Part shown: piece after piece, positions 1 to 64,000 of the stretch | How the letters are laid out: every line of letters begins with the position of its first letter | How positions within the stretch are numbered: position 1 is the stretch's first letter | Assembly: GCA_045653565.1 (NCBI GenBank) | Contig: JAZOMA010000012.1 | Span: 2,553 to 66,552, forward strand | From: Alistipes sp. | GTDB taxonomy: Bacteria; Bacteroidota; Bacteroidia; Bacteroidales; Rikenellaceae | Direction: 5' to 3' | DNA length: 64,000 bases | Notes under the pieces: model-generated | What the model saw: the letters and a program-made list of their open reading frames with translations, nothing else | Told to the model about the DNA's origin: nothing | Database searches by the model: none | Translations under genes and position numbers: made by a program

Positions 1-478
1 CCTCCGATATGAAATTTGGATAGAGGAAATATCCCGCTGCCGCCAACGCTATGACAATGCAGACAGATACTATACTATAAATAAAATAGTTGGTGCGAGG
101 TTTGGTGTTGACAACTCCCACTCCATCGGGGTTTGCCATACTCTCGAAGTTGCTGTCGACGGTGACGGTGTTGTTTGTGATGCTGCACACGCCGCCAATG
201 GTTAGAGTTCCGTCGTGGAGCGACTGCGAGTGCCATTCGGCGTAGATGTCCGATGCACGCTCCTCACTCACGTCTGCAACCTTTGCAATAAGTGTGGTTA
301 TGTCCACACCTCGCTCCTCCGATGTGAGTCGCAACTCGTTGTAAGGTGCTTGCAATCGTTTTGCCGAGAGTTGCTTGGCTGCGTGACGATAGAGAATGAG
401 TGTGCCAATGTTTGGCAGATAGACCTCTCGCTCGTTGAGAATCGAGTTGGCTATAAGGTTGTCAATTTGCTGTTTCAT
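1..478 (-). CDS. Partial CDS running off the window start; HU/CCDC81-like N-terminal domain plus TM helix (SPOR-protein-like architecture)
   Basis: Not in the ORF track. Hand translation from ATG 478 (TAATG overlap with the lgt stop) gives MKQQIDNLIANSILNEREVYLPNIGTL...YFIYSIVSVCIVIALAAAGYFLYP, open to base 1. Confidence 0.7.
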   Translation of the reverse strand, partial: MKQQIDNLIANSILNEREVYLPNIGTLILYRHAAKQLSAKRLQAPYNELRLTSEERGVDITTLIAKVADVSEERASDIYAEWHSQSLHDGTLTIGGVCSITNNTVTVDSNFESMANPDGVGVVNTKPRTNYFIYSIVSVCIVIALAAAGYFLYPNFISE

Positions 479-1356
479 TACTTTTTGAAATGTCTTTTGT
501 TTTTAGTCGTTTTTGCGCTTGGTGCGCTTGGTTCTATTGCGGGTTGCTCCTTGTGGCGAAACCACGCCCAGAGCATAAACGCTATGCCGGCAACCACGAA
601 AGGAATTGACAAAATCTGTCCCATATTTAATGCCATACCCTCCTCGAATGCCTCTTGGTTGTTTTTGACAAACTCGATGAAGAAACGCGAGAGGAATATG
701 CCGACCATTGCTGCGCCGAATATAAAACCTTCACGTTTTGCCACCTTGGTATAGCGATAGAGGATAAACAAGACGGCAAAACATACGATGTAGCACGCCG
801 CTTCGTAGAGTTGTGTCGGGTGACACGACGGAACCAGTTCTATCGGCGTGTTTGGGTGGCGCAATACAAACTTAAAGCCCCATGGCAGTGATGTTGCGTG
901 GCCGTAAATCTCGGAGTTGAACAGGTTGCCAAAGCGAATCATCGCGCCACTGAGTGGTGCAATGATGCCCAATCGGTCTGCTGTCCATAGTACTGAAACG
1001 TTGTTCTTGCGCGATGACAACCAGATGCCGCAGACGATACCTATGGCTGCGCCGTGGCTGGCAAGACCTCCATCGCGAATGCCGGTTATAATCTCTAACG
1101 GATGTGTTAGAAAGTGTACGGGGTCGTAGAATAGACAATGCCCCACTCTTGCACCTATAATCGTGCCGAGGGCGATGTACATAAATGCGGTGTCCGAGAC
1201 AGTTTCGGGCTTACCCTCGCGTTTGCAGAAGTAGGAGAAAAGCCATCCTCCAAACAATAGAGCAGCAACCCACGTAAGAGAATACCAGCGAATTTCGAAG
1301 TCGCCGATAGAGAATATTGCGGGATTAAAATCCCAAACAACCGTCAATAGATTCAT
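478..1356 (-). CDS. lgt: Prolipoprotein diacylglyceryl transferase
   Basis: IRWYS, IGARVGH, GGLASHG, IRFGNLFNSEIYG, HPTQLYE and RFFIEF motifs. Confidence 0.97.
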   Translation of the reverse strand: MNLLTVVWDFNPAIFSIGDFEIRWYSLTWVAALLFGGWLFSYFCKREGKPETVSDTAFMYIALGTIIGARVGHCLFYDPVHFLTHPLEIITGIRDGGLASHGAAIGIVCGIWLSSRKNNVSVLWTADRLGIIAPLSGAMIRFGNLFNSEIYGHATSLPWGFKFVLRHPNTPIELVPSCHPTQLYEAACYIVCFAVLFILYRYTKVAKREGFIFGAAMVGIFLSRFFIEFVKNNQEAFEEGMALNMGQILSIPFVVAGIAFMLWAWFRHKEQPAIEPSAPSAKTTKNKRHFKK

Positions 1357-2402
1357 TACAATTCAACCTTTTTAAGTGTGAAGGTAAAGGTGGAGCCTAC
1401 GCCCAATTCGCTACGTACCGATACTCGCTCGCCGTGACCTTCGATGATGTGCTTAACGATAGCCAAACCAAGACCTGTGCCGCCCTGCTCGCGCGAACGA
1501 CCAGTGTCGGTACGGTAGAAACGCTCGAATACACGTGGTACGTCGCCTCGGGCGATACCAATGCCATCGTCCTCCACCTCAATCAAAATCTTATCGAGCA
1601 TATCGCGGAAATCGAGTTTGGTGTGACCACCCTCCTTGCCGTAGCGGATAGAGTTCATAATTAGGTTTTCGAGTACCTGTCCGATATAGAACTTGTCAGC
1701 CGAAACCCAGAAGCGTGATGGGAGATTTTGCGAGAACTTCACATTGATGGAGATATTCTTTTTTGCCGCCTCCATCTCGCACTGATCGGCAATCTCCTTT
1801 GCGAGTGCTACGATGTCGAATGTCTCCGACTTCATCATCTCCATATCGTTCTCGAGCGAGGATATGGTGTCGAGGTCGCGGATGATGTTAATCATACGGT
1901 TGACGCTCTTTTCTGCTCGTTCGAGGTATTTGCGGTTGATGATCTCGTCGTCGATACCTCCGTCGAGAAGCGTAGAGATATAGCCCTGAATATTGAAAAT
2001 AGGGGTTTTGAGTTCGTGAGCCACGTTGCCGAGGTACTGTTTGCGGAACTTCTCTACATCCTTCAAACGAGCAATCTCTTTGTCGTTGTCCTCTGCCCAC
2101 GACGATAACTCTTGCGAGATATTCTCAACGCGCTTATCCTTCAACTCGTCGAGCAACTCGGCGGTGTGAACGTCGCGCGAGAATACGGTCGAATAGATTG
2201 GGCGCAACTTGTAGGCAACATACTTGGTCATAATCAGCAATGCAAAAAGCGATACGCCAACAAATGTTCCGAGGGTTGCAACTACTACCACCCACCAATG
2301 CTCCTCGAGGTTGAGAGTTAGCAATGTAACAACCATTGCACACACTCCCGCCACTGCTCCGATGAGCCACGAGCCAGCCTCTTTTGTCTTAATTCTCAAC
2401 AT
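1356..2402 (-). CDS. Sensor histidine kinase (PhoR-like)
   Basis: Two N-terminal TM helices, H-box VAHELKTP, N-box ENLIMNSIRY, G1 DDGIGI, G2 GGTGLGLAIV. Confidence 0.93.
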   Translation of the reverse strand: MLRIKTKEAGSWLIGAVAGVCAMVVTLLTLNLEEHWWVVVVATLGTFVGVSLFALLIMTKYVAYKLRPIYSTVFSRDVHTAELLDELKDKRVENISQELSSWAEDNDKEIARLKDVEKFRKQYLGNVAHELKTPIFNIQGYISTLLDGGIDDEIINRKYLERAEKSVNRMINIIRDLDTISSLENDMEMMKSETFDIVALAKEIADQCEMEAAKKNISINVKFSQNLPSRFWVSADKFYIGQVLENLIMNSIRYGKEGGHTKLDFRDMLDKILIEVEDDGIGIARGDVPRVFERFYRTDTGRSREQGGTGLGLAIVKHIIEGHGERVSVRSELGVGSTFTFTLKKVEL

Positions 2403-2443
2403 ATTATAAAGTTTTATGGTTTTATTCGTTGCTTATATTTATG

Positions 2444-2451
2444 CAAATATA
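2444..2451 (-). promoter_or_regulatory. Bacteroidota -7 promoter box (TATATTTG) for the kinase-lgt operon
   Basis: Matches TAnnTTTG, about 40 nt upstream of the kinase ATG. Confidence 0.65.
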
Positions 2452-2457
2452 AGAAAA

Positions 2458-2490
2458 AAAACGGAAAACGGAAAACGGAAAACGGAAAAC
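2458..2490. repeat. (AAAACGG)n heptamer array
   Basis: Four tandem units. Related arrays at 4650-4679, 21216-21248 and 51789-51810. Confidence 0.9.
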
Positions 2491-2518
2491 TTTTAGCATT
2501 TGGCTTAATTGAGTGATT

Positions 2519-2660
2519 GTAGGAGTCGCCGACAAGTCGGCTCGATAGGACACGGCTACACCTGAATAGGATTTTTATTTTGTCCGATCAAGCAGTCAAA
2601 GACTGCGAATCCTACTCTATCCTATTAAATCCTATCAAGCACCGCAGGTGCGACTCCTAT
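2519..2660. repeat. Cluster of three REP-like palindromes (GTAGGA.TCGC-hairpin-GCTTGATAGGA)
   Basis: Copies at 2519-2550 (+), 2583-2615 (-) and 2630-2660 (-), with constant flanks and different internal hairpins. Confidence 0.7.
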
Positions 2661-2661
2661 C

Positions 2662-2693
2662 AAAAAAACTCCGCAGATTTTTTTTCTGCGGAG
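2662..2693 (-). terminator. Intrinsic terminator after the LRR gene
   Basis: CTCCGCAGA/TCTGCGGAG stem followed by T7 on the minus strand. Confidence 0.75.
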
Positions 2694-2825
2694 GGTACTA
2701 TCAAAAGTTTTCCGTTGTGCGGACTCCGAGCGTAGTCATGGCGCAACATATTTAAGGGTAATTAAGGGCTAGTAACGGCTAGTAAAGAATGCGCTAAAAG
2801 TTTTTAATTACTCACTACTCACTAA

Positions 2826-4556
2826 TTAAAAGTCATACCCAACAATATCCGAAGCATACTCGCTCCAATACTCTGCCGATTTATACGCACTCACCGAATT
2901 GCGAGGCACATAAATCTTTCTGCCCGAAGCGTTACCGGTGAAAGAAGAACTTACCGTTGGCGGTGTAGTCGGCTTGCAATAGACATCTTTCAGCGAGGTG
3001 CAATTAAAGAATGCCCACGCTCCAATCGAAGTAACGCTATCAGGAATTGTAATGCTTGTCAGCGAGGTGCAACCATCAAATGCATAATCTCCAATCGAAG
3101 TAACGCTATCAGGAATGTTGACACTTGTCAAACTACTGCAATTACGGAATACCCCCTCTTCAATCTCAGTAATGCTATCAGGAATTGTAATGCTTGTCAG
3201 CGAGGTGCAACCAGAGAATGCATAATCTCCAATCGAAGTAACGCTATCGGGGATGATGATACTTGTCAGCGAGGTGCAACCATCAAATGCATTATCTCCA
3301 ATCGAAGTAACGCTATCAGGAATTGTAACACTTGTCAGCGAGGAGGAATAAGCGAATGCCCACTCTCCAATCGAAGTAACGCTATCGCCAATAGTTAATT
3401 TTGTGAATTTACCGCCATATAATCCTAAACAATTACAATTACAGTTAAACACCAATTCTCCGGTACAATCACGGAATGCAGAACCTCCAATCTCAGTAAC
3501 GCTATTTGGAATTGTGATACTTGTCAGCGAGGTGCAGCCATCAAATGCATAATCTCCAATCTCAGTAACGCTATCAGGAATCGTAATACTTGTCAGCGAG
3601 GTGCAACCAGAGAACACTCTTTCTTCAATCTCAGTAACGCTATCAGGGATTATTATACTTGTCAGCGAGGTGCAATCACGGAATGCAGAACCTCCAATCG
3701 AAGTAACGCTATCAGGAATTGTAACACTTGTCAGCGAAAAACAATTGTAGAATGCAGAATCTCCAATCGAAGTAACGCTATTTGGAATTGTAACACTTGT
3801 CAGCGAGGAGCAATAATAAAATGCATAATTTCCAATCGAAGTAACGCTATTAGGAATAGTTACACTTGTAAGCGAGGAGCAACTAGAGAATGCACCATTT
3901 ACAATCGAAGTAACGCTATTGCCAATTGTTACACTTGTCAGCGAGGAGCAACCAGAGAATGTAGCATTTCCAATCGAAGTAACGCTATCGGGAATTGTAA
4001 CACTTGTTAGTGAGGTGCAATAATAGAATGCAGAATCTCCAATCGAAGTAACGCTATCTGGAATTGTTACACTTGCCAAACTGTGGCATTCATGGAATGC
4101 ATCATTTCCAATCCAAGTAACGCTATCAGGAATTGTGATACTTGTTAATGTGTAGCAACGACAGAATGCGTTGTCGGCGATCTTTTCGAGAGAGGTAAAG
4201 TACTTCAACTCGGTAAATGCAAAAATCGAAGAGTCTTTGAATGCGGTGCCAAGGTCGGTAACGGCTGCTGCCTCCTCGTACGACAACTCGCTATCTTCGT
4301 TCTCGTCCCAATGGAGCGTACAGAGGAGTTTGGTGTTCTCGTCTTGGAACTTGATAGCCTGCGTCTTGTCGGCAGGAATATCCTCTCCACCTTGGTCGCC
4401 ACCGCCCGGATTGTCAGGGTTATCCTCGCCACCTTGGTTGCCACCGCCCGGTTGTTCGGTGTTGTTGCCGTTGTTCTCGTCATCGAGTCCGCCACCCGGC
4501 GTACAAGCGGTGAAAATCATTCCTACCGCTGCCAATAAAAGTAAAAGTTTTTTCAT
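2826..4556 (-). CDS. BspA-like (LRR_5/TpLRR) surface lipoprotein
   Basis: Start MKKLLLLLAAVGMIFTAC (lipobox) at 4556; Gly/Asn/Pro linker; 16 canonical 23-aa repeats LTSVTIPDSVTSIGxxAFxxCTS; cap IYVPxxSVxAYKxAxxW. Confidence 0.93.
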   Translation of the reverse strand: MKKLLLLLAAVGMIFTACTPGGGLDDENNGNNTEQPGGGNQGGEDNPDNPGGGDQGGEDIPADKTQAIKFQDENTKLLCTLHWDENEDSELSYEEAAAVTDLGTAFKDSSIFAFTELKYFTSLEKIADNAFCRCYTLTSITIPDSVTWIGNDAFHECHSLASVTIPDSVTSIGDSAFYYCTSLTSVTIPDSVTSIGNATFSGCSSLTSVTIGNSVTSIVNGAFSSCSSLTSVTIPNSVTSIGNYAFYYCSSLTSVTIPNSVTSIGDSAFYNCFSLTSVTIPDSVTSIGGSAFRDCTSLTSIIIPDSVTEIEERVFSGCTSLTSITIPDSVTEIGDYAFDGCTSLTSITIPNSVTEIGGSAFRDCTGELVFNCNCNCLGLYGGKFTKLTIGDSVTSIGEWAFAYSSSLTSVTIPDSVTSIGDNAFDGCTSLTSIIIPDSVTSIGDYAFSGCTSLTSITIPDSITEIEEGVFRNCSSLTSVNIPDSVTSIGDYAFDGCTSLTSITIPDSVTSIGAWAFFNCTSLKDVYCKPTTPPTVSSSFTGNASGRKIYVPRNSVSAYKSAEYWSEYASDIVGYDF

Positions 4557-4708
4557 AGTATTTATTATTTTGTTACTTGCTCGATGAATAACTACCACAA
4601 ATATAGCAACTTATTCCGAAAGTCGCAAAAGTTTAAGCGGTTTTATAAAGTTTTCCGTTTTCCGTTTTCCGTTTTTCAGTTTATTTTGCTATTTTTGCAA
4701 AATGTATT

Positions 4709-4780
4709 GGCCCCGTAGTTCAATGGATAGAATTTAAGATTCCGGTTCTTACGATAGCGGTTCGAATCCGCTCGGGGTCA
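4709..4780 (+). tRNA. tRNA-Arg(CCG)
   Basis: Cloverleaf GGCCCCG...CGGGGTCA, anticodon loop TTCCGGT, T-loop GGTTCGAATCC. Confidence 0.95.
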
Positions 4781-4840
4781 CTTACGAACTGAAAACTAAA
4801 ATAGCTAATGGCTAATGGCCAATGGCTAACAGCTAAATAT

Positions 4841-5839
4841 ATGGAGAGAAAAATTGAGAGCGACAGCGAGTTCGAAGGCAGGATTCGTCCGCAGGAGTTG
4901 GCGAGTTTCTCGGGTCAGGATAAGATTGTCGAGAATCTGCGCGTATTCATCAAAGCGGCGTTGATGCGTGGCGACTCGCTCGACCATACCCTACTGCACG
5001 GTCCTCCGGGACTTGGTAAGACCACGTTGGCGAACATCATTGCCAACGAGATGGGCGCGCAACTGAAGGTTACGTCGGGTCCGGTGTTGGATAAGCCGGG
5101 AGACTTGGCCGGTCTTTTGACCAATCTCGCACCTGGCGATGTGCTGTTTATTGATGAGATTCATCGTTTGAGCCCAGTTGTCGAGGAGTATCTCTACTCG
5201 GCTATGGAGGATTTCAAGATTGATATCGTGTTGGATAAAGGTCCGTCGGCACGTTCAATTCAGATAGAACTTGCGCCGTTTACCCTCGTTGGAGCAACCA
5301 CCCGAAGCGGTCTTTTGACCTCGCCTTTGCGCGCCCGATTTGGTATTCAATGCCACCTCGAGTACTACGATGCAAAGGTGTTGAGCCAAATAGTGAAGCG
5401 TTCGGCTTCGATTTTGGGCGTATCGATAGACGATGATGCTGCGCTCGAAATTGCTCTGCGTTCGCGTGGCACACCACGTATTGTGAACTCGTTGTTGCGT
5501 CGTGTGCGCGACTTTGCAATGGTTAAGGGCGAGGGATGCATCGACCTGCCTATTACCCGTATGGCTTTGGAGGCGTTGAATATCGATTCGCGAGGACTCG
5601 ATAGAATGGATAATAAGATTCTATCGACCATTATTGCCAAATTCAATGGTGGTCCTGTTGGTTTGAATACCATTGCTACGGCTGTAAGCGAGGATGCCGG
5701 CACGGTCGAGGAGGTTTACGAGCCATTCCTTATCAAAGAGGGCTTCCTCAAGCGTACTCCGCGAGGTCGTGAGGCTACCGAGTTGGCATACAAACATTTG
5801 GGTTTGACGATTCCGGAGCGTGATGGCGAATTGTTTTAA
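4841..5839 (+). CDS. ruvB: Holliday junction branch migration helicase RuvB
   Basis: [41 protein letters not shown]. Start placed at MERKIES. Confidence 0.98.
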
Positions 5840-5857
5840 GCAGAATCGAGTTTGAAG

Positions 5858-6520
5858 ATGAAACTGAAAGGGCTTTTGTTTGATATGGATGGTACGCTGG
5901 TTGATAATCTGGCGTATCACTTTTTGGCATTCGACGAGTATGCAAAGCGCGAAGGCTTTACTTTGTTGGAGCCTGTGTCGCTGAAAATCAACGGAATGCA
6001 TAGCAACGATATCTTTCCATTATTGCTTGGCGACGAGGTGGTTGCAAAGTATGGTCTGGATAGGCTGAATCGTGAGAAAGAAGAGGTTTATCGCGATATG
6101 TATCGCCCGAAGATTGCGGCCATTGAGGGACTTATGGAGTTGTTGAAAGAGGCTAAAAAAGCGGGCGTAAAGTGTGCTATTGGCTCGTCGGGCTGTCGTG
6201 AGAATGTTGAGATGATTGTCGAGGGCTTGGGTATAGCCGATTTGATTGACGGCTCGATAAGTGGCAGTGATGTTACACACGGAAAACCGCACCCCGAAAT
6301 TTTCACGAAGGCGCACGAGTTGCTCGGCTTGAAGGCCGAGGAGTGCGTGGTTGTTGAAGATGCTGTAAATGGTGTTGTGGCAGGCTTGGCTGCAGGTTGT
6401 AAGTGTATTGCTGTGACGACTACTGCAACGGAGGAGATGCTGATGGATGCGGGTGCTTCGATGTGTTTTGCTGACTACACTACGGTTACGATTAAGGATA
6501 TAAACGACTTGTTGAAATAA
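5858..6520 (+). CDS. HAD family phosphatase (beta-phosphoglucomutase-like)
   Basis: FDMDGTL, GKPHPEIF and VVEDA motifs. Confidence 0.92.
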   Translation: MKLKGLLFDMDGTLVDNLAYHFLAFDEYAKREGFTLLEPVSLKINGMHSNDIFPLLLGDEVVAKYGLDRLNREKEEVYRDMYRPKIAAIEGLMELLKEAKKAGVKCAIGSSGCRENVEMIVEGLGIADLIDGSISGSDVTHGKPHPEIFTKAHELLGLKAEECVVVEDAVNGVVAGLAAGCKCIAVTTTATEEMLMDAGASMCFADYTTVTIKDINDLLK

Positions 6521-6537
6521 TCGATGCTAAATATCAC

Positions 6538-6569
6538 AAAAAGAGAGGGTTGCTGCCCTCTCTTTTTTT
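6538..6569. terminator. Bidirectional intrinsic terminator
   Basis: AAAAAGAGAGGG/CCCTCTCTTTTT between convergent genes. Confidence 0.85.
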
Positions 6570-6570
6570 G

Positions 6571-7929
6571 TTAGAAGCTATATTTTGCCAGTACATTTAT
6601 GCGGTTGGCGTGAGCCTTTGCTCCATCCACATTTTTGCGACTTGCGTATAGGTACTCGGCACCGAGAACGAAGCGTTTGGTCAAATTCCAGAACACATTT
6701 CCGAATATATATTGTCCCTGTTTATACATATCCTCGCTGTAGAATCCATTCTTCTTGCACACTCGAGCCGTCGAGTAACCTCCCGAAACAAACAGGTTTG
6801 GAAGAATGTTTACCTGAGCAGCTACCTGCCACGCATACATCGGAGTCGCCTGCACTCGAGTAGCATCGTCGGGACGAGGAGTGAAGTCGAGCCCAGAGCC
6901 CATCAGGTCGTTGATGTAACGAGTGATGCCTTGTCCGTAGATACCATTCATAAACAACTCTAAATATTTGGTAATGTGAATGTTGCCACTGAGTTGAATA
7001 CCCCAACCAAAAAGATCGTCCTCGCTCGAACGCGCTTTGTTGTAGAGGTACATATCGCGAAATACGGCGGATGCGCGGAGGTGGCTGTCGCGATTCTTAC
7101 CCCACGAATATTGAAAGTAGATCGGGAAGTCGGGAACGCGCTGCGGAATGGCCATCAATGTCTCGCCATAGGTGCCCGATACGCTCGGCATCTCGGCTGC
7201 CACACCGGCCTTGAGGTGATTATCGAGGAACGAATATTCGTAGCGAATCATCGTTGCAAAGCGGAAATTGTAGGCATTAGGGCCTTGGAAATCGATTGTC
7301 GTAGGGGCTGCAGTAAGGTCGCAGAAGGTGGACACGTCACGACCAACGGTCAAACCGAGCATCGATACATATCCCGAACGGATACGTGGAATGTAGCTAC
7401 CTGCCGTGCCTCCTCTAAAGTCGAAGTCCATAAATACGTGAACCTGACCGAGTTTCTTGGTATTGGCAATACCTCGAATGAATAGGCGTGAGGTGCTTGC
7501 ATCGAGTCGCATCTCCTGCTCGTTGGCTGGCGAGTACGTCATCGGTATGTCGTATGGCACAACGTCTATATTGTTTATGGTACGGTCGAACGAATAGGCT
7601 GCGCGTAACGCAATCTCGCCACCAATCGAAAATGAGAACACGTTGTTCTTGTCTGCGAAAATAGCGGATGGCATAGCAGCCTGCTGGAAACCGTCGCGAG
7701 TTGCATTTTTGTGATCGTTGATGGCAGCCTTGACGGCGGCATTTTTCATTGTAATCGATTGCTGAGCGCACTCTTGCGTAGGGCATTTGAGTGTGTCGGT
7801 TTCGCTTACCGAGATGATGTAGACGGTTGGCTCGGCATTGCCGTGATAGAATCGCTCAATGCGATGCTTTTGCGCCGTGGCGGATATTGTAGCCGCCAAC
7901 GCTCCAATAAATAGTAAAACTTTTTTCAT
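6571..7929 (-). CDS. Outer membrane porin, DcaP-like
   Basis: Signal peptide, DASTSRL, PTTIDFQGPN, amphipathic strands, C-terminal KYSF. Confidence 0.8.
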   Translation of the reverse strand: MKKVLLFIGALAATISATAQKHRIERFYHGNAEPTVYIISVSETDTLKCPTQECAQQSITMKNAAVKAAINDHKNATRDGFQQAAMPSAIFADKNNVFSFSIGGEIALRAAYSFDRTINNIDVVPYDIPMTYSPANEQEMRLDASTSRLFIRGIANTKKLGQVHVFMDFDFRGGTAGSYIPRIRSGYVSMLGLTVGRDVSTFCDLTAAPTTIDFQGPNAYNFRFATMIRYEYSFLDNHLKAGVAAEMPSVSGTYGETLMAIPQRVPDFPIYFQYSWGKNRDSHLRASAVFRDMYLYNKARSSEDDLFGWGIQLSGNIHITKYLELFMNGIYGQGITRYINDLMGSGLDFTPRPDDATRVQATPMYAWQVAAQVNILPNLFVSGGYSTARVCKKNGFYSEDMYKQGQYIFGNVFWNLTKRFVLGAEYLYASRKNVDGAKAHANRINVLAKYSF

Positions 7930-7978
7930 AGCACTTGTGTTTTAAGTTACGCTCTCAACGGGTGCAAACCTTGTGCCA

Positions 7979-8728
7979 CTACTTCAAATCCTCCTCCAAT
8001 TCTACCTCCTTTTCAATTCCGTCGCGCCAATGCAGTGCTGCGTGCGAGCCGTCGCAGTAAGGCTTATTCGTGGACTCACCGCAACGGCATAAAACAGAGC
8101 GGTTTCGTATCTCGTAAGCCTTTCCATTTTCGCGCTCTATGACTATTCCGCCACGCACCCACAATCCCCCACTCACGTGCAGGGCGTCATCCTCAATTAG
8201 TCCCAGGCTTTTGGGATATGGTCGCTCGAATGGAAGGTCTGAGTCGTTGCCCCAAATCATCAAACGGCTACTTGGGCAAAGCGATGCTTGGCGTACGGCT
8301 TGTCGGTGCGAGGTGTCGTCAAAAGATGTTTCGGTGGCTGCCCATACGCCTATGCCTGCGTCGCAGAAGCGGGCAAATACGCAGTATTTGGGGTTGTCTG
8401 TGAGCGTTAGGCGTTCACCCGAGGTTATCTCAATGTCGCTCAAAATCGTCTCGTGACTCGCGGTAATCTTCGATTTCCAGTGGTGTGTAGTGTGTGTGCC
8501 ATCGCAGTAGGGTTTTGTTTTTGATGCTCCGCAACGGCATAGTCGCGTCGGCTCTTCGTTGGTCGAAAACTCTCTACCTTGTTCAAACTTCCAACTCTCG
8601 CCCACCTGATTCGGTACGATGTGTTGCGTCGCTAATGGAGGTTTGCCGTAAACGAGGTATGGTCCCTTGTCGGTCACAACAATCTTGTGCTCTGCGCAGG
8701 AAGCACTCTCTACTTTTTGTTTTGCCAT
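7979..8728 (-). CDS. CDGSH iron-sulfur domain protein (two CDGSH motifs around a ferredoxin-like segment)
   Basis: LCRCGASKTKPYCDGTH and LCRCGESTNKPYCDGSH; central CVFARFC...CPS. Confidence 0.92.
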   Translation of the reverse strand: MAKQKVESASCAEHKIVVTDKGPYLVYGKPPLATQHIVPNQVGESWKFEQGREFSTNEEPTRLCRCGASKTKPYCDGTHTTHHWKSKITASHETILSDIEITSGERLTLTDNPKYCVFARFCDAGIGVWAATETSFDDTSHRQAVRQASLCPSSRLMIWGNDSDLPFERPYPKSLGLIEDDALHVSGGLWVRGGIVIERENGKAYEIRNRSVLCRCGESTNKPYCDGSHAALHWRDGIEKEVELEEDLK

Positions 8729-8846
8729 AGCAATAAAGGTTTATCTGTTTCGTTATAGGTGTGGCAATAATTATTCCCAAATTCGTGGATGTTACTATGA
8801 AATTGCCAACTTTTTTGTATATTTGCCGATTGAAAACATTTTGAAT

Positions 8847-10301
8847 ATGAAGAGTGTTAAGTTTTTGGTCGTAGCGTTGCTTTCGTTGGTGGCATTCGCT
8901 TCGTGTAATAAAGAGGATAGTGCATCGTTGGTGTTGGAGCGTACTGCGCTCTACTTCTCATCGTGGGAGGATGATGCTCAAACCATTTCGTTCACCTCGT
9001 CGAACGCTGTTTCGGTGGCTGTCGGTTCGTGCAGCACAGGCTGGGAGGCTAAGGTTATCGGTCGAATGATAAGTGTTGAGCCTATCGGTACTAAGGAGGA
9101 GGGAATGACCAACGACGATCTTTCGAAGGAGGGCTCTGTCGTGGTAAATGCCCTGAACAAAGAGGGTAAAGCGACAAGTTACTATATCTATGTATACATA
9201 GCCGAAACTACGGAACTGGATGAGGAGGGTGTCGCAAACTGCTATATCGTTACAAAGCCTTCGACAAGTTATATGTTCGATGCGATGCACCGTCCAAATG
9301 GCTCGGAGTTGGCTACGGCAAATGTTAAGTTGTTGTGGCAGAGCAACTACGATGTTATTAAGAATGTGAACTTGGTGAATGGTAAGGCGCAGTTCTATGT
9401 TCTTCCGTGGGAGGAAGATAACTCGAAGGTGCTCGACACAAACGCAGTTATCGCAGCTTACAACAGCAATGGCGATATTATCTGGAGTTGGCATCTGTGG
9501 ATTGTTGACAAGAACCCGCTTCTATCTACCGATACCTACTCGAATGGCAAGACCTTTATGCGTCAAAACCTCGGTGCGTTCACCAATTCGAATGGCGAGA
9601 AGGACGAGCAGAAGATTCTCGACTCGTACGGAATGTACTATCAGTGGGGCCGAAAGGATCCGTTCCCACGTCCACTCTACTTCGATGCAGCGGGTGCATA
9701 CGACGAGGATAGATATAACGAATCGAGCATATATATTAAAGAGGTATTTGCGGAGCGTACGTCGAGCAACGGAACACTCGAATATATTACCAAGAATCCG
9801 ATGCATTTTATCACAAACGCTGCGTGCGTAGCCGAGGGCGGCGACGGCATTGGCGATTGGCTTGTAACGCCAAACAATACTCTCTGGAACGATACTGAAA
9901 AGAGTGTTTATGACCCGTGTCCAAAGGGTTGGCGTGTGCCTTCGGCTGAGGATTTAGAGGTGTTGCGTTTGGCAGATGCGGAGGATAATACCCCACTCGA
10001 CGATGCTCGCAAGCAGTATGGCTGGCATCTGTCGGATGGTGTTAACAAGTATTTCTACTCGGCGTGTGGTCGTCGTCGCTACAACGATGGCAAGGTCGAG
10101 AATATGAACTCGAAGGATGGGGTCTACCCTTCGCAGCCACAACCTTGGGAGGGCTACTATTGGACCTCATCAACTACGGCAGACGGAAAGGCTGTGTCGC
10201 TCTATTTTGATTTGACAACCACGCGCACCATAAACAAATACTCCTCGTCGCATCCGGCACGTCGAGCAAATGGTTTTCAGGTGCGATGCGTAAAAGAGTA
10301 A
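8847..10301 (+). CDS. Surface lipoprotein with a C-terminal Fib_succ_major-like domain
   Basis: Lipobox VAFASC; ANCYIV, WSWHLW, GMYYQWGRKDPF, DPCPKGWRVPS, YWTSS, GFQVRCVKE. TATATTTG at 8818-8825 supports the start at 8847. Confidence 0.85.
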   Translation: MKSVKFLVVALLSLVAFASCNKEDSASLVLERTALYFSSWEDDAQTISFTSSNAVSVAVGSCSTGWEAKVIGRMISVEPIGTKEEGMTNDDLSKEGSVVVNALNKEGKATSYYIYVYIAETTELDEEGVANCYIVTKPSTSYMFDAMHRPNGSELATANVKLLWQSNYDVIKNVNLVNGKAQFYVLPWEEDNSKVLDTNAVIAAYNSNGDIIWSWHLWIVDKNPLLSTDTYSNGKTFMRQNLGAFTNSNGEKDEQKILDSYGMYYQWGRKDPFPRPLYFDAAGAYDEDRYNESSIYIKEVFAERTSSNGTLEYITKNPMHFITNAACVAEGGDGIGDWLVTPNNTLWNDTEKSVYDPCPKGWRVPSAEDLEVLRLADAEDNTPLDDARKQYGWHLSDGVNKYFYSACGRRRYNDGKVENMNSKDGVYPSQPQPWEGYYWTSSTTADGKAVSLYFDLTTTRTINKYSSSHPARRANGFQVRCVKE

Positions 10302-10371
10302 ATTTTCTATAGATATAGTTGCCTCTTGGCACTAACGTTGTATCATAGCGATGAGAGAAAATCTTGTCGCT

Positions 10372-11583
10372 ATGAAAATTTATACGGGTAAGGGTAATAT
10401 ATCCCTTCTTGCACTTATCGCTATTTGGTCGGTTTCGGCTGTTACTTCGTTGCCGGGCTTGGCAATATCGCCTATTTTGGAGGATTTGAGCAAAATTTTC
10501 CCCTCTGCATCACAACTTGAGATACAGATGCTTACGTCGCTGCCGTCGTTGCTGATAATTCCATTTGTGTTGTTGGCAGGATGGTTGTCGGAGCGAGGTG
10601 GCGAATCTCTGAAATTGTTAGCGGTAGGCCTGCTTATATTCTTTGCCAGCGGTGTGGTTTGTATCTTCGCAAAGGATATTCGATTGTTGATTGTGGCGAG
10701 TTGCATTATGGGCGTAGGCGCAGGTATTGCAGTGCCATACTCTACGGGTTTGGTGGTGCGCTACTTTACGGGTGACAGGCGTGTGCGTCAACTCGGTATA
10801 TCCTCGGCGGTAAATAATCTTTCGTTGGTTGTGGCCACGGCGGTGGTAGGATGGATTGCCACGCGCGATTGGCATCTATCCTTTGCGGTCTACCTGTTGC
10901 CAGCGGTGTCGTTGGTTCTGTTGCTATCGCTCTATGGCGTGAGGTCTGCACCCGAGCCGAAAGAGAGCGACCAACTGCGTCAATCTAAAATCAACTGGAG
11001 TAGGCTTGGAGGCTTATCTGCACTCTACTTTGTGATTACGTTCACGACACTTGTTATAACGTTCTACCTCTCGTTTTTGCTCGAAAAGTATCGTTTTCCG
11101 CAGGAGTTTGCCAGCATTATGATTTCGCTGTTTTTCCTCGCCATAATGCTTCCGGGCTTTGCTCTGAATGGCATCATCCGCCGATTGCGCTCGATGACTA
11201 TTTTCTGCTCGTTGCTCCTTATTGTAGTGGGACTTTTGTTGGTGGGTACGGTACCCGATATTCCGTTGATGACCATTGGTGTGATTCTCACGGGAGTGGG
11301 CTATGGTGTGCTGCAGCCGATAATCTACGATAAGACGGCGGTTACATCGCCTCCGGATGCGGCAACAAAGGCTCTTTCGGTGGTTATGGCAGTCAACTAT
11401 ATTGCTGTGCTGGTCTGCCCATTTGTAGTCGATTTTGTGGCGAAAATTATAGACCAAAATCGTAGTACCTTCCCATTTGTTGCGAGTGCTGTTTTGGTCG
11501 CTATGGTGGCATTTTTGTCGCTGCTGCTGCGAAAAAGTTTCGTATTGGGGCTTGATGAATCGTATTATGGTGCGAAAAAATAG
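10372..11583 (+). CDS. MFS transporter
   Basis: About 12 hydrophobic helices and a motif-A-like GWLSERGG. The start could be 10351. Confidence 0.88.
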   Translation: MKIYTGKGNISLLALIAIWSVSAVTSLPGLAISPILEDLSKIFPSASQLEIQMLTSLPSLLIIPFVLLAGWLSERGGESLKLLAVGLLIFFASGVVCIFAKDIRLLIVASCIMGVGAGIAVPYSTGLVVRYFTGDRRVRQLGISSAVNNLSLVVATAVVGWIATRDWHLSFAVYLLPAVSLVLLLSLYGVRSAPEPKESDQLRQSKINWSRLGGLSALYFVITFTTLVITFYLSFLLEKYRFPQEFASIMISLFFLAIMLPGFALNGIIRRLRSMTIFCSLLLIVVGLLLVGTVPDIPLMTIGVILTGVGYGVLQPIIYDKTAVTSPPDAATKALSVVMAVNYIAVLVCPFVVDFVAKIIDQNRSTFPFVASAVLVAMVAFLSLLLRKSFVLGLDESYYGAKK

Positions 11584-11606
11584 AAAATTTTTCTACCTTT
11601 GTACTC

Positions 11607-12599
11607 GTGAAAAGTACGGTAGAGATATTTTCGGAACTTGGCGTGCGCCTTGCGGGGTTTGGCTCCGACGATGTGTCGCGCTCGGTTGTGGAGCGTGCAG
11701 TGGCTGAGAATGAGTGGTTTTCGGCTGACGATATACGCTATGCGGTCGAAGCAATACGTAGCGAAATGCTTGATGCCGAGAAGATTGAGCGATGGTTGGC
11801 GCACTACCCTTCTGCCGCCACGCGAACGCCAAAGCGCGTGGCAATTATTATGGCTGGCAATATTCCGTTAGTGTCGTTTGCCGACCTTATGTGTGTGGTT
11901 GCGAGTGGCAATATTCCGTGTGTGAAACCATCGAGCAAAGATCGTGTATTGGAGGGGTATGTAGAACGTTTACTGCTCGATATCGAACCTGAACTCAAAA
12001 TCGAAAAATACGAGGAGGGCGCAGCTTATGACGCTGTTATAGCAACCGGGGGCGATAGCGCAAAACTCTACTTTGATACCGCTTTTCAGGGCGTGCCATC
12101 CCTCTTGAGAGGTAGTCGCCACTCGGTAGCGGTTGTTACGGGCGAGGAGTCGAGCGAGGATGTAAGGCTGCTTTCGGACGATATATTTACCTATTCGGGA
12201 CTTGGCTGTCGCAATGTGTCGCTTATTTTTGTGCCGAAGGGGTATAAGATGATGTTGCCGACTCGTAAGATGTGCCGTGCCTATAGCAATAACTACTGGC
12301 AGTGCAGAGCGGTGCTCACTTTGCGTGATGTGGAGTTTGACGATTTGGGCGAGGCTGTTTTGGTGGCTACAATGGCAGAATTTCCTCGTTTTTTGAGCCA
12401 GATAAATGTGGCGGAATACTCCGATGTAGCCGACGTGCGAGAGTGGCTGGCAGAGAATGACGACAGGTTGCAATGTGTAGTGAGCAAAATCGAAGGCTTG
12501 CACTCTCGTTGCGTGCCGTTGGGGCGAGCGCAGCATCCTACGCTGTTCGACTATGCAGATGAGCGGGATACTATGCAATTTTTGGCGGAAATAGATTAG
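11607..12599 (+). CDS. Acyl-CoA reductase (LuxC-like)
   Basis: ENEWFS, IMAGNIPLV, AVIATG, YSGLGCRNVS, DYAD. Confidence 0.88.
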   Translation: MKSTVEIFSELGVRLAGFGSDDVSRSVVERAVAENEWFSADDIRYAVEAIRSEMLDAEKIERWLAHYPSAATRTPKRVAIIMAGNIPLVSFADLMCVVASGNIPCVKPSSKDRVLEGYVERLLLDIEPELKIEKYEEGAAYDAVIATGGDSAKLYFDTAFQGVPSLLRGSRHSVAVVTGEESSEDVRLLSDDIFTYSGLGCRNVSLIFVPKGYKMMLPTRKMCRAYSNNYWQCRAVLTLRDVEFDDLGEAVLVATMAEFPRFLSQINVAEYSDVADVREWLAENDDRLQCVVSKIEGLHSRCVPLGRAQHPTLFDYADERDTMQFLAEID

Positions 12600-12651
12600 T
12601 TTGTCGAAAATTTATTCTATATTTGTATATCTAAACCTAAAAAATTGAGCT

Positions 12652-13110
12652 ATGAAGAAGTTTTTGTTTTTGATTGTTGCCTTGCTCTCGTTTGCAGCTG
12701 CATCGGCACAACCACCACAGAGTAACGAGCAGCGCGGCGGAGATCGCAGTGCTCGAATGATTGAGATGTTGCAGAAACAACTCAATATGAGTCCGGAGCA
12801 GGCTAAGAAGTTTTTGCCAGTCTATCAGGGTTATCAGCGTGAGATACGCGCTGTGCGTAAGGATACCAAGACCTATGTCGATTCGTTCAAGGGCGAGGAG
12901 ATGACCATCAAGGTTGCTAAGAAGATTATGATGGCGCAACTTAATGGAGATAAGGAGATTATAAAGGTGAAGAAGGAGTATATCAAGGTTTTTGTTAACT
13001 ATCTTACTCCAGAGCAGTTGGCGAAGGTGTTTACACTCGGTCAGGGTCCACGTCGCCCTCGAGGTAGCCATTCGGGACAGCCTCGACCACAAGGCGCACC
13101 ACAGCAGTAG
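12652..13110 (+). CDS. Exported helical protein (Spy/CpxP-like)
   Basis: Signal peptide; LNMSPEQAKKFLPVY and LTPEQ motifs. Confidence 0.7.
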   Translation: MKKFLFLIVALLSFAAASAQPPQSNEQRGGDRSARMIEMLQKQLNMSPEQAKKFLPVYQGYQREIRAVRKDTKTYVDSFKGEEMTIKVAKKIMMAQLNGDKEIIKVKKEYIKVFVNYLTPEQLAKVFTLGQGPRRPRGSHSGQPRPQGAPQQ

Positions 13111-13114
13111 TTTG

Positions 13115-13140
13115 AAAAGCACTCCAGGAGTGCTTTTTTT
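13115..13140 (+). terminator. Intrinsic terminator
   Basis: AAAAGCACTCC/GGAGTGCTTTT followed by a T-run. Confidence 0.8.
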
Positions 13141-13277
13141 AGTGAGTAATTAGTAGAGAGTAGTGAGTAGTTTGCCATTGGCTTTTTGTTAGGGTTATTA
13201 AGGGCATTAAGGGCGTTAGGGTTTTATCCTATTAAATCCTATTCATTCCTATCCAATCCTATCAAGCGTCCTCCCCT

Positions 13278-13487
13278 GGATTCGAACGGTCGCAGCAGTA
13301 GAGAGGAGACCGAAGTGGAAAGGTTGTAGCGGAGGCGGGCAACATAGTTGCAAGCATTGTACGAATAGGCGGAAAGGGAATCTATTTACTTTTTGACTAT
13401 TCGCACAAGGCTTACGATTGCGAAGCAATACGCCTACGCTACAACACACCACCACGCAGACAAGTCGCCCGAGACGCCACCGACTGA
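13278..13487 (-). ncRNA. Candidate structured element downstream of tRNA-Val (copy 1 of 2)
   Basis: Ends shared with 44232-44432 (GG.TCGAACGGTCGC.GCAG and CGCCACCGACTGA); long stems with two side hairpins. Confidence 0.5.
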
Positions 13488-13507
13488 ACGAATTCGTCAA
13501 CGAACAC

Positions 13508-13537
13508 AAAAAAAAGACGACTTGAAAAAGTCGTCTT
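13508..13537 (-). terminator. Terminator after tRNA-Val
   Basis: AAGACGACTT/AAGTCGTCTT stem with a T-run on the minus strand. Confidence 0.8.
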
Positions 13538-13544
13538 GATTTTG

Positions 13545-13619
13545 TGGGAGTTGACGGATTCGAACCGCCGACCCTCTGCTTGTAAGGCAGATGCTCTAAA
13601 CCAGCTGAGCTAAACTCCC
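13545..13619 (-). tRNA. tRNA-Val(TAC)
   Basis: GGGAGTTTAGCTCAGCTGG...CCTTACAAG...GGTTCGAATCCGTCAACTCCCA. Confidence 0.96.
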
Positions 13620-13761
13620 TTTCTGAAAGGCTTGGGACTGCTGATTCTCTATCTTCAACAAAACTGCTATCCACACCTGCTTTGTTTACTCGCTGCTCGG
13701 CTACTTATTTATTAAGCACCTCGCTTCGTCGAAAATCGTTTTTGCAACCCTCGCGCAATAG

Positions 13762-13835
13762 CGCCTGAACAAGGACTTGAACCTAGGACCCCATGATTAA
13801 CAGTCATGTGCTCTAACCGACTGAGCTATTCAGGC
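13762..13835 (-). tRNA. tRNA-Asn(GTT)
   Basis: GCCTGAATAGCTCAGTCGG...GACTGTTAATC...GGTTCAAGTCCTTGTTCAGGCG. Confidence 0.96.
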
Positions 13836-13950
13836 ATTTTTTAGAACCTTGCAATGCGGTTGTTCCCGTTTTGCGAGTGCAAATATATGGCAAATTTTTT
13901 ATTCTGCAAAACTTTTGCAAAAAAAAATTAAAAAAATTATCTTTGTACCA

Positions 13951-15024
13951 ATGAAAAGATTTCTGAGAAATATCGTTATCGCCTTATTTACACTATTTTA
14001 TGGTGATTTGAGTGCGCAGGTCAAATTTTTCGAATTATCGCACGATTTTGGCGAGGTGGCAGAGGATGGCGGCTCGGTCGAGCATATTTTTCGCTTTCGC
14101 AACACCTCGTCGAAGCCTATAGTGATAGTGGCAACTCAAACTTCGTGCGGTTGCACCAAAGCAGAACATCCGCGTAAACCCATTATGCCCGATAGCGTGG
14201 CGGAGGTTAAGGTTGTCTTTAACCCACTGAACTACCCCGGCACCTTTGCTCGCAAAATAGTCGTAGTGACCAACGAAGGCGCGCTCAAGGAGCAGTTGCA
14301 GATTACGGGAAGGGTTCTGCCCCGTGTGAAATCGTTAGAGGAGCAGTACCCTATCGTTTTGGGCGATGGCGTACGCGCGGAGGCTAACTCTCACTCGTTT
14401 GGTTATGTCGAACACGGAAAGTTGGTTCAGTCGTCTTTCGGGATCATCAACACGTCAAACAAGGTGGCAACCATTGCAGTCGAAAACCCATGTCCCGAGT
14501 TGGAGTTTTACATCCCCTCGAAGATTGCTCCGGGCGAGCGTGTGTCCCTAAATTTCGGCTGTTTATTGCCCGAGAACAGCAAAATTTATGGCTCGCTCTC
14601 CTACTCGCTTTCGCTGCTGGTGAATGGCAAAACGGCGAACTATCCGTTTATTATAAACGGACTTGCGATAGATTCTCGCGAAGAAAATGCAAATAATCGT
14701 CCTCAAACGATTGCGCTTTCAGAAAATTTCATTAAATTTGGGGCTGTAAAGTGCAATATTGCTAAGGTGTCGCACGAAATAGAGGTGCGTAACGAGGGCG
14801 ATAGGGCGATTGAAATACGAAAATTAGAGGTTTCGAACAAAGGCTTTTCGGCTGATATTGAGGGCAGTAGCACCATTGAGGCGGGAGCCAAGCGAAAGAT
14901 TAAAGTAGAGGCTTATCCATCGCAGTTGCCGTTTGGGGCAGTGGTCGAAAGGTTGAGAATCATAAGCAACGACCCGAAGATGCCCGTTTTGACAATTAGA
15001 GTATCTGCGATTGTGGAGCAATAA
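13951..15024 (+). CDS. DUF1573 domain-containing exported protein (three Ig-like domains)
   Basis: HDFGEV...F.FRN...TSCGCT motif and signal peptide. TATCTTTG at 13938-13945 supports the start. Confidence 0.85.
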   Translation: MKRFLRNIVIALFTLFYGDLSAQVKFFELSHDFGEVAEDGGSVEHIFRFRNTSSKPIVIVATQTSCGCTKAEHPRKPIMPDSVAEVKVVFNPLNYPGTFARKIVVVTNEGALKEQLQITGRVLPRVKSLEEQYPIVLGDGVRAEANSHSFGYVEHGKLVQSSFGIINTSNKVATIAVENPCPELEFYIPSKIAPGERVSLNFGCLLPENSKIYGSLSYSLSLLVNGKTANYPFIINGLAIDSREENANNRPQTIALSENFIKFGAVKCNIAKVSHEIEVRNEGDRAIEIRKLEVSNKGFSADIEGSSTIEAGAKRKIKVEAYPSQLPFGAVVERLRIISNDPKMPVLTIRVSAIVEQ

Positions 15025-15041
15025 CAAAAAAGAGAACAAAG

Positions 15042-15923
15042 ATGTTTGAGATAGTAGAGAGAAAGGAACTTGCGGAGAATATCTACCTGACCCGCGTCAA
15101 AGCACCGCGCATTGCCCACTCGGCAAAGCCTGGGCAGTTCGTTATTGTGCGTGCCGACGAGAAGGGCGAGCGCACGCCTCTCACTATTGCAGACTACGAC
15201 GAGCAGGAAGGAACGGTAACCCTCGTAACGCAAGCATTGGGTGTTTCGACGCGCAAAATTGTGGCAAAGGGTGCTGGCGAGTATCTCGCCGATGTGGCTG
15301 GTCCACTCGGTCGTCCGTCCGACTTTGTGGCGGAGGATATCGAGGAGGTGCGCAAGCGTAAGTATATTTTTGTAGGTGGTGGCGTAGGTGCTGCACCCGT
15401 CTATCCGCAGGTTAAGTGGTTGGCGGAGCAGGGCTGCGAGGTCGATGTTATCGTGGGTGCAAAATCGAAAGATTTGCTCATTTACGCCGACGAGATGGCA
15501 AAGGTTGCGACCAACCTCTACATCGCTACGGACGATGGCTCGGAGGGCTTTCACGGATTGGTTACTACCCTACTCGAGAAACTCATCACCGAGGGCAAGC
15601 AGTACGATTGTTGCGTGGCTATCGGACCGATGATAATGATGAAATTTGTGACATTGACGGCAAAGAAGTTCAATCTGCCGTGCATTGTGTCGCTCAATGC
15701 CTTGATGGTGGACGGTACGGGTATGTGCGGTGCGTGTCGCGTGACTATTGCGGGCAAGACCAAGTTCACCTGTGTGGATGGTCCGGAGTTCAACGCGTAT
15801 GATGTCGATTTCGACGAGGCTATGCGCCGTCAGGGTATGTACCGCACGCAAGAGCAACGCGCAATGGCTATCGAGCGCGAGCGTGCTGCGGGACATAAGT
15901 GCAATATAGGTTTGGATAAGTAG
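15042..15923 (+). CDS. nfnA: NfnA/SudB-type FAD/NAD-binding subunit of ferredoxin:NADP+ oxidoreductase
   Basis: AKPGQFVI, GERTPLTIAD, GGGVGAAP, MVDGTGMCGACRV, CVDGPEF. Confidence 0.9.
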   Translation: MFEIVERKELAENIYLTRVKAPRIAHSAKPGQFVIVRADEKGERTPLTIADYDEQEGTVTLVTQALGVSTRKIVAKGAGEYLADVAGPLGRPSDFVAEDIEEVRKRKYIFVGGGVGAAPVYPQVKWLAEQGCEVDVIVGAKSKDLLIYADEMAKVATNLYIATDDGSEGFHGLVTTLLEKLITEGKQYDCCVAIGPMIMMKFVTLTAKKFNLPCIVSLNALMVDGTGMCGACRVTIAGKTKFTCVDGPEFNAYDVDFDEAMRRQGMYRTQEQRAMAIERERAAGHKCNIGLDK

Positions 15924-15926
15924 GCT

Positions 15927-17309
15927 ATGGCTAATAAGATACCACGTGTTCCGGTAAGGGAGCAAGATGCAAAGGTTCGAGCAACCAACTTCGAGGAGGT
16001 ATGCTACGGCTACAATCGCGAGGAGGCGCAGTTGGAGGCTACACGATGCCTCGACTGTAAGAACCCTCGTTGTGTGGCTGCTTGCCCTGTAGGTATTCAG
16101 ATTCCTCGTTTTATCGAGCAGTTGCGCGAGGGGGATGTTGCTGCAGCAGCCCAGATTATATCGCACGATTCATCGTTGCCGAGCATCTGTGGTCGTGTAT
16201 GTCCGCAGGAGTCGCAGTGCGAGGGTGCTTGTATCCTCGGTATTAAGGGCGAGGCGGTGGCTATTGGTAAGTTGGAACGTTTCGTGGGCGATTGGCAGTT
16301 GGAGAACGGCAGACCTGCGGTTGAGATAGAGAAGAATGGTCACAAAGTGGCTATCGTGGGTAGCGGACCTGCAGGCTTGGCTTGCGCGAGTGACCTCGCG
16401 AAAATGGGCTATGATGTTACCATTTTCGAGGCTCTGCACGAGGCTGGAGGCGTACTCGTCTATGGTATTCCCGAATTCCGTTTGCCAAAGGAGCGCATCG
16501 TAAAGGCGGAGATAGAGAGCGTTAAGGCTCTGGGTGTTAAGATTGAGACCGACGTGGTTGTGGGTCGCACCATCACTGTTGATTCGCTGCTCGACGAGGA
16601 GGGCTTCGATGCCGTATTTATCGGCTCGGGTGCAGGACTACCACGCTTTATGGGTATTGAGGGCGAGAATTTGAACGGCGTATTGTCGGCAAATGAGTTC
16701 CTCACACGCGCTAACCTTATGCACGCCTACGATGCGGAGTACGATACACCTATATATGTAGGTCGTAAGGTCGTAGTTGTAGGTGGTGGAAATGTGGCAA
16801 TGGATGCTGTGCGTACTGCCAAGCGTTTGGGTGCCGAGGCGGTGATTGTATACCGTCGTAGCGAGAAGGAGTTGCCTGCTCGAGTAGAGGAGGTGCATCA
16901 CGCTAAGGAGGAGGGCATCGAGTTTAAGATGCTGACCAACCCTACCGCCATTTTGGGCGATGAGAATGGCTGGGTGAAGGCTATCAACTGCGTCGAGATG
17001 GAGTTGGGCGAACCCGATGAGAGTGGCCGTCGCTCGCCTGTTGTGGTCGAAGGCTCCGATTTCGAGATTGAGTGCGACGTTGTGGTTATGGCACTCGGAA
17101 CATCTCCAAATCCGCTTATTGCTTCGACTACGGAGGCTCTCGAGACTTCGCGACGTGGTTGCATTGTTGCGGACGATTGGGGTGTAACTTCGCGCAAGGG
17201 TGTCTTTGCCGGTGGCGACGCTGTTACGGGTGCTGCAACAGTGATTTTGGCTATGGGTGCAGGACGTAAGGCTGCAACGGCGATAGACCGCTATATAAAG
17301 GAGAAATAA
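15927..17309 (+). CDS. nfnB: NfnB/SudA-type subunit (usually auto-annotated as NADPH-dependent glutamate synthase)
   Basis: RCLDC..CVAACP, CGRVCPQESQCE, GSGPAG, GGGNVAMD, AGGDAVTG; adjacent to nfnA. Confidence 0.88.
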   Translation: MANKIPRVPVREQDAKVRATNFEEVCYGYNREEAQLEATRCLDCKNPRCVAACPVGIQIPRFIEQLREGDVAAAAQIISHDSSLPSICGRVCPQESQCEGACILGIKGEAVAIGKLERFVGDWQLENGRPAVEIEKNGHKVAIVGSGPAGLACASDLAKMGYDVTIFEALHEAGGVLVYGIPEFRLPKERIVKAEIESVKALGVKIETDVVVGRTITVDSLLDEEGFDAVFIGSGAGLPRFMGIEGENLNGVLSANEFLTRANLMHAYDAEYDTPIYVGRKVVVVGGGNVAMDAVRTAKRLGAEAVIVYRRSEKELPARVEEVHHAKEEGIEFKMLTNPTAILGDENGWVKAINCVEMELGEPDESGRRSPVVVEGSDFEIECDVVVMALGTSPNPLIASTTEALETSRRGCIVADDWGVTSRKGVFAGGDAVTGAATVILAMGAGRKAATAIDRYIKEK

Positions 17310-17341
17310 ATTTATTACTAACTAAATAAAACAAAAACACT

Positions 17342-17860
17342 ATGAAAAAATTTACAACTATTGTGAGCCTCGTTGCTATCGTAGCATCGGCTCTGTTTGT
17401 GTCTTGTGCGCAGCCGAAGGAACCAACTTTGGTGCCTGCATTCCCGTACAACAAGACTGCTACCTACGTTCAGAATGAGGACAGTGGCGAGTACAGCTGG
17501 ACTTGGGCATCGGCAGATGGCTGGACTGCAGCAAAGGACGGTGGCTTTGGCACTACCACTACAAACCACTTCGGTTCGCAGGTTTTGGAGTACCGTATCG
17601 ACCCTAACGCAGCGTGGACTGCAGAGATTCTTGGTCAGGGTAAGGAGTATGTAGAGATGGGTCAAGGTTGGAGCTTTGATATCGACTCTTACACTTGGGG
17701 CGCAACGGCTCAGGGCGATAAGGGTAAGAACTCGCTCTATTTCCGTGTTCTCAAGACTCCAGAGTCGTACGAGGAGGCCTTCACTTGCGAGGTTGCTCTG
17801 ACTATGGCTGGCGAGACAATGGTTATCGCAACCCTCGTTATCGAGCCAAACCTCTACTAA
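17342..17860 (+). CDS. Hypothetical lipoprotein
   Basis: Lipobox LFVSC, A-rich start context, host-like codon use. Confidence 0.8.
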   Translation: MKKFTTIVSLVAIVASALFVSCAQPKEPTLVPAFPYNKTATYVQNEDSGEYSWTWASADGWTAAKDGGFGTTTTNHFGSQVLEYRIDPNAAWTAEILGQGKEYVEMGQGWSFDIDSYTWGATAQGDKGKNSLYFRVLKTPESYEEAFTCEVALTMAGETMVIATLVIEPNLY

Positions 17861-17882
17861 TAGTTGCTCGAAGATGTAAAGA

Positions 17883-17910
17883 AATTGGGTGTCCATTTGG
17901 ACACCCAATT
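17883..17910. terminator. Hairpin between convergent genes
   Basis: AATTGGGTGTCCA/TGGACACCCAATT perfect inverted repeat. Confidence 0.75.
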
Positions 17911-17940
17911 CTATTTATATATAATATATAGGTATTGTGA

Positions 17941-19248
17941 TTACTCCCACTCGATAGTTGCATTTGGTTTTGGAGAGAGGTCGTAGCATACGCGGTTTAC
18001 GTTTGGTACCTCCTTCAAGATGCGGTCGGTAATCTTTGCCAAGATAGCCCAATCGATATGCTCGATGGAGGCTGTCATTGCGTCTACGGTGTTTACAGCA
18101 CGGAGAATTACAGGCCAGTCGTACGAACGAGCGTTGTCGCGCACGCCTACCGACTTAAAGTCTGGCACTACGGTGAAGTACTGCCATACACTCTTATCCA
18201 AGCCCGCCTTTGCGAACTCCTCGCGCAAGATTGCGTCCGACTCACGAACTGCTTCCAAGCGGTCGCGAGTGATTGCGCCGAGGCAACGAACGCCCAAGCC
18301 TGGTCCTGGGAATGGCTGACGATAAACCATCTCGTATGGTAAGCCCAACTCAACACCGCAAGCACGAACCTCATCCTTGAACAACTGCTTCAATGGCTCA
18401 ACCAACTCGAACTGCAAGTCCTCTGGCAGACCACCTACGTTGTGGTGCGACTTAACCATCTTTGCAGTCTTGGTGCCACTCTCAACGATATCCGGGTAGA
18501 TTGTTCCCTGACCGAGATAGTCGATGCCCTCCAACTTGCGTGCCTCCTCCTCGAATACGCGGATAAACTCGCCACCGATAATCTTACGCTTCTGCCCTGG
18601 GTCGGCAACGTTCTCCAACTTTGTGAGGAAACGCTCCGTAGCGTCAACATAGACGAGGTTAGCGCAGAGCTGCTCGCCGAAAATCTTAACTACATCCTCC
18701 GACTCGCCCTTACGCATCAAACCGTGGTTTACGTGAACGCAAACGAGGTTGTTGCCGATAGCCTTCAAAAGCAATGCTGCCACAACCGACGAGTCTACTC
18801 CACCCGACAATGCGAGCAACACCTTCTTGTCGCCTACCTGCTGGCGAATAAGCTCCACCTGGTCAGCCACGAAGTTGGTCATATTCCAGTTAGCCTCGGC
18901 CTTACAAGTGTCGAATACAAAGCCCTTTACAGCCTCCTTTATGGCGTCGAGGTCGTCTGTAAACTGCGCCAATTTTGTTTCGCACTTTGCGTTGTCCCAG
19001 CCTGCTGCCATCACCGGATAGCCTGCCTCGTAAATCTCGGGCAATACGTCAATCGCTACCCCATCGATTACGTGGTTAGGACCACCATTTATAATTACAC
19101 CCTTAACATTTGGCAACGCCTGCAACTCCTTTGCAGTGATGTCGTGTGGGTAAATCTCGCTATATACGCCCAAAGCGCGAATTGCTCTTGCTACTACTGT
19201 ATTCTCGTGACTGCCCAAGTCCAAGATTACAATCATATCCTGCTTCAT
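17941..19248 (-). CDS. guaA: GMP synthase with a shortened glutaminase domain
   Basis: ALSGGVDSSV, GQGTIYPD, KSHHNVGGLP, RQPFPGPGL, KPNATIEWE. The N-terminal domain lacks the GxCxG and HPE motifs. Confidence 0.95.
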   Translation of the reverse strand: MKQDMIVILDLGSHENTVVARAIRALGVYSEIYPHDITAKELQALPNVKGVIINGGPNHVIDGVAIDVLPEIYEAGYPVMAAGWDNAKCETKLAQFTDDLDAIKEAVKGFVFDTCKAEANWNMTNFVADQVELIRQQVGDKKVLLALSGGVDSSVVAALLLKAIGNNLVCVHVNHGLMRKGESEDVVKIFGEQLCANLVYVDATERFLTKLENVADPGQKRKIIGGEFIRVFEEEARKLEGIDYLGQGTIYPDIVESGTKTAKMVKSHHNVGGLPEDLQFELVEPLKQLFKDEVRACGVELGLPYEMVYRQPFPGPGLGVRCLGAITRDRLEAVRESDAILREEFAKAGLDKSVWQYFTVVPDFKSVGVRDNARSYDWPVILRAVNTVDAMTASIEHIDWAILAKITDRILKEVPNVNRVCYDLSPKPNATIEWE

Positions 19249-19262
19249 AAAAACTTCGTTTT

Positions 19263-19419
19263 TTAATTGATAATTGATAATTGAAAATTGACAATTATTG
19301 GTAAAACGATAAATCGTTTTTGTCTATTTATTATTTTCCTCCTATCAACTATCTGTATTATTTATAAATTAAAATTCCTTTAATTATCAATTGTCAATTG
19401 TCAATTGTCAATTTGAATT
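19263..19419. repeat. Inverted pair of (AATTGAY)n heptamer arrays in the guaB-guaA spacer
   Basis: TAATTGATAATTGATAATTGAAAATTGACAATT faces TAATTATCAATTGTCAATTGTCAATTGTCAATT. Confidence 0.8.
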
Positions 19420-20887
19420 ACTCGCCTCGCGAATAGTTCGGTGTCTCGCGTGTGATGGTGATGTCGTGTGGGTGGTTCTCCACTACGGCTGCCGAGGTGA
19501 TGCGTACGAAGCGTGCCTTCTGCAACTCCTCAATCGAGCGTGCGCCACAGTAGCCCATACCTGCACGGATACCTCCAACCAACTGATATACAGTCTCTGC
19601 CAACGAGCCCTTGAATGGTACGCGACCCACGATGCCCTCCGGCACGAGCTTCATTGCGTTAGCCTCGCCGTCCTGGAAGTAGCGGTCCTTCGAGCCAGCC
19701 TTCATTGCGTCGATAGAGCCCATACCACGATAGGTCTTGAACTTACGACCGTTGTAGATGATAGTTTCGCCCGGCGACTCCTCGGTACCTGCAAACATTG
19801 AACCGCACATTACGCACGTTCCACCTGCCGACAATGCCTTCACGATGTCGCCCGAGTAGCGCAAACCTCCGTCAGCGATAACGCCTACGCCACTACCCTG
19901 TGCCTCCTTAGCGCAGTCGAATATGGCTGTCAACTGCGGTACGCCCACACCTGCAATAATACGGGTGGTGCAGATTGAGCCCGGACCGATACCCACCTTG
20001 ATACCATCGGCACCATTCTCGATAAGATAGCGTGCTGCCTCGGCTGTAGCGATGTTTCCAACCACTACGTCGAGTTTTGGATATACCTCCTTAATCTTTT
20101 TCAACAAACCTACAACGCCCTTCGTGTGTCCGTGTGCCGAGTCGAGAACTACGGCGTCAACGCTCTCGTGTACGAGTGCTGCTACGCGCTCCATAGCGTC
20201 AGGCGTAATGCCGATACCTGCTGCTACGCGAAGGCGACCCTTCGAATCTTTGCACGCATTTGGGTGGTCCTGAGCCTTGGTCAAGTCCTTGTAGGTGATG
20301 AGTCCCACGAGGTGTCCCTCCTTATCGACTACAGGCAACTTCTCAATCTTGTTCGAGAGCAACACCTCGGCAACGTCGGTGTTCTCGCCCTCGGTGATGG
20401 TCACCAGATTCTCGGCGGTCATAACCTCCTCAATCTTGCGAGAGAGATCCTTCTGGAAGCGGAGGTCGCGGTTGGTTACGATGCCCACGAGCATACGATT
20501 CTCGTCTACGACTGGAATACCGCCAATCTTGTTCTCGCGCATCATATCGAGCGCATCGCCCACGGTGTTCTCGCGTGCAATGGTTACGGGGTCGTCAATC
20601 ATACCATTCTCGGCACGCTTAACACGACGCACCTGCGCAGCCTGCTCGGCGATAGACATATTCTTGTGAATCACACCAATACCACCCTCGCGAGCGATTG
20701 CAATCGCCATCGGAGCCTCGGTTACGGTGTCCATCGCAGCCGAAACGATAGGGATGTTGAGCGTGATGTTGCGCGAGAAGCGACTCTTGGTGCTAACCTC
20801 GCGTGGCAAAACCTCCGAGTATGCCGGTACCAGCAACACATCGTCAAAGGTCAAGCCCTCTTGATAAACTCGTTCATCTAAAAACAT
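19418..20887 (-). CDS. guaB: IMP dehydrogenase
   Basis: [20 protein letters not shown], a CBS pair, [17 protein letters not shown]. Confidence 0.98.
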
Positions 20888-20948
20888 AATTACCTATATT
20901 TATATTGTTTGTTATTTTGTTCGTCTCTTTTAGGGGTTATAGGATTTT

Positions 20949-21040
20949 GTAGGATTCGCACCTATGGTGCTTTATGGGATTTGATAGGAAAGCCCTATCT
21001 AATCCTATTTCGTCCTATCTAATCCTATCTAATCCTATTC
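20949..21040. repeat. REP-like palindrome plus (CTAATCCTAT)n decamer array
   Basis: GTAGGATTCGCACCTATGGTGCTTTATGGGA at 20949-20979, then decamers also seen near 2619-2635 and 13226-13262. Confidence 0.7.
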
Positions 21041-21058
21041 CTTATCGGCTTTTGTAGA

Positions 21059-21195
21059 AAAGCAAAAAGGTCGCTACACACCCGTGTAATGACCTTTTTT
21101 AACCGCACACCGCACACGCTCCCACTCTTTTGAACTCCGAGATTTGCGGAGTCTTGCGTAGTCCTATGTTGTGCAATGCGTACATCTACTCAAAC
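21059..21195 (-). promoter_or_regulatory. guaB leader: candidate attenuator (28-aa uORF 21185-21099 and terminator 21064-21099)
   Basis: TATCTTTG at 21209-21202; uORF MYALHNIGLRKTPQISEFKRVGACAVCG*; hairpin AAAAAGGTCATTACAC-GGGT-GTGTAGCGACCTTTTT homologous to the purE leader. Confidence 0.7.
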
Positions 21196-21262
21196 TTTGG
21201 GCAAAGATACAATAAAAAACGGAAAACGGAAAGCGGAAAACGGAAAACTTTTTATTTTTTAC

Positions 21263-21290
21263 AAAAAAAAGCGACCCGAAGGTCGCCTTT
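21263..21290 (-). terminator. Intrinsic terminator
   Basis: GCGACC-TTCG-GGTCGC followed by T8 on the minus strand. Confidence 0.85.
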
Positions 21291-21311
21291 GATTTGCCGA
21301 ACGTAGCTAAA

Positions 21312-21974
21312 TTACTTCTTCAAGAACTTTACAGCCGACGAGTACAACTTGTTAGCCTTAACGGTCTTATTTGCGCTGAGAGGCTCAACACCACCGCCCA
21401 AGTTCGAGTAGTCATCGAAAGTAACTGGGCCAGTGTAGTCAACCTTCAAAGTCTTGCCCTTGAGAGTTGTGAGGACACCCTTAACTACATAGTTCTCACC
21501 CTCCTTCTTAACGGTCAAATTACCGCTAACGATACCGTCGTATACTATGTAAGTCTCAGTTGCCATATCCATCTCTATATAGCCCGAGCCAACGATCTCG
21601 TCATCAAACGCAGCTGCGTCGATGTAGGTGTTTGCTGCAAGACCCTCGCCAGTCTCCCAGTTGATGCCTGCAGGACCAAATACGCCCTCGCCTGTCTTGT
21701 TGCTGAGTTCGGTCATATACTCAACAAAGAGCATCTTGACGATAAGTTGGCCTGTAGCCTCGTTCGCAAGTGCTGTACCTACTGTGAGGTTGTAGTCGTT
21801 GAGACCAACTTCGTAGTAGTCGCCATAGTTCTCAAGCATAACCTCTGATATATATGTCGAGAGTTCGTAGTCTGCTTTAACCTCAGGAGCATCTGGACCT
21901 TCAGGGTTGTTAGGCTCGCAAGCCATCATCATTGTTGCGCCAAGCGCCAAAACTGCAAGTAAATACTTTTTCAT
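21312..21974 (-). CDS. Hypothetical lipoprotein
   Basis: Lipobox MMMAC; own promoter TAAATTTG at 22081-22074 and own terminator. Confidence 0.82.
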   Translation of the reverse strand: MKKYLLAVLALGATMMMACEPNNPEGPDAPEVKADYELSTYISEVMLENYGDYYEVGLNDYNLTVGTALANEATGQLIVKMLFVEYMTELSNKTGEGVFGPAGINWETGEGLAANTYIDAAAFDDEIVGSGYIEMDMATETYIVYDGIVSGNLTVKKEGENYVVKGVLTTLKGKTLKVDYTGPVTFDDYSNLGGGVEPLSANKTVKANKLYSSAVKFLKK

Positions 21975-22163
21975 AATTGTTTAGTTTTAAATTGTTATTA
22001 AAATAAGTGTGTTTGCTTTCAATTTTTAATAAAACACCATTTCGTAGCGGTGTACGTGGGTTTTACTCTATTGCAAATTTAAACACAAAAAATGGATTAT
22101 GCAAATTTTTTAATAAATTTTTCACATTTTTTGCATTTTATTTCGGGATAGATGTTGCGCTGA

Positions 22164-22225
22164 TGTTACATTGTTACACGTGTTACACGGGGGGGGTGCC
22201 CTGTAACACGTGTAACAATGTAACA
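22164..22225. repeat. Perfect 24-bp inverted repeat built of TGTTACA units with a G8-containing spacer
   Basis: TGTTACATTGTTACACGTGTTACA (22164-22187) and its exact reverse complement (22202-22225). Confidence 0.92.
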
Positions 22226-22284
22226 ATTTCAATAAAATGTTGATAAATCTGCCGTGAGGTCTTTTTTATATAATAAAAAAAGAG

Positions 22285-22428
22285 TACCTTTGCGATATGT
22301 TTTTGCAGAGAGTACATACTTCCCCATTGGTTGCGCCGCAGCGTCGCAAGAAGTTGCAGCAGCAGATGTTGGGGAGCGTGCGCGAATAAAAAGGCCACTA
22401 CACGAGTGTGTAGCGGTCTTTTTGCTTT
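22285..22428 (+). promoter_or_regulatory. purE promoter and leader: candidate attenuator (30-aa uORF 22297-22389 and terminator 22388-22428)
   Basis: TACCTTTG at 22285-22292; uORF MFLQRVHTSPLVAPQRRKKLQQQMLGSVRE*; hairpin AAAAAGGCCACTACAC-GAGT-GTGTAGCGGTCTTTTT. Confidence 0.7.
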
Positions 22429-22530
22429 AGGCTATTAGCTGTTAGCCCTTAGCTAGAAAAACAACACAAACAATAATATTAACTAAAAGCCAATGGCCAA
22501 TGGCTAATGGCTAAAAGCAAAAGTTTTTTT

Positions 22531-23010
22531 ATGAAGGTAGCAGTAGTAATGGGCTCGACAAGCGACTGGGATGTTATGAAGGCGGCTTGTGAGACCCTTG
22601 CAGAGTTAGGTATCGAGTACGAGAAGCGTGTAATCAGCGCACACCGTACTCCCGATTTGATGTTTGAGTTTGCGAAGTCGGCGCGTGAGCGTGGCTTTGG
22701 TGCTATTATCGCAGGCGCAGGAGGTGCAGCGCACGTTGCAGGTGTAACGGCAGCGATGACCACCGTGCCAGTTATTGGTGTGCCAATCAAGACCTCGGCA
22801 CTCGGTGGTTTGGACTCGTTGCTCTCGATTGTGCAGATGCCTGGCGGAATACCTGTGGCTACAACTGCAATCAATGGTGCAAAGAATGCGGCTCTTATCG
22901 CTGCGCAGATATTTGCATTGACCGATAAGGCTGTCGAGGAGAAACTTCTCGCCTTCCGTGCAAAGCAGACTGCAACAGTTCTTTCGGCTACGCTTCCAGA
23001 CTTGGAGTAA
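22531..23010 (+). CDS. purE: N5-CAIR mutase / AIR carboxylase
   Basis: [41 protein letters not shown]. Confidence 0.97.
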
Positions 23011-23133
23011 AATCGTTCTGATTGGCTCTTTTCTCACCAATCGTCGGTAGCCGAAATGCTCACATAGGCCTACTATGCTGCGCTTTCAGTCTCCTAGCTT
23101 GGCGAAAAAATAGCTCAATCACCTCCGATTTTG
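23008..23133. mobile_element. ~125-bp palindromic MITE/ERIC-like element, copy 1
   Basis: TAAAATCGTTCTGAT...CGATTTT, starting at the purE stop codon; homologous to 32305-32429 and 33351-33476. Confidence 0.7.
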
Positions 23134-23198
23134 AATTAGTGGAATTTTTAATTTATAAAAAGCCAATGGCTAATGGCTAATGGCTAAGAGCAAAAAAT

Positions 23199-26100
23199 AT
23201 GAAAAATCACAGAATATTTGTCGAGAAGTACGCTCGCTTTCAGGTCGAGGCCGAGTCGCTCCGTAAGGAGTTGAACGAGAACTTGGGTCTCGCTATCGAG
23301 GAGTTGCGTGTACTCAATGTTTATGATTTGTTCGGTTTTAGCGACGAGCTTGTTGAGCGTTGCCGCTACTCCGTATTTGGCGAAATCGTTACCGATAGCG
23401 TGTCGGACGAGTGCGACTACGAGCAGAAGAAACACCTCGCTATCGAGTTCTTGCCCGGTCAGTTCGACCAGCGTGCATCGTCGGCTGTGGACTGCGTACA
23501 CCTGTTGGAGCCTGCCGCCGAGGTTAAAATTCGCTCATCGCGCCTCTACATCTTCGACGATGGCGTTGGCGAGGAGCAGATGGCAAAGATTAAGCACTAC
23601 CTTATCAACGCTGTGGAGTCGCGCGAGAAGAACCTCGCAATACTCTCGGATGCCGAGCAGGCCGATATCAAGCCTGTACCGGTGTTGGAGGGCTTTATCG
23701 ATATGAAGGAGGAGGATTTGTTGCCATACTGCAAAGAGAATGGCTTGGCAATGAATGCAGACGATTTGCGTTGCGTGGTGGAGTACTTCCGCAGCGAGCA
23801 TCGCAACCCTACGCAGACCGAGTTGCGTATCCTCGACACCTACTGGAGTGACCACTGCCGTCACACCACCTTCACAACCGAGATTGAGGAGATAAAGATT
23901 GACGACTCGTTTATGAAGGGCGAGTACGAGACTGCGTTGGCAGAGTTCGGCATTATGCGTAAGGAACTCGGTCGTGAGCAGAAGTCGCTGTGCTTGATGG
24001 AGTTGGCAACTATCGGCGGTCGCTACCTCCGCAAAATTGGCAAGTTGGACGATATGGAGGTGAGCGAGGAGAACAACGCTTGCTCTATCTTCGTTGATGT
24101 AGATATCGAGGGTCAGACAGAGAAGTGGCTCTTGCAGTTCAAAAACGAGACCCACAACCACCCTACCGAGATTGAGCCATTCGGTGGTGCTTCGACCTGC
24201 TTGGGTGGCGCAATTCGCGATCCACTCTCTGGTCGTGCATACGTATATCAGGCTATGCGCGTAACGGGCGCGGGCGATATATATAAAGGTGTAGACGAGA
24301 CTATGGCGGGTAAGTTGCCACAGCGTATCATTTCGCGTAAGGCAGCAGCCGGCTACTCGAGCTACGGAAACCAGATTGGTTTGGCTACAACACACGTGCG
24401 CGAGATTTACCACGACGACTACGTGGCAAAGCGTTTGGAGGTTGGAGCAGTCGTTGGTGCGGTTAAGGCTGCGGACGTTCGTCGTGAGAGCCCGGCACCA
24501 GGCGACGTGGTACTCTTGCTCGGTGGTCGCACAGGTCGTGATGGCATCGGTGGAGCAACAGGCTCGTCGAAGCAGCACACCACCGCTTCGTTGGAGGAGT
24601 GTGGCTCGGAGGTGCAGAAGGGAAATGCTCCCGAGGAGCGCAAGATTCAGCACCTGTTCCGTCGTGGCGACGTAACGCGTCTGATTAAGAAGTCGAACGA
24701 CTTTGGTGCAGGAGGTGTATCGGTGGCTATCGGCGAGTTGACCGATGGCTTGGATATCTACCTCGACCGCGTACCTGTAAAGTATAACGGCTTGAACGCT
24801 ACCGAGTTGGCTATTTCGGAGTCGCAGGAGCGTATGTCCGTAGTTGTCGAGAAGAAGGACGTGGAGGCTATGGTGGCACTCTGCCACGAGGAGAACGTCG
24901 AGGTTACCCACGTAGCCGACGTTACCGACACGAGCCGTATGCGTATGTTCTACAAGGGCGAGAAGGTGGCAGACCTGAAGCGTGAGTTTATCGACTCGGC
25001 AGGTGCAAAGCACTACACCAAGATTGCGTTGGGTGCTATTGAGGAGTGCAACCCATTCCACCGCGACGTAGAGGGTGCAACACTCCGCGAGAAGATGATA
25101 AACAACCTCAAAGATAATAACGTCGTATCGCAGCGTGGTTTGTGCGAGATGTTCGACTCGACCATCGGTCGCTCGACCGTGCTGATGCCATTCGGCGGCA
25201 AGACGCAGCGCACCGAGACACAGGTGTCGATGCAGACCTTGCCTGTACGCCACGGTAAGACCTCGACAGCGAGTGTTATGGCGTTTGGCTTTAACCCATA
25301 TATCTCGGCGTGGTCGCCATATCACGGTGCAGAGTACGCCGTAGTGGAGGCTATCGCAAAGGTTGTGGCTTCGGGTGCTTCGTACGAGAAGATGCGCTTC
25401 TCGTATCAGGAGTACTTCGAACGTATGACCGATGCTCGCTCGTGGGGCAAGCCTATGTCGGCATTGCTCGGTACTATCCGTATGCAGAAGGCATTCGAGT
25501 TGCCATCTATTGGCGGTAAGGACTCGATGAGTGGTACTTTCCAGAACATCAACGTTCCACCAACCCTCATCGCATTCGGTATCACAACGCTCGACGCACG
25601 TAAGGCTATCAGCCCAGAGTTTAAGGAGGCAGGCAATGGTTTGTACCTCGTTAAGCATAACCACAATGCCGACTACACTCCAAATACCGAGGAGTTGAAG
25701 GCAAACTTTAAGGGGGTTACCGAGGAGATTCACAAGGGCAATATCGTTTCGGCATACGCAATCGGCTTTGGTGGCGTAGCGGAGGCAGTGGCCAAGATGT
25801 CGTTCGGTAACGAGATTGGTGCAACGTTGACCTGCGACGAGTCTACCCTATTCGACTACTCTTATGGTTCGATTTTGGTCGAGGCTAAGGAGGCATTCGA
25901 GGGTGCAGTTAAGGTGGGCGAAACTGTAGCAGAGAAGTGCGTAGAGGTCTTGGGCGAGAAGTTCTCGTTGGCAGAGTTGTACGACGCAAACACTGCGAAG
26001 TTCGAGAAGATATATCCAGCCAAAGGTAAGTCGGGCGAGAAGTGCCGCGAGAGCAACCACACCGCCGTAGCGCCTACATATAAGGGCGAGAAGGTGGAGA

Positions 26101-26897
26101 AGGTGCAGGTTTACCTCCCTGTATTCCCAGGTACAAACTGCGACTACGACACCGCACGCGCATTCGAGCGTGAGGGTGCCGAGACCCATATCGGTGTGTT
26201 CCGCAACCTCACTCCAGAGGACGTATTGCACTCGATTGAGGCGATGGCAAAGGCTATCGACGAGTGTCATATCCTCGTATTGAGTGGCGGTTTCTCGTTG
26301 GGTGATGAGCCGGATGGTAGCGGTAAGTTCATCGCAAGCGTTTTGAACAACGCAACCGTTACGAAGGCTGTACACGCTTTGATTGAGCGTGGAGGCTTGA
26401 TTTTGGGTATCTGCAACGGCTTCCAGGCACTCGTTAAGTCGGGCTTGTTGCCTTATGGTCGCTTGGGTATGATGACCACAGAGTCGCCTACATTGTTCCA
26501 CAACGACATTCACCGCCACATCTCGCAGATTGTTTCGACCCGTGTCGGCACTACGGCTTCGCCTTGGTTGTCGTCGTTCGAGGTTGGCGACTTGCACTCT
26601 ATCGCAGTGAGTCACGGCGAGGGTAAGTTCGTGGTTAGCGAGGAGATGGCCGAGGAGTTGTTCGCAAATGGTCAGGTGGCATTCCAGTATGCCGATATGG
26701 AGGGCAATGCTACGACCGATGCTCCACACAACCCTAACGGCTCGTCGTATGGTATCGAGGGTATCATCTCGAAGAATGGTCAGATTCTCGGAAAGATGGG
26801 ACACACGGAGCGTTACGATGATTGCTTGTTCAAGAATATCGCAGGCGAGAAGCGTCAGAATATCTTCGCTAATGCAATTGAATATTTTACAAAATAA
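23199..26897 (+). CDS. purL: Phosphoribosylformylglycinamidine synthase, large single-chain form
   Basis: YWSDHCRH, KNETHNHPT, GGKDSMSG, FPGTNC, GICNGFQ, SHGEG. Confidence 0.97.
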   Translation: MKNHRIFVEKYARFQVEAESLRKELNENLGLAIEELRVLNVYDLFGFSDELVERCRYSVFGEIVTDSVSDECDYEQKKHLAIEFLPGQFDQRASSAVDCVHLLEPAAEVKIRSSRLYIFDDGVGEEQMAKIKHYLINAVESREKNLAILSDAEQADIKPVPVLEGFIDMKEEDLLPYCKENGLAMNADDLRCVVEYFRSEHRNPTQTELRILDTYWSDHCRHTTFTTEIEEIKIDDSFMKGEYETALAEFGIMRKELGREQKSLCLMELATIGGRYLRKIGKLDDMEVSEENNACSIFVDVDIEGQTEKWLLQFKNETHNHPTEIEPFGGASTCLGGAIRDPLSGRAYVYQAMRVTGAGDIYKGVDETMAGKLPQRIISRKAAAGYSSYGNQIGLATTHVREIYHDDYVAKRLEVGAVVGAVKAADVRRESPAPGDVVLLLGGRTGRDGIGGATGSSKQHTTASLEECGSEVQKGNAPEERKIQHLFRRGDVTRLIKKSNDFGAGGVSVAIGELTDGLDIYLDRVPVKYNGLNATELAISESQERMSVVVEKKDVEAMVALCHEENVEVTHVADVTDTSRMRMFYKGEKVADLKREFIDSAGAKHYTKIALGAIEECNPFHRDVEGATLREKMINNLKDNNVVSQRGLCEMFDSTIGRSTVLMPFGGKTQRTETQVSMQTLPVRHGKTSTASVMAFGFNPYISAWSPYHGAEYAVVEAIAKVVASGASYEKMRFSYQEYFERMTDARSWGKPMSALLGTIRMQKAFELPSIGGKDSMSGTFQNINVPPTLIAFGITTLDARKAISPEFKEAGNGLYLVKHNHNADYTPNTEELKANFKGVTEEIHKGNIVSAYAIGFGGVAEAVAKMSFGNEIGATLTCDESTLFDYSYGSILVEAKEAFEGAVKVGETVAEKCVEVLGEKFSLAELYDANTAKFEKIYPAKGKSGEKCRESNHTAVAPTYKGEKVEKVQVYLPVFPGTNCDYDTARAFEREGAETHIGVFRNLTPEDVLHSIEAMAKAIDECHILVLSGGFSLGDEPDGSGKFIASVLNNATVTKAVHALIERGGLILGICNGFQALVKSGLLPYGRLGMMTTESPTLFHNDIHRHISQIVSTRVGTTASPWLSSFEVGDLHSIAVSHGEGKFVVSEEMAEELFANGQVAFQYADMEGNATTDAPHNPNGSSYGIEGIISKNGQILGKMGHTERYDDCLFKNIAGEKRQNIFANAIEYFTK

Positions 26898-26950
26898 TAA
26901 ACATAAAATTAGCCAATGGCTAATGGCTAATGGCTAAAGGTTAAAAGATT

Positions 26951-28321
26951 ATGAGTGTTTTAGCAGTATATAACGTTGAACACGCCTCGTCGTTGGTCTA
27001 CTATGGATTGCATTCGATGCAGCATCGTGGACAAGAGGGCTGCGGAATGGTTAGCGTGGCAGAAGATGGTCATATGTACCGTCAACGCGGTCACGGACTT
27101 GTGCAGGAGGTGTTCAACGAGAGTGTTCTCTCGAAGTTAGAGGGAAAGATGTGTCTTGGACACGTGTTGTACACTACGGCAAATGGTCGCAGCATCGATA
27201 ATATCGAGCCGTTGTCGTTCCTTCACAATACGGGCTCGTTCGCAGTTGCACACAATGGCAACATTGTGAATGCCAAGCAGATACGCGACTATTTGGAGTC
27301 GAAGGGAAGCCTCTTCCAGTCGAATACAAATGCCGAGTTGCTGGCACACCTCATCAAGAAGGAGGCAGACGAACCACGCATCTTTACGATTATGGAGGCG
27401 TTGGATTTGTTGGAGGGCTCATTTGCCTTTGTCATTATGACGCAGAACCGCCTCTATGCTTGTCGTGACAAGTATGGCATTCGCCCGTTGGCTATCGGTA
27501 AGTTGGGCGACGGCTATGTGGTGTCGAGCGAAACCTGCGCCTTCGATGTTATGGGAGCAGAGTTCGTGCGCGATGTTGCACCGGGTGAGATTGTGACAAT
27601 CGACCACAATGGCTTGCGTAGTCGCCAGTATTCGCTTACGAGCGAGCATAATATGTGCGCTATGGAGTATATCTACTTCGCACGCCCCGATAGCGATATC
27701 GACGGTTGCAACGTGCACGCCTTCCGAAAGGAGTCGGGACGTCGTTTGTGGCACGAGGCTCCAGCCGAGGCGGATATTGTGGTTGGAGTGCCCGATTCGT
27801 CGCTTTCGGCTGCTATGGGTTATGCCGAGGCGAGTGGAATACCTTACGAAATGGGACTTATCAAGAATAAGTATATCGGTCGCACCTTCATTCAGCCTTC
27901 GCAGGCGTTGCGCGAGAAGGGTGTAAAGATGAAGTTGTCGGCAATACGCTCCATTGTGGATGGCAAGCGTATAGCACTGATTGACGATTCGATAGTTCGC
28001 GGAACAACCTCGAAGCGCATTGTGACGATGTTGCGCGAGGCTGGTGCAAAGGAGGTACACGTGCGTATTGTCAGCCCTACGATGAAGTATCCGTGCTGCT
28101 ATGGCGTCGATACTACAACGCTGGACGAGCTGATTAGCGCAAAGCACTCTGTGGAGGAGACCTGCAAAATTATCGGTGCCGACACATTGGCATTTATGTC
28201 TGTCGAGGAGTGTCTGGCATCGTCGAATGGCAAGTGCTCGAAGATGTGCTTTGCCTGCTTCGATGGCAAGTACCCTACCCCAATGACACACGATATTTCG
28301 GAAATTAACAAGAAAAAATAG
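26951..28321 (+). CDS. purF: Amidophosphoribosyltransferase lacking the N-terminal catalytic Cys
   Basis: [37 protein letters not shown]-terminal Cys ligands. The N-terminus is MSVLAVY. Confidence 0.95.
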
Positions 28322-28329
28322 ATACAATT

Positions 28330-29355
28330 ATGGCAGTAAATTACGAAAAAGCGGGCGTAAACCTCGAGGCTGGTTACGAGGTTGTTCGCCGAATCAAACA
28401 ACACGTAGCATCGACCAACCGCCTCGGTACAATGGGCAATATCGGTGCATTTGGTGGAATGTTCGACCTCGCAGCACTCAATATCAAAGAGCCTGTGCTG
28501 GTTAGCGGCACCGATGGTGTTGGTACAAAGTTGAAGTTGGCTTTCGCAATGGATAAGCACGATACTATCGGTATCGACGCTGTTGCGATGTGTGTGAACG
28601 ACGTGTTGGCACAGGGTGCCGAGCCGTTGTTCTTCCTCGACTATGTGGCACTCGGACACAACATTCCTGCAAAGGTCGAGGCTATTGTTGCAGGTGTTGC
28701 CGAGGGTTGCCGTCAGGCAGGTTGTGCTTTGATTGGTGGCGAGACTGCCGAGATGCCAGGTATGTATGAGGACGGCGAGTACGATATCGCAGGCTTCACT
28801 TGCGGTGTTGTCGAGAAGTCGCAACTCATCGATGGCTCGAAGGTTAAGGTTGGCGACGTTTTGATTGGTATCGCATCGAGCGGTGTTCACTCGAACGGTT
28901 TCTCGCTCGTGCGTAAGGTGTTGGCTGACAATAACTTGGACTTGAATGCGAAGTACGAGGAGTTGGGCGACCGCACTCTCGGTGAGGCGTTGCTCTGCCC
29001 TACCCGCATCTATGTTAAGCAGGTGTTGGAGGTTGTTCGCAACTGCGACGTTCACGGCATCTGCCACATCACAGGTGGTGGTTTCGACGAGAACATACCA
29101 CGTATCTTGCACGACGGCCAGGGCTTACACATCAACGAAGGCTCGTGGGAGATATTGGGCGTATTTAAGTTGCTCGAGAAGTATGGCCAGATTCCGCACC
29201 GTGAGATGTTTAACATCTTTAATATGGGCGTAGGTATGGTAATCGCACTCGACGAGAGCGAGGCTCAGAAGGCACTCGACATCTTGGCTGCTGCAGGCGA
29301 GAAGGCGTCGATTATCGGTTGCGTAACAGCAGAAGAGGGCGTTGTAATTGAATAG
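28330..29355 (+). CDS. purM: AIR synthetase
   Basis: [46 protein letters not shown]. Confidence 0.97.
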
Positions 29356-29480
29356 AGAGTAGTGAGGAGTTAGTAGAGAGTAGTTGAACGCTAACGCTAC
29401 TAACGTCTCTAATAAAAAGCCAATGGCTAATGGCCAATGGCTAATAGCAAAGAGTAATAATATATAAGTATAGATATAAG

Positions 29481-31010
29481 ATGAGAGCATTAGTAAGTGT
29501 AAGCGACAAGACCGGCTTGGTTGAGTTTGTAAGCGGTTTGCAGTCGCTTGGTTGGGAGATTATCGCTACGGGCGGTACCCAGAGCCTTTTGGAGAAGAAT
29601 GGCGTAAAGACTATCGGTATCAGCGATGTAACAGGTTTCCCTGAGATTTGTGATGGTCGTGTTAAGACCTTGCACCCAAAAGTTCACGGCGGTTTGTTGG
29701 CTCGTCGCGATTTGGAGAGCCACTTGGAAGCGTTGCGTGAGAATGGTATCGAGTTTATCGATATGGTATGCGTAAACCTCTACCCTTTCCGTCAGACTAT
29801 CGCTAAGGAGGGCGTAGAGATGGCTGAGGCTATCGAGAATATCGACATCGGTGGTCCTTCTATGTTGCGTTCGGCAGCAAAGAACTATAAGGACGTAACC
29901 GTAGTTTGCGACCCTGCAGACTATGCGCAGATTCTTGACGAGATTAAGGCTGAGGGCAATACTAAGGTTGAGACTCGTTTGCAACTCTCGGCTAAGGCTT
30001 ATACCCATACCGCAGAGTACGATATGTGCATCGCAACCTATATGCGCAAGCAGGCTGGTTTGTCGGAGAAACTATTCTTGGAGTTCGACGAGCAACAGTC
30101 GTTGCGTTATGGCGAGAACCCTCACCAGTCGGCTAAGTTCTATCGTGACAACTCTACCACTCACTTCTCGTTGGCTTATGCCGAGCAGTTGAATGGTAAG
30201 GAGCTTTCGTACAACAACATTCAGGACGCAAATGCAGCGTTGAATATCGTTCGTGAGTTCGACGAGCCATTCTGCGTAGCACTGAAGCACATGAACCCTT
30301 GCGGTGCAGCAATCGGAAAGGATGCGTTGGAGGCTTGGACTCGCGCTTACGAGGCGGATACAAAGAGTATCTTTGGCGGTATCGTGGCTCTCAACCGTGA
30401 GGTTACCGCAGAGGTGGCACTCGGTATGAAGCCTATATTCTTGGAGATTGTTATGGCTCCATCGTTTACCCCTGAGGCACTCGAGATTCTCTCCGCGAAG
30501 AAGAACTTGCGTGTGTTGAAGGTCGATATGACTCGCACAAACGATGTTCAGAATCAGTATATTAGCGTTAATGGCGGATTGCTTGTTCAGCACCTCGACA
30601 CCACCACTAAGGAGGTTGTTGCAGATATGTGCGTAACCGAGGCGAAGCCTTCGGAGGATGTTTTGACCGACCTTAACTTCGGCTGGCGCATTGTTAAGCA
30701 CGTTAAGTCGAACGCTATTGCAGTGGTTAAGAATGGCGCAACTTTGGGCGTTGGTGCTGGTCAGATGAACCGTGTAGGCTCGGCTGAGATTGCTCTCAAA
30801 CAGGCACAGGCAGCGGGTCATACTGAGGGTCTTGTACTCGCTTCGGACGGCTTCCTTCCATTCGACGATACCGTTGCTTTCGCAGCAGAGTATGGCGTAA
30901 CTGCTATCGTTCAGCCAGGTGGCTCTGTTCGCGACGAGGATTCGATTAAGAAGGCTAACGAGTTGGGTATTACGATGCTCTTTACCGGAATGCGCCACTT
31001 CAAACATTAA
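29481..31010 (+). CDS. purH: Bifunctional AICAR transformylase/IMP cyclohydrolase
   Basis: ALVSVSDK, GRVKTLHP, IDIGGP, RYGENPHQ, KHMNPCG, RHFKH. Confidence 0.98.
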   Translation: MRALVSVSDKTGLVEFVSGLQSLGWEIIATGGTQSLLEKNGVKTIGISDVTGFPEICDGRVKTLHPKVHGGLLARRDLESHLEALRENGIEFIDMVCVNLYPFRQTIAKEGVEMAEAIENIDIGGPSMLRSAAKNYKDVTVVCDPADYAQILDEIKAEGNTKVETRLQLSAKAYTHTAEYDMCIATYMRKQAGLSEKLFLEFDEQQSLRYGENPHQSAKFYRDNSTTHFSLAYAEQLNGKELSYNNIQDANAALNIVREFDEPFCVALKHMNPCGAAIGKDALEAWTRAYEADTKSIFGGIVALNREVTAEVALGMKPIFLEIVMAPSFTPEALEILSAKKNLRVLKVDMTRTNDVQNQYISVNGGLLVQHLDTTTKEVVADMCVTEAKPSEDVLTDLNFGWRIVKHVKSNAIAVVKNGATLGVGAGQMNRVGSAEIALKQAQAAGHTEGLVLASDGFLPFDDTVAFAAEYGVTAIVQPGGSVRDEDSIKKANELGITMLFTGMRHFKH

Positions 31011-31059
31011 TAACAAAAAAGCCAATGGCCAATGGCTAATGGCTAATAGCTTAAGTAAT

Positions 31060-32307
31060 ATGAAAGTTTTAGTCGTTGGCTCGGGAGGTCGTGAGCACGC
31101 TATTGTTGATGCGTTGTTCCGTTCGCCGAGTGTAGATAAGATATACTGCGCACCCGGAAATGCGGGTATTGCTCGTCAGGCGGAGTGCGTAGCGATTAAG
31201 GAGACCGAGGTCGAAAGGTTGAAGGCGTTTGTTAAGGAAAACGCTATAGATTTGACCGTAGTAGGTCCTGAGGCTGCTTTGGCGGTGGGTATTGCCGATG
31301 AGTTCCGCAAGGATGGACTCAAAATATTCGGTCATACCAAGTCGGCTGCGCGTATCGAGACATCGAAGGAGTTTGCCAAAGAGTTGATGGCGAAGTACGA
31401 GATTCCGACTGCTGCCTATAAGGCGTTCGAAAACTACGACGAGGCTGTGGCTTATGTCGAGGCTCGTCCATTGCCAGCGGTGCTGAAATACGATGGTTTG
31501 GCAGCTGGTAAGGGCGTGGTTATTGCCGAAAGTATGGAGGAGGCTCGCGAGGCTTTGCGCGATATGCTTTTGGATGATAGATTCGGCAAGGGTCGCGTTG
31601 TTATAGAGGATTACCTCGAAGGTCCCGAGTTCTCGCTGATGTGCTTTGTGGAGGGCGAGAATGTCTACCCTATGCCTGTAGCGCAGGATCACAAGCGTGC
31701 TTTCGATGGCGATAAAGGTCCAAATACTGGCGGTATGGGAGCCTACACCTCGTTGCCATTTATCACCGAGGAGGATCTCGAGTTCGCTATGCAGCGAGTG
31801 ATGATTCCTACTGCTAAAGCAATGGTTGCAGAGGGTTGTGCGCTTTCGGGAGTTCTTTATGGCGGTTTGATGAAAACTGCTGATGGAGTGAAGGTTATCG
31901 AGTTTAATGCTCGCTTTGGTGACCCCGAAACTGAGGTCGTGTTGCCATTGATCGATAGCGATATTGCCAACGTATTCGAGGCTGTTGCAACGGGCGTAAA
32001 ACCGGCAGAAATCATCTGGAGCAAGGATGTTACCCTCGGTATTGTTCTTGCTTCGAAGGGCTATCCTGGTGACTACGCAAAGGGCTACGTTATTCGTGGT
32101 ACCGAGAGTGTTGACGGCACCGTATTCCATATGGGTACAGCAGTTAAAGATGGCGAGTTGGTAACCGCAGGAGGTCGTGTATTGTTCGTTGTGGCAAAGG
32201 GTGCTACCCTTGCAGACGCGCACCGCAAGGCTAACGAGGAGGTTTCGAAAATTGAGTGTGAGAACCTTTTCCACCGTACAGATATTGGACATAAAGCTTT
32301 TAAATAA
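31060..32307 (+). CDS. purD: Phosphoribosylamine-glycine ligase
   Basis: GSGGREHA, APGNAG, DGLAAGKGV, GPNTGGMG, EFNARFGDPE. Confidence 0.98.
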   Translation: MKVLVVGSGGREHAIVDALFRSPSVDKIYCAPGNAGIARQAECVAIKETEVERLKAFVKENAIDLTVVGPEAALAVGIADEFRKDGLKIFGHTKSAARIETSKEFAKELMAKYEIPTAAYKAFENYDEAVAYVEARPLPAVLKYDGLAAGKGVVIAESMEEAREALRDMLLDDRFGKGRVVIEDYLEGPEFSLMCFVEGENVYPMPVAQDHKRAFDGDKGPNTGGMGAYTSLPFITEEDLEFAMQRVMIPTAKAMVAEGCALSGVLYGGLMKTADGVKVIEFNARFGDPETEVVLPLIDSDIANVFEAVATGVKPAEIIWSKDVTLGIVLASKGYPGDYAKGYVIRGTESVDGTVFHMGTAVKDGELVTAGGRVLFVVAKGATLADAHRKANEEVSKIECENLFHRTDIGHKAFK

Positions 32308-32429
32308 AATCGTTCTGATAAGTTCTTTTTGCACCTTGCTTGCAGCGTAAATCCTCACATACGCCCAAGTATGCTGCGGTTTCCGCTACTGCGCAACGCA
32401 CAAAAATAATCTTATCATATTCGATTTTA
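32305..32429. mobile_element. ~125-bp palindromic element, copy 2
   Basis: TAAAATCG...CGATTTTA termini, starting at the purD stop codon. Confidence 0.7.
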
Positions 32430-32495
32430 GTACGCTGAAGAATAAAAACAAAAAAAGCTAATGGCCAATGGCTAATAGCTGATAGCTAAAAAGTT

Positions 32496-33353
32496 ATGGG
32501 AAATATAATTGACGGAAAACAACTCTCGTTGCGCTTGAAGGGCGAGATGGCAGAGGAGGTTAAGTCGTTGGCAGCGAAATATGGACGTGTACCATCGTTG
32601 GCGGTGATTCTCGTTGGCGAGAACCCTGCGAGTCAGTCGTATGTTCGTGGTAAGATTAAGGCTGCCGAGGAGGTGGGTATTCGCAGCGAACTCATCACTA
32701 TGCCTGCCGATACTACCGAGGAGGCTCTCTTGGCGGAGATTGACCGTTTGAATGCCGACGCTGTGATTGACGGTGTGCTGGTGCAGTTGCCGCTGCCGAA
32801 ACATATCGACGAGGAGCGCGTAATTGACGCTATTGCCCTCGAAAAAGATGTCGATGGCTTCCACCCTGCCAATGTTGCTAATTTGTGGCTCGGAAAGCCT
32901 TGCATTGTGCCTTGCACACCAAAGGGCATTATGCAGATGATTGCCGAGTGTGGCTTCTCTGTAGCGGGCAAAAAGGCTGTTGTAGTGGGTCGTAGCAACA
33001 TCGTAGGTAAACCTATCTCGAAGTTGTTGCTCGATGCAAATGCAACGGTTACTATTGCTCACTCGCGTACTGCCGACTTGGGCGCAGTGTGTCGCGAGGC
33101 AGATATCTTGGTGGCGGCTGTTGGTCGCAAACACCTTATTACCGCCGATATGATTAAGCCGGGTGCTATCGTTATCGACGTGGGTGTAAATCGTGATGCC
33201 GAGACGGGCAAGTTGTGTGGCGATGTTGATACCGCAGCAGCGCAGGAGGTGGCTTCATTCATCACTCCGGTACCCGGTGGCGTAGGCCCTATGACTATCA
33301 CAATGCTAATGAAAAATACTATCGAATGCTACCTAAACCGAATTATTAAATAA
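32496..33353 (+). CDS. folD: Methylene-THF dehydrogenase/cyclohydrolase
   Basis: [43 protein letters not shown]. Confidence 0.98.
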
Positions 33354-33476
33354 AATCGTTCTGATTGGCTCTTTTTGCACGAATCGGCGGACGCTGAAAT
33401 GCCCACATAGGCTGACTATGCTCCGCTTTCATCGCCTTGCTTCGCACAAAAATAGCTCAACCATTTACGATTTTTG
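33351..33476. mobile_element. ~125-bp palindromic element, copy 3, bracketed by a 22-bp direct repeat
   Basis: Starts at the folD stop codon. CTAAACCGAATTATTAAATAAA occurs at 33333-33354 and 33492-33513. Confidence 0.72.
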
Positions 33477-33528
33477 TAATATGTGTTTGTGCTAAACCGA
33501 ATTATTAAATAAACTAACATAATATACT

Positions 33529-34827
33529 ATGATTGAAAGATATAGCAGAAAGATTATGCGTGATGTTTGGACCGAGCAGAACAAATTCAACGCATATCTC
33601 AAAGTTGAGATTCTCGCTTCGGAGGCTTGGAGCGAGTTGGGCGTAGTGCCAAAGGAGGATGTTCAGAAGTTGTGGGATAAGGCGTCGTTCTCGATTGATC
33701 GTATCAAGGAGATTGAGGAGCAGACTCGCCACGATATCGTAGCCTTCACTCGTGCCGTGAGCGAGACTCTCGGCGAGGAGCGTAAGTGGGTACACTACGG
33801 CTTGACCTCTACCGACGTTGTAGATACCGCAAACGGCTATCTGCTCCGTCAGGCAAACGAGATTTTGGAGAAGGATTTGGAGGCGTTCTTGGCGGTGCTG
33901 AAGCGTCGTGCTTTGGAGTTCCGCAACACCCCTTGCATTGGCCGTACTCACGGTATTCACGCCGACATCACCTGCTTCGGTCTGAAGTGGGCTTTATGGT
34001 ACGAGGAGATGAAGCGCAATATCGAGCGTTTCCGCGCAGCTGCTCGTGGCGTAGAGGTCGGAAAAATCAGCGGTGCTGTGGGCAACTTCGCCAACATTCC
34101 GCCTTCGATTCAGGACTATGTTTGCGAGAAGTTGGGCATCGACAGCGCAAACGTTTCGACTCAGGTTATTCAGCGTGACCGCCACGCCTATTATCTTGCT
34201 ACATTGGCAGTTATCGCATCGTCATTGGAACAGATGGCCCTCGAGGTGCGCAACTTGCAGCGTACCGAGGTACACGAGGTCGAAGAGGCTTTCGGTAAGG
34301 GTCAGAAGGGTTCGAGCGCAATGCCTCACAAACGTAACCCAATCTCGTCGGAGAATATTTGTGGCTGCGCTCGCGTGATGCGTGGTTATATGGCTACTGC
34401 GTGCGAGAATGTTGCTTTGTGGCACGAGCGCGATATTTCGCACTCGGCAACCGAGCGTATCATCTTGCCAGACGCTACCGAGTTGTTGGACTATATGCTC
34501 AATCGTTTTATGGGTATCTTGGACAACCTCGTAGTGTTCGAGGATGTGATGATGGAGAATATCTATCGCACTCGCAAGGTTATCTTCGCACAGCGCGTTA
34601 TGAACGCCCTGATTGACAAGGGCTTGTCGCGCGAGGAGGCATACGATACCGTACAGCCTGTGGCTATGCGTGCAATGGCTGAGCGTGCTGACTATCAGGA
34701 ACTTTTGGCAGAGAACGAGAAGGTGATGTCGAAACTCTCGCGTGAGGAGTTGGACTCGTGCTTCACATTGGAGTACTACCTCAAGAATGTGGACTACATC
34801 TTCCGTCGCGCAGGCATTATCGAGTAA
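33529..34827 (+). CDS. purB: Adenylosuccinate lyase (Bacillus-type length)
   Basis: [44 protein letters not shown]. Confidence 0.97.
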
Positions 34828-34847
34828 TTTTCGGAAAATATTTATTG

Positions 34848-34877
34848 AGAGCGGAGAGTTTTTCTCCGCTCTTTTTT
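34848..34877 (+). terminator. Terminator of the pur operon
   Basis: AGAGCGGAGA/TCTCCGCTCT followed by a T-run. Confidence 0.85.
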
Positions 34878-34941
34878 GTGTTATTTTGTAAAAACAAAAT
34901 AAATCGCTAAATTTGTGAGAATTATATAGCGCAACAAAATA

Positions 34942-36633
34942 ATGAAAAGGTTTCTTGTTTATGTTTTTGCTTTGATATTGCCGTTTACGTCAATGGCGCA
35001 GACAGAATATGGACAGAGTCAGAATGGTGGTGATGGTGGCAATGTCCAGCCTTCGCGTCCGCAGTATGTTGTATTTCAGATATATCCTGCAGATGCCTCT
35101 TTGATTGTGGAAGGCAAGAGCTGCCCCCTTGATAACGAGGGTATTGCTATGCTGTTGCTTAATAACGGCACTTACAACTATACCATTTCGGCAAAGGATC
35201 ATCGCGACGAAACAGGCAATTTTGTTGTGAGTGTTGCAAAGATAGAGAAGGTTGTTAAGTTGCGTCCAGCCTACGGCTTTCTGAGCGTCTCGGGCGACGG
35301 CATATTGTCGGGCGCAAGCGTCTATGTCGATGACGTGTTACTCGGAAAAGCACCTGTCAAGAGTGGTAAACTCGCGAGTGGCATCCACAAAGTGCGTATC
35401 GTGCAGCCGCTCTACAAGATCTATAATGGTGCAGTGATTATCAAAGACGAAGAGACTCTCGATTATGCCCCATCGCTCGTTGCTGACTACGCTACAGTGT
35501 CGATTACTGTCAATAGCGACTGCGATATCTATGTCAATAACCGACGTGTCGGCAAGCACACTTGGCGTGGTAACTTGGCTACGGGAAACTATCTATTCGA
35601 GGCTCGCAAGGCGGGGCATCGATCTACCTCAATATCGACAACTATTGCAGCGATTCCATCGCAACAGAGTTATACTATTCCTGCGCCGATTGCCATTAAG
35701 GGTACGCTGAATGTAGTGAGTACTCCTGCAATGGCAGATGTGTGTATTGATGGCAAGGTTGTGGGTCGTACCCCACTTATAACCGACCTGATTATCGGCA
35801 CGCACGAGATAATTCTCCGCAAGGGCGAACTTGCAACCAAGAGACAGAGCGTAACTATCGCCGAGGGCAAAACCACAGAGTTGAATTTGACACTGACACA
35901 GATACCTACCGAGCAGGAACCTCCAAAGCCAAAACACCAGACTTACATCGAAACCGAGAGAGGCTTAAATATGAAGATGGTCTATGTAGAGGGCGGCACG
36001 TTCCAGATGGGTGCAACCTCGGAACAGGGCAACGATGCGTATGATTACGAAAAGCCTGTTCATACGGTAACGCTCGATTCGTACTATATTGCCGAGTGCG
36101 AGGTAACTCAAGAGCAATGGCAAAAGATAATGGGCGGTCACTTTACAGGTGCCTATTATTATCCTGTTAGAAACGTTAGCTGGGAGAAAGCCACATTATT
36201 CTGTAAAAAGTTGAGTGAGCTCACTGGCAAACGCTATGTATTGCCAACCGAGGCGCAATGGGAGTACGCGGCTCGTGGAGGCAAATATAGCAAGGGTTAT
36301 AAGTATAACGGTAGCAATACGATAGACAATGTTGCTTGGTATTGGGACAACAGCAGAAACACACCCCACGGAGTCAAGCAGAAGCATCCAAACGAACTCG
36401 GACTCTACGATATGAGTGGCAACGTTTGTGAATGGTGTAGCGACTGGTATAGGTATGGGTACCCTTCGAATAGTCAGACCAATCCTACCGGACCATCGTC
36501 TGGAAGCGAACGCGTCTTACGCGGTGGTGGTTATGGTGGCGATGCGAGGGACTGTCGTGTGTCTGCTCGTTTCTACGGCATTCCGTCGCACGGCTATGAC
36601 GACCACGGATTCCGTGTTTGTATGCTCCCTTAG
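34942..36633 (+). CDS. PEGA-repeat protein with a C-terminal FGE-sulfatase (SUMF1-like) domain
   Basis: Signal peptide, PEGA repeats (STPAMADVCIDGKVVGRTP), GGTFQMG, LPTEAQWEYAARGG, NELGLYDMSGNVCEW, RVLRGG, GFRV. Confidence 0.9.
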   Translation: MKRFLVYVFALILPFTSMAQTEYGQSQNGGDGGNVQPSRPQYVVFQIYPADASLIVEGKSCPLDNEGIAMLLLNNGTYNYTISAKDHRDETGNFVVSVAKIEKVVKLRPAYGFLSVSGDGILSGASVYVDDVLLGKAPVKSGKLASGIHKVRIVQPLYKIYNGAVIIKDEETLDYAPSLVADYATVSITVNSDCDIYVNNRRVGKHTWRGNLATGNYLFEARKAGHRSTSISTTIAAIPSQQSYTIPAPIAIKGTLNVVSTPAMADVCIDGKVVGRTPLITDLIIGTHEIILRKGELATKRQSVTIAEGKTTELNLTLTQIPTEQEPPKPKHQTYIETERGLNMKMVYVEGGTFQMGATSEQGNDAYDYEKPVHTVTLDSYYIAECEVTQEQWQKIMGGHFTGAYYYPVRNVSWEKATLFCKKLSELTGKRYVLPTEAQWEYAARGGKYSKGYKYNGSNTIDNVAWYWDNSRNTPHGVKQKHPNELGLYDMSGNVCEWCSDWYRYGYPSNSQTNPTGPSSGSERVLRGGGYGGDARDCRVSARFYGIPSHGYDDHGFRVCMLP

Positions 36634-36707
36634 TTTAAAACTGAAAGCGGAAAACGCAAAGACAACAATTAAACAACATAAAAACAACTAAACCAAAACA
36701 AACAGTT

Positions 36708-38330
36708 ATGAGAAAACTAATTTTGACTTGTGCTGCGCTTGTCGTAGCGTGTGTAGCAATGGCCACTGAGTGCGTGATTGTTCCTCGTCCGGTATCGTAT
36801 GAGGCGCAGAAGGGAAAGTGCGCTCTAACCTCTAAGAGTGTAGTCTATGTTGCTGACAAGTCGCTTGTGCGTCCTGCAACCATGTTCTGCAAGTATGTTG
36901 CAGAGGAGAAGGAGTTGCAGTTGTCTGTTGTAGAGAGTGCTGCTTCAAGCAAGGGCGCAATTGCTCTCTCGATTGACAAGTTGTACGCAGAGGAGGCTTA
37001 TGTGCTTGAGATTGCCAAGAGTGGCGTAACAATCAGGGGCGGTAGCGAGAAGGCTGTATTCTACGGCTTGCAGAGCCTTCGTCAAGTGGTATTCCACGCA
37101 AAGGCTAAGGGCGAGAAGGTTGAATTGCCATGTATGGTTGTAGAGGATAAGCCTCACTTCGGCTATCGTGGCGGTATGCTCGACGTTTGTCGCTACTTCT
37201 TCAGCGTGGACGAGGTAAAGAAGTTTATTGATATCCTCGCCCTGCACAAGATGAATCGTTTCCACTGGCATTTGACCGAGGACCAGGGTTGGCGTATCGA
37301 GATTAAGAAGTACCCTAACTTGACAAAGGTTGGCTCGATTCGTAAGGAGACTTTGATTGGTCTTTATGGCAAAAAGTATAGACCTTATAAGTTTGATGGT
37401 AAGTCTTACGGTGGCTTCTTCACTCAAGACGAGGTGCGCGAGATTGTTCGCTATGCAACAGAGCGTTACATCGATGTTATCCCTGAGATTGATATGCCTG
37501 GTCATATGGTTGCGGCTTTGGCTTCATATCCAGAGCTTGGTTGTACAAAGGGTCCTTACGAGGTGCGTACTACTTGGGGAATCTCTCGAGATGTATTGTG
37601 CGCAGGTCGTGAGTCAACATTCGAGTTTGTAGAGGGTGTTCTCGCAGAGATTTTGGAACTCTTCCCATCGAAGTATATCCACGTTGGTGGTGATGAGTGT
37701 CCAAAGCATCGTTGGAAGGTTTGCCCAGATTGCCAAAAACGCATCAAGGAGGAGGGTCTGAAGGACGAGTTCGAGTTGCAGAGTTACTTTATGCGTCGCG
37801 TAGAGAACTATCTTGCAAAGCACGGTCGCAGCATTATCGGTTGGGACGAGATTCTCGAGGGCGGTATCTCGAAGACTGCAACAATTATGGCTTGGCGAGG
37901 TCCACAGCGTGGTATCGAGGCTGCGAAGTTGGGTAACGATGTTATTATGACCCCAAGACACTACTGCTACCTCGACTATGCAAACACCTCGAATCGTGAG
38001 AAGAATAACGAGCCTCTCTGCGGTGGTGGTAACGGAAAACTTCCTCTCACTTTGCGTAAGGCTTATTCGTTCAATCCATACGATCAGTTGAACGAGTACG
38101 AGCGTCAGTTTATCAAGGGTGTACAGGGTAATATGTGGACCGAGTATGTTCCTACCTTCAGCCACGTTCAGCATATGGTGTTGCCTCGTCTCGCAGCTAT
38201 TGCCGAGGTAGGTTGGACCTTTGGAGAGAAGGACTACGACGACTTCGCACGCCGTATGCACTTGTTGCGTAAGTTGTACGATAAGTGTGGCTTCAATTAT
38301 GCACCATACTTCTTTAACGGAATAGAGTAA
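36708..38330 (+). CDS. Beta-N-acetylhexosaminidase (GH20)
   Basis: YRGGMLDVCR, FHWHLTEDQGWR, PEIDMPGH, HVGGDE, WTEY, PRL. Confidence 0.95.
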   Translation: MRKLILTCAALVVACVAMATECVIVPRPVSYEAQKGKCALTSKSVVYVADKSLVRPATMFCKYVAEEKELQLSVVESAASSKGAIALSIDKLYAEEAYVLEIAKSGVTIRGGSEKAVFYGLQSLRQVVFHAKAKGEKVELPCMVVEDKPHFGYRGGMLDVCRYFFSVDEVKKFIDILALHKMNRFHWHLTEDQGWRIEIKKYPNLTKVGSIRKETLIGLYGKKYRPYKFDGKSYGGFFTQDEVREIVRYATERYIDVIPEIDMPGHMVAALASYPELGCTKGPYEVRTTWGISRDVLCAGRESTFEFVEGVLAEILELFPSKYIHVGGDECPKHRWKVCPDCQKRIKEEGLKDEFELQSYFMRRVENYLAKHGRSIIGWDEILEGGISKTATIMAWRGPQRGIEAAKLGNDVIMTPRHYCYLDYANTSNREKNNEPLCGGGNGKLPLTLRKAYSFNPYDQLNEYERQFIKGVQGNMWTEYVPTFSHVQHMVLPRLAAIAEVGWTFGEKDYDDFARRMHLLRKLYDKCGFNYAPYFFNGIE

Positions 38331-39220
38331 TGAGGATTTCATCACATACAATGCGCTCTATCGTTATGCCTATAAGTATGGCGGTGGGCGCATTGTTGTG
38401 TTATCCAATCACTGCGTTTGACGAGTGGAGTGGCGAGGTCTCTACCCCATTCTTCATATTTTCGATGCTATTCTGCACCTTCTGTCGTGTGGATATTCGC
38501 GAGATGAAGCCCACGATGTTGCACTTTTGGTTGATGGTGGCACAGATGGCGATGACTTTTGTTGTCTATTACGCGCTTCGACCATTGGGCGATACGGTGG
38601 CGCAGGGAGGAATGATTTGCGCACTTACGCCTATGGCTATGGGTGCGATGGTGTTGGCGAGTATGCTCGGTGCAAAGATCGAAACAATGGCTACGCACAG
38701 CCTTATTTGCAATGTTGCGATTGCATTTATCGCTCCGCCGTTGCTCTCGGAGTGGGGAAATGGTACTTGTACGGTAACCGAGATTTTGATGCGAGTTACG
38801 CCACTTTTGATATTGCCGTTCGTGGTGGCGCAGTTCTGTCGTTTGATTACGCCTAAAATGGCGCAAAAGATTGGCAACAATTCGATGCTTTCGTTCTATC
38901 TATGGTTGGGGTCGCTGGTGGTGATAATGGGCAAAACAACCCACTTTATCATCGAGAGTGGCGCCAAGCATATACGAGCAGAGATTTTGTTGGCGGTGGC
39001 GGCATTGGCGATTTGTCTGGTGCAGTTTGGCATAGGCAAATGGCTCGGGCGCAGATATGGCGATAAGGTTGCTGGCGCACAGGCTCTCGGGCAAAAGAAT
39101 ACTGTCTTTGCGATATGGCTTTCGCAGTCGTTTCTCAATCCGTTGGCGTGTGTGGCTCCTACGGCGTATATTGTGTGGCAAAATATAGTTAATTCATACC
39201 AAATTTATAAGCACCGATGA
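38330..39220 (+). CDS. Membrane transporter (bile acid:sodium symporter-like)
   Basis: About 9 TM helices; QALGQKNT and WQNIVNS motifs. Confidence 0.8.
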   Translation: MRISSHTMRSIVMPISMAVGALLCYPITAFDEWSGEVSTPFFIFSMLFCTFCRVDIREMKPTMLHFWLMVAQMAMTFVVYYALRPLGDTVAQGGMICALTPMAMGAMVLASMLGAKIETMATHSLICNVAIAFIAPPLLSEWGNGTCTVTEILMRVTPLLILPFVVAQFCRLITPKMAQKIGNNSMLSFYLWLGSLVVIMGKTTHFIIESGAKHIRAEILLAVAALAICLVQFGIGKWLGRRYGDKVAGAQALGQKNTVFAIWLSQSFLNPLACVAPTAYIVWQNIVNSYQIYKHR

Positions 39221-40239
39221 AGATAGGTGATATTGAGTTTCGTAAGGAGGCGTTGTTTTTGGCTCCGATGGAGGATGTTACCGACCCCTCGTTCCGCTAC
39301 ATCTGCAAGCGGTTTGGCGCGGATATGGTAACGACCGAGTTTATATCGTCGGATGGACTTATTCGCGATGCGTGGAAGTCGCGTGCAAAGTTGAATATCA
39401 ACGACTTCGAGCGACCTGTGGCGATTCAGATTTATGGCAACCAGATAGAGCCGATGGTCGAGGCGACACGCATTGCCGAGTCGGCTAATCCCGATATTGT
39501 CGATATAAACTTCGGCTGTCCGATGAAGAAGATTGCGGGACGTGGTGCAGGCTCGGGAATGATGCGCGATGTGCCGTTGATGGTGGAGATGACCCGACAG
39601 ATTGTGGAGGCCGTAAAGAAGCCTGTAACCGTAAAAACACGTCTTGGCTGGGACGACGATTCGAAGAATATCGAAGAGATTGCTTTGCGACTGCAAGATG
39701 TTGGTATTGCTGCACTTACCATTCACGGACGCACTCGTTGCCAACTCTATAAGGGCGAGGCTGATTGGACGTTGATTGGAAAAGTGAAGAATAATCCGCT
39801 TATCAAGATTCCAATTATTGGCAATGGCGATGTCGATTCGGGCGATAAGGCTCGCGAGATGTTCGATCGCTATGGTGTCGACGCAATTATGATTGGTCGT
39901 GCAACTTACGGTCGCCCGTGGATATTCCGTGAGGTGCGACACTACCTCGATACAGGCGAGGTGTTGCCACAACCGAGTGTTGTAGAGCGTGTGGCTATTG
40001 CGAAGGAGCACTTGGCGAAATCTATCGAAGTGAAGGGCGAGCGTGTGGGCGTATTGGAGATGCGTCGCCACCTCTCGAACTACTTCAAGGGGCTGCCAAA
40101 CTTCAAGGATACGCGAATGAAGTTGGTTACGCTGAACGACCCGGCGGAGTTGTTCGCAACGATTGATTCGATTGAGGAGCGTTGGGGCGACTTCGATACA
40201 GCAGGCTGCATCCCTCCCCCACTTTCACACGATATTTAG
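39217..40239 (+). CDS. dusB: tRNA-dihydrouridine synthase B
   Basis: LAPMEDVTD, DINFGCP, VTVKTRLGW, IHGRT, GNGD, MIGR. Confidence 0.95.
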   Translation: MKIGDIEFRKEALFLAPMEDVTDPSFRYICKRFGADMVTTEFISSDGLIRDAWKSRAKLNINDFERPVAIQIYGNQIEPMVEATRIAESANPDIVDINFGCPMKKIAGRGAGSGMMRDVPLMVEMTRQIVEAVKKPVTVKTRLGWDDDSKNIEEIALRLQDVGIAALTIHGRTRCQLYKGEADWTLIGKVKNNPLIKIPIIGNGDVDSGDKAREMFDRYGVDAIMIGRATYGRPWIFREVRHYLDTGEVLPQPSVVERVAIAKEHLAKSIEVKGERVGVLEMRRHLSNYFKGLPNFKDTRMKLVTLNDPAELFATIDSIEERWGDFDTAGCIPPPLSHDI

Positions 40240-40268
40240 TGAAATATAATGACAAACAGATAGATACT

Positions 40269-40781
40269 ATGATTCTAAAATTCAGAATGTTGAGCGACGA
40301 GAACAACAATTTCGTTCGCGATTTCGAAGTTGATCCGATGATGAAATTGTCGGAGTTTCACGACTTTATTATTCGCTCGATTGGTTATGACGATTGTATG
40401 GCGTCGTTCTTTACGGCAGACGAGGAGTGGCAGCGTTGCCGCGAATTTACCCTTATGGATATGGGCGACACGGGCTACGATGGTGAGGATGCGCCTCTGC
40501 CAATGGCAAAGACTACGCTGGCAGAGATAGTCGTGGCTGACTACACACGCCTAATTTACCTATTCGATATGTTTGCCGAGCGTGCTTTCTACATCGAGTT
40601 GGTTGGCTCATCCGAGCCCAATGCTTCACTCTCCTATCCTCGTGTGGCGTTCGAGAATGCTCCGGTGCCCGATCAATACGATCCGGATGCGGTAGATTCG
40701 AATGCCGGCTCAATCTTCGACGAGATTATGGATGAGTTTGGCGATTTTGATGGCGACAGCGATGGTGATGATGAGTGGTAG
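40269..40781 (+). CDS. Conserved Bacteroidales protein (pRiA4b ORF-3/TnpR-like fold)
   Basis: FVRDFEV...FHDFI, MASFF, LIYLFD..ERAFYIEL, acidic tail; overlaps the miaA start. Confidence 0.75.
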   Translation: MILKFRMLSDENNNFVRDFEVDPMMKLSEFHDFIIRSIGYDDCMASFFTADEEWQRCREFTLMDMGDTGYDGEDAPLPMAKTTLAEIVVADYTRLIYLFDMFAERAFYIELVGSSEPNASLSYPRVAFENAPVPDQYDPDAVDSNAGSIFDEIMDEFGDFDGDSDGDDEW

Positions 40782-41673
40782 AAAGCGACTTATCGTAATC
40801 GTCGGAGCAACCGGCTCGGGCAAGACCGATTTGAGTATTGCCGTTGCCGAACACTTCGCTGCGCCGATTATATCGACCGATTCACGCCAGTTCTATCGCG
40901 GTATGGCTATTGGAACGGCTCAACCTTCGCGTGAACAGATGGAGCGCGTTGAGCATCACTTGGTTGATTGCTACGATGTGAGCGAGGAGTTTAATTGCGG
41001 AGCCTACGAACGTGTGGCGTTGGAGCGACTTGCGGAGTTGTTCGAAAAGCACGACACGGTTGTAGCCGTGGGTGGTTCGGGCTTGTATATAAAGGCGTTA
41101 TGCGAAGGTATGGACGATTTGCCCGATGCCGAGCCTGCGTTGCGTGAGGAGTTGCTCAAACGGCTCGAAACCGAAGGGCTGGAGTCGCTTGTCGAGCAAC
41201 TGCGCGAATTGGACGAGGCCTACTATAACGAGGTCGATAGGTGCAACCCACAGCGAGTTCTGAGAGCGTTGGAGGTTTGTTTGACTACCGGACAACCATA
41301 CTCCTCGTTGCGAAAAGGGGGCGTTAAAAGACGCGATTTCGAGATTGTGAAGGTCGGCATCGATTATCCACGAGAGGAGTTGTACGACCGCATAAATCGC
41401 CGTGTAGATATGATGATGGAGGCGGGTTTGGAGGCAGAGGCGCGTGCTATGCTACCCTATCGCCATCTGAATGCTTTGCAGACGGTGGGTTTTAGCGAGA
41501 TGTTCGACTACTTTGATGGCACAATATCGCGCGAAGAGGCGGTCGAACTTATAAAGCGCAATTCGCGTCGTTACGCCAAGCGACAGATGACGTGGTTCAG
41601 GCGTGATAAGGATATTCGATGGTTTGCCAAGCCGACGTCCGAAGATGTTATACAATACTTGGAACAGAGATAG
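40771..41673 (+). CDS. miaA: tRNA dimethylallyltransferase
   Basis: GATGSGKT, DSRQFY, IGTA, VGGSGLY, RALEV, YAKRQMTWF. Confidence 0.97.
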   Translation: MSGRKRLIVIVGATGSGKTDLSIAVAEHFAAPIISTDSRQFYRGMAIGTAQPSREQMERVEHHLVDCYDVSEEFNCGAYERVALERLAELFEKHDTVVAVGGSGLYIKALCEGMDDLPDAEPALREELLKRLETEGLESLVEQLRELDEAYYNEVDRCNPQRVLRALEVCLTTGQPYSSLRKGGVKRRDFEIVKVGIDYPREELYDRINRRVDMMMEAGLEAEARAMLPYRHLNALQTVGFSEMFDYFDGTISREEAVELIKRNSRRYAKRQMTWFRRDKDIRWFAKPTSEDVIQYLEQR

Positions 41674-41705
41674 AAAAAATCCCGACTTCAGCGAAGCCGG
41701 GATTT
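41674..41705. terminator. Terminator between convergent genes
   Basis: AAATCCCG.CTTC/GAAG.CGGGATTT stem with A6 on the left. Confidence 0.75.
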
Positions 41706-41724
41706 GATTTTGCTTATAAACCGT

Positions 41725-43500
41725 TTAGAACAAGAATCCTAAGTTTGCGGTAACTCCGTGTACGAAATACTTATTAGGGTAAACCTGTGAATCGCCACTG
41801 TAGATACGTGCGCCCCAACGATTGTCAATGCGATAACCCACTCCGACGTAGATTGCTGACTTTTGACCAATACGGAAGTTTATACCCAACGACGCTTTAC
41901 CGAAAATAGTCATCTGATTATATGTCAACTGATGGTTTGGTGTTGGGTGATACTCCTCACGGATAGGCGAAAACTCTGCACCTCCTGTAAGGGCGAAGTA
42001 TGGTGCAACTTTCGTATCGCGCGACATATTAACCCTGAAGTGAAGGTATGCAGGAATAGAGAAAGTAGCCAACGGTAATGCTCCAATCTCCATTTCAGGA
42101 TAGTAGTTGTTGTAATTACCACCATTGACATCTGGCATACCCATCTCTTGAAGACCTCCGTCGATATTCCAAATAATACCGGTACCTACACCAAGGAATA
42201 CAATATTGTTGAAGTTGCAGCCAATAGCATAGTTGAGTGAAAGAGCCATATCGAGAGCCTCGATATTTTGAATATTCTGGGTGGTTGCCATAAATCCAAA
42301 TTCGAGCATTTGTCCGAAGCGGTTCTTCTTTAGTGGCTTATTTGGCTTCTTCTCCAAAGGTACCATATCCTCATCTTGCGATGCTATATACTCCTTTTTA
42401 GGTGCGGTTTGTTGCACTGCGACCTGAGGTTGTGGTTGAGTAACAGGCTGTTGAACTGTTGCTTGAGGAGTAGGTTGTACAACCACTTGTGGTTGAACTG
42501 GTTGTGCTACTACTTGCTGTGGTGCAGGTTGTTGCATGGTTGCCTGCTGCTCTGCGAGCAAACGGGCAACTTCTGCTTTGGCTGCTTCCTTTGCCTCTGC
42601 AATGATACGAGCGCGCTCCTCCTCTGCTGTTGCTTTGGCTTCGGCGATTATGCGAGCCTTCTCCTGCTCTGCAGCGATACGAGCCTCCTCAGCAGCCTTT
42701 GCTTTAGCCTCTGCTGCAAGACGCTCCTTCTCTTGTTCAGCGGCAATACGTGCAGCCTCTTCTGCCTTAGCCTTTTCTGCAGCAATACGCGCCTCCTCGG
42801 CAGCCTTTGCTTTTGCTTCGGCAATCAGACGCGCCTTCTCTTGCTCTGCAGCTATACGCGCAGCCTCTTCAGCTTTTGCCTTCTCGGCAGCAACACGTGC
42901 CTCCTCTTCAGCCTTTGCTTTAGCCTCTGCAGCAAGACGCTCCTTCTCTTTTTCAGCAGCAATACGTGCAGCCTCTTCGGCTACAGCCTTTTCGGCAGCA
43001 ACACGTGCCGCCTCCTTCTCTGCTGCTATGCGCATAGCCTCTTTCTCGGCGAGAATACGTGCAGCCTCCTTTTCGGCAGCGATGCGAGCTGCCTCTTTCT
43101 CAGCCTCTATACGAGCAGCTTCGGCAACTTTTGCTCGCTCGGCAGCCTCCTTTTGAGCCGCCTTCTCTGCTTTCGCTTTGTTGCTTGCGTACTTCTTGTC
43201 AACTTTCAGTCGAAAGATGATCATCGAACCGTCAATCTCAGCCTGGGCAGAAACATATCCCTCGTACGATGCCTCTACATATTTACAATAAGAGGTTACA
43301 TCGAGCTGGAATGTTCCGTCTGCACCTGCCTTTGTGGAAGCACTCTCGGATACCGCTTGAACAACAGCACCCTGCAACGACTGACCTTCAGCGTCTTGGA
43401 CATAACCCTTGACGGTGATGGTGCGGGCGTTCTGCTGTTGTGCTACTGCGGAGAGCGAGAATACTCCCAAAATAGCGGTTAAAAGAATAAATCTCTTCAT
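41725..43500 (-). CDS. Outer-membrane protein: carboxypeptidase-regulatory-like domain, long Ala/Glu/Lys/Arg coiled coil, Gln/Pro linker and beta-barrel
   Basis: Signal peptide; VKGYVQDAEGQSLQGA; many EAARIAAE repeats; C-terminal ANLGFLF. Confidence 0.8.
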   Translation of the reverse strand: MKRFILLTAILGVFSLSAVAQQQNARTITVKGYVQDAEGQSLQGAVVQAVSESASTKAGADGTFQLDVTSYCKYVEASYEGYVSAQAEIDGSMIIFRLKVDKKYASNKAKAEKAAQKEAAERAKVAEAARIEAEKEAARIAAEKEAARILAEKEAMRIAAEKEAARVAAEKAVAEEAARIAAEKEKERLAAEAKAKAEEEARVAAEKAKAEEAARIAAEQEKARLIAEAKAKAAEEARIAAEKAKAEEAARIAAEQEKERLAAEAKAKAAEEARIAAEQEKARIIAEAKATAEEERARIIAEAKEAAKAEVARLLAEQQATMQQPAPQQVVAQPVQPQVVVQPTPQATVQQPVTQPQPQVAVQQTAPKKEYIASQDEDMVPLEKKPNKPLKKNRFGQMLEFGFMATTQNIQNIEALDMALSLNYAIGCNFNNIVFLGVGTGIIWNIDGGLQEMGMPDVNGGNYNNYYPEMEIGALPLATFSIPAYLHFRVNMSRDTKVAPYFALTGGAEFSPIREEYHPTPNHQLTYNQMTIFGKASLGINFRIGQKSAIYVGVGYRIDNRWGARIYSGDSQVYPNKYFVHGVTANLGFLF

Positions 43501-43509
43501 AGTAACCTA

Positions 43510-43989
43510 TTATTTACCCATCAATTTGTCGAAGAATGAGCCACCGCCCGAAGCAGCAGGTACTAACGGCTTTTTCTTGCCTGTGCTGTGAATCTTCGAT
43601 ACCTCGCGCAGATAGTCGTCGCCTGGAGAACGGAAGTTAATATACTTTGCAGGATAGCCTGTTACAGTGATAGACTCGATAGAGCCATTCGCCGAGTACT
43701 TAATCTGATGCTCGAGTGCAACCAATACATCGGCATTGCCATTTGCGATGAGAGCCTCGCGAATGGCCGAATTGATAACGTTCTCCGGGCCTGCGCTAAC
43801 AACGGTCTGGCTTGGAATATAGAAGAATGAAATCTTGTTTGGCGAAACGTCGAGGTCTGCAAACACTGCTGTCACAGGGTCTAAAACGTTTATTTTGTTG
43901 TGAGTTGCAGTGTTGGTTAGTTTTGTTGGAACCGAGCAACTAACAAACATAGCCGAAGCCAAAACCGAAAGGATTAAAAACTTTTTCAT
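43510..43989 (-). CDS. Hypothetical lipoprotein
   Basis: Lipobox MFVSC; NADVLV...VTGYPA motif. Confidence 0.8.
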   Translation of the reverse strand: MKKFLILSVLASAMFVSCSVPTKLTNTATHNKINVLDPVTAVFADLDVSPNKISFFYIPSQTVVSAGPENVINSAIREALIANGNADVLVALEHQIKYSANGSIESITVTGYPAKYINFRSPGDDYLREVSKIHSTGKKKPLVPAASGGGSFFDKLMGK

Positions 43990-44008
43990 AATAACTTAAG
44001 TTTTTGGG

Positions 44009-44101
44009 TGCGTACCAGCCTCCAATACGCTGTAAATAAATGGAGAGTGCGAGGCTGTTGCCTTTCCTTTTGAGTTTCGAAAAGTTGGGCACAACACTCT
44101 C
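44009..44101 (-). ncRNA. Candidate 5' leader RNA motif, short copy
   Basis: GAGAGTGTT...AACAGCCTCGCACTCTC...GCGTATTGGAGGCTGGTACGCA, homologous to 50368-50591. Promoter TAAATTTG at 44138-44131. Confidence 0.55.
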
Positions 44102-44231
44102 TGCTGAACTGTATTTGTTGTTATGTATCACAAATTTATGAAATAATTTTTCAATTATCGCATATTTCCAAGAAAATTATACCTTCTATATAAAAATATT
44201 TGATTTTTGGGAGATTATATACAATACATTT

Positions 44232-44432
44232 GGGAATCGAACGGTCGCCGCAGGTTTGCGCAGAGCAAAAGATGGGAGATAGACATTAAAACCAAAGGTT
44301 TTTAGAGAGTAAATTAAATAGCAGCAGCCAAATTTATTTTAGATGATGATATTTAATTTTCTATCGTAGTTGCGCAGCAACAATGGCTACCTCTCTGCTT
44401 GCAGATAACTCTGCCACACCGCCACCGACTGA
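44232..44432 (-). ncRNA. Candidate structured element downstream of tRNA-Leu (copy 2 of 2)
   Basis: Same end motifs and stem architecture as 13278-13487. Confidence 0.5.
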
Positions 44433-44453
44433 CTGATTGTCGCGACGAGTACG

Positions 44454-44487
44454 AAAAAAAAGTCCGCCTTATGAAAGGCGAACTTTT
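44454..44487 (-). terminator. Terminator after tRNA-Leu
   Basis: AAAAGT.CGCCTT/AAGGCG.ACTTTT stem with a T-run on the minus strand. Confidence 0.8.
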
Positions 44488-44491
44488 GAAG

Positions 44492-44577
44492 TACTCGGAG
44501 CGGGAATCGAACCCGCACGGCCATTACTGGCCACAGGATTTTAAGTCCGGCGTGTCTACCTATTCCACCATCCGAGC
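44492..44577 (-). tRNA. tRNA-Leu(TAA)
   Basis: GCTCGGATGGTGGAATAGG...GACTTAAAATC, long variable arm, GGTTCGATTCCCGCTCCGAGTA. Confidence 0.96.
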
Positions 44578-44623
44578 CCTGTTTTGCGTTGCAAATGTAG
44601 TGTTTTTTGTCGTATTATCCAAA

Positions 44624-45949
44624 TTATTTACGTCTGGTTGCTACTTTGCGTTGTGCGCGGTGGCTCTTTTTGCGCGACAGCACAATTTTGTGACGAATGT
44701 AAAATACGGCTAATGCGCTGAACGACACGATAATAACCACCCATACCCAAAGTGGCACTTCGTCGCCTTTTACTCTTGCCCACATCTCCAGCATTTTAGG
44801 TGTGCGGTCGCCCGAGTCGTGCATCATAGCACAACGTGCGATAACCGATTTGTCAGGATACATTATAGGATCCAGCTTTACATTCTCGGCTCCCTCGCCA
44901 AAGAAATACGATGCGTCAATACTCTCCTCCAACTCATCATCTATGTAAGATTCCAACACCTCCGGTGTCGCTATAACACTCACATATCCAGTCTCGTTCA
45001 TATTGCGAACAGCGATATCGGAACGACACATAAAGTTGATAAAGTAGCGTGCAGCCTTTACATTTTTGGCATATTTAGGTATTACCCAACCGTCAAACCA
45101 CACATTACTACCCTCCTTCGGAACGCGATAGTCGAGCGATACGCCAACCTCTGCAGCCTCCTCGATAGCCCAAACTGCATCGCCACTCCACGATAGGTTG
45201 ATGTAGGCCTTCTCCTTAGTCATCATCTCCTTGCCAAAATCGGCTTCCCAGCCTGCAACAAGGCGCTTTGCCTTCTTGAGAAACGCCTCGACCTCGGCTA
45301 TAGATTCGTCCGAAGAGTCGTACATAAGCTCCTCGAGCGTGAATGCACCCGCTGCCAACTCATCCTGTCGCAAATTGATAAGCATAGTGCTGTAAACATC
45401 GCGGAATGCATCCTTGATGAAAATCTTCTTCTCAAACTTCTCGTTGTGGAGAGTCGCCCAAGTCGAAGCCTCCTCCTCAGTTACATAGTTGGTGTTGTAG
45501 AGAAGACCTGTGGTACCCCACATATAGCCCACCGCGTAGTCGTTAGCATTCTTGCCGTTGCCGTCAATTTTACTGAAGCGATCGATGATATAAGGCGAGA
45601 TATTCGTCAGATAATTAGGCGTTTGTCCGAAATCCTTACCTATAGGCAAGAGCATATCGTTGCGTAGCATTCTTTCGATGATATACTCCGAAGGACACAC
45701 TACATCGAAATCCTCTTTGCCCATCTCGATTTTGGCGAGCATAATCTCGTTAATATCAAAGAGTTGGTAGATTATCTCGACCTCTTCGCCGGTCTGCTCC
45801 TTGTACCACACCTTGAACTCCTCCAAAGCGCTTTCGTCAATATAGTCTGCCCAGTTGTATATCTTAAGCACCTGTGAGCGAGGAGTCTCCGAGCACGACA
45901 CTGCCACGAGGCTAATCAACGAAATAAAAATAGAAATTATTCTTTTCAT
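44624..45949 (-). CDS. potD: Spermidine/putrescine ABC transporter substrate-binding lipoprotein
   Basis: IYNWADYID, DVVCPSEY, YMWGT, WSGDA, PKEGSNVWFD; extra C-terminal TM helix. Confidence 0.9.
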   Translation of the reverse strand: MKRIISIFISLISLVAVSCSETPRSQVLKIYNWADYIDESALEEFKVWYKEQTGEEVEIIYQLFDINEIMLAKIEMGKEDFDVVCPSEYIIERMLRNDMLLPIGKDFGQTPNYLTNISPYIIDRFSKIDGNGKNANDYAVGYMWGTTGLLYNTNYVTEEEASTWATLHNEKFEKKIFIKDAFRDVYSTMLINLRQDELAAGAFTLEELMYDSSDESIAEVEAFLKKAKRLVAGWEADFGKEMMTKEKAYINLSWSGDAVWAIEEAAEVGVSLDYRVPKEGSNVWFDGWVIPKYAKNVKAARYFINFMCRSDIAVRNMNETGYVSVIATPEVLESYIDDELEESIDASYFFGEGAENVKLDPIMYPDKSVIARCAMMHDSGDRTPKMLEMWARVKGDEVPLWVWVVIIVSFSALAVFYIRHKIVLSRKKSHRAQRKVATRRK

Positions 45950-45952
45950 AGT

Positions 45953-46753
45953 TTAGAGCGCTTGTTTGTTTTTGGCAGCACGATTGGCGCGTACATTTAT
46001 GATTATGAGTAGCAACAATACCACTGCGAAGATAATTGTAGACAAAGGACGCAACTCGGGTGTCAGACCACCCTTGCGAGCATCGGCATAGATGTATGTC
46101 GAAAGTGTCTCCAAGCCTTCGTTGCCCTTTGTAAAGAGCGTTACGGCAAAGTCGTCAATCGAGAGCGTGAAGGCGAGAATAAAGCCCGAAATCATACCTG
46201 GACGAATCTCTGGAATGATGATTTTGCAAAGTGCCTGGAATGGCGTAGCACCCAAATCTAACGCCGCCTCGTAGATGTTCGGATTCATCTGACGCAGACG
46301 AGGCATAATACTCAACACGACATATGGCGTGCAGAAGGCGATGTGCGACAAAACTACAGTTGTGTAGCCCTGCGAAATGCCCAGACTGACAAAAAGAAGG
46401 AACAACGAAATACCCGTTATGATATCGGGGTTGAGCATAGGGATGTTGTTCAATAGGTTGATAGCCTGCTTCTTACGTCCGTGCATATTGTAGATGCCGA
46501 TTGCTGCAATACTACCCAAAATAGTTGAAGCCGTAGCCGCAATCAGCGCAATGCTCAATGTGTTTTTGATGGCATCTAGCAATGAACGATGCGCACCACC
46601 GCTGAAAAGCGAGGTGTAGAGGTCGGTCGAGAAACCGGTCCAGTTGCCCAGCACCTTTGAGTTTGTAAACGAGAATATGGCTATGATGATAATTGGTGCG
46701 TAGAGCAACGCCAGCAAGAGCCATAGATAAGTTTGTGCAAAAAATCTCTTCAT
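45953..46753 (-). CDS. potC: Spermidine/putrescine ABC transporter permease
   Basis: LYAPI..FSF, EAALDLGA, FTLSIDDF. Confidence 0.92.
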   Translation of the reverse strand: MKRFFAQTYLWLLLALLYAPIIIIAIFSFTNSKVLGNWTGFSTDLYTSLFSGGAHRSLLDAIKNTLSIALIAATASTILGSIAAIGIYNMHGRKKQAINLLNNIPMLNPDIITGISLFLLFVSLGISQGYTTVVLSHIAFCTPYVVLSIMPRLRQMNPNIYEAALDLGATPFQALCKIIIPEIRPGMISGFILAFTLSIDDFAVTLFTKGNEGLETLSTYIYADARKGGLTPELRPLSTIIFAVVLLLLIIINVRANRAAKNKQAL

Positions 46754-46766
46754 ACCCCTACCCTGC

Positions 46767-47558
46767 TTAGATTAGGCTATCGCTGTCGCTCTGCTCCTCT
46801 CCGCCCGAGAAGAGCGAGGTTGCGCCGATTATGACAAGCATAATAAGCGACAACGCTGCACCATAGTTCCACATTCCGTTGTTTATATTCTCCTGTATGG
46901 TCGTACCAAACAGTTTTACGTTGTTCATAGTGAGCAACTCCGCTATTGCGAAGGTCGAAATCGTAGGCATAAACACCATCATAATGCCCGACATTACACC
47001 CGGCATCGAGAGCGGTACCGTAACCTTTCGGAACACTTCCGATGGGGTCGCGCCCAAATCCTCGGCAGCCTCAATAAGCGAGTGGTCCATCTTCTGAAGC
47101 GTATTATAGATAGGATATATCATAAACGGCAAGAAGTTGTAGACCATACCGAATATCAACGCACCTTCGCCCAATGGCAACTGCACAAAGTCGAAAAGTG
47201 CCACCGTAGCAAGCGTTCTAACCAAGATATTTATCCACATAGGTAGGATAAACAGCACGACAGTGACGTTTGAACGGTTGAGACGTTTGTTTGCGAGTAT
47301 CCACGCAGCCGGATAGCCTAACAGAATGCACAAAATTGTTGTAACCAACGCTACACCAATCGAATAGATGAAGGTGTCGAGAGCCTCGGACTGCTCGATG
47401 AAGCGAGTGAAATTAGCCAATGAGAACGCGCCTTCTGCATCCTGAAAGGCATAAATCACAATCAGCACCAAAGGCAGCGCCACGAATATAGCGAGGAATA
47501 TGGCGTATGGTATCGCCCAGTTCGCTCGTTTATTGAATATTTTCGATATAAAGTTCAT
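46767..47558 (-). CDS. potB: Spermidine/putrescine ABC transporter permease
   Basis: LGYPAA, LPMWINILVRT, YNFLPFM, EAAEDLGA. Confidence 0.92.
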   Translation of the reverse strand: MNFISKIFNKRANWAIPYAIFLAIFVALPLVLIVIYAFQDAEGAFSLANFTRFIEQSEALDTFIYSIGVALVTTILCILLGYPAAWILANKRLNRSNVTVVLFILPMWINILVRTLATVALFDFVQLPLGEGALIFGMVYNFLPFMIYPIYNTLQKMDHSLIEAAEDLGATPSEVFRKVTVPLSMPGVMSGIMMVFMPTISTFAIAELLTMNNVKLFGTTIQENINNGMWNYGAALSLIMLVIIGATSLFSGGEEQSDSDSLI

Positions 47559-47569
47559 TGCTACCCCGC

Positions 47570-48961
47570 CTAAACTATTTTTGTGATTGTGAGGTCGTTC
47601 TTGTTGATGGCGATACCTACAACGTCAAAATTGTCCCATATGTCGTTGGTATCTACATATACGAGATCTCCATCTTCGGTCTTGACAGTGAGATGATAGT
47701 GGTCGCCCTTATAGAGAATAAAGTGTATAGAGCCGATGAGTTTACCATCCTCCTTGTGATCGAGCAACTCGATGCGGTTGAACGGAACGCGTACTGTTAC
47801 CGTATCTCCAACGTTCAACCCCGATTGCTCCTTGCACTCGAACTCGGTATCGAGGAATTTAACGGTTGTAGGCGAGGTCATCACGCCCTGGAACGAGTTG
47901 CAGACACGCTCCTTGCGCATAACGTGAATATCCGATGGCTTTATAAACATTCCAACTTCAGCACCCTCCTCAAAGGCGTTGTAGTCCTGAATCATAAGTT
48001 CGAATTTGTTGTCCGTCTCTACAAACATTTCGTAGTGAACACCCTTGAATGTGCAGGATTTCACGACACCTGTAAATGCGGCGTTCTCTGTGTTCGAAAT
48101 AATGTATATATCCTCCGGACGCAACACAACGTCAACCTCTACATTTTCGCCAAAGCCGGCATCCACGCACTCGAATTTGTGACCAATGAACTCCACCTCC
48201 TTATCGCGTATCATTCTGCCGTTCAGGATATTACTCTCTCCGATGAAGTCGGCAACAAACGAGTTGACAGGCTCGTTATAAATGTCGGTTGGAGTGCCAA
48301 TCTGCTGAATTTTACCCTCGCTCATAACCACGATTGTATCGCTCAGTGTCAACGCTTCCTCCTGGTCGTGAGTTACGTATATAAAGGTGATACCGAGAGC
48401 CTCGTGCATCTCCTTTAACTCCATCTGCATATCCTTGCGCATCTTCAAATCGAGCGCAGCCAATGGCTCGTCCAGAAGCAAAACTTGCGGTTGGTTGACA
48501 ATGGCGCGAGCGATAGCAACACGCTGCTGCTGACCACCCGACAGCGAATTGACGTCACGATCCTCGTAGTCGGTCATCGACACCATCTTCAATGCTTTGC
48601 GTACTCGCTTCTCAATCTCTTTTGCGTCGACTTTTTTGAGTTTCAGTCCGAATGCAATGTTCTCATATACATCCAAATGAGGAAAGAGAGCATAACGCTG
48701 GAAAACCGTATTGAGAGGTCGCTGATGTGGGGGCATACTTAAAATGTCCTTGCCCTCCATCGTTATGGTGCCACCCTCGTCGGGTTGTGTGAAGCCCGCC
48801 AACATTCGTAACAGCGTGGTCTTGCCACAGCCCGAAGGACCCAATAAGGTTACGAACTCGCCACGCTTGATGTCGAGGTTGATGTTGTCGAGCACTATCT
48901 TGTCGCCAAATGATTTCGACAAGTTCTCGATTTTGATGATAGTTTCACTCTTTTTTGCCAT
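47570..48961 (-). CDS. potA: Spermidine/putrescine ABC transporter ATPase
   Basis: [34 protein letters not shown], duplicated TOBE-like tail. Confidence 0.94.
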
Positions 48962-48963
48962 CT

Positions 48964-50034
48964 CTACTTTTTGCGGTTATTCAAAATGGTTTGGGTTAGA
49001 TTAAAATGATATGTTGCGCCGACCATTATCGACACGCTGTTTGCAAAGTTGTTGTAGGCCGCTACGGCGTGCAATCGCAAATCGCGACTCTCGCGCAATG
49101 GGAAGTAGTGCACTCCACCGCCCACATACCAATATCTTGGGCAGAATGAGTTGTCGGTTGGAACAAAGAGTTCGTCCTCGTAGGCGAAGAGGTCGCTGTT
49201 GTAGTTCTCGTAGCCACCCTTAGCGAACACCTCAATCTTATCCTTGTGGTTATAAAGGAGTTGCGCTCCTACGGAAAACTCCTGGTTGAAGAATCGCTTA
49301 ACCGAGGTTGCACGATTCATATAGTCCAGCTCGAGCGTGAAATCGCCCATCGAGAAGGCGTTGCCGAGTGCTATGATATTGACAAATTTGCCACGCTCGT
49401 ACTCGATGAAATTCACCGACCAGATAGGCGAATAGAAACCATATTCAGCGTGCAAATCGAGCGAATAGGCGAACATCTTCGAGCCAAAGAGCTTTGTGCT
49501 GAATGGCGAAGTGCAGAATTGGAAACGGAGATTAGTACTCTCGTCCTTGGTGGTGTAGTCCACCGATGCACCCCAATGGTAGATGGAGAGCTTGTGCCAG
49601 AATGGCGAAGCAAGCGAGGTGTGTACATCCACATCGTAGTAATCCAACTCCCAAGTGCCTATAGCGAGGGTATCTTTACCAACGGTAAAACCGAAGCGCC
49701 CCACCTGATATGACAAGGCGAGCCAGTCGATAAAGTCATCTTCGTTAGGGTTTGTGAAGTTGTTGTAGAGCGCTTTTGTTGAATCCCAATCACTCGCAAA
49801 CCAATGGTTGCAGAGCGAGTAGGAGAAGTTGCCTACCGAACCGTCTAAGAATGTGTAGAGTGATGAGTTTCCAAAATCGAAACCTTTGTAACCGCTCTTG
49901 ATAGGTGCGTACGGATTAACATCGAAACGAGGTGTTACGATAAACTCGGGGATGTTGCTTTCGGCCTTAGCCTCTTGCGAATAGGTACAGAAGTAGCAAA
50001 GTATTGCTACAAGCAGTGCAAGTCCTCTTTTCAT
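48964..50034 (-). CDS. Outer-membrane porin-like protein, first gene of the pot operon
   Basis: Signal peptide, aromatic amphipathic strands, 2-nt gap to potA. Confidence 0.75.
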
Positions 50035-50176
50035 CTTCCATACAAAAAATCAAATGGTTCAGGGTACAAATATAGACAAAAATTCATAATTCAAAATGCA
50101 AAATGCAAAATTGTGGGGTAAAAATTATAAATTTTTAGTGGCTATTAGCCATTAGCCATTTTCAGTGGCGCAATTT

Positions 50177-50275
50177 TTAGAGGTTGTTAAAGGATATTAA
50201 AGGTTGTTAGAGGTTATTAGAGGTTATTAGAGAGCGCCACTCTAACTCCCCTTAACCACTCTTAACTACCGCTAA
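50177..50275. repeat. Nonamer arrays (TTAGAGGTT-like) with an inverted counterpart
   Basis: TTAGAGGTTGTTAAAGGATATTAAAGGTTGTTAGAGGTTATTAGAGG then CTCTAACTCCCCTTAACCACTCTTAAC. Related arrays at 2753-2783 and 13189-13222. Confidence 0.75.
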
Positions 50276-50335
50276 TAACATCTATTTTCTTGGCGCACTT
50301 TTTGCACTTTCGGAAATAAGTTGCTATATTTGTGG

Positions 50336-50591
50336 TGCAGTCCTCGGATTGCAGACATATTATTAGTGAAAGTGTTTCGCAAACCTTGACGATAAAATTT
50401 GGCGATTTTACAAAGAGCAAGGATAAGCAACAGCACTCTACACCGCATTTGGTATATCATTTTCTACATATACCATTCGGTGTGAGGTATTGTTTATTTG
50501 CTCTTGGGCCACGCCAAATGCCTATCGTCAGATAAACGAACAGCCTCACACTTTCTTTTTATTTTAACCGCACATTCGGGGCAGGTGGGCA
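50336..50591 (+). ncRNA. Candidate 5' leader RNA, long copy with a ~145-nt rod and an alternative pairing
   Basis: Promoter TATATTTG at 50325-50332; six nested stems 50387-50530; closing GAAAGTGT/ACACTTTC followed by a T-run. Confidence 0.65.
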
Positions 50592-50610
50592 AACAAAAAA
50601 AACATTTGTT

Positions 50611-51696
50611 ATGAAGAAGCTATTAACAATCATTATTCTTGCAAGTCTATTAACGTCGTGTAACTCGGAACGGAAATATGAGAAATTAGCCAACGAGTAT
50701 CTGCAAAAGAATAAAATTCCTGCCGAGAGGGTTATTGCATCGTTACCAAATAAGGAGTATCATGCCTTGTACTTTATTGAGTATGCAGAACTTGGTCGTA
50801 TGACCGAGCTTGGTGATAAGTGTCATAACATTATTAAGTATGACCTCAAAACAAGAGAACGCACTACCATATTAAGCGCAAAGAATCTGCCTCAGGAGTT
50901 AGACAAAGGTGCAGGTTTTATCACGATTGACCATTTCGGCGTTGATAACGATTTTATATACATTACCTCCTATATCGATGTAGGATATTATGATATCGCC
51001 TTGTATAGTATGAGTTATAACCTTTGGTTATATGTAGATAGTGCCTATGTTGATGAGATATCTATGTCTAATTGGGAACTAACTGTAAGGGGTACCGATA
51101 TTGACTTTCCGGCAGCCGAGTGCTTTGGCAATCTTATTTGGACGAAAAAGTATAATATATCGACAGATTGTATAGAGAATACTCTGTATGATACAAATCT
51201 TTACAAATACTATGATGGTGAAAGACTTATAGAGAAAGAGGATATATACTATATTCAACGGATGATACAAGAGAATTGTGTTGAATATCTTAGGAAAATA
51301 TCTGTTTCAAGTGTTGAGTTACTACAAGAATTTGAGGAGAATCAGGCTGCTTGTGACGCTAAATATAGAGGAAAGGCTCTATTCTTCTATATAGATAATA
51401 TACACGAAATAGGCAATGTCCAAGATGATTATGTATACAAATACGAATATGCTGATTACAGATATTATGTTAAAGGCTTAGGTAATTTCCCTTATTCCAT
51501 ATATTGTTTCTCAAACGATCCTGCCGTCGTTTCAATGATAAAAGATGATGCTTGTGTCTTTTATGGAGAATATGTAAGTTCAACAAGCCAATATGAGATG
51601 CACATGGTTAATTGCCGGACTCTCGACAAAGAGATTATGGACTATGTTTTCAACTCTCTTTATCTTCCATACATAGCAAGTTTGAAAGGTAACTAA
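50611..51696 (+). CDS. AT-rich lipoprotein with a C-terminal tRNA_anti-like OB-fold
   Basis: Lipobox LLTSC; VSSVELLQEFEENQAACDAKYRGK motif; visibly lower GC than its neighbours. Confidence 0.78.
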   Translation: MKKLLTIIILASLLTSCNSERKYEKLANEYLQKNKIPAERVIASLPNKEYHALYFIEYAELGRMTELGDKCHNIIKYDLKTRERTTILSAKNLPQELDKGAGFITIDHFGVDNDFIYITSYIDVGYYDIALYSMSYNLWLYVDSAYVDEISMSNWELTVRGTDIDFPAAECFGNLIWTKKYNISTDCIENTLYDTNLYKYYDGERLIEKEDIYYIQRMIQENCVEYLRKISVSSVELLQEFEENQAACDAKYRGKALFFYIDNIHEIGNVQDDYVYKYEYADYRYYVKGLGNFPYSIYCFSNDPAVVSMIKDDACVFYGEYVSSTSQYEMHMVNCRTLDKEIMDYVFNSLYLPYIASLKGN

Positions 51697-51743
51697 AAAT
51701 TGTTGCTACGAACCTAAGGGCTCTCGCAATGACAAAATGCTTT

Positions 51744-51773
51744 GCACCCTCCGCAATTGCGGAGGGTGTTTTT
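51744..51773. terminator. Terminator between convergent genes
   Basis: CACCCTCCGC-AATT-GCGGAGGGTG followed by T5. Confidence 0.82.
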
Positions 51774-51774
51774 G

Positions 51775-54621
51775 CTAATATAATTTAGTTTTCCGCTTTC
51801 CGTTTTCCGTTAAAACCTTGCTCAGATACTTCGCTGTGTGGCTCTGTTCGCATTTGACAACCTCGCTTGGAGTGCCCGTTGCGATGATTTCGCCACCATC
51901 CTCGCCACCCTCTGGACCGAGGTCGATGATGTGGTCGGCAACCTTTATAACGTCGAGGTTGTGTTCAATAACTATTACTGTGTTGCCACGGTCTACCAAC
52001 TTGTTCAAAACCTCGATCAGACAGCGTATATCCTCGAAATGTAAGCCCGTGGTTGGCTCATCGAGGATGTAGAGCGTGTTTCCGGTGTCACGTTTCGATA
52101 GCTCGGCAGATAGTTTTATACGCTGGCTCTCGCCACCCGACAATGTGGTGCAAGGTTGTCCGAGCGTGAGGTATCCCAAGCCGACGTCCTGAATTGCTTT
52201 CAGCTTCTGATGAATGGTCGGAATATGTTCGAAGAAATCGACCGCAATGTTTACGGTCATATTTAGTACATCGTTGATACTCTTACCTTTATAGCGCACT
52301 TCCAGTGTCTCTTTGTTGTAGCGGTTACCTCCGCACGCCTTACATTGCACATAGACATCGGGTAAAAAGTTCATCTCAATAGTCTGCACACCCGCACCAC
52401 GACACTCCTCGCAGCGTCCACCCTTCACATTGAACGAGAATCTACCAGCCTTAAAACCACGCACTTGCGCATCTGGCGTAGCTTCAAACAATTTGCGAAT
52501 ATCGGCAAATACATTCGAATATGTTGCCGGATTTGAGCGCGGAGTGCGACCAATAGGCGATTGGTCAACAACGACCAACTTGTCGATATTCTCTAGCCCC
52601 TCAATCGCATCGTATGGTAGCGGTTGAGCGTATGAGCGATAGAGCTTGTGCGAGAGAATTGGCACAAGTGTTCCGTTTATAAGCGACGATTTTCCCGAGC
52701 CACTGACACCCGTTATGCAGATAAGTTTTCCGAGCGGAAACTCCACATCTACGCCTTTGAGATTGTTGCCTCGTGCGCCAATGATTTTGAGCGATTCTCC
52801 ACTACCCTTTCGCAACTCCTGCGGAATCTCTATACTGCGGCGACCTGCCAGATAATCAGCAGTATAGCCCGTTGCACCTACAATTTCACTATATGTGCCT
52901 TGCGCTACAATATGTCCACCTCTTCTACCCGCCTTTGGACCGATGTCTACGATGTAGTCCGCCTCGCGCATCATCTCCTCGTCGTGCTCCACCACAATTA
53001 CCGAATTACCGGCATCGCGTAACGCCTTCAGGGTGTTGATTAGTCGCTCGTTGTCGCGTTGATGCAAGCCAATACTTGGCTCGTCAAGAATATAAAGCAC
53101 ATTAACCAACTTCGAGCCAATCTGCGTGGCAAGTCGTATGCGCTGACTCTCGCCACCCGAGAGTGTGCGTGATGCACGACCAAGCGATAGATAGCCCAAG
53201 CCTACGTCGGTCAAAAAGCGCAATCTCTCGCGTATCTCTTTGACTATCTCGCGAGCAATTTTCAACTCTTTGGTTGTGAGTTGCTCCTCTATGCCATCGA
53301 ACCATTCGCGCAGTGAGGCGATTGACATTGCAGAGAGTTCTGCTATGTTTTTGCCTGCAATGCGGAAGTATAACGCATTCTCTTTCAGACGGCTACCGTT
53401 GCAAAGTGAGCATTTGTGATACGCCACAAACTGCTCTTTCCACTTCTCGCCTTTGCGGGCGGTGTCATCCTCCTTTTTGGAGTTGATATACTCGGCTACG
53501 CCCTCCCACGAGCGCATTTGGCGACCTCGGCTAAACTGCTCCGAAACCTCCACCAACATAGGCTCGTCGTCGCCATAAAGAATGGCATTTAGACCCTCCT
53601 CCGAAATTGTTCCGATGGGGTCATCGAGCGAGAAGTCGTATCGTTTGCCGAGAGCCTCGAGTATTGCAAAGAGCGTATTTTCACGACCCTTGCCGAGTGG
53701 CGCTACACCACCCTCTCGCAACGAAAGTGTATTGTCGGGGATAACTTTTTCTATGTCGTATACCGCCTCCTCGCCAATGCCGTTGCATCGTGGGCAAGCA
53801 CCCTTTGGCGAGTTGAACGAGAAAGTGAATGGTTCTGGGTCTTCGAATGCAATGCCTGTAGTTCGACACATTAAGTGGCGTGAGTAGTGACGCAACTCGC
53901 CAGTATCGTAGTCGTGTATTGCCATCTGACCTTTTCCCTGTCGCATAGCCTCCTGTAGCGAGGTCATAATGCGGTCGCGAGCATCCTCACGGGCTGTCAT
54001 CCTATCAACCACCAACTCTATAGAGTGTGTCTTGTAGCGGTCGAGTTGCACGCCACCTGTGAAGTCGCGAACTACGCCGTCTATGCGGGCATAGATGTAG
54101 CCTTTGCGGAGTAGCGAGTCGAAAAGTTCGCGGTAGTGACCCTTGCGCTCTCGGACTATAGGTGCGAGAATTGCTATCTTTTTACCGTTGTAGTCGCGCA
54201 GAATCAAATCTACAATTTGCTCGTCCGAATAGTGCGCCATCTCCTCGTTTGTTGCAGGAGAGTATGCGCGAGATGCACGAGCAAATAGAAGTCGCAGAAA
54301 ATCAGCGATTTCGGTTACAGTACCTACTGTCGAACGAGGGTTGCGGTTTGTGGTTTTTTGCTCGATGGCTACAACGGGCGAAAGACCTGTGATTTTCTCA
54401 ACATCAGGTCGCTCCATTGTACCAATATACTGTCGTGCGTAGGTCGAGAGGGTCTCCATATAGCGACGCTGTCCCTCGGCGTAGATGGTGTCGAATGCGA
54501 GTGACGACTTGCCCGAGCCCGAAAGTCCAGTAATCACAACCAGCGCATTGCGAGGTATCTCGAGATCTATATTCTTGAGGTTGTGGACTTTTGCGCCCAC
54601 GATTTTGATTTTCTCCTCCAT
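51775..54621 (-). CDS. uvrA: Excinuclease ABC subunit A
   Basis: [23 protein letters not shown], two ABC modules, Zn fingers, LSGGESQR. Confidence 0.98.
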
Positions 54622-54625
54622 CGCA

Positions 54626-55414
54626 CTACTCCTTAATAGACATAATTGAGTAGAAAAAATCGTGCAACGATATCCACTCCATCAAATCGGCGAAACATAT
54701 GGCGACAATAACTGCCATAAATATTTTTATGAAATTCTTGCCCCATCCTGCCATATAGTGCGAAGCAATAAACGAGCCTATCATATTGCCGACGCCGTGG
54801 ATAAGTCCAAATGTGTAGTCTACATTGCCCATAATCATAAATACTGCCAGCGAGAATGGCGTGGCGAGCAGAATTACGAAGCCTTTTATGGCGTTGGCTG
54901 TAACCAAATCCATACGCATAATCCACAGCGTGATAGCGAGAATTAGGTATCCAATACCGATGTAGATGTAGCCCCCGTAGAAACCAATCAGGAAGAACCA
55001 GAGATAGTGCAACGGCTTGATTTCGATGCGATTTCCGGCCTTTATTTTGATATGGCTATCGAATAAAAGATAGACCATAATCACGAGCAAAATTACTCCG
55101 AAGCATATTTTGAAAACCCACTCGTTGATGTACGACGCAACGAACGAACCCGCTATGTTTCCTAAAATTACGGGTATCGAAAGGAGTAAGCCGTGCTTGA
55201 GGTCGAATGTCTTTTTGCGGATGAATGTGATGGATGCAGCGAGATTTTGCATCAATACGGCGATGCGGTTTGTGCCGTTGGCAACATTTATGGGCAGGCC
55301 AAAAGCCATAAGCATAGTCATAGTTATAATCGAACCACCTCCTGCGAGGGTGTTGATTATGCCGACAAGTGTTCCCGAAAGAAGCAGAACTACAACTATG
55401 TGCCAATCCATCAT
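54626..55414 (-). CDS. Sulfite exporter TauE/SafE family membrane protein
   Basis: [22 protein letters not shown]. Start placed at MMDWH. Confidence 0.88.
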
Positions 55415-55526
55415 TTTCCTAACTTTTGCTATTAAGGTCACAAAGTTAGGTAAATTTATGAATTTTTAATTAAGAATTATGAATTATTTTTTTCGGACTT
55501 CACAATTCTTTGTTCTAAAACCTCTT

Positions 55527-56546
55527 TTAGAATCTCGCTACCGGCGCGGCATCGAGAGTCGAAAACTCCTCGTTCAAATATTTGTAGTATCCCGCCACTG
55601 CAATCATTGCTGCATTGTCGGTTGTGAAGCGACGCTCGGGGATGAAAGTGCGCCAACCGCGCTTCTCTCCTTCGGCTGCAACGCGCTCTCGTAGGAGCGA
55701 ATTTGCTGCCACTCCACCACCTATTGCTATGTCTGAAATGCGATAGTGCTTGGCTGCCTTCACCAGTCGCTCGACGAGTATGTCGACAACCGTGTGAAGT
55801 ATTGCTGCACAGAGGTCTGTCTTACGTTCCTCTATGAAATTAGGGTTTTGAGCAACCTCGTCGCGCAGAGTGTAAAGGAAAGAGGTCTTTAATCCCGAAA
55901 ACGAGAAATCGAACTCACCAATGCGTGGCTTTGCAAACTTGAAAGCGTCAGGATTACCCTCTTTTGCGAGGGCGTCGATAACGGGCCCTCCAGGGTATGG
56001 CAACCCCATAACTTTGGCGCATTTATCGAGTGCTTCGCCTGCTGCGTCGTCGATGGTCGAGCCAACGATCTCCATATCGAATGGCGAGTTGACCTTTACG
56101 ATTTGGGTATGTCCACCACTAACCAAAAGGCAAAGGAATGGGAAGTTTGGATGCTCGCACTCCTTATCGGGCATATCCACAAAGTGTGAAAGGATATGTC
56201 CGTGAAGATGATTGACCTCGACAAGTGGGATGTTGTTTGCTATGGCTAAGCCTTTGGCAAACGAGGTGCCAACCATCAACGAGCCAAGCAAACCTGGTCC
56301 ACGAGTAAAGGCGATGGCGTCGATTTTGTCGGGTGTGACGCCAGCATCTCGGAGCGCCGCATCTACCACAGGCACAATGTTTTGCTGGTGCGCACGTGAA
56401 GCAAGTTCTGGGATAACTCCGCCGTATCGTTCGTGGACAGCCTGCGATGCTATAACGCTCGAAAGAAGGGTTGTATTTCGCAATACAGCAGCCGATGTGT
56501 CGTCGCAAGATGACTCAATTCCCAAAATGATAATTTCGTTGTTCAT
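55527..56546 (-). CDS. tsaD: tRNA N6-threonylcarbamoyltransferase
   Basis: LGIESSCDDT, GGVIPELASRAH, HLHGH, VSGGHT, DDAAGEA, SFSGLKT, TDNAAMI. Confidence 0.98.
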   Translation of the reverse strand: MNNEIIILGIESSCDDTSAAVLRNTTLLSSVIASQAVHERYGGVIPELASRAHQQNIVPVVDAALRDAGVTPDKIDAIAFTRGPGLLGSLMVGTSFAKGLAIANNIPLVEVNHLHGHILSHFVDMPDKECEHPNFPFLCLLVSGGHTQIVKVNSPFDMEIVGSTIDDAAGEALDKCAKVMGLPYPGGPVIDALAKEGNPDAFKFAKPRIGEFDFSFSGLKTSFLYTLRDEVAQNPNFIEERKTDLCAAILHTVVDILVERLVKAAKHYRISDIAIGGGVAANSLLRERVAAEGEKRGWRTFIPERRFTTDNAAMIAVAGYYKYLNEEFSTLDAAPVARF

Positions 56547-56671
56547 ATTTTAATTTTATTTTTCGTTCAATTTTTTTGGTTCTTTGTTTGCAAGTTCGAC
56601 AAAATATGACTACTTTTGTAAGTTATTATATAACTTATGCGGCATAAAGTGCCGAAAATGAGAACAAAACC

Positions 56672-59600
56672 GTGCGCAAAGTTACAAAAATATTGTTAAG
56701 CGTGTTATCTGCAATCATTTTATTGCTGATAATTTTGCCTTTGACTCTATCTTTGACGCTCTCGGTTCCTTCGGTGCAAAACTACGCTATAGACAGGGCT
56801 GCCACCTGGGCTGGCGATAAACTCGGCACCAATGTTAGCATCGGAAAAATCACTATAGGTCTTTTCAATCGTGTTACGGTCCGCGATTTCTATGTTTCGG
56901 ATTGGGACAACGATACCCTACTTTATGTTAAGCGTGCAGATGCCTATATTTCGTCGTTGGCATCGTTGGCGAAAAAGAATTTGGTTATCAACTACGGAAA
57001 TGTGAGTGGCGGTAAGTTGGTTGTGCGAGAGACCGAACGTGGTACATATGCAATCAAAGAGATTACTGACCAACTCGTAAGACGTGATCGCAAGAGTGAT
57101 TTTGTGTTGAACATCAACTCGTTGGATGCTTCGGGTGTGGAGTTCCAGCTGCTGCGCAGAGTGCCAAAGCGTGAGCAAGGAATAGACTTTGGCGATATGC
57201 AACTCTTCGATATCGCGGCGCATCTGTACGACTTTTCGGTTGACAGGGGTGCAGTTGAGTCGATGATAGAAAATCTGTCGTTTGTGGAGCGTAGTGGTTT
57301 CGAGTTGACCAAGATGGATGGACACTTCTATGTTTACGAAGGTCAAATCATAGTGGACAACTCTCGCTTCGAAACGGCGCAGAGTCGTATAAATCTCGAC
57401 TATCTCCACCTCGACGGCAAAGATTGGTTGGAGTATCGCGACTACATAAATGTAGTGCAGATGGATTGCCGTGTTAGCGATTGCACGCTCACGTCGGACG
57501 ATTTAGGCTACTTCGGTCCTGCAATGTGGCGTTGGAATACATCTATACACAACGCTACAATGTCGATGAAGGGTACGGTGGCAGACTTTGAGGGTCGAGT
57601 TGTGAGTGCTTCGCTCGAGGATGGTGGCGTAATAAAGGCTACGGGACGAGTTAAAGGCCTAATCGATGTTGAAAAGACACGATTTGATATAAATATAGAT
57701 AGAGTTAAGGCTTCGACTCACGAACTGGTTAAAGTTGTCGGAAATATTGCGGACCTCTCGCTCGGCGAGAATGTAATGCAGTATGTAGATCGCGTGCGAG
57801 GAATTGATGCTACGGGCAAGTTTCGAGGCACCATTCGCAACTTCGAGGCGAAAGCCAACACTCATTTACTCTGCGGTGGAGATGTAAAGTTGAAGTGCGA
57901 AATGCAGAACCCTGCCAATGAGCGTAAGAGCGTGGATGCAACGGTGCAGGCTACAAACCTCGATTTATCGAAAATTCTGGCTACATCGGTGGTTGGCAAA
58001 ACCTCGTTGTCTGCCGATGTTGTAATGTCGCTTGGCGAGGATGCTCCGCTCGAGTTGGTGGGTACCGGTCAGGTGGATAGTTTGATGCTCAATGGCTACA
58101 ACTACAGCAATTTGAGTGTTTCGGCAGAGATTAAGGACAACAACATAGCCGGAGTTCTGTCGGCAGATGATAAGGCGTTAAAGTTCGATGCACAAGCGTT
58201 GCTCGCCCTCGAGGATAAATCGTTGCCTCGCTACGATGCCGTGATGACCATAGAGCGTGCAGATCTCCACGCTATGAACATAAATAAACGTGATTCAATC
58301 TCTGTGCTGAACTGTAACGTCGGTTTGACGGCGGAAGGAAAAACGCTGGATGAGATGAATGGCGTGCTGCAAATTGCGGATGCGGAGTACGAAACTGTTG
58401 GTGGTCGTGGTTGTAATGCCGACTTAATCAAACTCTCGATTTTGAGCGATGAGGATGCGCGAACATTGGCTCTTGAGTCAGATTTTGCCGATGCAGTTTT
58501 CGAGAGTCGCACTCCGTACAAAGATGTGCTATACTATCTGAAGAACCTTTTGGTGCAGTATACCCCACTTTTGTACGACGAGAAGGCGCGTCAGAATATC
58601 GATATGCAGGTTGCGAAAATTGGCGACGAGATTGCGATTTTGTCGGTCACAACAAAGGATATCGATTCATTGCTCGGATGTATCACCGATGGTTTGGAGA
58701 TGGCTGAAGGCTCTACGGTAGAGTTATTAGTAAGTCCATCGGACAATCGCTTCTTGATGCACGCATCGTCCGAGTATCTGATGCACTCGAACTATCTCGC
58801 TACAAATATTGATGTGAAGGCGAGCAATGAGGGCGATTCGCTCTCGATGTCTATGGCGGCGAAAGATCTCTATGCTGGAGCATTTCACTTCTCGGGTGTA
58901 GATGTTAACGGTGCAGCAAAGGATAATAAGATATCGTTGGATGCTATGTTTGCCGACTCGTTGTGTGATTTGCAAGGAGAACTCTCGGCTTCGGCACAGA
59001 TATCACGAAAGAATAACGCGCGCAGTCTGCTCGTGAACCTCAATAAATCGTCGGTACGCAGTGGTGATGCCGAGTGGGATATCACTACTGATGGTATCGA
59101 GATGGATTCGGCAAAGATTGATATCCGTCGTTTTGCCGTACGTAGCGATTCGCAAGAGTTGTATATAAATGGTATTGCTTCGCGTAGCGACAAAGATTCG
59201 GTCTATATGAATCTACGAAACTTCTCGCTGGCTCCATTCACGCAGATAACCAATCAAATCGGATATGTCGTAGATGGCCGTACAAGCGGATATGCAACGG
59301 TACACTCGGCTTTGAAGGCCTCTCGCATAGATGCCCGCATCGAAATGGATAGCGTGAGCGTCAGCGGCATCGATGTACCAGATTTATTGCTCGTTTCGCA
59401 ATGGGACTTTGGCCGTAGTCGTGCAACGCTGGATATTACTACAAGAAAGGATAACAAGCGTGTTATTCAGGGCTATTTTGCTCCGTCGCAGATGCGTTAT
59501 TACGCCCGTATGAATACCGATGGTGTAAAGATGAGTCTTTTGGATCCTGTGTTGAAGGGAATAATCTCCGATACTGCGGGCGAGGCATCGGTGGATATAA

Positions 59601-61213
59601 ACATCAGCGGCGTAGGTCGTATGGCGGAGTTGAAGGGCGAAATTGAGGTTGACAGCCTCGCCACGACGATTGACTACACCCGTTGTCGCTACTTTGCACC
59701 GAAAGCAACCGTTAGTGTTCACAACAATCGCCTCATCGCAAAGAATGTGGCTATATCGGATAGACACGGTCACAAGGGCGAGATGTCGATGGATGTGTCG
59801 TTGGCTCACCTCTCGAATATTGAGTACAATATCGACGTTCAGGCTCGCAATATGGAGGTGTTGAACACTACCGAGCGCGATAATTCGATGTTCTATGGCT
59901 CGATATTCGCCACTGGTACAGGTACGGTGCGTGGCGATAAGGCTGGCGTAAAGATGGACTTTGTGGCGCACAGCGACGACAACTCCAAACTCTATATGCC
60001 ACTGACCGACAATAGCGACATCTCGACGGCAGACTTCGTGAAGTTTGCAACCAAAGAGCGTGATACAACATCGTACCTCGCTCGCAAGAAGATGCAGTTC
60101 GAGAATAGACAGAAACGACGCACTTCGAGTGGTGGCGCAATGGATATAACTCTCTCGTTGGATATTCGTCCAAATGCTGAGATGCAGTTGGTTATCGACC
60201 CAACCGTTGGCGATATTATTAAGGGTTCGGGCGAAGGTCAACTCAATATGCGAATCAACCCAACGGCCAACATATTCGAGATGTATGGCGACTATACCAT
60301 CACAAAAGGTAGTTACCTCTTCACGTTGCAGAGCGTAATCAATAAGTGGTTTGATATTGAGCCGGGCTCGACTATTCAGTGGTCGGGCGATCCGTTGGAT
60401 GCGATATTGAATATTGACGCCGTCTACAAACTTAAGGCGTCGTTGCAACCGCTTTTGGAGGGCTCGCTCACCGAGAGCAACCGCTCAACCCGTGCGGTGC
60501 CAGTCGAGTGCTTTATACATTTGACTGATAGATTGATGCAGCCTACGGTAACATTCGATATCGTTGTGCCGAGTGCCGATTCGGAGGTACAAAGCCTTAT
60601 CGCAAGTGCGTTGGCTACCCCGGAGAGTAAGTCGCAGCAATTCCTCTATTTGATTGTGGCAAATAGTTTTATATCGGAGTCTTCGAACGCTATGTCCTCG
60701 ACAATGGGTGCCTCGGCAACTGCTGCAACGGGATTTGAGATGTTGTCTAACCAGTTTAGCAACTGGCTTTCGAGCGACGACTACAAGATTGTCCTCCGCT
60801 ACCGCCCTCGCACCGAGCAGATGAGCGACGAGGTAGACTTCGGCTTCTCGAAGGGTTTGGTTGACAATCGCCTTCTGATTGAGTTGGAGGGTAACTATAT
60901 TGTGGATAAGACGCAGGTTGTAAATGCTAACTCCAACTTTACAGGCGAGGCATATCTGACCTGGTTGATAGACCGCGCTGGAACGCTTCGTTTGAAGGGC
61001 TTTACCCACACGATAGACCGCTTTGACGAAAACCAAGGTTTGCAGGAGACAGGTATCGGAATCTACTTTAAGGAGGATTTCAACAATGCTAAAGATTTGC
61101 GTATGCGTCTGAAAAACCGATTCAAACGCGATAAGAGACGCGAAGATGAAAATTCGACAAAACTGAAAGACAAACAAAAAGATAATAAACAATTAAAAAA
61201 GAAAAGATTATGA
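56672..61213 (+). CDS. Translocation/assembly module TamB-domain protein
   Basis: N-terminal TM anchor, 1513-aa beta-rich body, C-terminal GDYTITKGSY...WSGDPLDA.LNI.AVY. Confidence 0.85.
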   Translation: MRKVTKILLSVLSAIILLLIILPLTLSLTLSVPSVQNYAIDRAATWAGDKLGTNVSIGKITIGLFNRVTVRDFYVSDWDNDTLLYVKRADAYISSLASLAKKNLVINYGNVSGGKLVVRETERGTYAIKEITDQLVRRDRKSDFVLNINSLDASGVEFQLLRRVPKREQGIDFGDMQLFDIAAHLYDFSVDRGAVESMIENLSFVERSGFELTKMDGHFYVYEGQIIVDNSRFETAQSRINLDYLHLDGKDWLEYRDYINVVQMDCRVSDCTLTSDDLGYFGPAMWRWNTSIHNATMSMKGTVADFEGRVVSASLEDGGVIKATGRVKGLIDVEKTRFDINIDRVKASTHELVKVVGNIADLSLGENVMQYVDRVRGIDATGKFRGTIRNFEAKANTHLLCGGDVKLKCEMQNPANERKSVDATVQATNLDLSKILATSVVGKTSLSADVVMSLGEDAPLELVGTGQVDSLMLNGYNYSNLSVSAEIKDNNIAGVLSADDKALKFDAQALLALEDKSLPRYDAVMTIERADLHAMNINKRDSISVLNCNVGLTAEGKTLDEMNGVLQIADAEYETVGGRGCNADLIKLSILSDEDARTLALESDFADAVFESRTPYKDVLYYLKNLLVQYTPLLYDEKARQNIDMQVAKIGDEIAILSVTTKDIDSLLGCITDGLEMAEGSTVELLVSPSDNRFLMHASSEYLMHSNYLATNIDVKASNEGDSLSMSMAAKDLYAGAFHFSGVDVNGAAKDNKISLDAMFADSLCDLQGELSASAQISRKNNARSLLVNLNKSSVRSGDAEWDITTDGIEMDSAKIDIRRFAVRSDSQELYINGIASRSDKDSVYMNLRNFSLAPFTQITNQIGYVVDGRTSGYATVHSALKASRIDARIEMDSVSVSGIDVPDLLLVSQWDFGRSRATLDITTRKDNKRVIQGYFAPSQMRYYARMNTDGVKMSLLDPVLKGIISDTAGEASVDINISGVGRMAELKGEIEVDSLATTIDYTRCRYFAPKATVSVHNNRLIAKNVAISDRHGHKGEMSMDVSLAHLSNIEYNIDVQARNMEVLNTTERDNSMFYGSIFATGTGTVRGDKAGVKMDFVAHSDDNSKLYMPLTDNSDISTADFVKFATKERDTTSYLARKKMQFENRQKRRTSSGGAMDITLSLDIRPNAEMQLVIDPTVGDIIKGSGEGQLNMRINPTANIFEMYGDYTITKGSYLFTLQSVINKWFDIEPGSTIQWSGDPLDAILNIDAVYKLKASLQPLLEGSLTESNRSTRAVPVECFIHLTDRLMQPTVTFDIVVPSADSEVQSLIASALATPESKSQQFLYLIVANSFISESSNAMSSTMGASATAATGFEMLSNQFSNWLSSDDYKIVLRYRPRTEQMSDEVDFGFSKGLVDNRLLIELEGNYIVDKTQVVNANSNFTGEAYLTWLIDRAGTLRLKGFTHTIDRFDENQGLQETGIGIYFKEDFNNAKDLRMRLKNRFKRDKRREDENSTKLKDKQKDNKQLKKKRL

Positions 61214-61908
61214 TTAAACTTTTGAGTGCGAATCTCACCGATTCGTTGAATGTTGCAGCAGAAAAAGCAACCGAGAAGGCTGCCGAAATGTCACTTTGGG
61301 ACCTATTCAATGGCGGAGGTTGGTTGATGTGGGTGCTTTTGATATTGGGAGGCGCCACAATCTTCATCTTCGTCGAGCGTTTTGTTGCTATACACCGCGC
61401 ACAGCGTCTTGATATGAACTTTATGAATCGTATCAGAGCCTTTGTTGTTGACGGCAAGGTTAAGGAGGCTATCGCATACTGCCACAAAGTTGACACCCCT
61501 ATTGCTCGAATGGTTGAGAAGGGCTTGGAGCGTTTGGGTCGTCCGATGAGCGATGTTCAGAGCGCAATCGAGAATGTTGCAAATTTGGAGGTTTCGAAGT
61601 TGGAGAATGGTCTTCCATTCCTCGCAACCATTGCCGGAGGTGCGCCAATGATTGGTTTTTTGGGTACTGTTCTCGGTATGGTGCGTACATTTATGGATAT
61701 GTCTGCTGCTGGTGGTACCGTCGATATGGCGTTGCTTTCGGGTGGTATGTATGTGGCTATGGTTACAACCGTTGGTGGTCTTATCGTGGGTATTCCTGCA
61801 TACTTCGGCTACAACTACTTGGTGGCTCGTATCGAGAAGTTGGTATTCCGTATGGAGTCTAACTCAATCGCATTTATGGATATTCTAAACCAACCTGCTC
61901 AAAAATAG
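61210..61908 (+). CDS. exbB: MotA/TolQ/ExbB proton channel protein
   Basis: GGWLM, LATIAGGAPMIGFLGTVLGM, AMVTTVGGL. Confidence 0.9.
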   Translation: MIKLLSANLTDSLNVAAEKATEKAAEMSLWDLFNGGGWLMWVLLILGGATIFIFVERFVAIHRAQRLDMNFMNRIRAFVVDGKVKEAIAYCHKVDTPIARMVEKGLERLGRPMSDVQSAIENVANLEVSKLENGLPFLATIAGGAPMIGFLGTVLGMVRTFMDMSAAGGTVDMALLSGGMYVAMVTTVGGLIVGIPAYFGYNYLVARIEKLVFRMESNSIAFMDILNQPAQK

Positions 61909-61914
61909 TGAATT

Positions 61915-62319
61915 ATGGCAATTAAGAGAGGTTCAAAAGTCGATAAGTCGTTCTCATCTTCGGCGATGACCGACCTGATGTTCCTTTTGCTGATATTTAT
62001 GCTCATAGCAACCACTCTCATCAACCCAAATGCGTTGAAGTTAGAGTTGCCCAAGAGTTCGAATCAGTTGAAGGATAAGGCTGTTACGACCGTTTCGATT
62101 GAGCAGAAGGGTGCGAAGTATCTCTACTATGTAGAGCTCGAGCCTGTGGCTACAATCGCCGATGTGGAGAGTTTGTTGAAGGCTCGTTTGCAAGGTCAGG
62201 AGTCCCCTACCGTTTCGTTGCATTGCGATAAGAAAGTGGCAGTAGACGAGGTGGTTAAGGTTATGAACATCGCCAAAGATAATGGCTATAAGTTGATTCT
62301 CGCAACACAGGCAAATTAA
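61915..62319 (+). CDS. exbD: Biopolymer transporter ExbD
   Basis: AMTDLMFLLLIFMLI, LELPKS, CDKKV. Confidence 0.9.
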   Translation: MAIKRGSKVDKSFSSSAMTDLMFLLLIFMLIATTLINPNALKLELPKSSNQLKDKAVTTVSIEQKGAKYLYYVELEPVATIADVESLLKARLQGQESPTVSLHCDKKVAVDEVVKVMNIAKDNGYKLILATQAN

Positions 62320-62325
62320 GAGGGT

Positions 62326-63000
62326 ATGAATTCTAAAATTTACGCTTTCATATTTTCAGCTTTGTATGTGGCGTCGTTAGTAGTGTCTTTTGTCTGCGTT
62401 AGTGTTCCTATCGAGCCAGCAGAGAAGTCCGCAAGCGACATCATATACATAGAGTATGTGAAGCCGGAACCCCCTCCACCACCAAAGCCAAAGCCTGTGC
62501 CAAAGGTTACGCAGGCTCCCAAGCACGAAAAACTGGCACCTAAGGATAATATGCAACAAACCGAGGGTAAAGCCGAGGAGACTCGTACCGTAAACAAACG
62601 CGCGTTGTTTCAGCAGTCGAAAGCGGGTGTGGATAAGGCAGAGAATATCGGCAACGACAGAGCAAAGCAAGATACCGTTTTGACGGCATCGGGCGTTGGT
62701 CGTGGGTTGAATCCGATTGGAAATGTAGAACTCGACGAGGGTTTGCAAGGTCGTGGTATTATTGGCGATTTGCCTGCTCCAAGCAATGCCAATGTAACTC
62801 GCTCGGGCAAAATTGTCATTAGAGTGGTGGTAGATAAGACCGGAAAGGTTCTTTCTGCAACATACGAGCCAAAAGGCTCGACCATTCAAGATAGCAAGAT
62901 GGTAGAGGATTCGCAGGCTGCGGCAAAAAAGACAATATTTGCAGAGGCCGAAGCATATACCCAAGGTGGCATCATTACCTATAAGTTTAATTTGAAATAG
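62326..63000 (+). CDS. TonB-family energy transducer
   Basis: N-terminal TM, Pro/Lys-rich linker, C-terminal GKIVIRVVVDKTGKV...GIITYKF; follows exbBD. Confidence 0.8.
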   Translation: MNSKIYAFIFSALYVASLVVSFVCVSVPIEPAEKSASDIIYIEYVKPEPPPPPKPKPVPKVTQAPKHEKLAPKDNMQQTEGKAEETRTVNKRALFQQSKAGVDKAENIGNDRAKQDTVLTASGVGRGLNPIGNVELDEGLQGRGIIGDLPAPSNANVTRSGKIVIRVVVDKTGKVLSATYEPKGSTIQDSKMVEDSQAAAKKTIFAEAEAYTQGGIITYKFNLK

Positions 63001-63003
63001 AGT

Positions 63004-63399
63004 ATGCGATTTTTGTCGGCAATAGTATGTTGTGCGATGGTGATATTGCCTTTGTGCGCCGAGGGACAAACAAAGGTTGATGGTGCGCATATTCGATTTG
63101 CCCACTCGGAGTGGGATTTTAAGAACATTCAACTTGGAGGAGAAAACCCCGTTTGCACATTTCGCTTCGTGAACGATGGAACGGAGCCGTTGGTTGTTTT
63201 TGCTACGGCGACGACGTGCAAATGCGTGCAGACCGAATTTTCGCGAAAACCTATTGCTGTGGGAGAGAGTGGCGAGATAAGGGTGATAATCGACACAAAG
63301 AAATTGGATAAAGGGGTCTTTCGTCGTGTGATTCAAGTTCGTTCCAACTCGGTTGGAGGAGTGGAGAATTTGACGATAGAAGGCGTAGCAAAAGAGTAA
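63004..63399 (+). CDS. DUF1573 domain-containing protein
   Basis: WDFKNI..FRFVNDGTEPLVV..TTCKC. Confidence 0.82.
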   Translation: MRFLSAIVCCAMVILPLCAEGQTKVDGAHIRFAHSEWDFKNIQLGGENPVCTFRFVNDGTEPLVVFATATTCKCVQTEFSRKPIAVGESGEIRVIIDTKKLDKGVFRRVIQVRSNSVGGVENLTIEGVAKE

Positions 63400-63403
63400 A
63401 ATT

Positions 63404-64000
63404 ATGAGCGTTGTAATTCGTTTTTCGGGCGATTCGGGCGATGGAATGCAGATGGTAGGCAATCTCTTTTCGGAGAGTGCAGCATTTGCGGGCTATGGAG
63501 TCTTTACCTTCCCCGACTACCCTGCCGAAGTTCGCGCACCTCAAGGTACGGTTGCGGGAGTTTCGGGCTTTCAAGTGCATTTCGATTCGCATATGGTTGC
63601 TCACGAGGGCGACAAGTGTTCGATATTGGTGGCTATGAACCCTGCGGCATTGGTGGCGCATCGCAAGTATGCAACCGCTACGGCTACAATACTACTCGAT
63701 AGTGACAACTTTACGAAAGAGTCGGTCGAGAAGTTGGGCTACAACATCGAAACCATCGTTGAAGAGTTGAGTATGACTGAGTGCAACATCGTGGAGGCAC
63801 CAATTACACAGATGACGCTCGATGCAGTTGCGGAGTTCGGAATGGATCGAAAGTCGGCACTGAAGTGTCGCAATATGGTTGTGCTGGGCGTAACGCTCGG
63901 AATGTACGACATATCGACAGAGTATGCCGAGAAGTTCTTGGTAAAGAAGTTTGCTGCGAAGAATGAAGTGGTTTGCAAGGCAAATATTGCGGCATTGCAC
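63404..64000 (+). CDS. 2-oxoacid:acceptor oxidoreductase subunit alpha (partial)
   Basis: Not in the ORF track. Hand translation gives MSVVIRFSGDSGDGMQMVG...TFPDYPAEVRAPQGT...LVAMNPAAL, apparently continuing to the window end. Confidence 0.93.
   Translation, partial: MSVVIRFSGDSGDGMQMVGNLFSESAAFAGYGVFTFPDYPAEVRAPQGTVAGVSGFQVHFDSHMVAHEGDKCSILVAMNPAALVAHRKYATATATILLDSDNFTKESVEKLGYNIETIVEELSMTECNIVEAPITQMTLDAVAEFGMDRKSALKCRNMVVLGVTLGMYDISTEYAEKFLVKKFAAKNEVVCKANIAALH

Follow-up and report, generated by a model that had tools for sequence, protein, structure and literature searches.

The window analysed here, i.e. the whole 64,000-nt stretch of Alistipes sp. DNA, contains guaBA and a long run of pur genes on opposite strands, each set preceded by a short upstream open reading frame (uORF) that stops at a terminator hairpin, and the question raised by this locus is what these two leaders may sense. 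The source genome (G000) is 1.74 Mb and 84% complete, and the nearest relatives of its PurL that carry a name come from Alistipes MAGs. An earlier reading, made from the sequence only, had described the two operons as divergent; they are divergent but not adjacent, as a 220-aa gene intervenes here. In several relatives the guaBA and pur operons stand back to back. The genes concerned are:

17941..20887, minus strand: guaB (19418-20887) and guaA (17941-19248), the regulated genes, both confirmed
22507..34827, plus strand: purE-purL-purF-purM-purH-purD-folD-purB, the regulated run, genes confirmed and presumably co-transcribed
21312-21974, minus strand (21268..21974 with its terminator): orphan lipoprotein-like gene, 220 aa, between the guaB and pur leaders
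21268-21290, minus strand: own terminator of the lipoprotein-like gene

The lipoprotein-like gene lies outside the proposed switch, is found in only some relatives (45-77% identity) and has no NCBIfam or Pfam match. Between it and the pur promoter lies a near-perfect palindrome of short repeats (22161-22228), related copies of which occur on contig C41. Tandem repeats with 5-10 nt units flank the leaders (20940-21050, 21205-21250 and 22430-22520), and in relatives other, variable repeat tracts are located directly 3' of the terminators and lengthen the UTR to ~400 nt. As to the encoded enzymes, GuaA (17941-19248) is short, with 435 aa and a truncated amidotransferase part, and TIGR01857 is the best-matching model for PurL (23199-26897). 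A short GuaA and a TIGR01857-type PurL are types known from Firmicutes, and the operon may have been acquired horizontally.

The two leaders are composed of the following parts:

22285..22292, plus strand: pur promoter -7 box, Bacteroidota sigma-A, TAnnTTTG (consensus as given in an excerpt of PMC7366714)
22297..22389, plus strand: purE leader uORF, 30 codons, ATG 4 nt past the -7 box, Gln-rich in this subclade
22371..22384, plus strand: G/YG-rich tract at the purE uORF end, predicted GTP-sensitive slow zone with a putative role in pausing
22377, 22381 and 22383, plus strand: pause-like Y-to-G steps in the purE tract
22393..22428, plus strand: purE intrinsic terminator, stem 22393-22418 and U-tract 22419-22428, the stem starting 3 nt after the uORF stop
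21202..21209, minus strand: guaB promoter -7 box, TAnnTTTG
21099..21185, minus strand: guaB leader uORF, 28 codons, ATG 16 nt past the -7 box
21103..21123, minus strand: guaB G/YG-rich tract, predicted GTP-sensitive slow zone with a putative role in pausing
21118, 21116, 21114 and 21112, minus strand: pause-like Y-to-G steps in the guaB tract
21059..21094, minus strand: guaB intrinsic terminator of the purE type, stem 21094-21069 and U-tract 21068-21059, 4 nt after the stop

The common layout that had been proposed for the guaB and purE leaders, i.e. a -7 box, a short uORF (28 codons in guaB, 30 in purE) and a terminator, was confirmed from the sequence, and the two hairpins are more stable than shuffled sequences (z of -5.07 for purE and -4.33 for guaB). 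The TAA stop had been said to overlap the terminator hairpin, which is true of the A-tract only; the G/C stem begins 3-4 nt later. The purE ATG is located 4 nt past the -7 box in 60 of 77 leaders, and ordinary genes show a small peak at this same box-to-ATG offset (10 genes, with 0 at offsets 0, 1 and 3), so that the purE uORF is likely to be leaderless.

A genome-wide scan for this layout, in which 891 promoter-like sites gave 27 candidates, recovered the purE and guaB leaders and, in addition, a leader before a dihydroorotase gene (pyrC):

G000:C33:123650-123870, outside the window: pyrC operon leader (L142), uORF of 42 codons that is U-rich towards its stop, with a terminator 6 nt further on

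The other 24 candidates resembled tRNA genes, small genes or chance, and purA, purC and hpt were found to have no such leader in this genome. The dihydroorotase gene heads pyrC-carA-carB, which is probably continued by a pyrK-D-F-E-B run on another contig (pyrE and pyrB were identified by search, the other pyr names come from reading the proteins). The pyrC leader has a conserved hairpin within its uORF, followed by U-rich sequence. In the GC-rich clade of the genus, a leader of this kind precedes 16 of 20 pyrC genes and has its stop at -6..+13 nt from the stem, and both purE and pyrC leaders occur in single-contig genomes of the genus.

Is this arrangement kept in related genomes? The purE leader DNA has matches in 25 of 300 genomes of the genus. 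Upstream regions were then gathered by protein search, and as these genomes are kin and were chosen by purE similarity, the counts that follow are not independent. With a script taking the last -7 box before the gene, the strongest hairpin and the first ATG, a leader was called in 77/90 purE, 40/73 guaB and 25/31 pyrC regions (tallies of close and distant leaders include one purE-type leader before guaB, in G343). The remaining regions comprise a short UTR in 2 purE, 22 guaB and 0 pyrC cases; in the others the promoter, terminator or ATG was uncalled. The position of the uORF stop proved to be conserved: 69/77 purE, 35/40 guaB and 23/25 pyrC leaders have it at -3..+15 nt from the stem, where dinucleotide shuffles predict 4.1, 2.9 and 1.2. 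Moreover, the frame set by the ATG contains no stop up to 18 nt before the stem in 75/77 purE, 40/40 guaB and 25/25 pyrC leaders; the other two frames are open in 22 and 30 (purE), 1 and 20 (guaB) and 1 and 9 (pyrC). That is, the leader ORF of purE and guaB is maintained as far as an intrinsic terminator or into it. Furthermore, in an alignment of 23 close purE leaders all uORF indels but one are multiples of 3.

In 30 more distant genomes of the genus, searching backwards under looser rules gave, in 23, an ATG frame of at least 26 codons that ends beside the family hairpin; in the same genomes the strict script called 14 leaders, 11 of them in register. Among 20 order-level Bacteroidales purE upstream regions, a hairpin of this family was present in one (G508, same family); this sample sets no bound on the range of the leader, because the purE genes in it are mostly distant and often inside operons. 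The stop is out of register in 8/77 purE and 5/40 guaB leaders, some of which are mis-calls by the script and some real (G097, G137, G177 and G185).

Leaders have apparently also been lost. Outside two subclades guaB mostly has a 25-35 nt UTR and no leader (22/73), and there are guaB UTRs of ~75 nt with a GTGTG remnant and no terminator, as well as some purE UTRs of 33-35 nt; the genomes with such leaderless UTRs (L008 in G012, L190 in G208, L137 in G078 and L143 in G073) are apparent cases of leader loss. Such losses, which affect guaB in the greater part of the genus and purE in a few genomes, together with the persistence of out-of-register stops in some genomes, would agree with a fixed, unregulated dampener, in which uORF translation sets a constant level of read-through. 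A constant level would nevertheless not need a uORF end whose composition follows the pathway, as is found in two distant clades (see below), and we regard the dampener as quite improbable.

The conserved frame might alternatively mark independent small-protein genes with terminators of their own, purE and guaB being transcribed from other promoters. A dN/dS below 1 in the uORFs and a hairpin-to-gene gap of up to ~400 nt in some genomes would agree with this, but the peptides of different clades show no relationship, many of the gaps measure just 20-50 nt, the promoter that was scored is the last -7 box before the gene, and the same layout recurs at three nucleotide operons, which together make this explanation the least credible of those considered. 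The dN/dS values are 0.68 for purE, 0.60 for guaB and 0.39 for pyrC uORFs, against 0.04, 0.04 and 0.12 for the respective genes, and the uORF peptides are thus weakly constrained. Their length ranges from 25 to ~68 codons and their sequences are unalignable across clades.

The hairpins of the two purine leaders had been called homologous, and this stands: they are identical at 36 of 41 nt (BLAST E ~5.5e-8), all five differences pair or fall in the loop, and an A.C mismatch is common to both, in line with the observation that stem differences keep pairing. A dispersed repeat was considered and ruled out, since the 84%-complete genome, in its 1.74 Mb, contains the hairpin just twice, in the purE and guaB leaders, with no copy at unrelated genes. 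In another genome (L056) there is one hairpin-only match without a purine gene.

In the close clade, the guaB hairpin is either of the purE type or of an unrelated version that is also present in the outgroup. The guaB terminator thus exists in unrelated versions, all of them adjoining the uORF stop. On a pyrC tree of 31 genomes (3 rows carrying no hairpin-type label), the guaB hairpin type requires 6 changes, at least 5 of them being forced by well-supported branches. Moreover, among 13 genomes with purE-type guaB hairpins, the purE and guaB hairpins of the same genome resemble each other more closely than permuted pairs do (23.6 vs 20.5; reached by 0.02% of permutations). These data suggest that the inverted purE leader has likely been copied repeatedly onto guaB by gene conversion, replacing an unrelated terminator, and that the homology of the hairpins probably reflects such copying rather than an old shared motif. 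The terminator is thus a replaceable part. What is kept appears to be the distance of the terminator from the stop, the identity of the hairpin being immaterial.

Four loci in which the stop is inside or past the hairpin (L053 in G097, L043 in G137, L054 in G177 and L051 in G185) constitute natural variants, caused by one extra G in a G-run or by hairpin replacement; in G137, G177 and G185 it is the guaB stop that lies inside or past the hairpin after hairpin replacement. At a further locus (L165, G343:C62), a purE-type promoter, uORF and hairpin stand before guaB, which is either a real leader swap or a misassembly via repeats common with the truncated purE contig L094.

A different kind of switch would be a new riboswitch or an RNA-protein attenuator with an antiterminator, e.g. 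with a protein bound to the GUGYG tract. The GTGYG core is present in 40/40 guaB, 55/77 purE and 0/25 pyrC leaders, and both leaders of the window can fold upstream of the terminator, which would agree with such a switch. The antiterminator in which CGTG was to pair with CACG had to be dropped, however: the pair co-occurs in 5/77 purE and 2/40 guaB leaders and never outcompetes the terminator. More generally, the best duplex between upstream sequence and the 5' arm is weaker than the terminator in 127 of 127 leaders (mean z near 0). In the 23 close purE leaders, double-sided covariation was detected at 4 pairs, all within the terminator, and no covarying structure was found upstream of it (the distant leaders being unalignable). 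The strict open frame would not be explained by a ligand- or protein-binding RNA, and uORFs of 25 to ~68 codons that cannot be aligned also speak against one. Furthermore, no Rfam family matched the 17 homolog loci at gathering score. The absence of a known purine riboswitch core was borne out for the window leaders (no Rfam 15 match at gathering score), and the matches found by E-value were miRNA-like, on the palindrome 22161-22228, or below the cut-off. The new ligand- or protein-binding motif that had been offered as one of two alternatives is therefore very unlikely, in view of the lack of covariation outside the terminator, the variable length and sequence of the leaders and the replaceable terminator.

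The blocks said to be collinear between the two window leaders fared unequally. GTAC recurs (40/77 purE and 20/40 guaB leaders), but CATTG (4/77 and 3/40), CGCAAGA (3/77 and 4/40) and the exact GGGAGCGTG.GCG (4/77 and 4/40) are rare, and upstream of the G-tract the alignment of the purE and guaB leaders only marginally beats shuffles, 3.3% of which are as good. Contrary to the claim that the last block is read in different frames, both uORFs, when aligned at the stop, end in GTG-YGC-NNN-stop and in the same frame.

A further feature is the nucleotide composition of the uORF ends. G makes up 0.355 of the last 36 uORF nt in purE, 0.446 in guaB and 0.111 in pyrC leaders, and U makes up 0.223, 0.231 and 0.446, respectively. 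When leaders of one genome are compared, the purine leader contains more G than that of pyrC in 19/19 purE and 16/16 guaB pairs, and the 17 G per 36 nt of the guaB uORF end is reached by 0.1% of 827 gene ends. In distant, GC-rich Alistipes, purE has less U than pyrC in each of 15 pairs, and its G is higher in 12 of these and equal in 2; for purE vs pyrC of the GC-rich core the contrast in G is modest (14.3 vs 10.9 per 40 nt). The distant purE leaders contain 31% G and 30% A, some being A/U-rich. That is, the tract is rich in the pathway's own nucleotide, G for purE and guaB and U for pyrC, more weakly so in the distant purE leaders. Because the uORF ends at the terminator and is G-rich there, and U-rich before the pyr operon, the purine genes are likely to be on at low GTP, and the pyrC leader is likely a pyrBI-like UTP attenuator across Alistipes.

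A switch in which the ribosome blocks the terminator could also take translation speed as its main input (charged Gln-tRNA, ppGpp or growth rate). PurF, PurL and GuaA use glutamine, and Gln accounts for 20% of the residues, mostly as CAG, in the purE uORFs of the close clade; moreover, the geometry of stop and terminator suits any switch based on coupling. Gln falls to 5.8% in the distant purE uORFs, however, and to 8% or 3% in those of guaB, so that no amino-acid control codon is conserved genus-wide and Gln-richness is confined to the close purE clade. Nor would translation speed explain the split between G and U that matches the end product of the pathway. We therefore consider it unlikely as the main input.

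Could a ribosome at the uORF stop reach the hairpin? Ordinary gene ends in this genome avoid that position: among 1046 long genes, 235 have a terminator-like hairpin near the stop, 225 of them at -3..60 nt, with a median of 24 nt and 16% (37/225) at 12 nt or less, as compared with the 3-4 nt between stop and stem in the leaders. Given the footprint of a ribosome, one standing at such a stop is near enough to cover the 5' arm of the hairpin. The elemental pause consensus is G-10, Y-1, G+1, and sites with this pattern outnumber those of shuffled sequences in 4 of 5 purine groups; in the purE leaders of the GC-rich core Alistipes there is no such excess (17 vs 19 in shuffles). In the purine leaders, position -10 carries G no more often than the offsets next to it, so that what is established is richness in G and YG and not a specific pause register. 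According to the excerpted text of PMC11213015, coupling is likely in Bacteroides and the RNA polymerase of B. fragilis pauses at the E. coli consensus, a pause that was assayed with GTP as the incoming nucleotide in the excerpt of PMC6336406.

Taken together, the comparative data make it reasonably probable that the purE and guaB leaders are coupling-dependent attenuators of the pyrBI/pyrE type that sense low GTP. At low GTP, the numerous Y-to-G steps towards the end of the uORF would slow RNA polymerase down, and the ribosome would close the gap, stop at the stop codon and mask the 5' arm of the hairpin, so that purE or guaB would be transcribed. When GTP is high, RNA polymerase would outpace the ribosome, the hairpin would fold and transcription would end. 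The distant purE leaders, rich in A and G, may read ATP as well, and the pyrC leader, being U-rich, would be their twin that senses UTP. The other alternative of the sequence-only reading had been a purine counterpart of pyrBI; it fits all comparative tests and gains an internal control in the U-rich pyrC twin, with purine responsiveness as its prediction. In the 84%-complete genome, PyrR is absent among 6 PRTase-domain matches, no PuR_N or LacI domain scores over the cut-off, and pyrG was not found. There is perhaps an even chance that nucleotide synthesis in Alistipes is governed more generally by matched, protein-free attenuators with RNA polymerase as the NTP sensor, guaBA being G-rich (GTP), pur G/A-rich (GTP and ATP) and pyr U-rich (UTP), in a modular design whose terminators are swapped by gene conversion.

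That RNA polymerase can act as the NTP sensor in a translated leader is textbook knowledge for pyrimidine operons, the leader ORF of the rph-pyrE attenuator stopping a short distance before the hairpin, and purine operons are known to use PurR or riboswitches. No GTP-sensing or Alistipes purine attenuator was found in the literature searched, although supplements of motif and small-ORF screens, outside that search, could list such leaders; the excerpts of PMC7366714, PMC6524683 and PMC6429828 do not show this one. What the present analysis adds is the leader of guaB, the U-rich twin at pyrC and the proposed swapping of hairpins. If true, this would be the first coupling-dependent attenuator in the literature searched that controls purine synthesis by sensing GTP; if confirmed, it would be the GTP counterpart of pyrimidine attenuation and would explain the control of purine synthesis in a common gut genus. 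With these leaders, the coupling of transcription and translation in Bacteroidota could also be tested directly in vivo, and the G and U twins in one genome suit a clean tract-swap experiment.

Among known systems, the purine, ZTP, PRPP/ppGpp and other purine-operon riboswitches and PyrR attenuation share the regulated genes and a terminator in the 5' leader, whereas the Alistipes leaders have no Rfam match and no conserved aptamer fold, and no PyrR was found in the genome. The trp, his and thr leader-peptide attenuators likewise have a uORF before a terminator before a biosynthetic operon; unlike them, the Alistipes leaders have no conserved control codons or antiterminator, and a ribosome at the stop would open the operon rather than close it. 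In the Salmonella mgtCBR leader, ATP is sensed via conserved nucleotides of the uORF mgtM, the peptide being unconserved; the nucleotides used are A, alternative stem-loops take part, and an operon for virulence and Mg transport is switched on when ATP is high (excerpt of PMC3641672). The Alistipes leaders would resemble it in sensing a purine NTP within a uORF of unconserved peptide, but have G residues and a single terminator, with feedback repression of biosynthesis, and hence a logic opposite to that of mgtM, as the predicted outcome. The closest likeness is to E. coli pyrBI, where coupling with the ribosome blocks the hairpin and the leader (pyrL) has an NTP-rich stretch that matches the pathway product (excerpts of PMC3641672 and PMC5021804). 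Common to pyrBI, rph-pyrE and the Alistipes leaders are a leader ORF, an intrinsic terminator, no antiterminator and a stretch matching the nucleotide of the pathway; in Alistipes, however, the tract is G-rich (predicted to respond to GTP), the operons are for purines, the host is a member of the Bacteroidota and the purE uORF is likely leaderless. Furthermore, the Alistipes uORF stops just before the stem, as in pyrE, and does not run through it. The U-rich tract before a pyrimidine operon that goes with UTP sensing is seen at pyrC (U 0.446) and not in the purine leaders (U 0.22-0.23), and because their tract is not U-rich the latter are to be placed as a variant of the pyrBI/pyrE class rather than as strict members of it.

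Follow-up and report, generated by a model that had tools for sequence, protein, structure and literature searches.

A Multicopy RNA Leader Family of Bacteroidota With Two Covarying Folds, Probably a Cis-Acting Transcription Attenuator of Cargo Genes

Introduction

In transcription attenuators of the trp type, four segments of the leader pair as 1:2, 2:3, or 3:4. Attenuators of the plasmids pT181 and pIP501 are controlled by antisense RNAs, with the kissing of loops coming first, and the c4 antisense RNA system of phage P1 belongs to the same class of logic as the CI RNA of phage P4. Transporter insertion sequences of the IS1595 family carry passenger genes, and Bacteroidota acquire many surface-protein genes via mobile elements. 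How the expression of such genes is kept safe once they have arrived is, to our knowledge, little understood.

Two further systems are described in published accounts. In phage P4, the mutually complementary leader blocks of the CI RNA system (seqA-seqC) are tied to premature termination (PMC4825925), and the FopS of Bacteroides are paralogous sRNAs of ∼70 nt with a single-stranded seed and a terminator (PMC11697453).

The window, a 64,000-nt stretch of an Alistipes genome, contains a leader (50336-50591, + strand) that shares features with each of these systems. Like trp-type attenuators, it has mutually exclusive pairings (1:2 with 3:4 versus 2:3), a U tract, and a position between promoter and gene. 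Unlike them, it has no universal leader peptide, has an extra 1:4 closure, complementary hairpin loops, and two predicted pseudoknots, and occurs in many copies before unrelated cargo. A conserved leader ORF over segment 1 was not found, as judged from the single position before AAAGTG, where the codon is GTG, ATG, or TTG in 76 of 119 members, TAG in 18, and another in 25. Three mutually complementary leader blocks are shared with the P4 CI and P1 c4 systems; the leader matches neither of them in sequence or in Rfam, and it differs in having envelope genes as cargo rather than replication or antirepressor genes, and in covariation within a copy. No phage replication or antirepressor gene was found among 76 + 10 downstream ORFs, most of which lack a Pfam match. 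With pT181 and pIP501, the leader would share a kinetic choice of the terminator fold and loop kissing as the first step, but both kissing partners are on one strand. Convergent antisense promoters, sought within and 3' of the leader, are not conserved (at most 3 of 119 members in any 10-nt bin). The leader is like FopS in being multicopy, in having a sigma-A promoter, and in belonging to Bacteroidota. Relative to IS1595 transporter elements, the leader is an internal sequence for cargo expression, and it occurs in single chromosomal cassettes and close to integrases and relaxases as well.

Scans with Rfam 15 of the window, 20 Alistipes-like loci, and 17 distant loci gave no match at any leader. 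FopS (RF04319) was rejected as an identity: Rfam finds it elsewhere in locus L297, which serves as a positive control, and at none of the leaders. That match, at L297 5043-5113 in a genome of another Bacteroidales family, exceeds the Rfam cut-off. The DUF805b motif (RF02914) has five weak matches in the window genome, none at a leader and none over the cut-off, and the first alignment rows of GUCCY-hairpin, Flavo-1, Bacteroides-2, and c4-a1b1 (PMC2864571) are unlike the leader. When the family was considered as a riboswitch, its invariant bases were mostly explained by double pairing, and its cargo is unrelated apart from export signals. We found no published description of the family; the motif sets of PMC5737381 and PMC8040213 may list pieces of it. 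The family is uncatalogued in Rfam 15 and probably consists of attenuator-type leaders.

Results

The leader was first described in an initial annotation as a rod of nested stems with three segments, A, B, and C, that exchange partners. All 12 stem halves are where it placed them, some of them in stems with G-U pairs, and the positions given for A (50423-50443), B (50480-50497), C (50532-50551), and TTTCTTTTT (from 50552) are correct. The complementarity of the swapping segments likewise stands, but their number does not, as four segments were found. Features that the annotation lacked are membership in an RNA family, hairpin H (50507-50522), and two further pairings, one between segment 1 and A and one between C and D (50578-50584). 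The fold of 50336-50591 has an energy of −81.6 kcal/mol (z of −5.5; none of 200 shuffles folded as well). The isolated B:C hairpin, directly 5' of the U run, has an energy of −32.2 kcal/mol.

All parts of the leader are on the + strand. The promoter (50301-50332) consists of TTTG (50301-50304), a 20-nt spacer, and TATATTTG (50325-50332), and we take it to be of the Bacteroidota sigma-A type from the TTTG/TAnnTTTG consensus. A TAnnTTTG box is upstream of the leader in 116 of 119 members. A 5' hairpin predicted by folding is followed by the conserved single-stranded GCAGACATA at 50351-50359 (together 50336-50359), for which no RNA partner was found. Segment 1 (GAAAGTGT plus X, 50368-50388) has three alternative pairings: 1:2 with A, 1:4 with C, and a small hairpin of its own, P0 (∼50366-50380). 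The 5' strands of P2 (50388-50394), P3 (50397-50404), and P4 (50413-50419) covary strongly and form the loop of the 1:2 hairpin (50388-50419). Segment 2, or A (50418-50443), is complementary to segment 1 and to B, and leads into an apical hairpin (50439-50484, from folding) whose length varies among members. Segment 3, or B (50480-50497), has A or C as a partner. The 3' strands of P4, P3, and P2 lie at 50498-50529 together with H (50507-50509/50520-50522), which covaries. The loop of H displays the 3' strand of P3, which leads to the prediction of a pseudoknot with P2, H, and P3 in one stack. Segment 4, or C (50531-50555), pairs with B to form the predicted terminator, or with segment 1 and D. 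The U tract (50552-50565) has at least seven T of nine in 112 of 119 members. Finally, the 3' hairpin (50569-50590), 20 nt 5' of the AUG, has a loop, D, that pairs with 50541-50547 in a predicted second pseudoknot; this pairing covaries. The C:D pairing has one mismatch in the window copy, and D overlaps B:C, its target being the middle of C. Across the members surveyed, the start codon is a median of 55 nt 3' of the C anchor, and the + strand folds better than its opposite in 111 of 119.

These parts are compatible with two folds. State 1 is a rod of 1:4, P2, P3, P4, and A:B (2:3). State 2, the terminator fold, has two hairpins, 1:2 and B:C (3:4), followed by the U tract.

The window leader precedes a 361-aa predicted lipoprotein (50611-51696, + strand, GC of 0.35) that has no Pfam family and no clear relative in the Atlas, and an intrinsic-terminator-like hairpin (51744-51769, + strand) closes the cassette. 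In the window genome, one or two AT-rich genes, mostly with a GC of 0.33-0.40, follow each copy, and the cassettes sit among housekeeping genes with a GC of ∼0.5. At the window site, three of five close relatives are empty and two are filled; the filled ones have different cargo, and one of them has a leader of a different class. REP-like opposed short repeats are located just 5' of the promoter (50175-50285), and relatives bear other REP-like repeats there, even where the site is empty. Cargo genes are unrelated in sequence (DUF805, DUF4988, TM2, LRR, HsdR_N, type IX secretion tails, and beta-barrels) and mostly belong to no family. With a simple heuristic, 54 of 82 first cargo genes have a signal-peptide-like start, relative to 33% of 1365 ORFs and 25% of 71 low-GC ORFs in the background. 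The idea of an RNA switch over accessory envelope genes, put forward in the initial annotation for lipoproteins, is supported by alternative helices that covary across 121 members and by the exported appearance of these cargo genes.

A profile search of the 1.74-Mb window genome identified 15 copies (E below 1e-19), two of which are cut by contig ends, and a covariance model added three divergent ones. By BLAST, the leader is in 39 of 60 genomes of the same genus and one of 40 others; among named records, the motif is chiefly in Alistipes and Rikenellaceae MAGs. Searches with a model of the 3' half reach further. Because these large searches scored 24 candidates per genome, the counts are lower bounds: at least 44 of 150 other Bacteroidales genomes (E up to 1e-4), at least 16 of 150 genomes across the phylum (E up to 0.01, the weakest matches being probably due to chance), and at least two of 21 genomes of one distant family. 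We examined 35 distant matches, and in 34 of these tested the half outside of the search model. That half pairs with its own partner at −22.8 kcal/mol versus −15.2 kcal/mol with those of others, its own partner being the best in 16 of 34 and in the top tenth in 26 of 34. A U tract is present behind the stem in 28 of the 34. Distant members show the 5' motif only weakly. P3 falls into a few sequence classes that are common to genomes and orders, and P2 and P4 vary freely. A full copy is present in six of 74 viral loci with the pattern. As a query, the window copy had no match in the plasmid collection and one in the phage collection; a distant copy matched one Chryseobacterium plasmid.

Covariation was examined in 124 full-length members, 121 of which were retained at less than 92% identity (mean identity of 61%). 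The collecting pattern for many members demanded the 5' motif, so conservation of that motif is inflated. In an alignment of 60 members, 86.9% of cells are paired in state 1, with 395 double changes versus 132 in shuffles, and 90.5% in state 2, with 35 versus 11.8; none of 500 shuffles reached either value, and slid control structures drop to about half paired. The consensus fold of the alignment is B:C. In partner-swap tests, in which kinship among sequences inflates P, we compared own with nearest-neighbor partners in the 121 members. The respective counts are 44 versus 22 for B5:C3, 70 versus 38 for B3:C5, 71 versus 41 for X:A, 82 versus 34 for C:D, 59 versus 32 for A5:B3, and 41 versus 43 for A3:B5. 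Exchanging partners with the five nearest relatives weakened P2, P4, P3, C:D, H, B:C, and X:A and had no such effect on 11 control pairs, on 1:4, or on A3:B5. Mapped on a tree, independent swaps per tested pair number 12-18 for P2, 11 for P4, at least eight for H, and 5-8 for C:D, as compared with 1-3 for B:C and X:A and one for A:B.

At individual positions, AG in B is found solely with CT in C (7 of 7), and GA in B never is (0 of 19). In distant families, GTG has changed to GCG in both segment 1 and B jointly with a change of CAC to CGC in C. The pairing of 1:4 is near-invariant in Alistipes-like members and no covariation was seen there. Sequence variation gives firm support to the rod and to both pseudoknots, moderate support to the terminator fold, and, by alignment columns, weak support to the A:B helix. 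Of the two partners initially proposed for B, C is supported by covariation, in few events, and A contributes the least supported helix.

The initial annotation also called for co-transcriptional folding. In folds of successive prefixes, 1:2 is favored until B emerges (probability of ∼0.99 in the window copy), and the same is true of 106 of 113 members. At equilibrium, the window rod has an energy of −75.0 kcal/mol versus −59.4 kcal/mol for the terminator fold, and across 113 members the completed rod is more stable by a median of 11.8 kcal/mol. The best fold includes 1:4 in 103 of 113 members and B:C in two. Since the rod wins at equilibrium, termination would have to be kinetic, with the choice made during transcription.

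Discussion

The leader belongs to an RNA family that occurs across Bacteroidota and has two alternative folds, both of which covary. It probably functions in cis as a transcription attenuator that meters the cargo gene. Segment 1 would pair first with A. If 1:2 lasts, B is left free to pair with C, and transcription is predicted to stop near 50559. If A is instead drawn onto B, the rod would zip and polymerase would read through. The apical hairpin may begin this switch together with the H loop (50510-50519), which would kiss 50397-50404; the ∼30 nt before C emerges appear to leave room for this step. Thereafter, 1:4 and C:D could lock the message at its 5' end. The simplest input would be a kinetic race tuned by the speed or pausing of polymerase, and such a race could give newly acquired envelope genes a low default expression.

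The position of the U tract is relevant to this choice. At least six T of eight follow 3:4 in 108 of 113 members and 1:4 in 93 of 113. Because it is compatible with a stop after 1:4 too, the main rival is a double gate, in which 3:4 and 1:4 both stop transcription and read-through requires that segment 1 be held while A pairs with B. The holder would be hairpin P0 or a factor at GCAGACATA-GAAAGTG, the latter making the leader a factor-dependent cis attenuator. Short forms that lack A and B (L147, L300, and L365/L415/L440) still have 1:4 and C:D, and often also have the U tract; hairpin P0 shows covariation at a single pair and forms in prefix folds, and GCAGACATA is without an RNA partner. On the other hand, 1:4 is long-range and closes with three A-U pairs, no regulator gene is common to the 15 leader sites in the window genome, and the 5' motif, weak in distant members, owes part of its conservation to how members were collected. 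We consider the double gate unlikely.

RNA data bear on termination in a paralogous leader. Two runs of one study each have a stand-alone contig of this leader, 275 and 174 nt long. The two contigs share one end point, 4 nt into the U tract, and neither has a loose 3' end. The longer contig begins 5' of the predicted start site, a third run of the study has no stand-alone contig, and in a metatranscriptome, contigs continue past the leader. The stand-alone contigs are a weak hint of premature termination.

The attenuator could be elaborated into a phylum-wide portable RNA gate over envelope genes of recent acquisition, in which a kissing pseudoknot times the choice and P3 classes let terminated leaders cross-regulate copies of the same class, tuning cassettes together. 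We regard this extension as rather speculative and improbable as a whole.

Control in trans of the P4 CI or P1 c4 kind has terminated or processed leader RNAs acting on the nascent leaders of other copies, with P3 classes as addresses and a second leader, at 44 kb in the window, as one target. That leader (43990-44138, − strand) is a short, internally deleted member (profile E of 0.003; 0.14 in a second search), with a promoter box (44138-44131), segment 1 as GAGAGTG (44101-44095), C (44057-44043), and D (44022-44016). It precedes a 159-aa predicted lipoprotein (43510-43989, − strand), and a tRNA gene (44492-44577) is ∼350 nt 5' of it. As the initial annotation noted, this leader has a C-like block at 44043-44059 and no B; the block is on the minus strand, and A and P2-P4 are absent as well. 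The matched changes GAGAGTG/CACTCTC, CAGCCTC/GAGGCTG, and GCGTA/TACGC are kept.

Consistent with trans control, the window genome has at least 15 copies, P3 classes are common to genomes and orders, stand-alone leader contigs occur in one RNA study, and window B pairs with the C at 44 kb at −19.5 kcal/mol, versus −22.6 kcal/mol with its own C. However, this pairing is not specific to the window copy: B from any of the 13 full-length copies would pair with the 44-kb leader about equally (−16.5 to −20.1 kcal/mol). The target is partly buried, with CACTCTC paired in its own hairpin (probability of 0.83-0.98) and the middle of the block fairly open (0.12-0.34), and the U run is degraded. At the matching site of genome G043, a full-length leader precedes a homologous gene (49% identical). 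The suggestion that the window leader acts on the one at 44 kb is not supported. More generally, all tested pairings covary within a copy, B is hidden in the best fold of 111 of 113 members, no antisense promoter is conserved, no C4-type Rfam match was found, and the slow change of P3 may merely reflect pseudoknot contacts. No convincing unlinked partner in trans emerged when complements of 13-mers were searched for. We thus find trans control quite doubtful. The 44-kb leader is best read, from its sequence, as an internally deleted family member that pairs C with its own partners, and it is probably constitutive.

Homologues of the 159-aa lipoprotein carry full, short, or no such leaders; the two closest (69% and 62%) have none. 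BLAST with the 44-kb leader identified no real short homologue in 100 relatives. A metagenome pattern designed for short forms was discarded as it matched mostly by chance, with one real family (three records) among 96 distinct matches.

The rod and pseudoknots could instead set the stability or translation of the message, through RNase III cutting, an exonuclease block, or ribosome loading, or the ∼220-nt RNA could itself be the product. Such a post-transcriptional role fits a stable fold that is the rod, a C:D pairing that becomes possible only once the U tract has been passed and that short forms retain, and the spacing of the start codon from C. It leaves the conserved B:C, 1:2, and U tract unexplained, and we judge it very unlikely. 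A gene-capturing mobile DNA repeat (a MITE or an attC- or REP-like hairpin) without any role as RNA is extremely improbable, for while cassettes are present or absent at the same site with other cargo and leaders occur within IS1595 elements, the polarity behind a promoter is fixed (116 of 119), the + strand is the better folder, pseudoknots and a U tract are present, and 12 cassettes of the window genome lack terminal repeats with target duplication.

If the leader is the attenuator that we favor, the recurrence of one RNA architecture across the phylum, in chromosomal cassettes, integrative elements, and IS1595 transposons, would explain in general how acquired genes are expressed safely, and the leader would be a compact, tunable part for Bacteroidota genetics. 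Dozens of variants, together with short forms that lack the terminator arm, are natural material for tests.

The mobile settings vary. In 4 of 10 distant regions, the leader is inside an IS1595 element with terminal repeats, three of them with an 8-bp target duplication, and other distant leaders have integrases, a resolvase, or a relaxase in their neighborhood. Around the window cassette and 11 others in the same genome, terminal repeats with target duplication were not found. Apparently intact IS1595-family elements, which have passengers, terminal repeats, and target duplications, span L331 2929-8688, L332 3769-8503, L333 4049-7386, and L334 3894-6670, and a fragment of an IS1595 transposase lies between cargo genes behind a leader in G000 C41 (∼6670-7260). 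Two full leaders are in tandem with no gene between them in L038 456-1124 (G020:C64). Arrays of heptamer tandem repeats in opposite orientation flank several cassettes (G000 C7, C5, and C35; L342 and L343), and one gene that neighbors them presumably encodes a protein resembling a four-helix bundle. Finally, G000 has, at C38 ∼13200 and C44 ∼98100, the two copies of a repeat that is at least 80 nt long and has no relation to the leader family.
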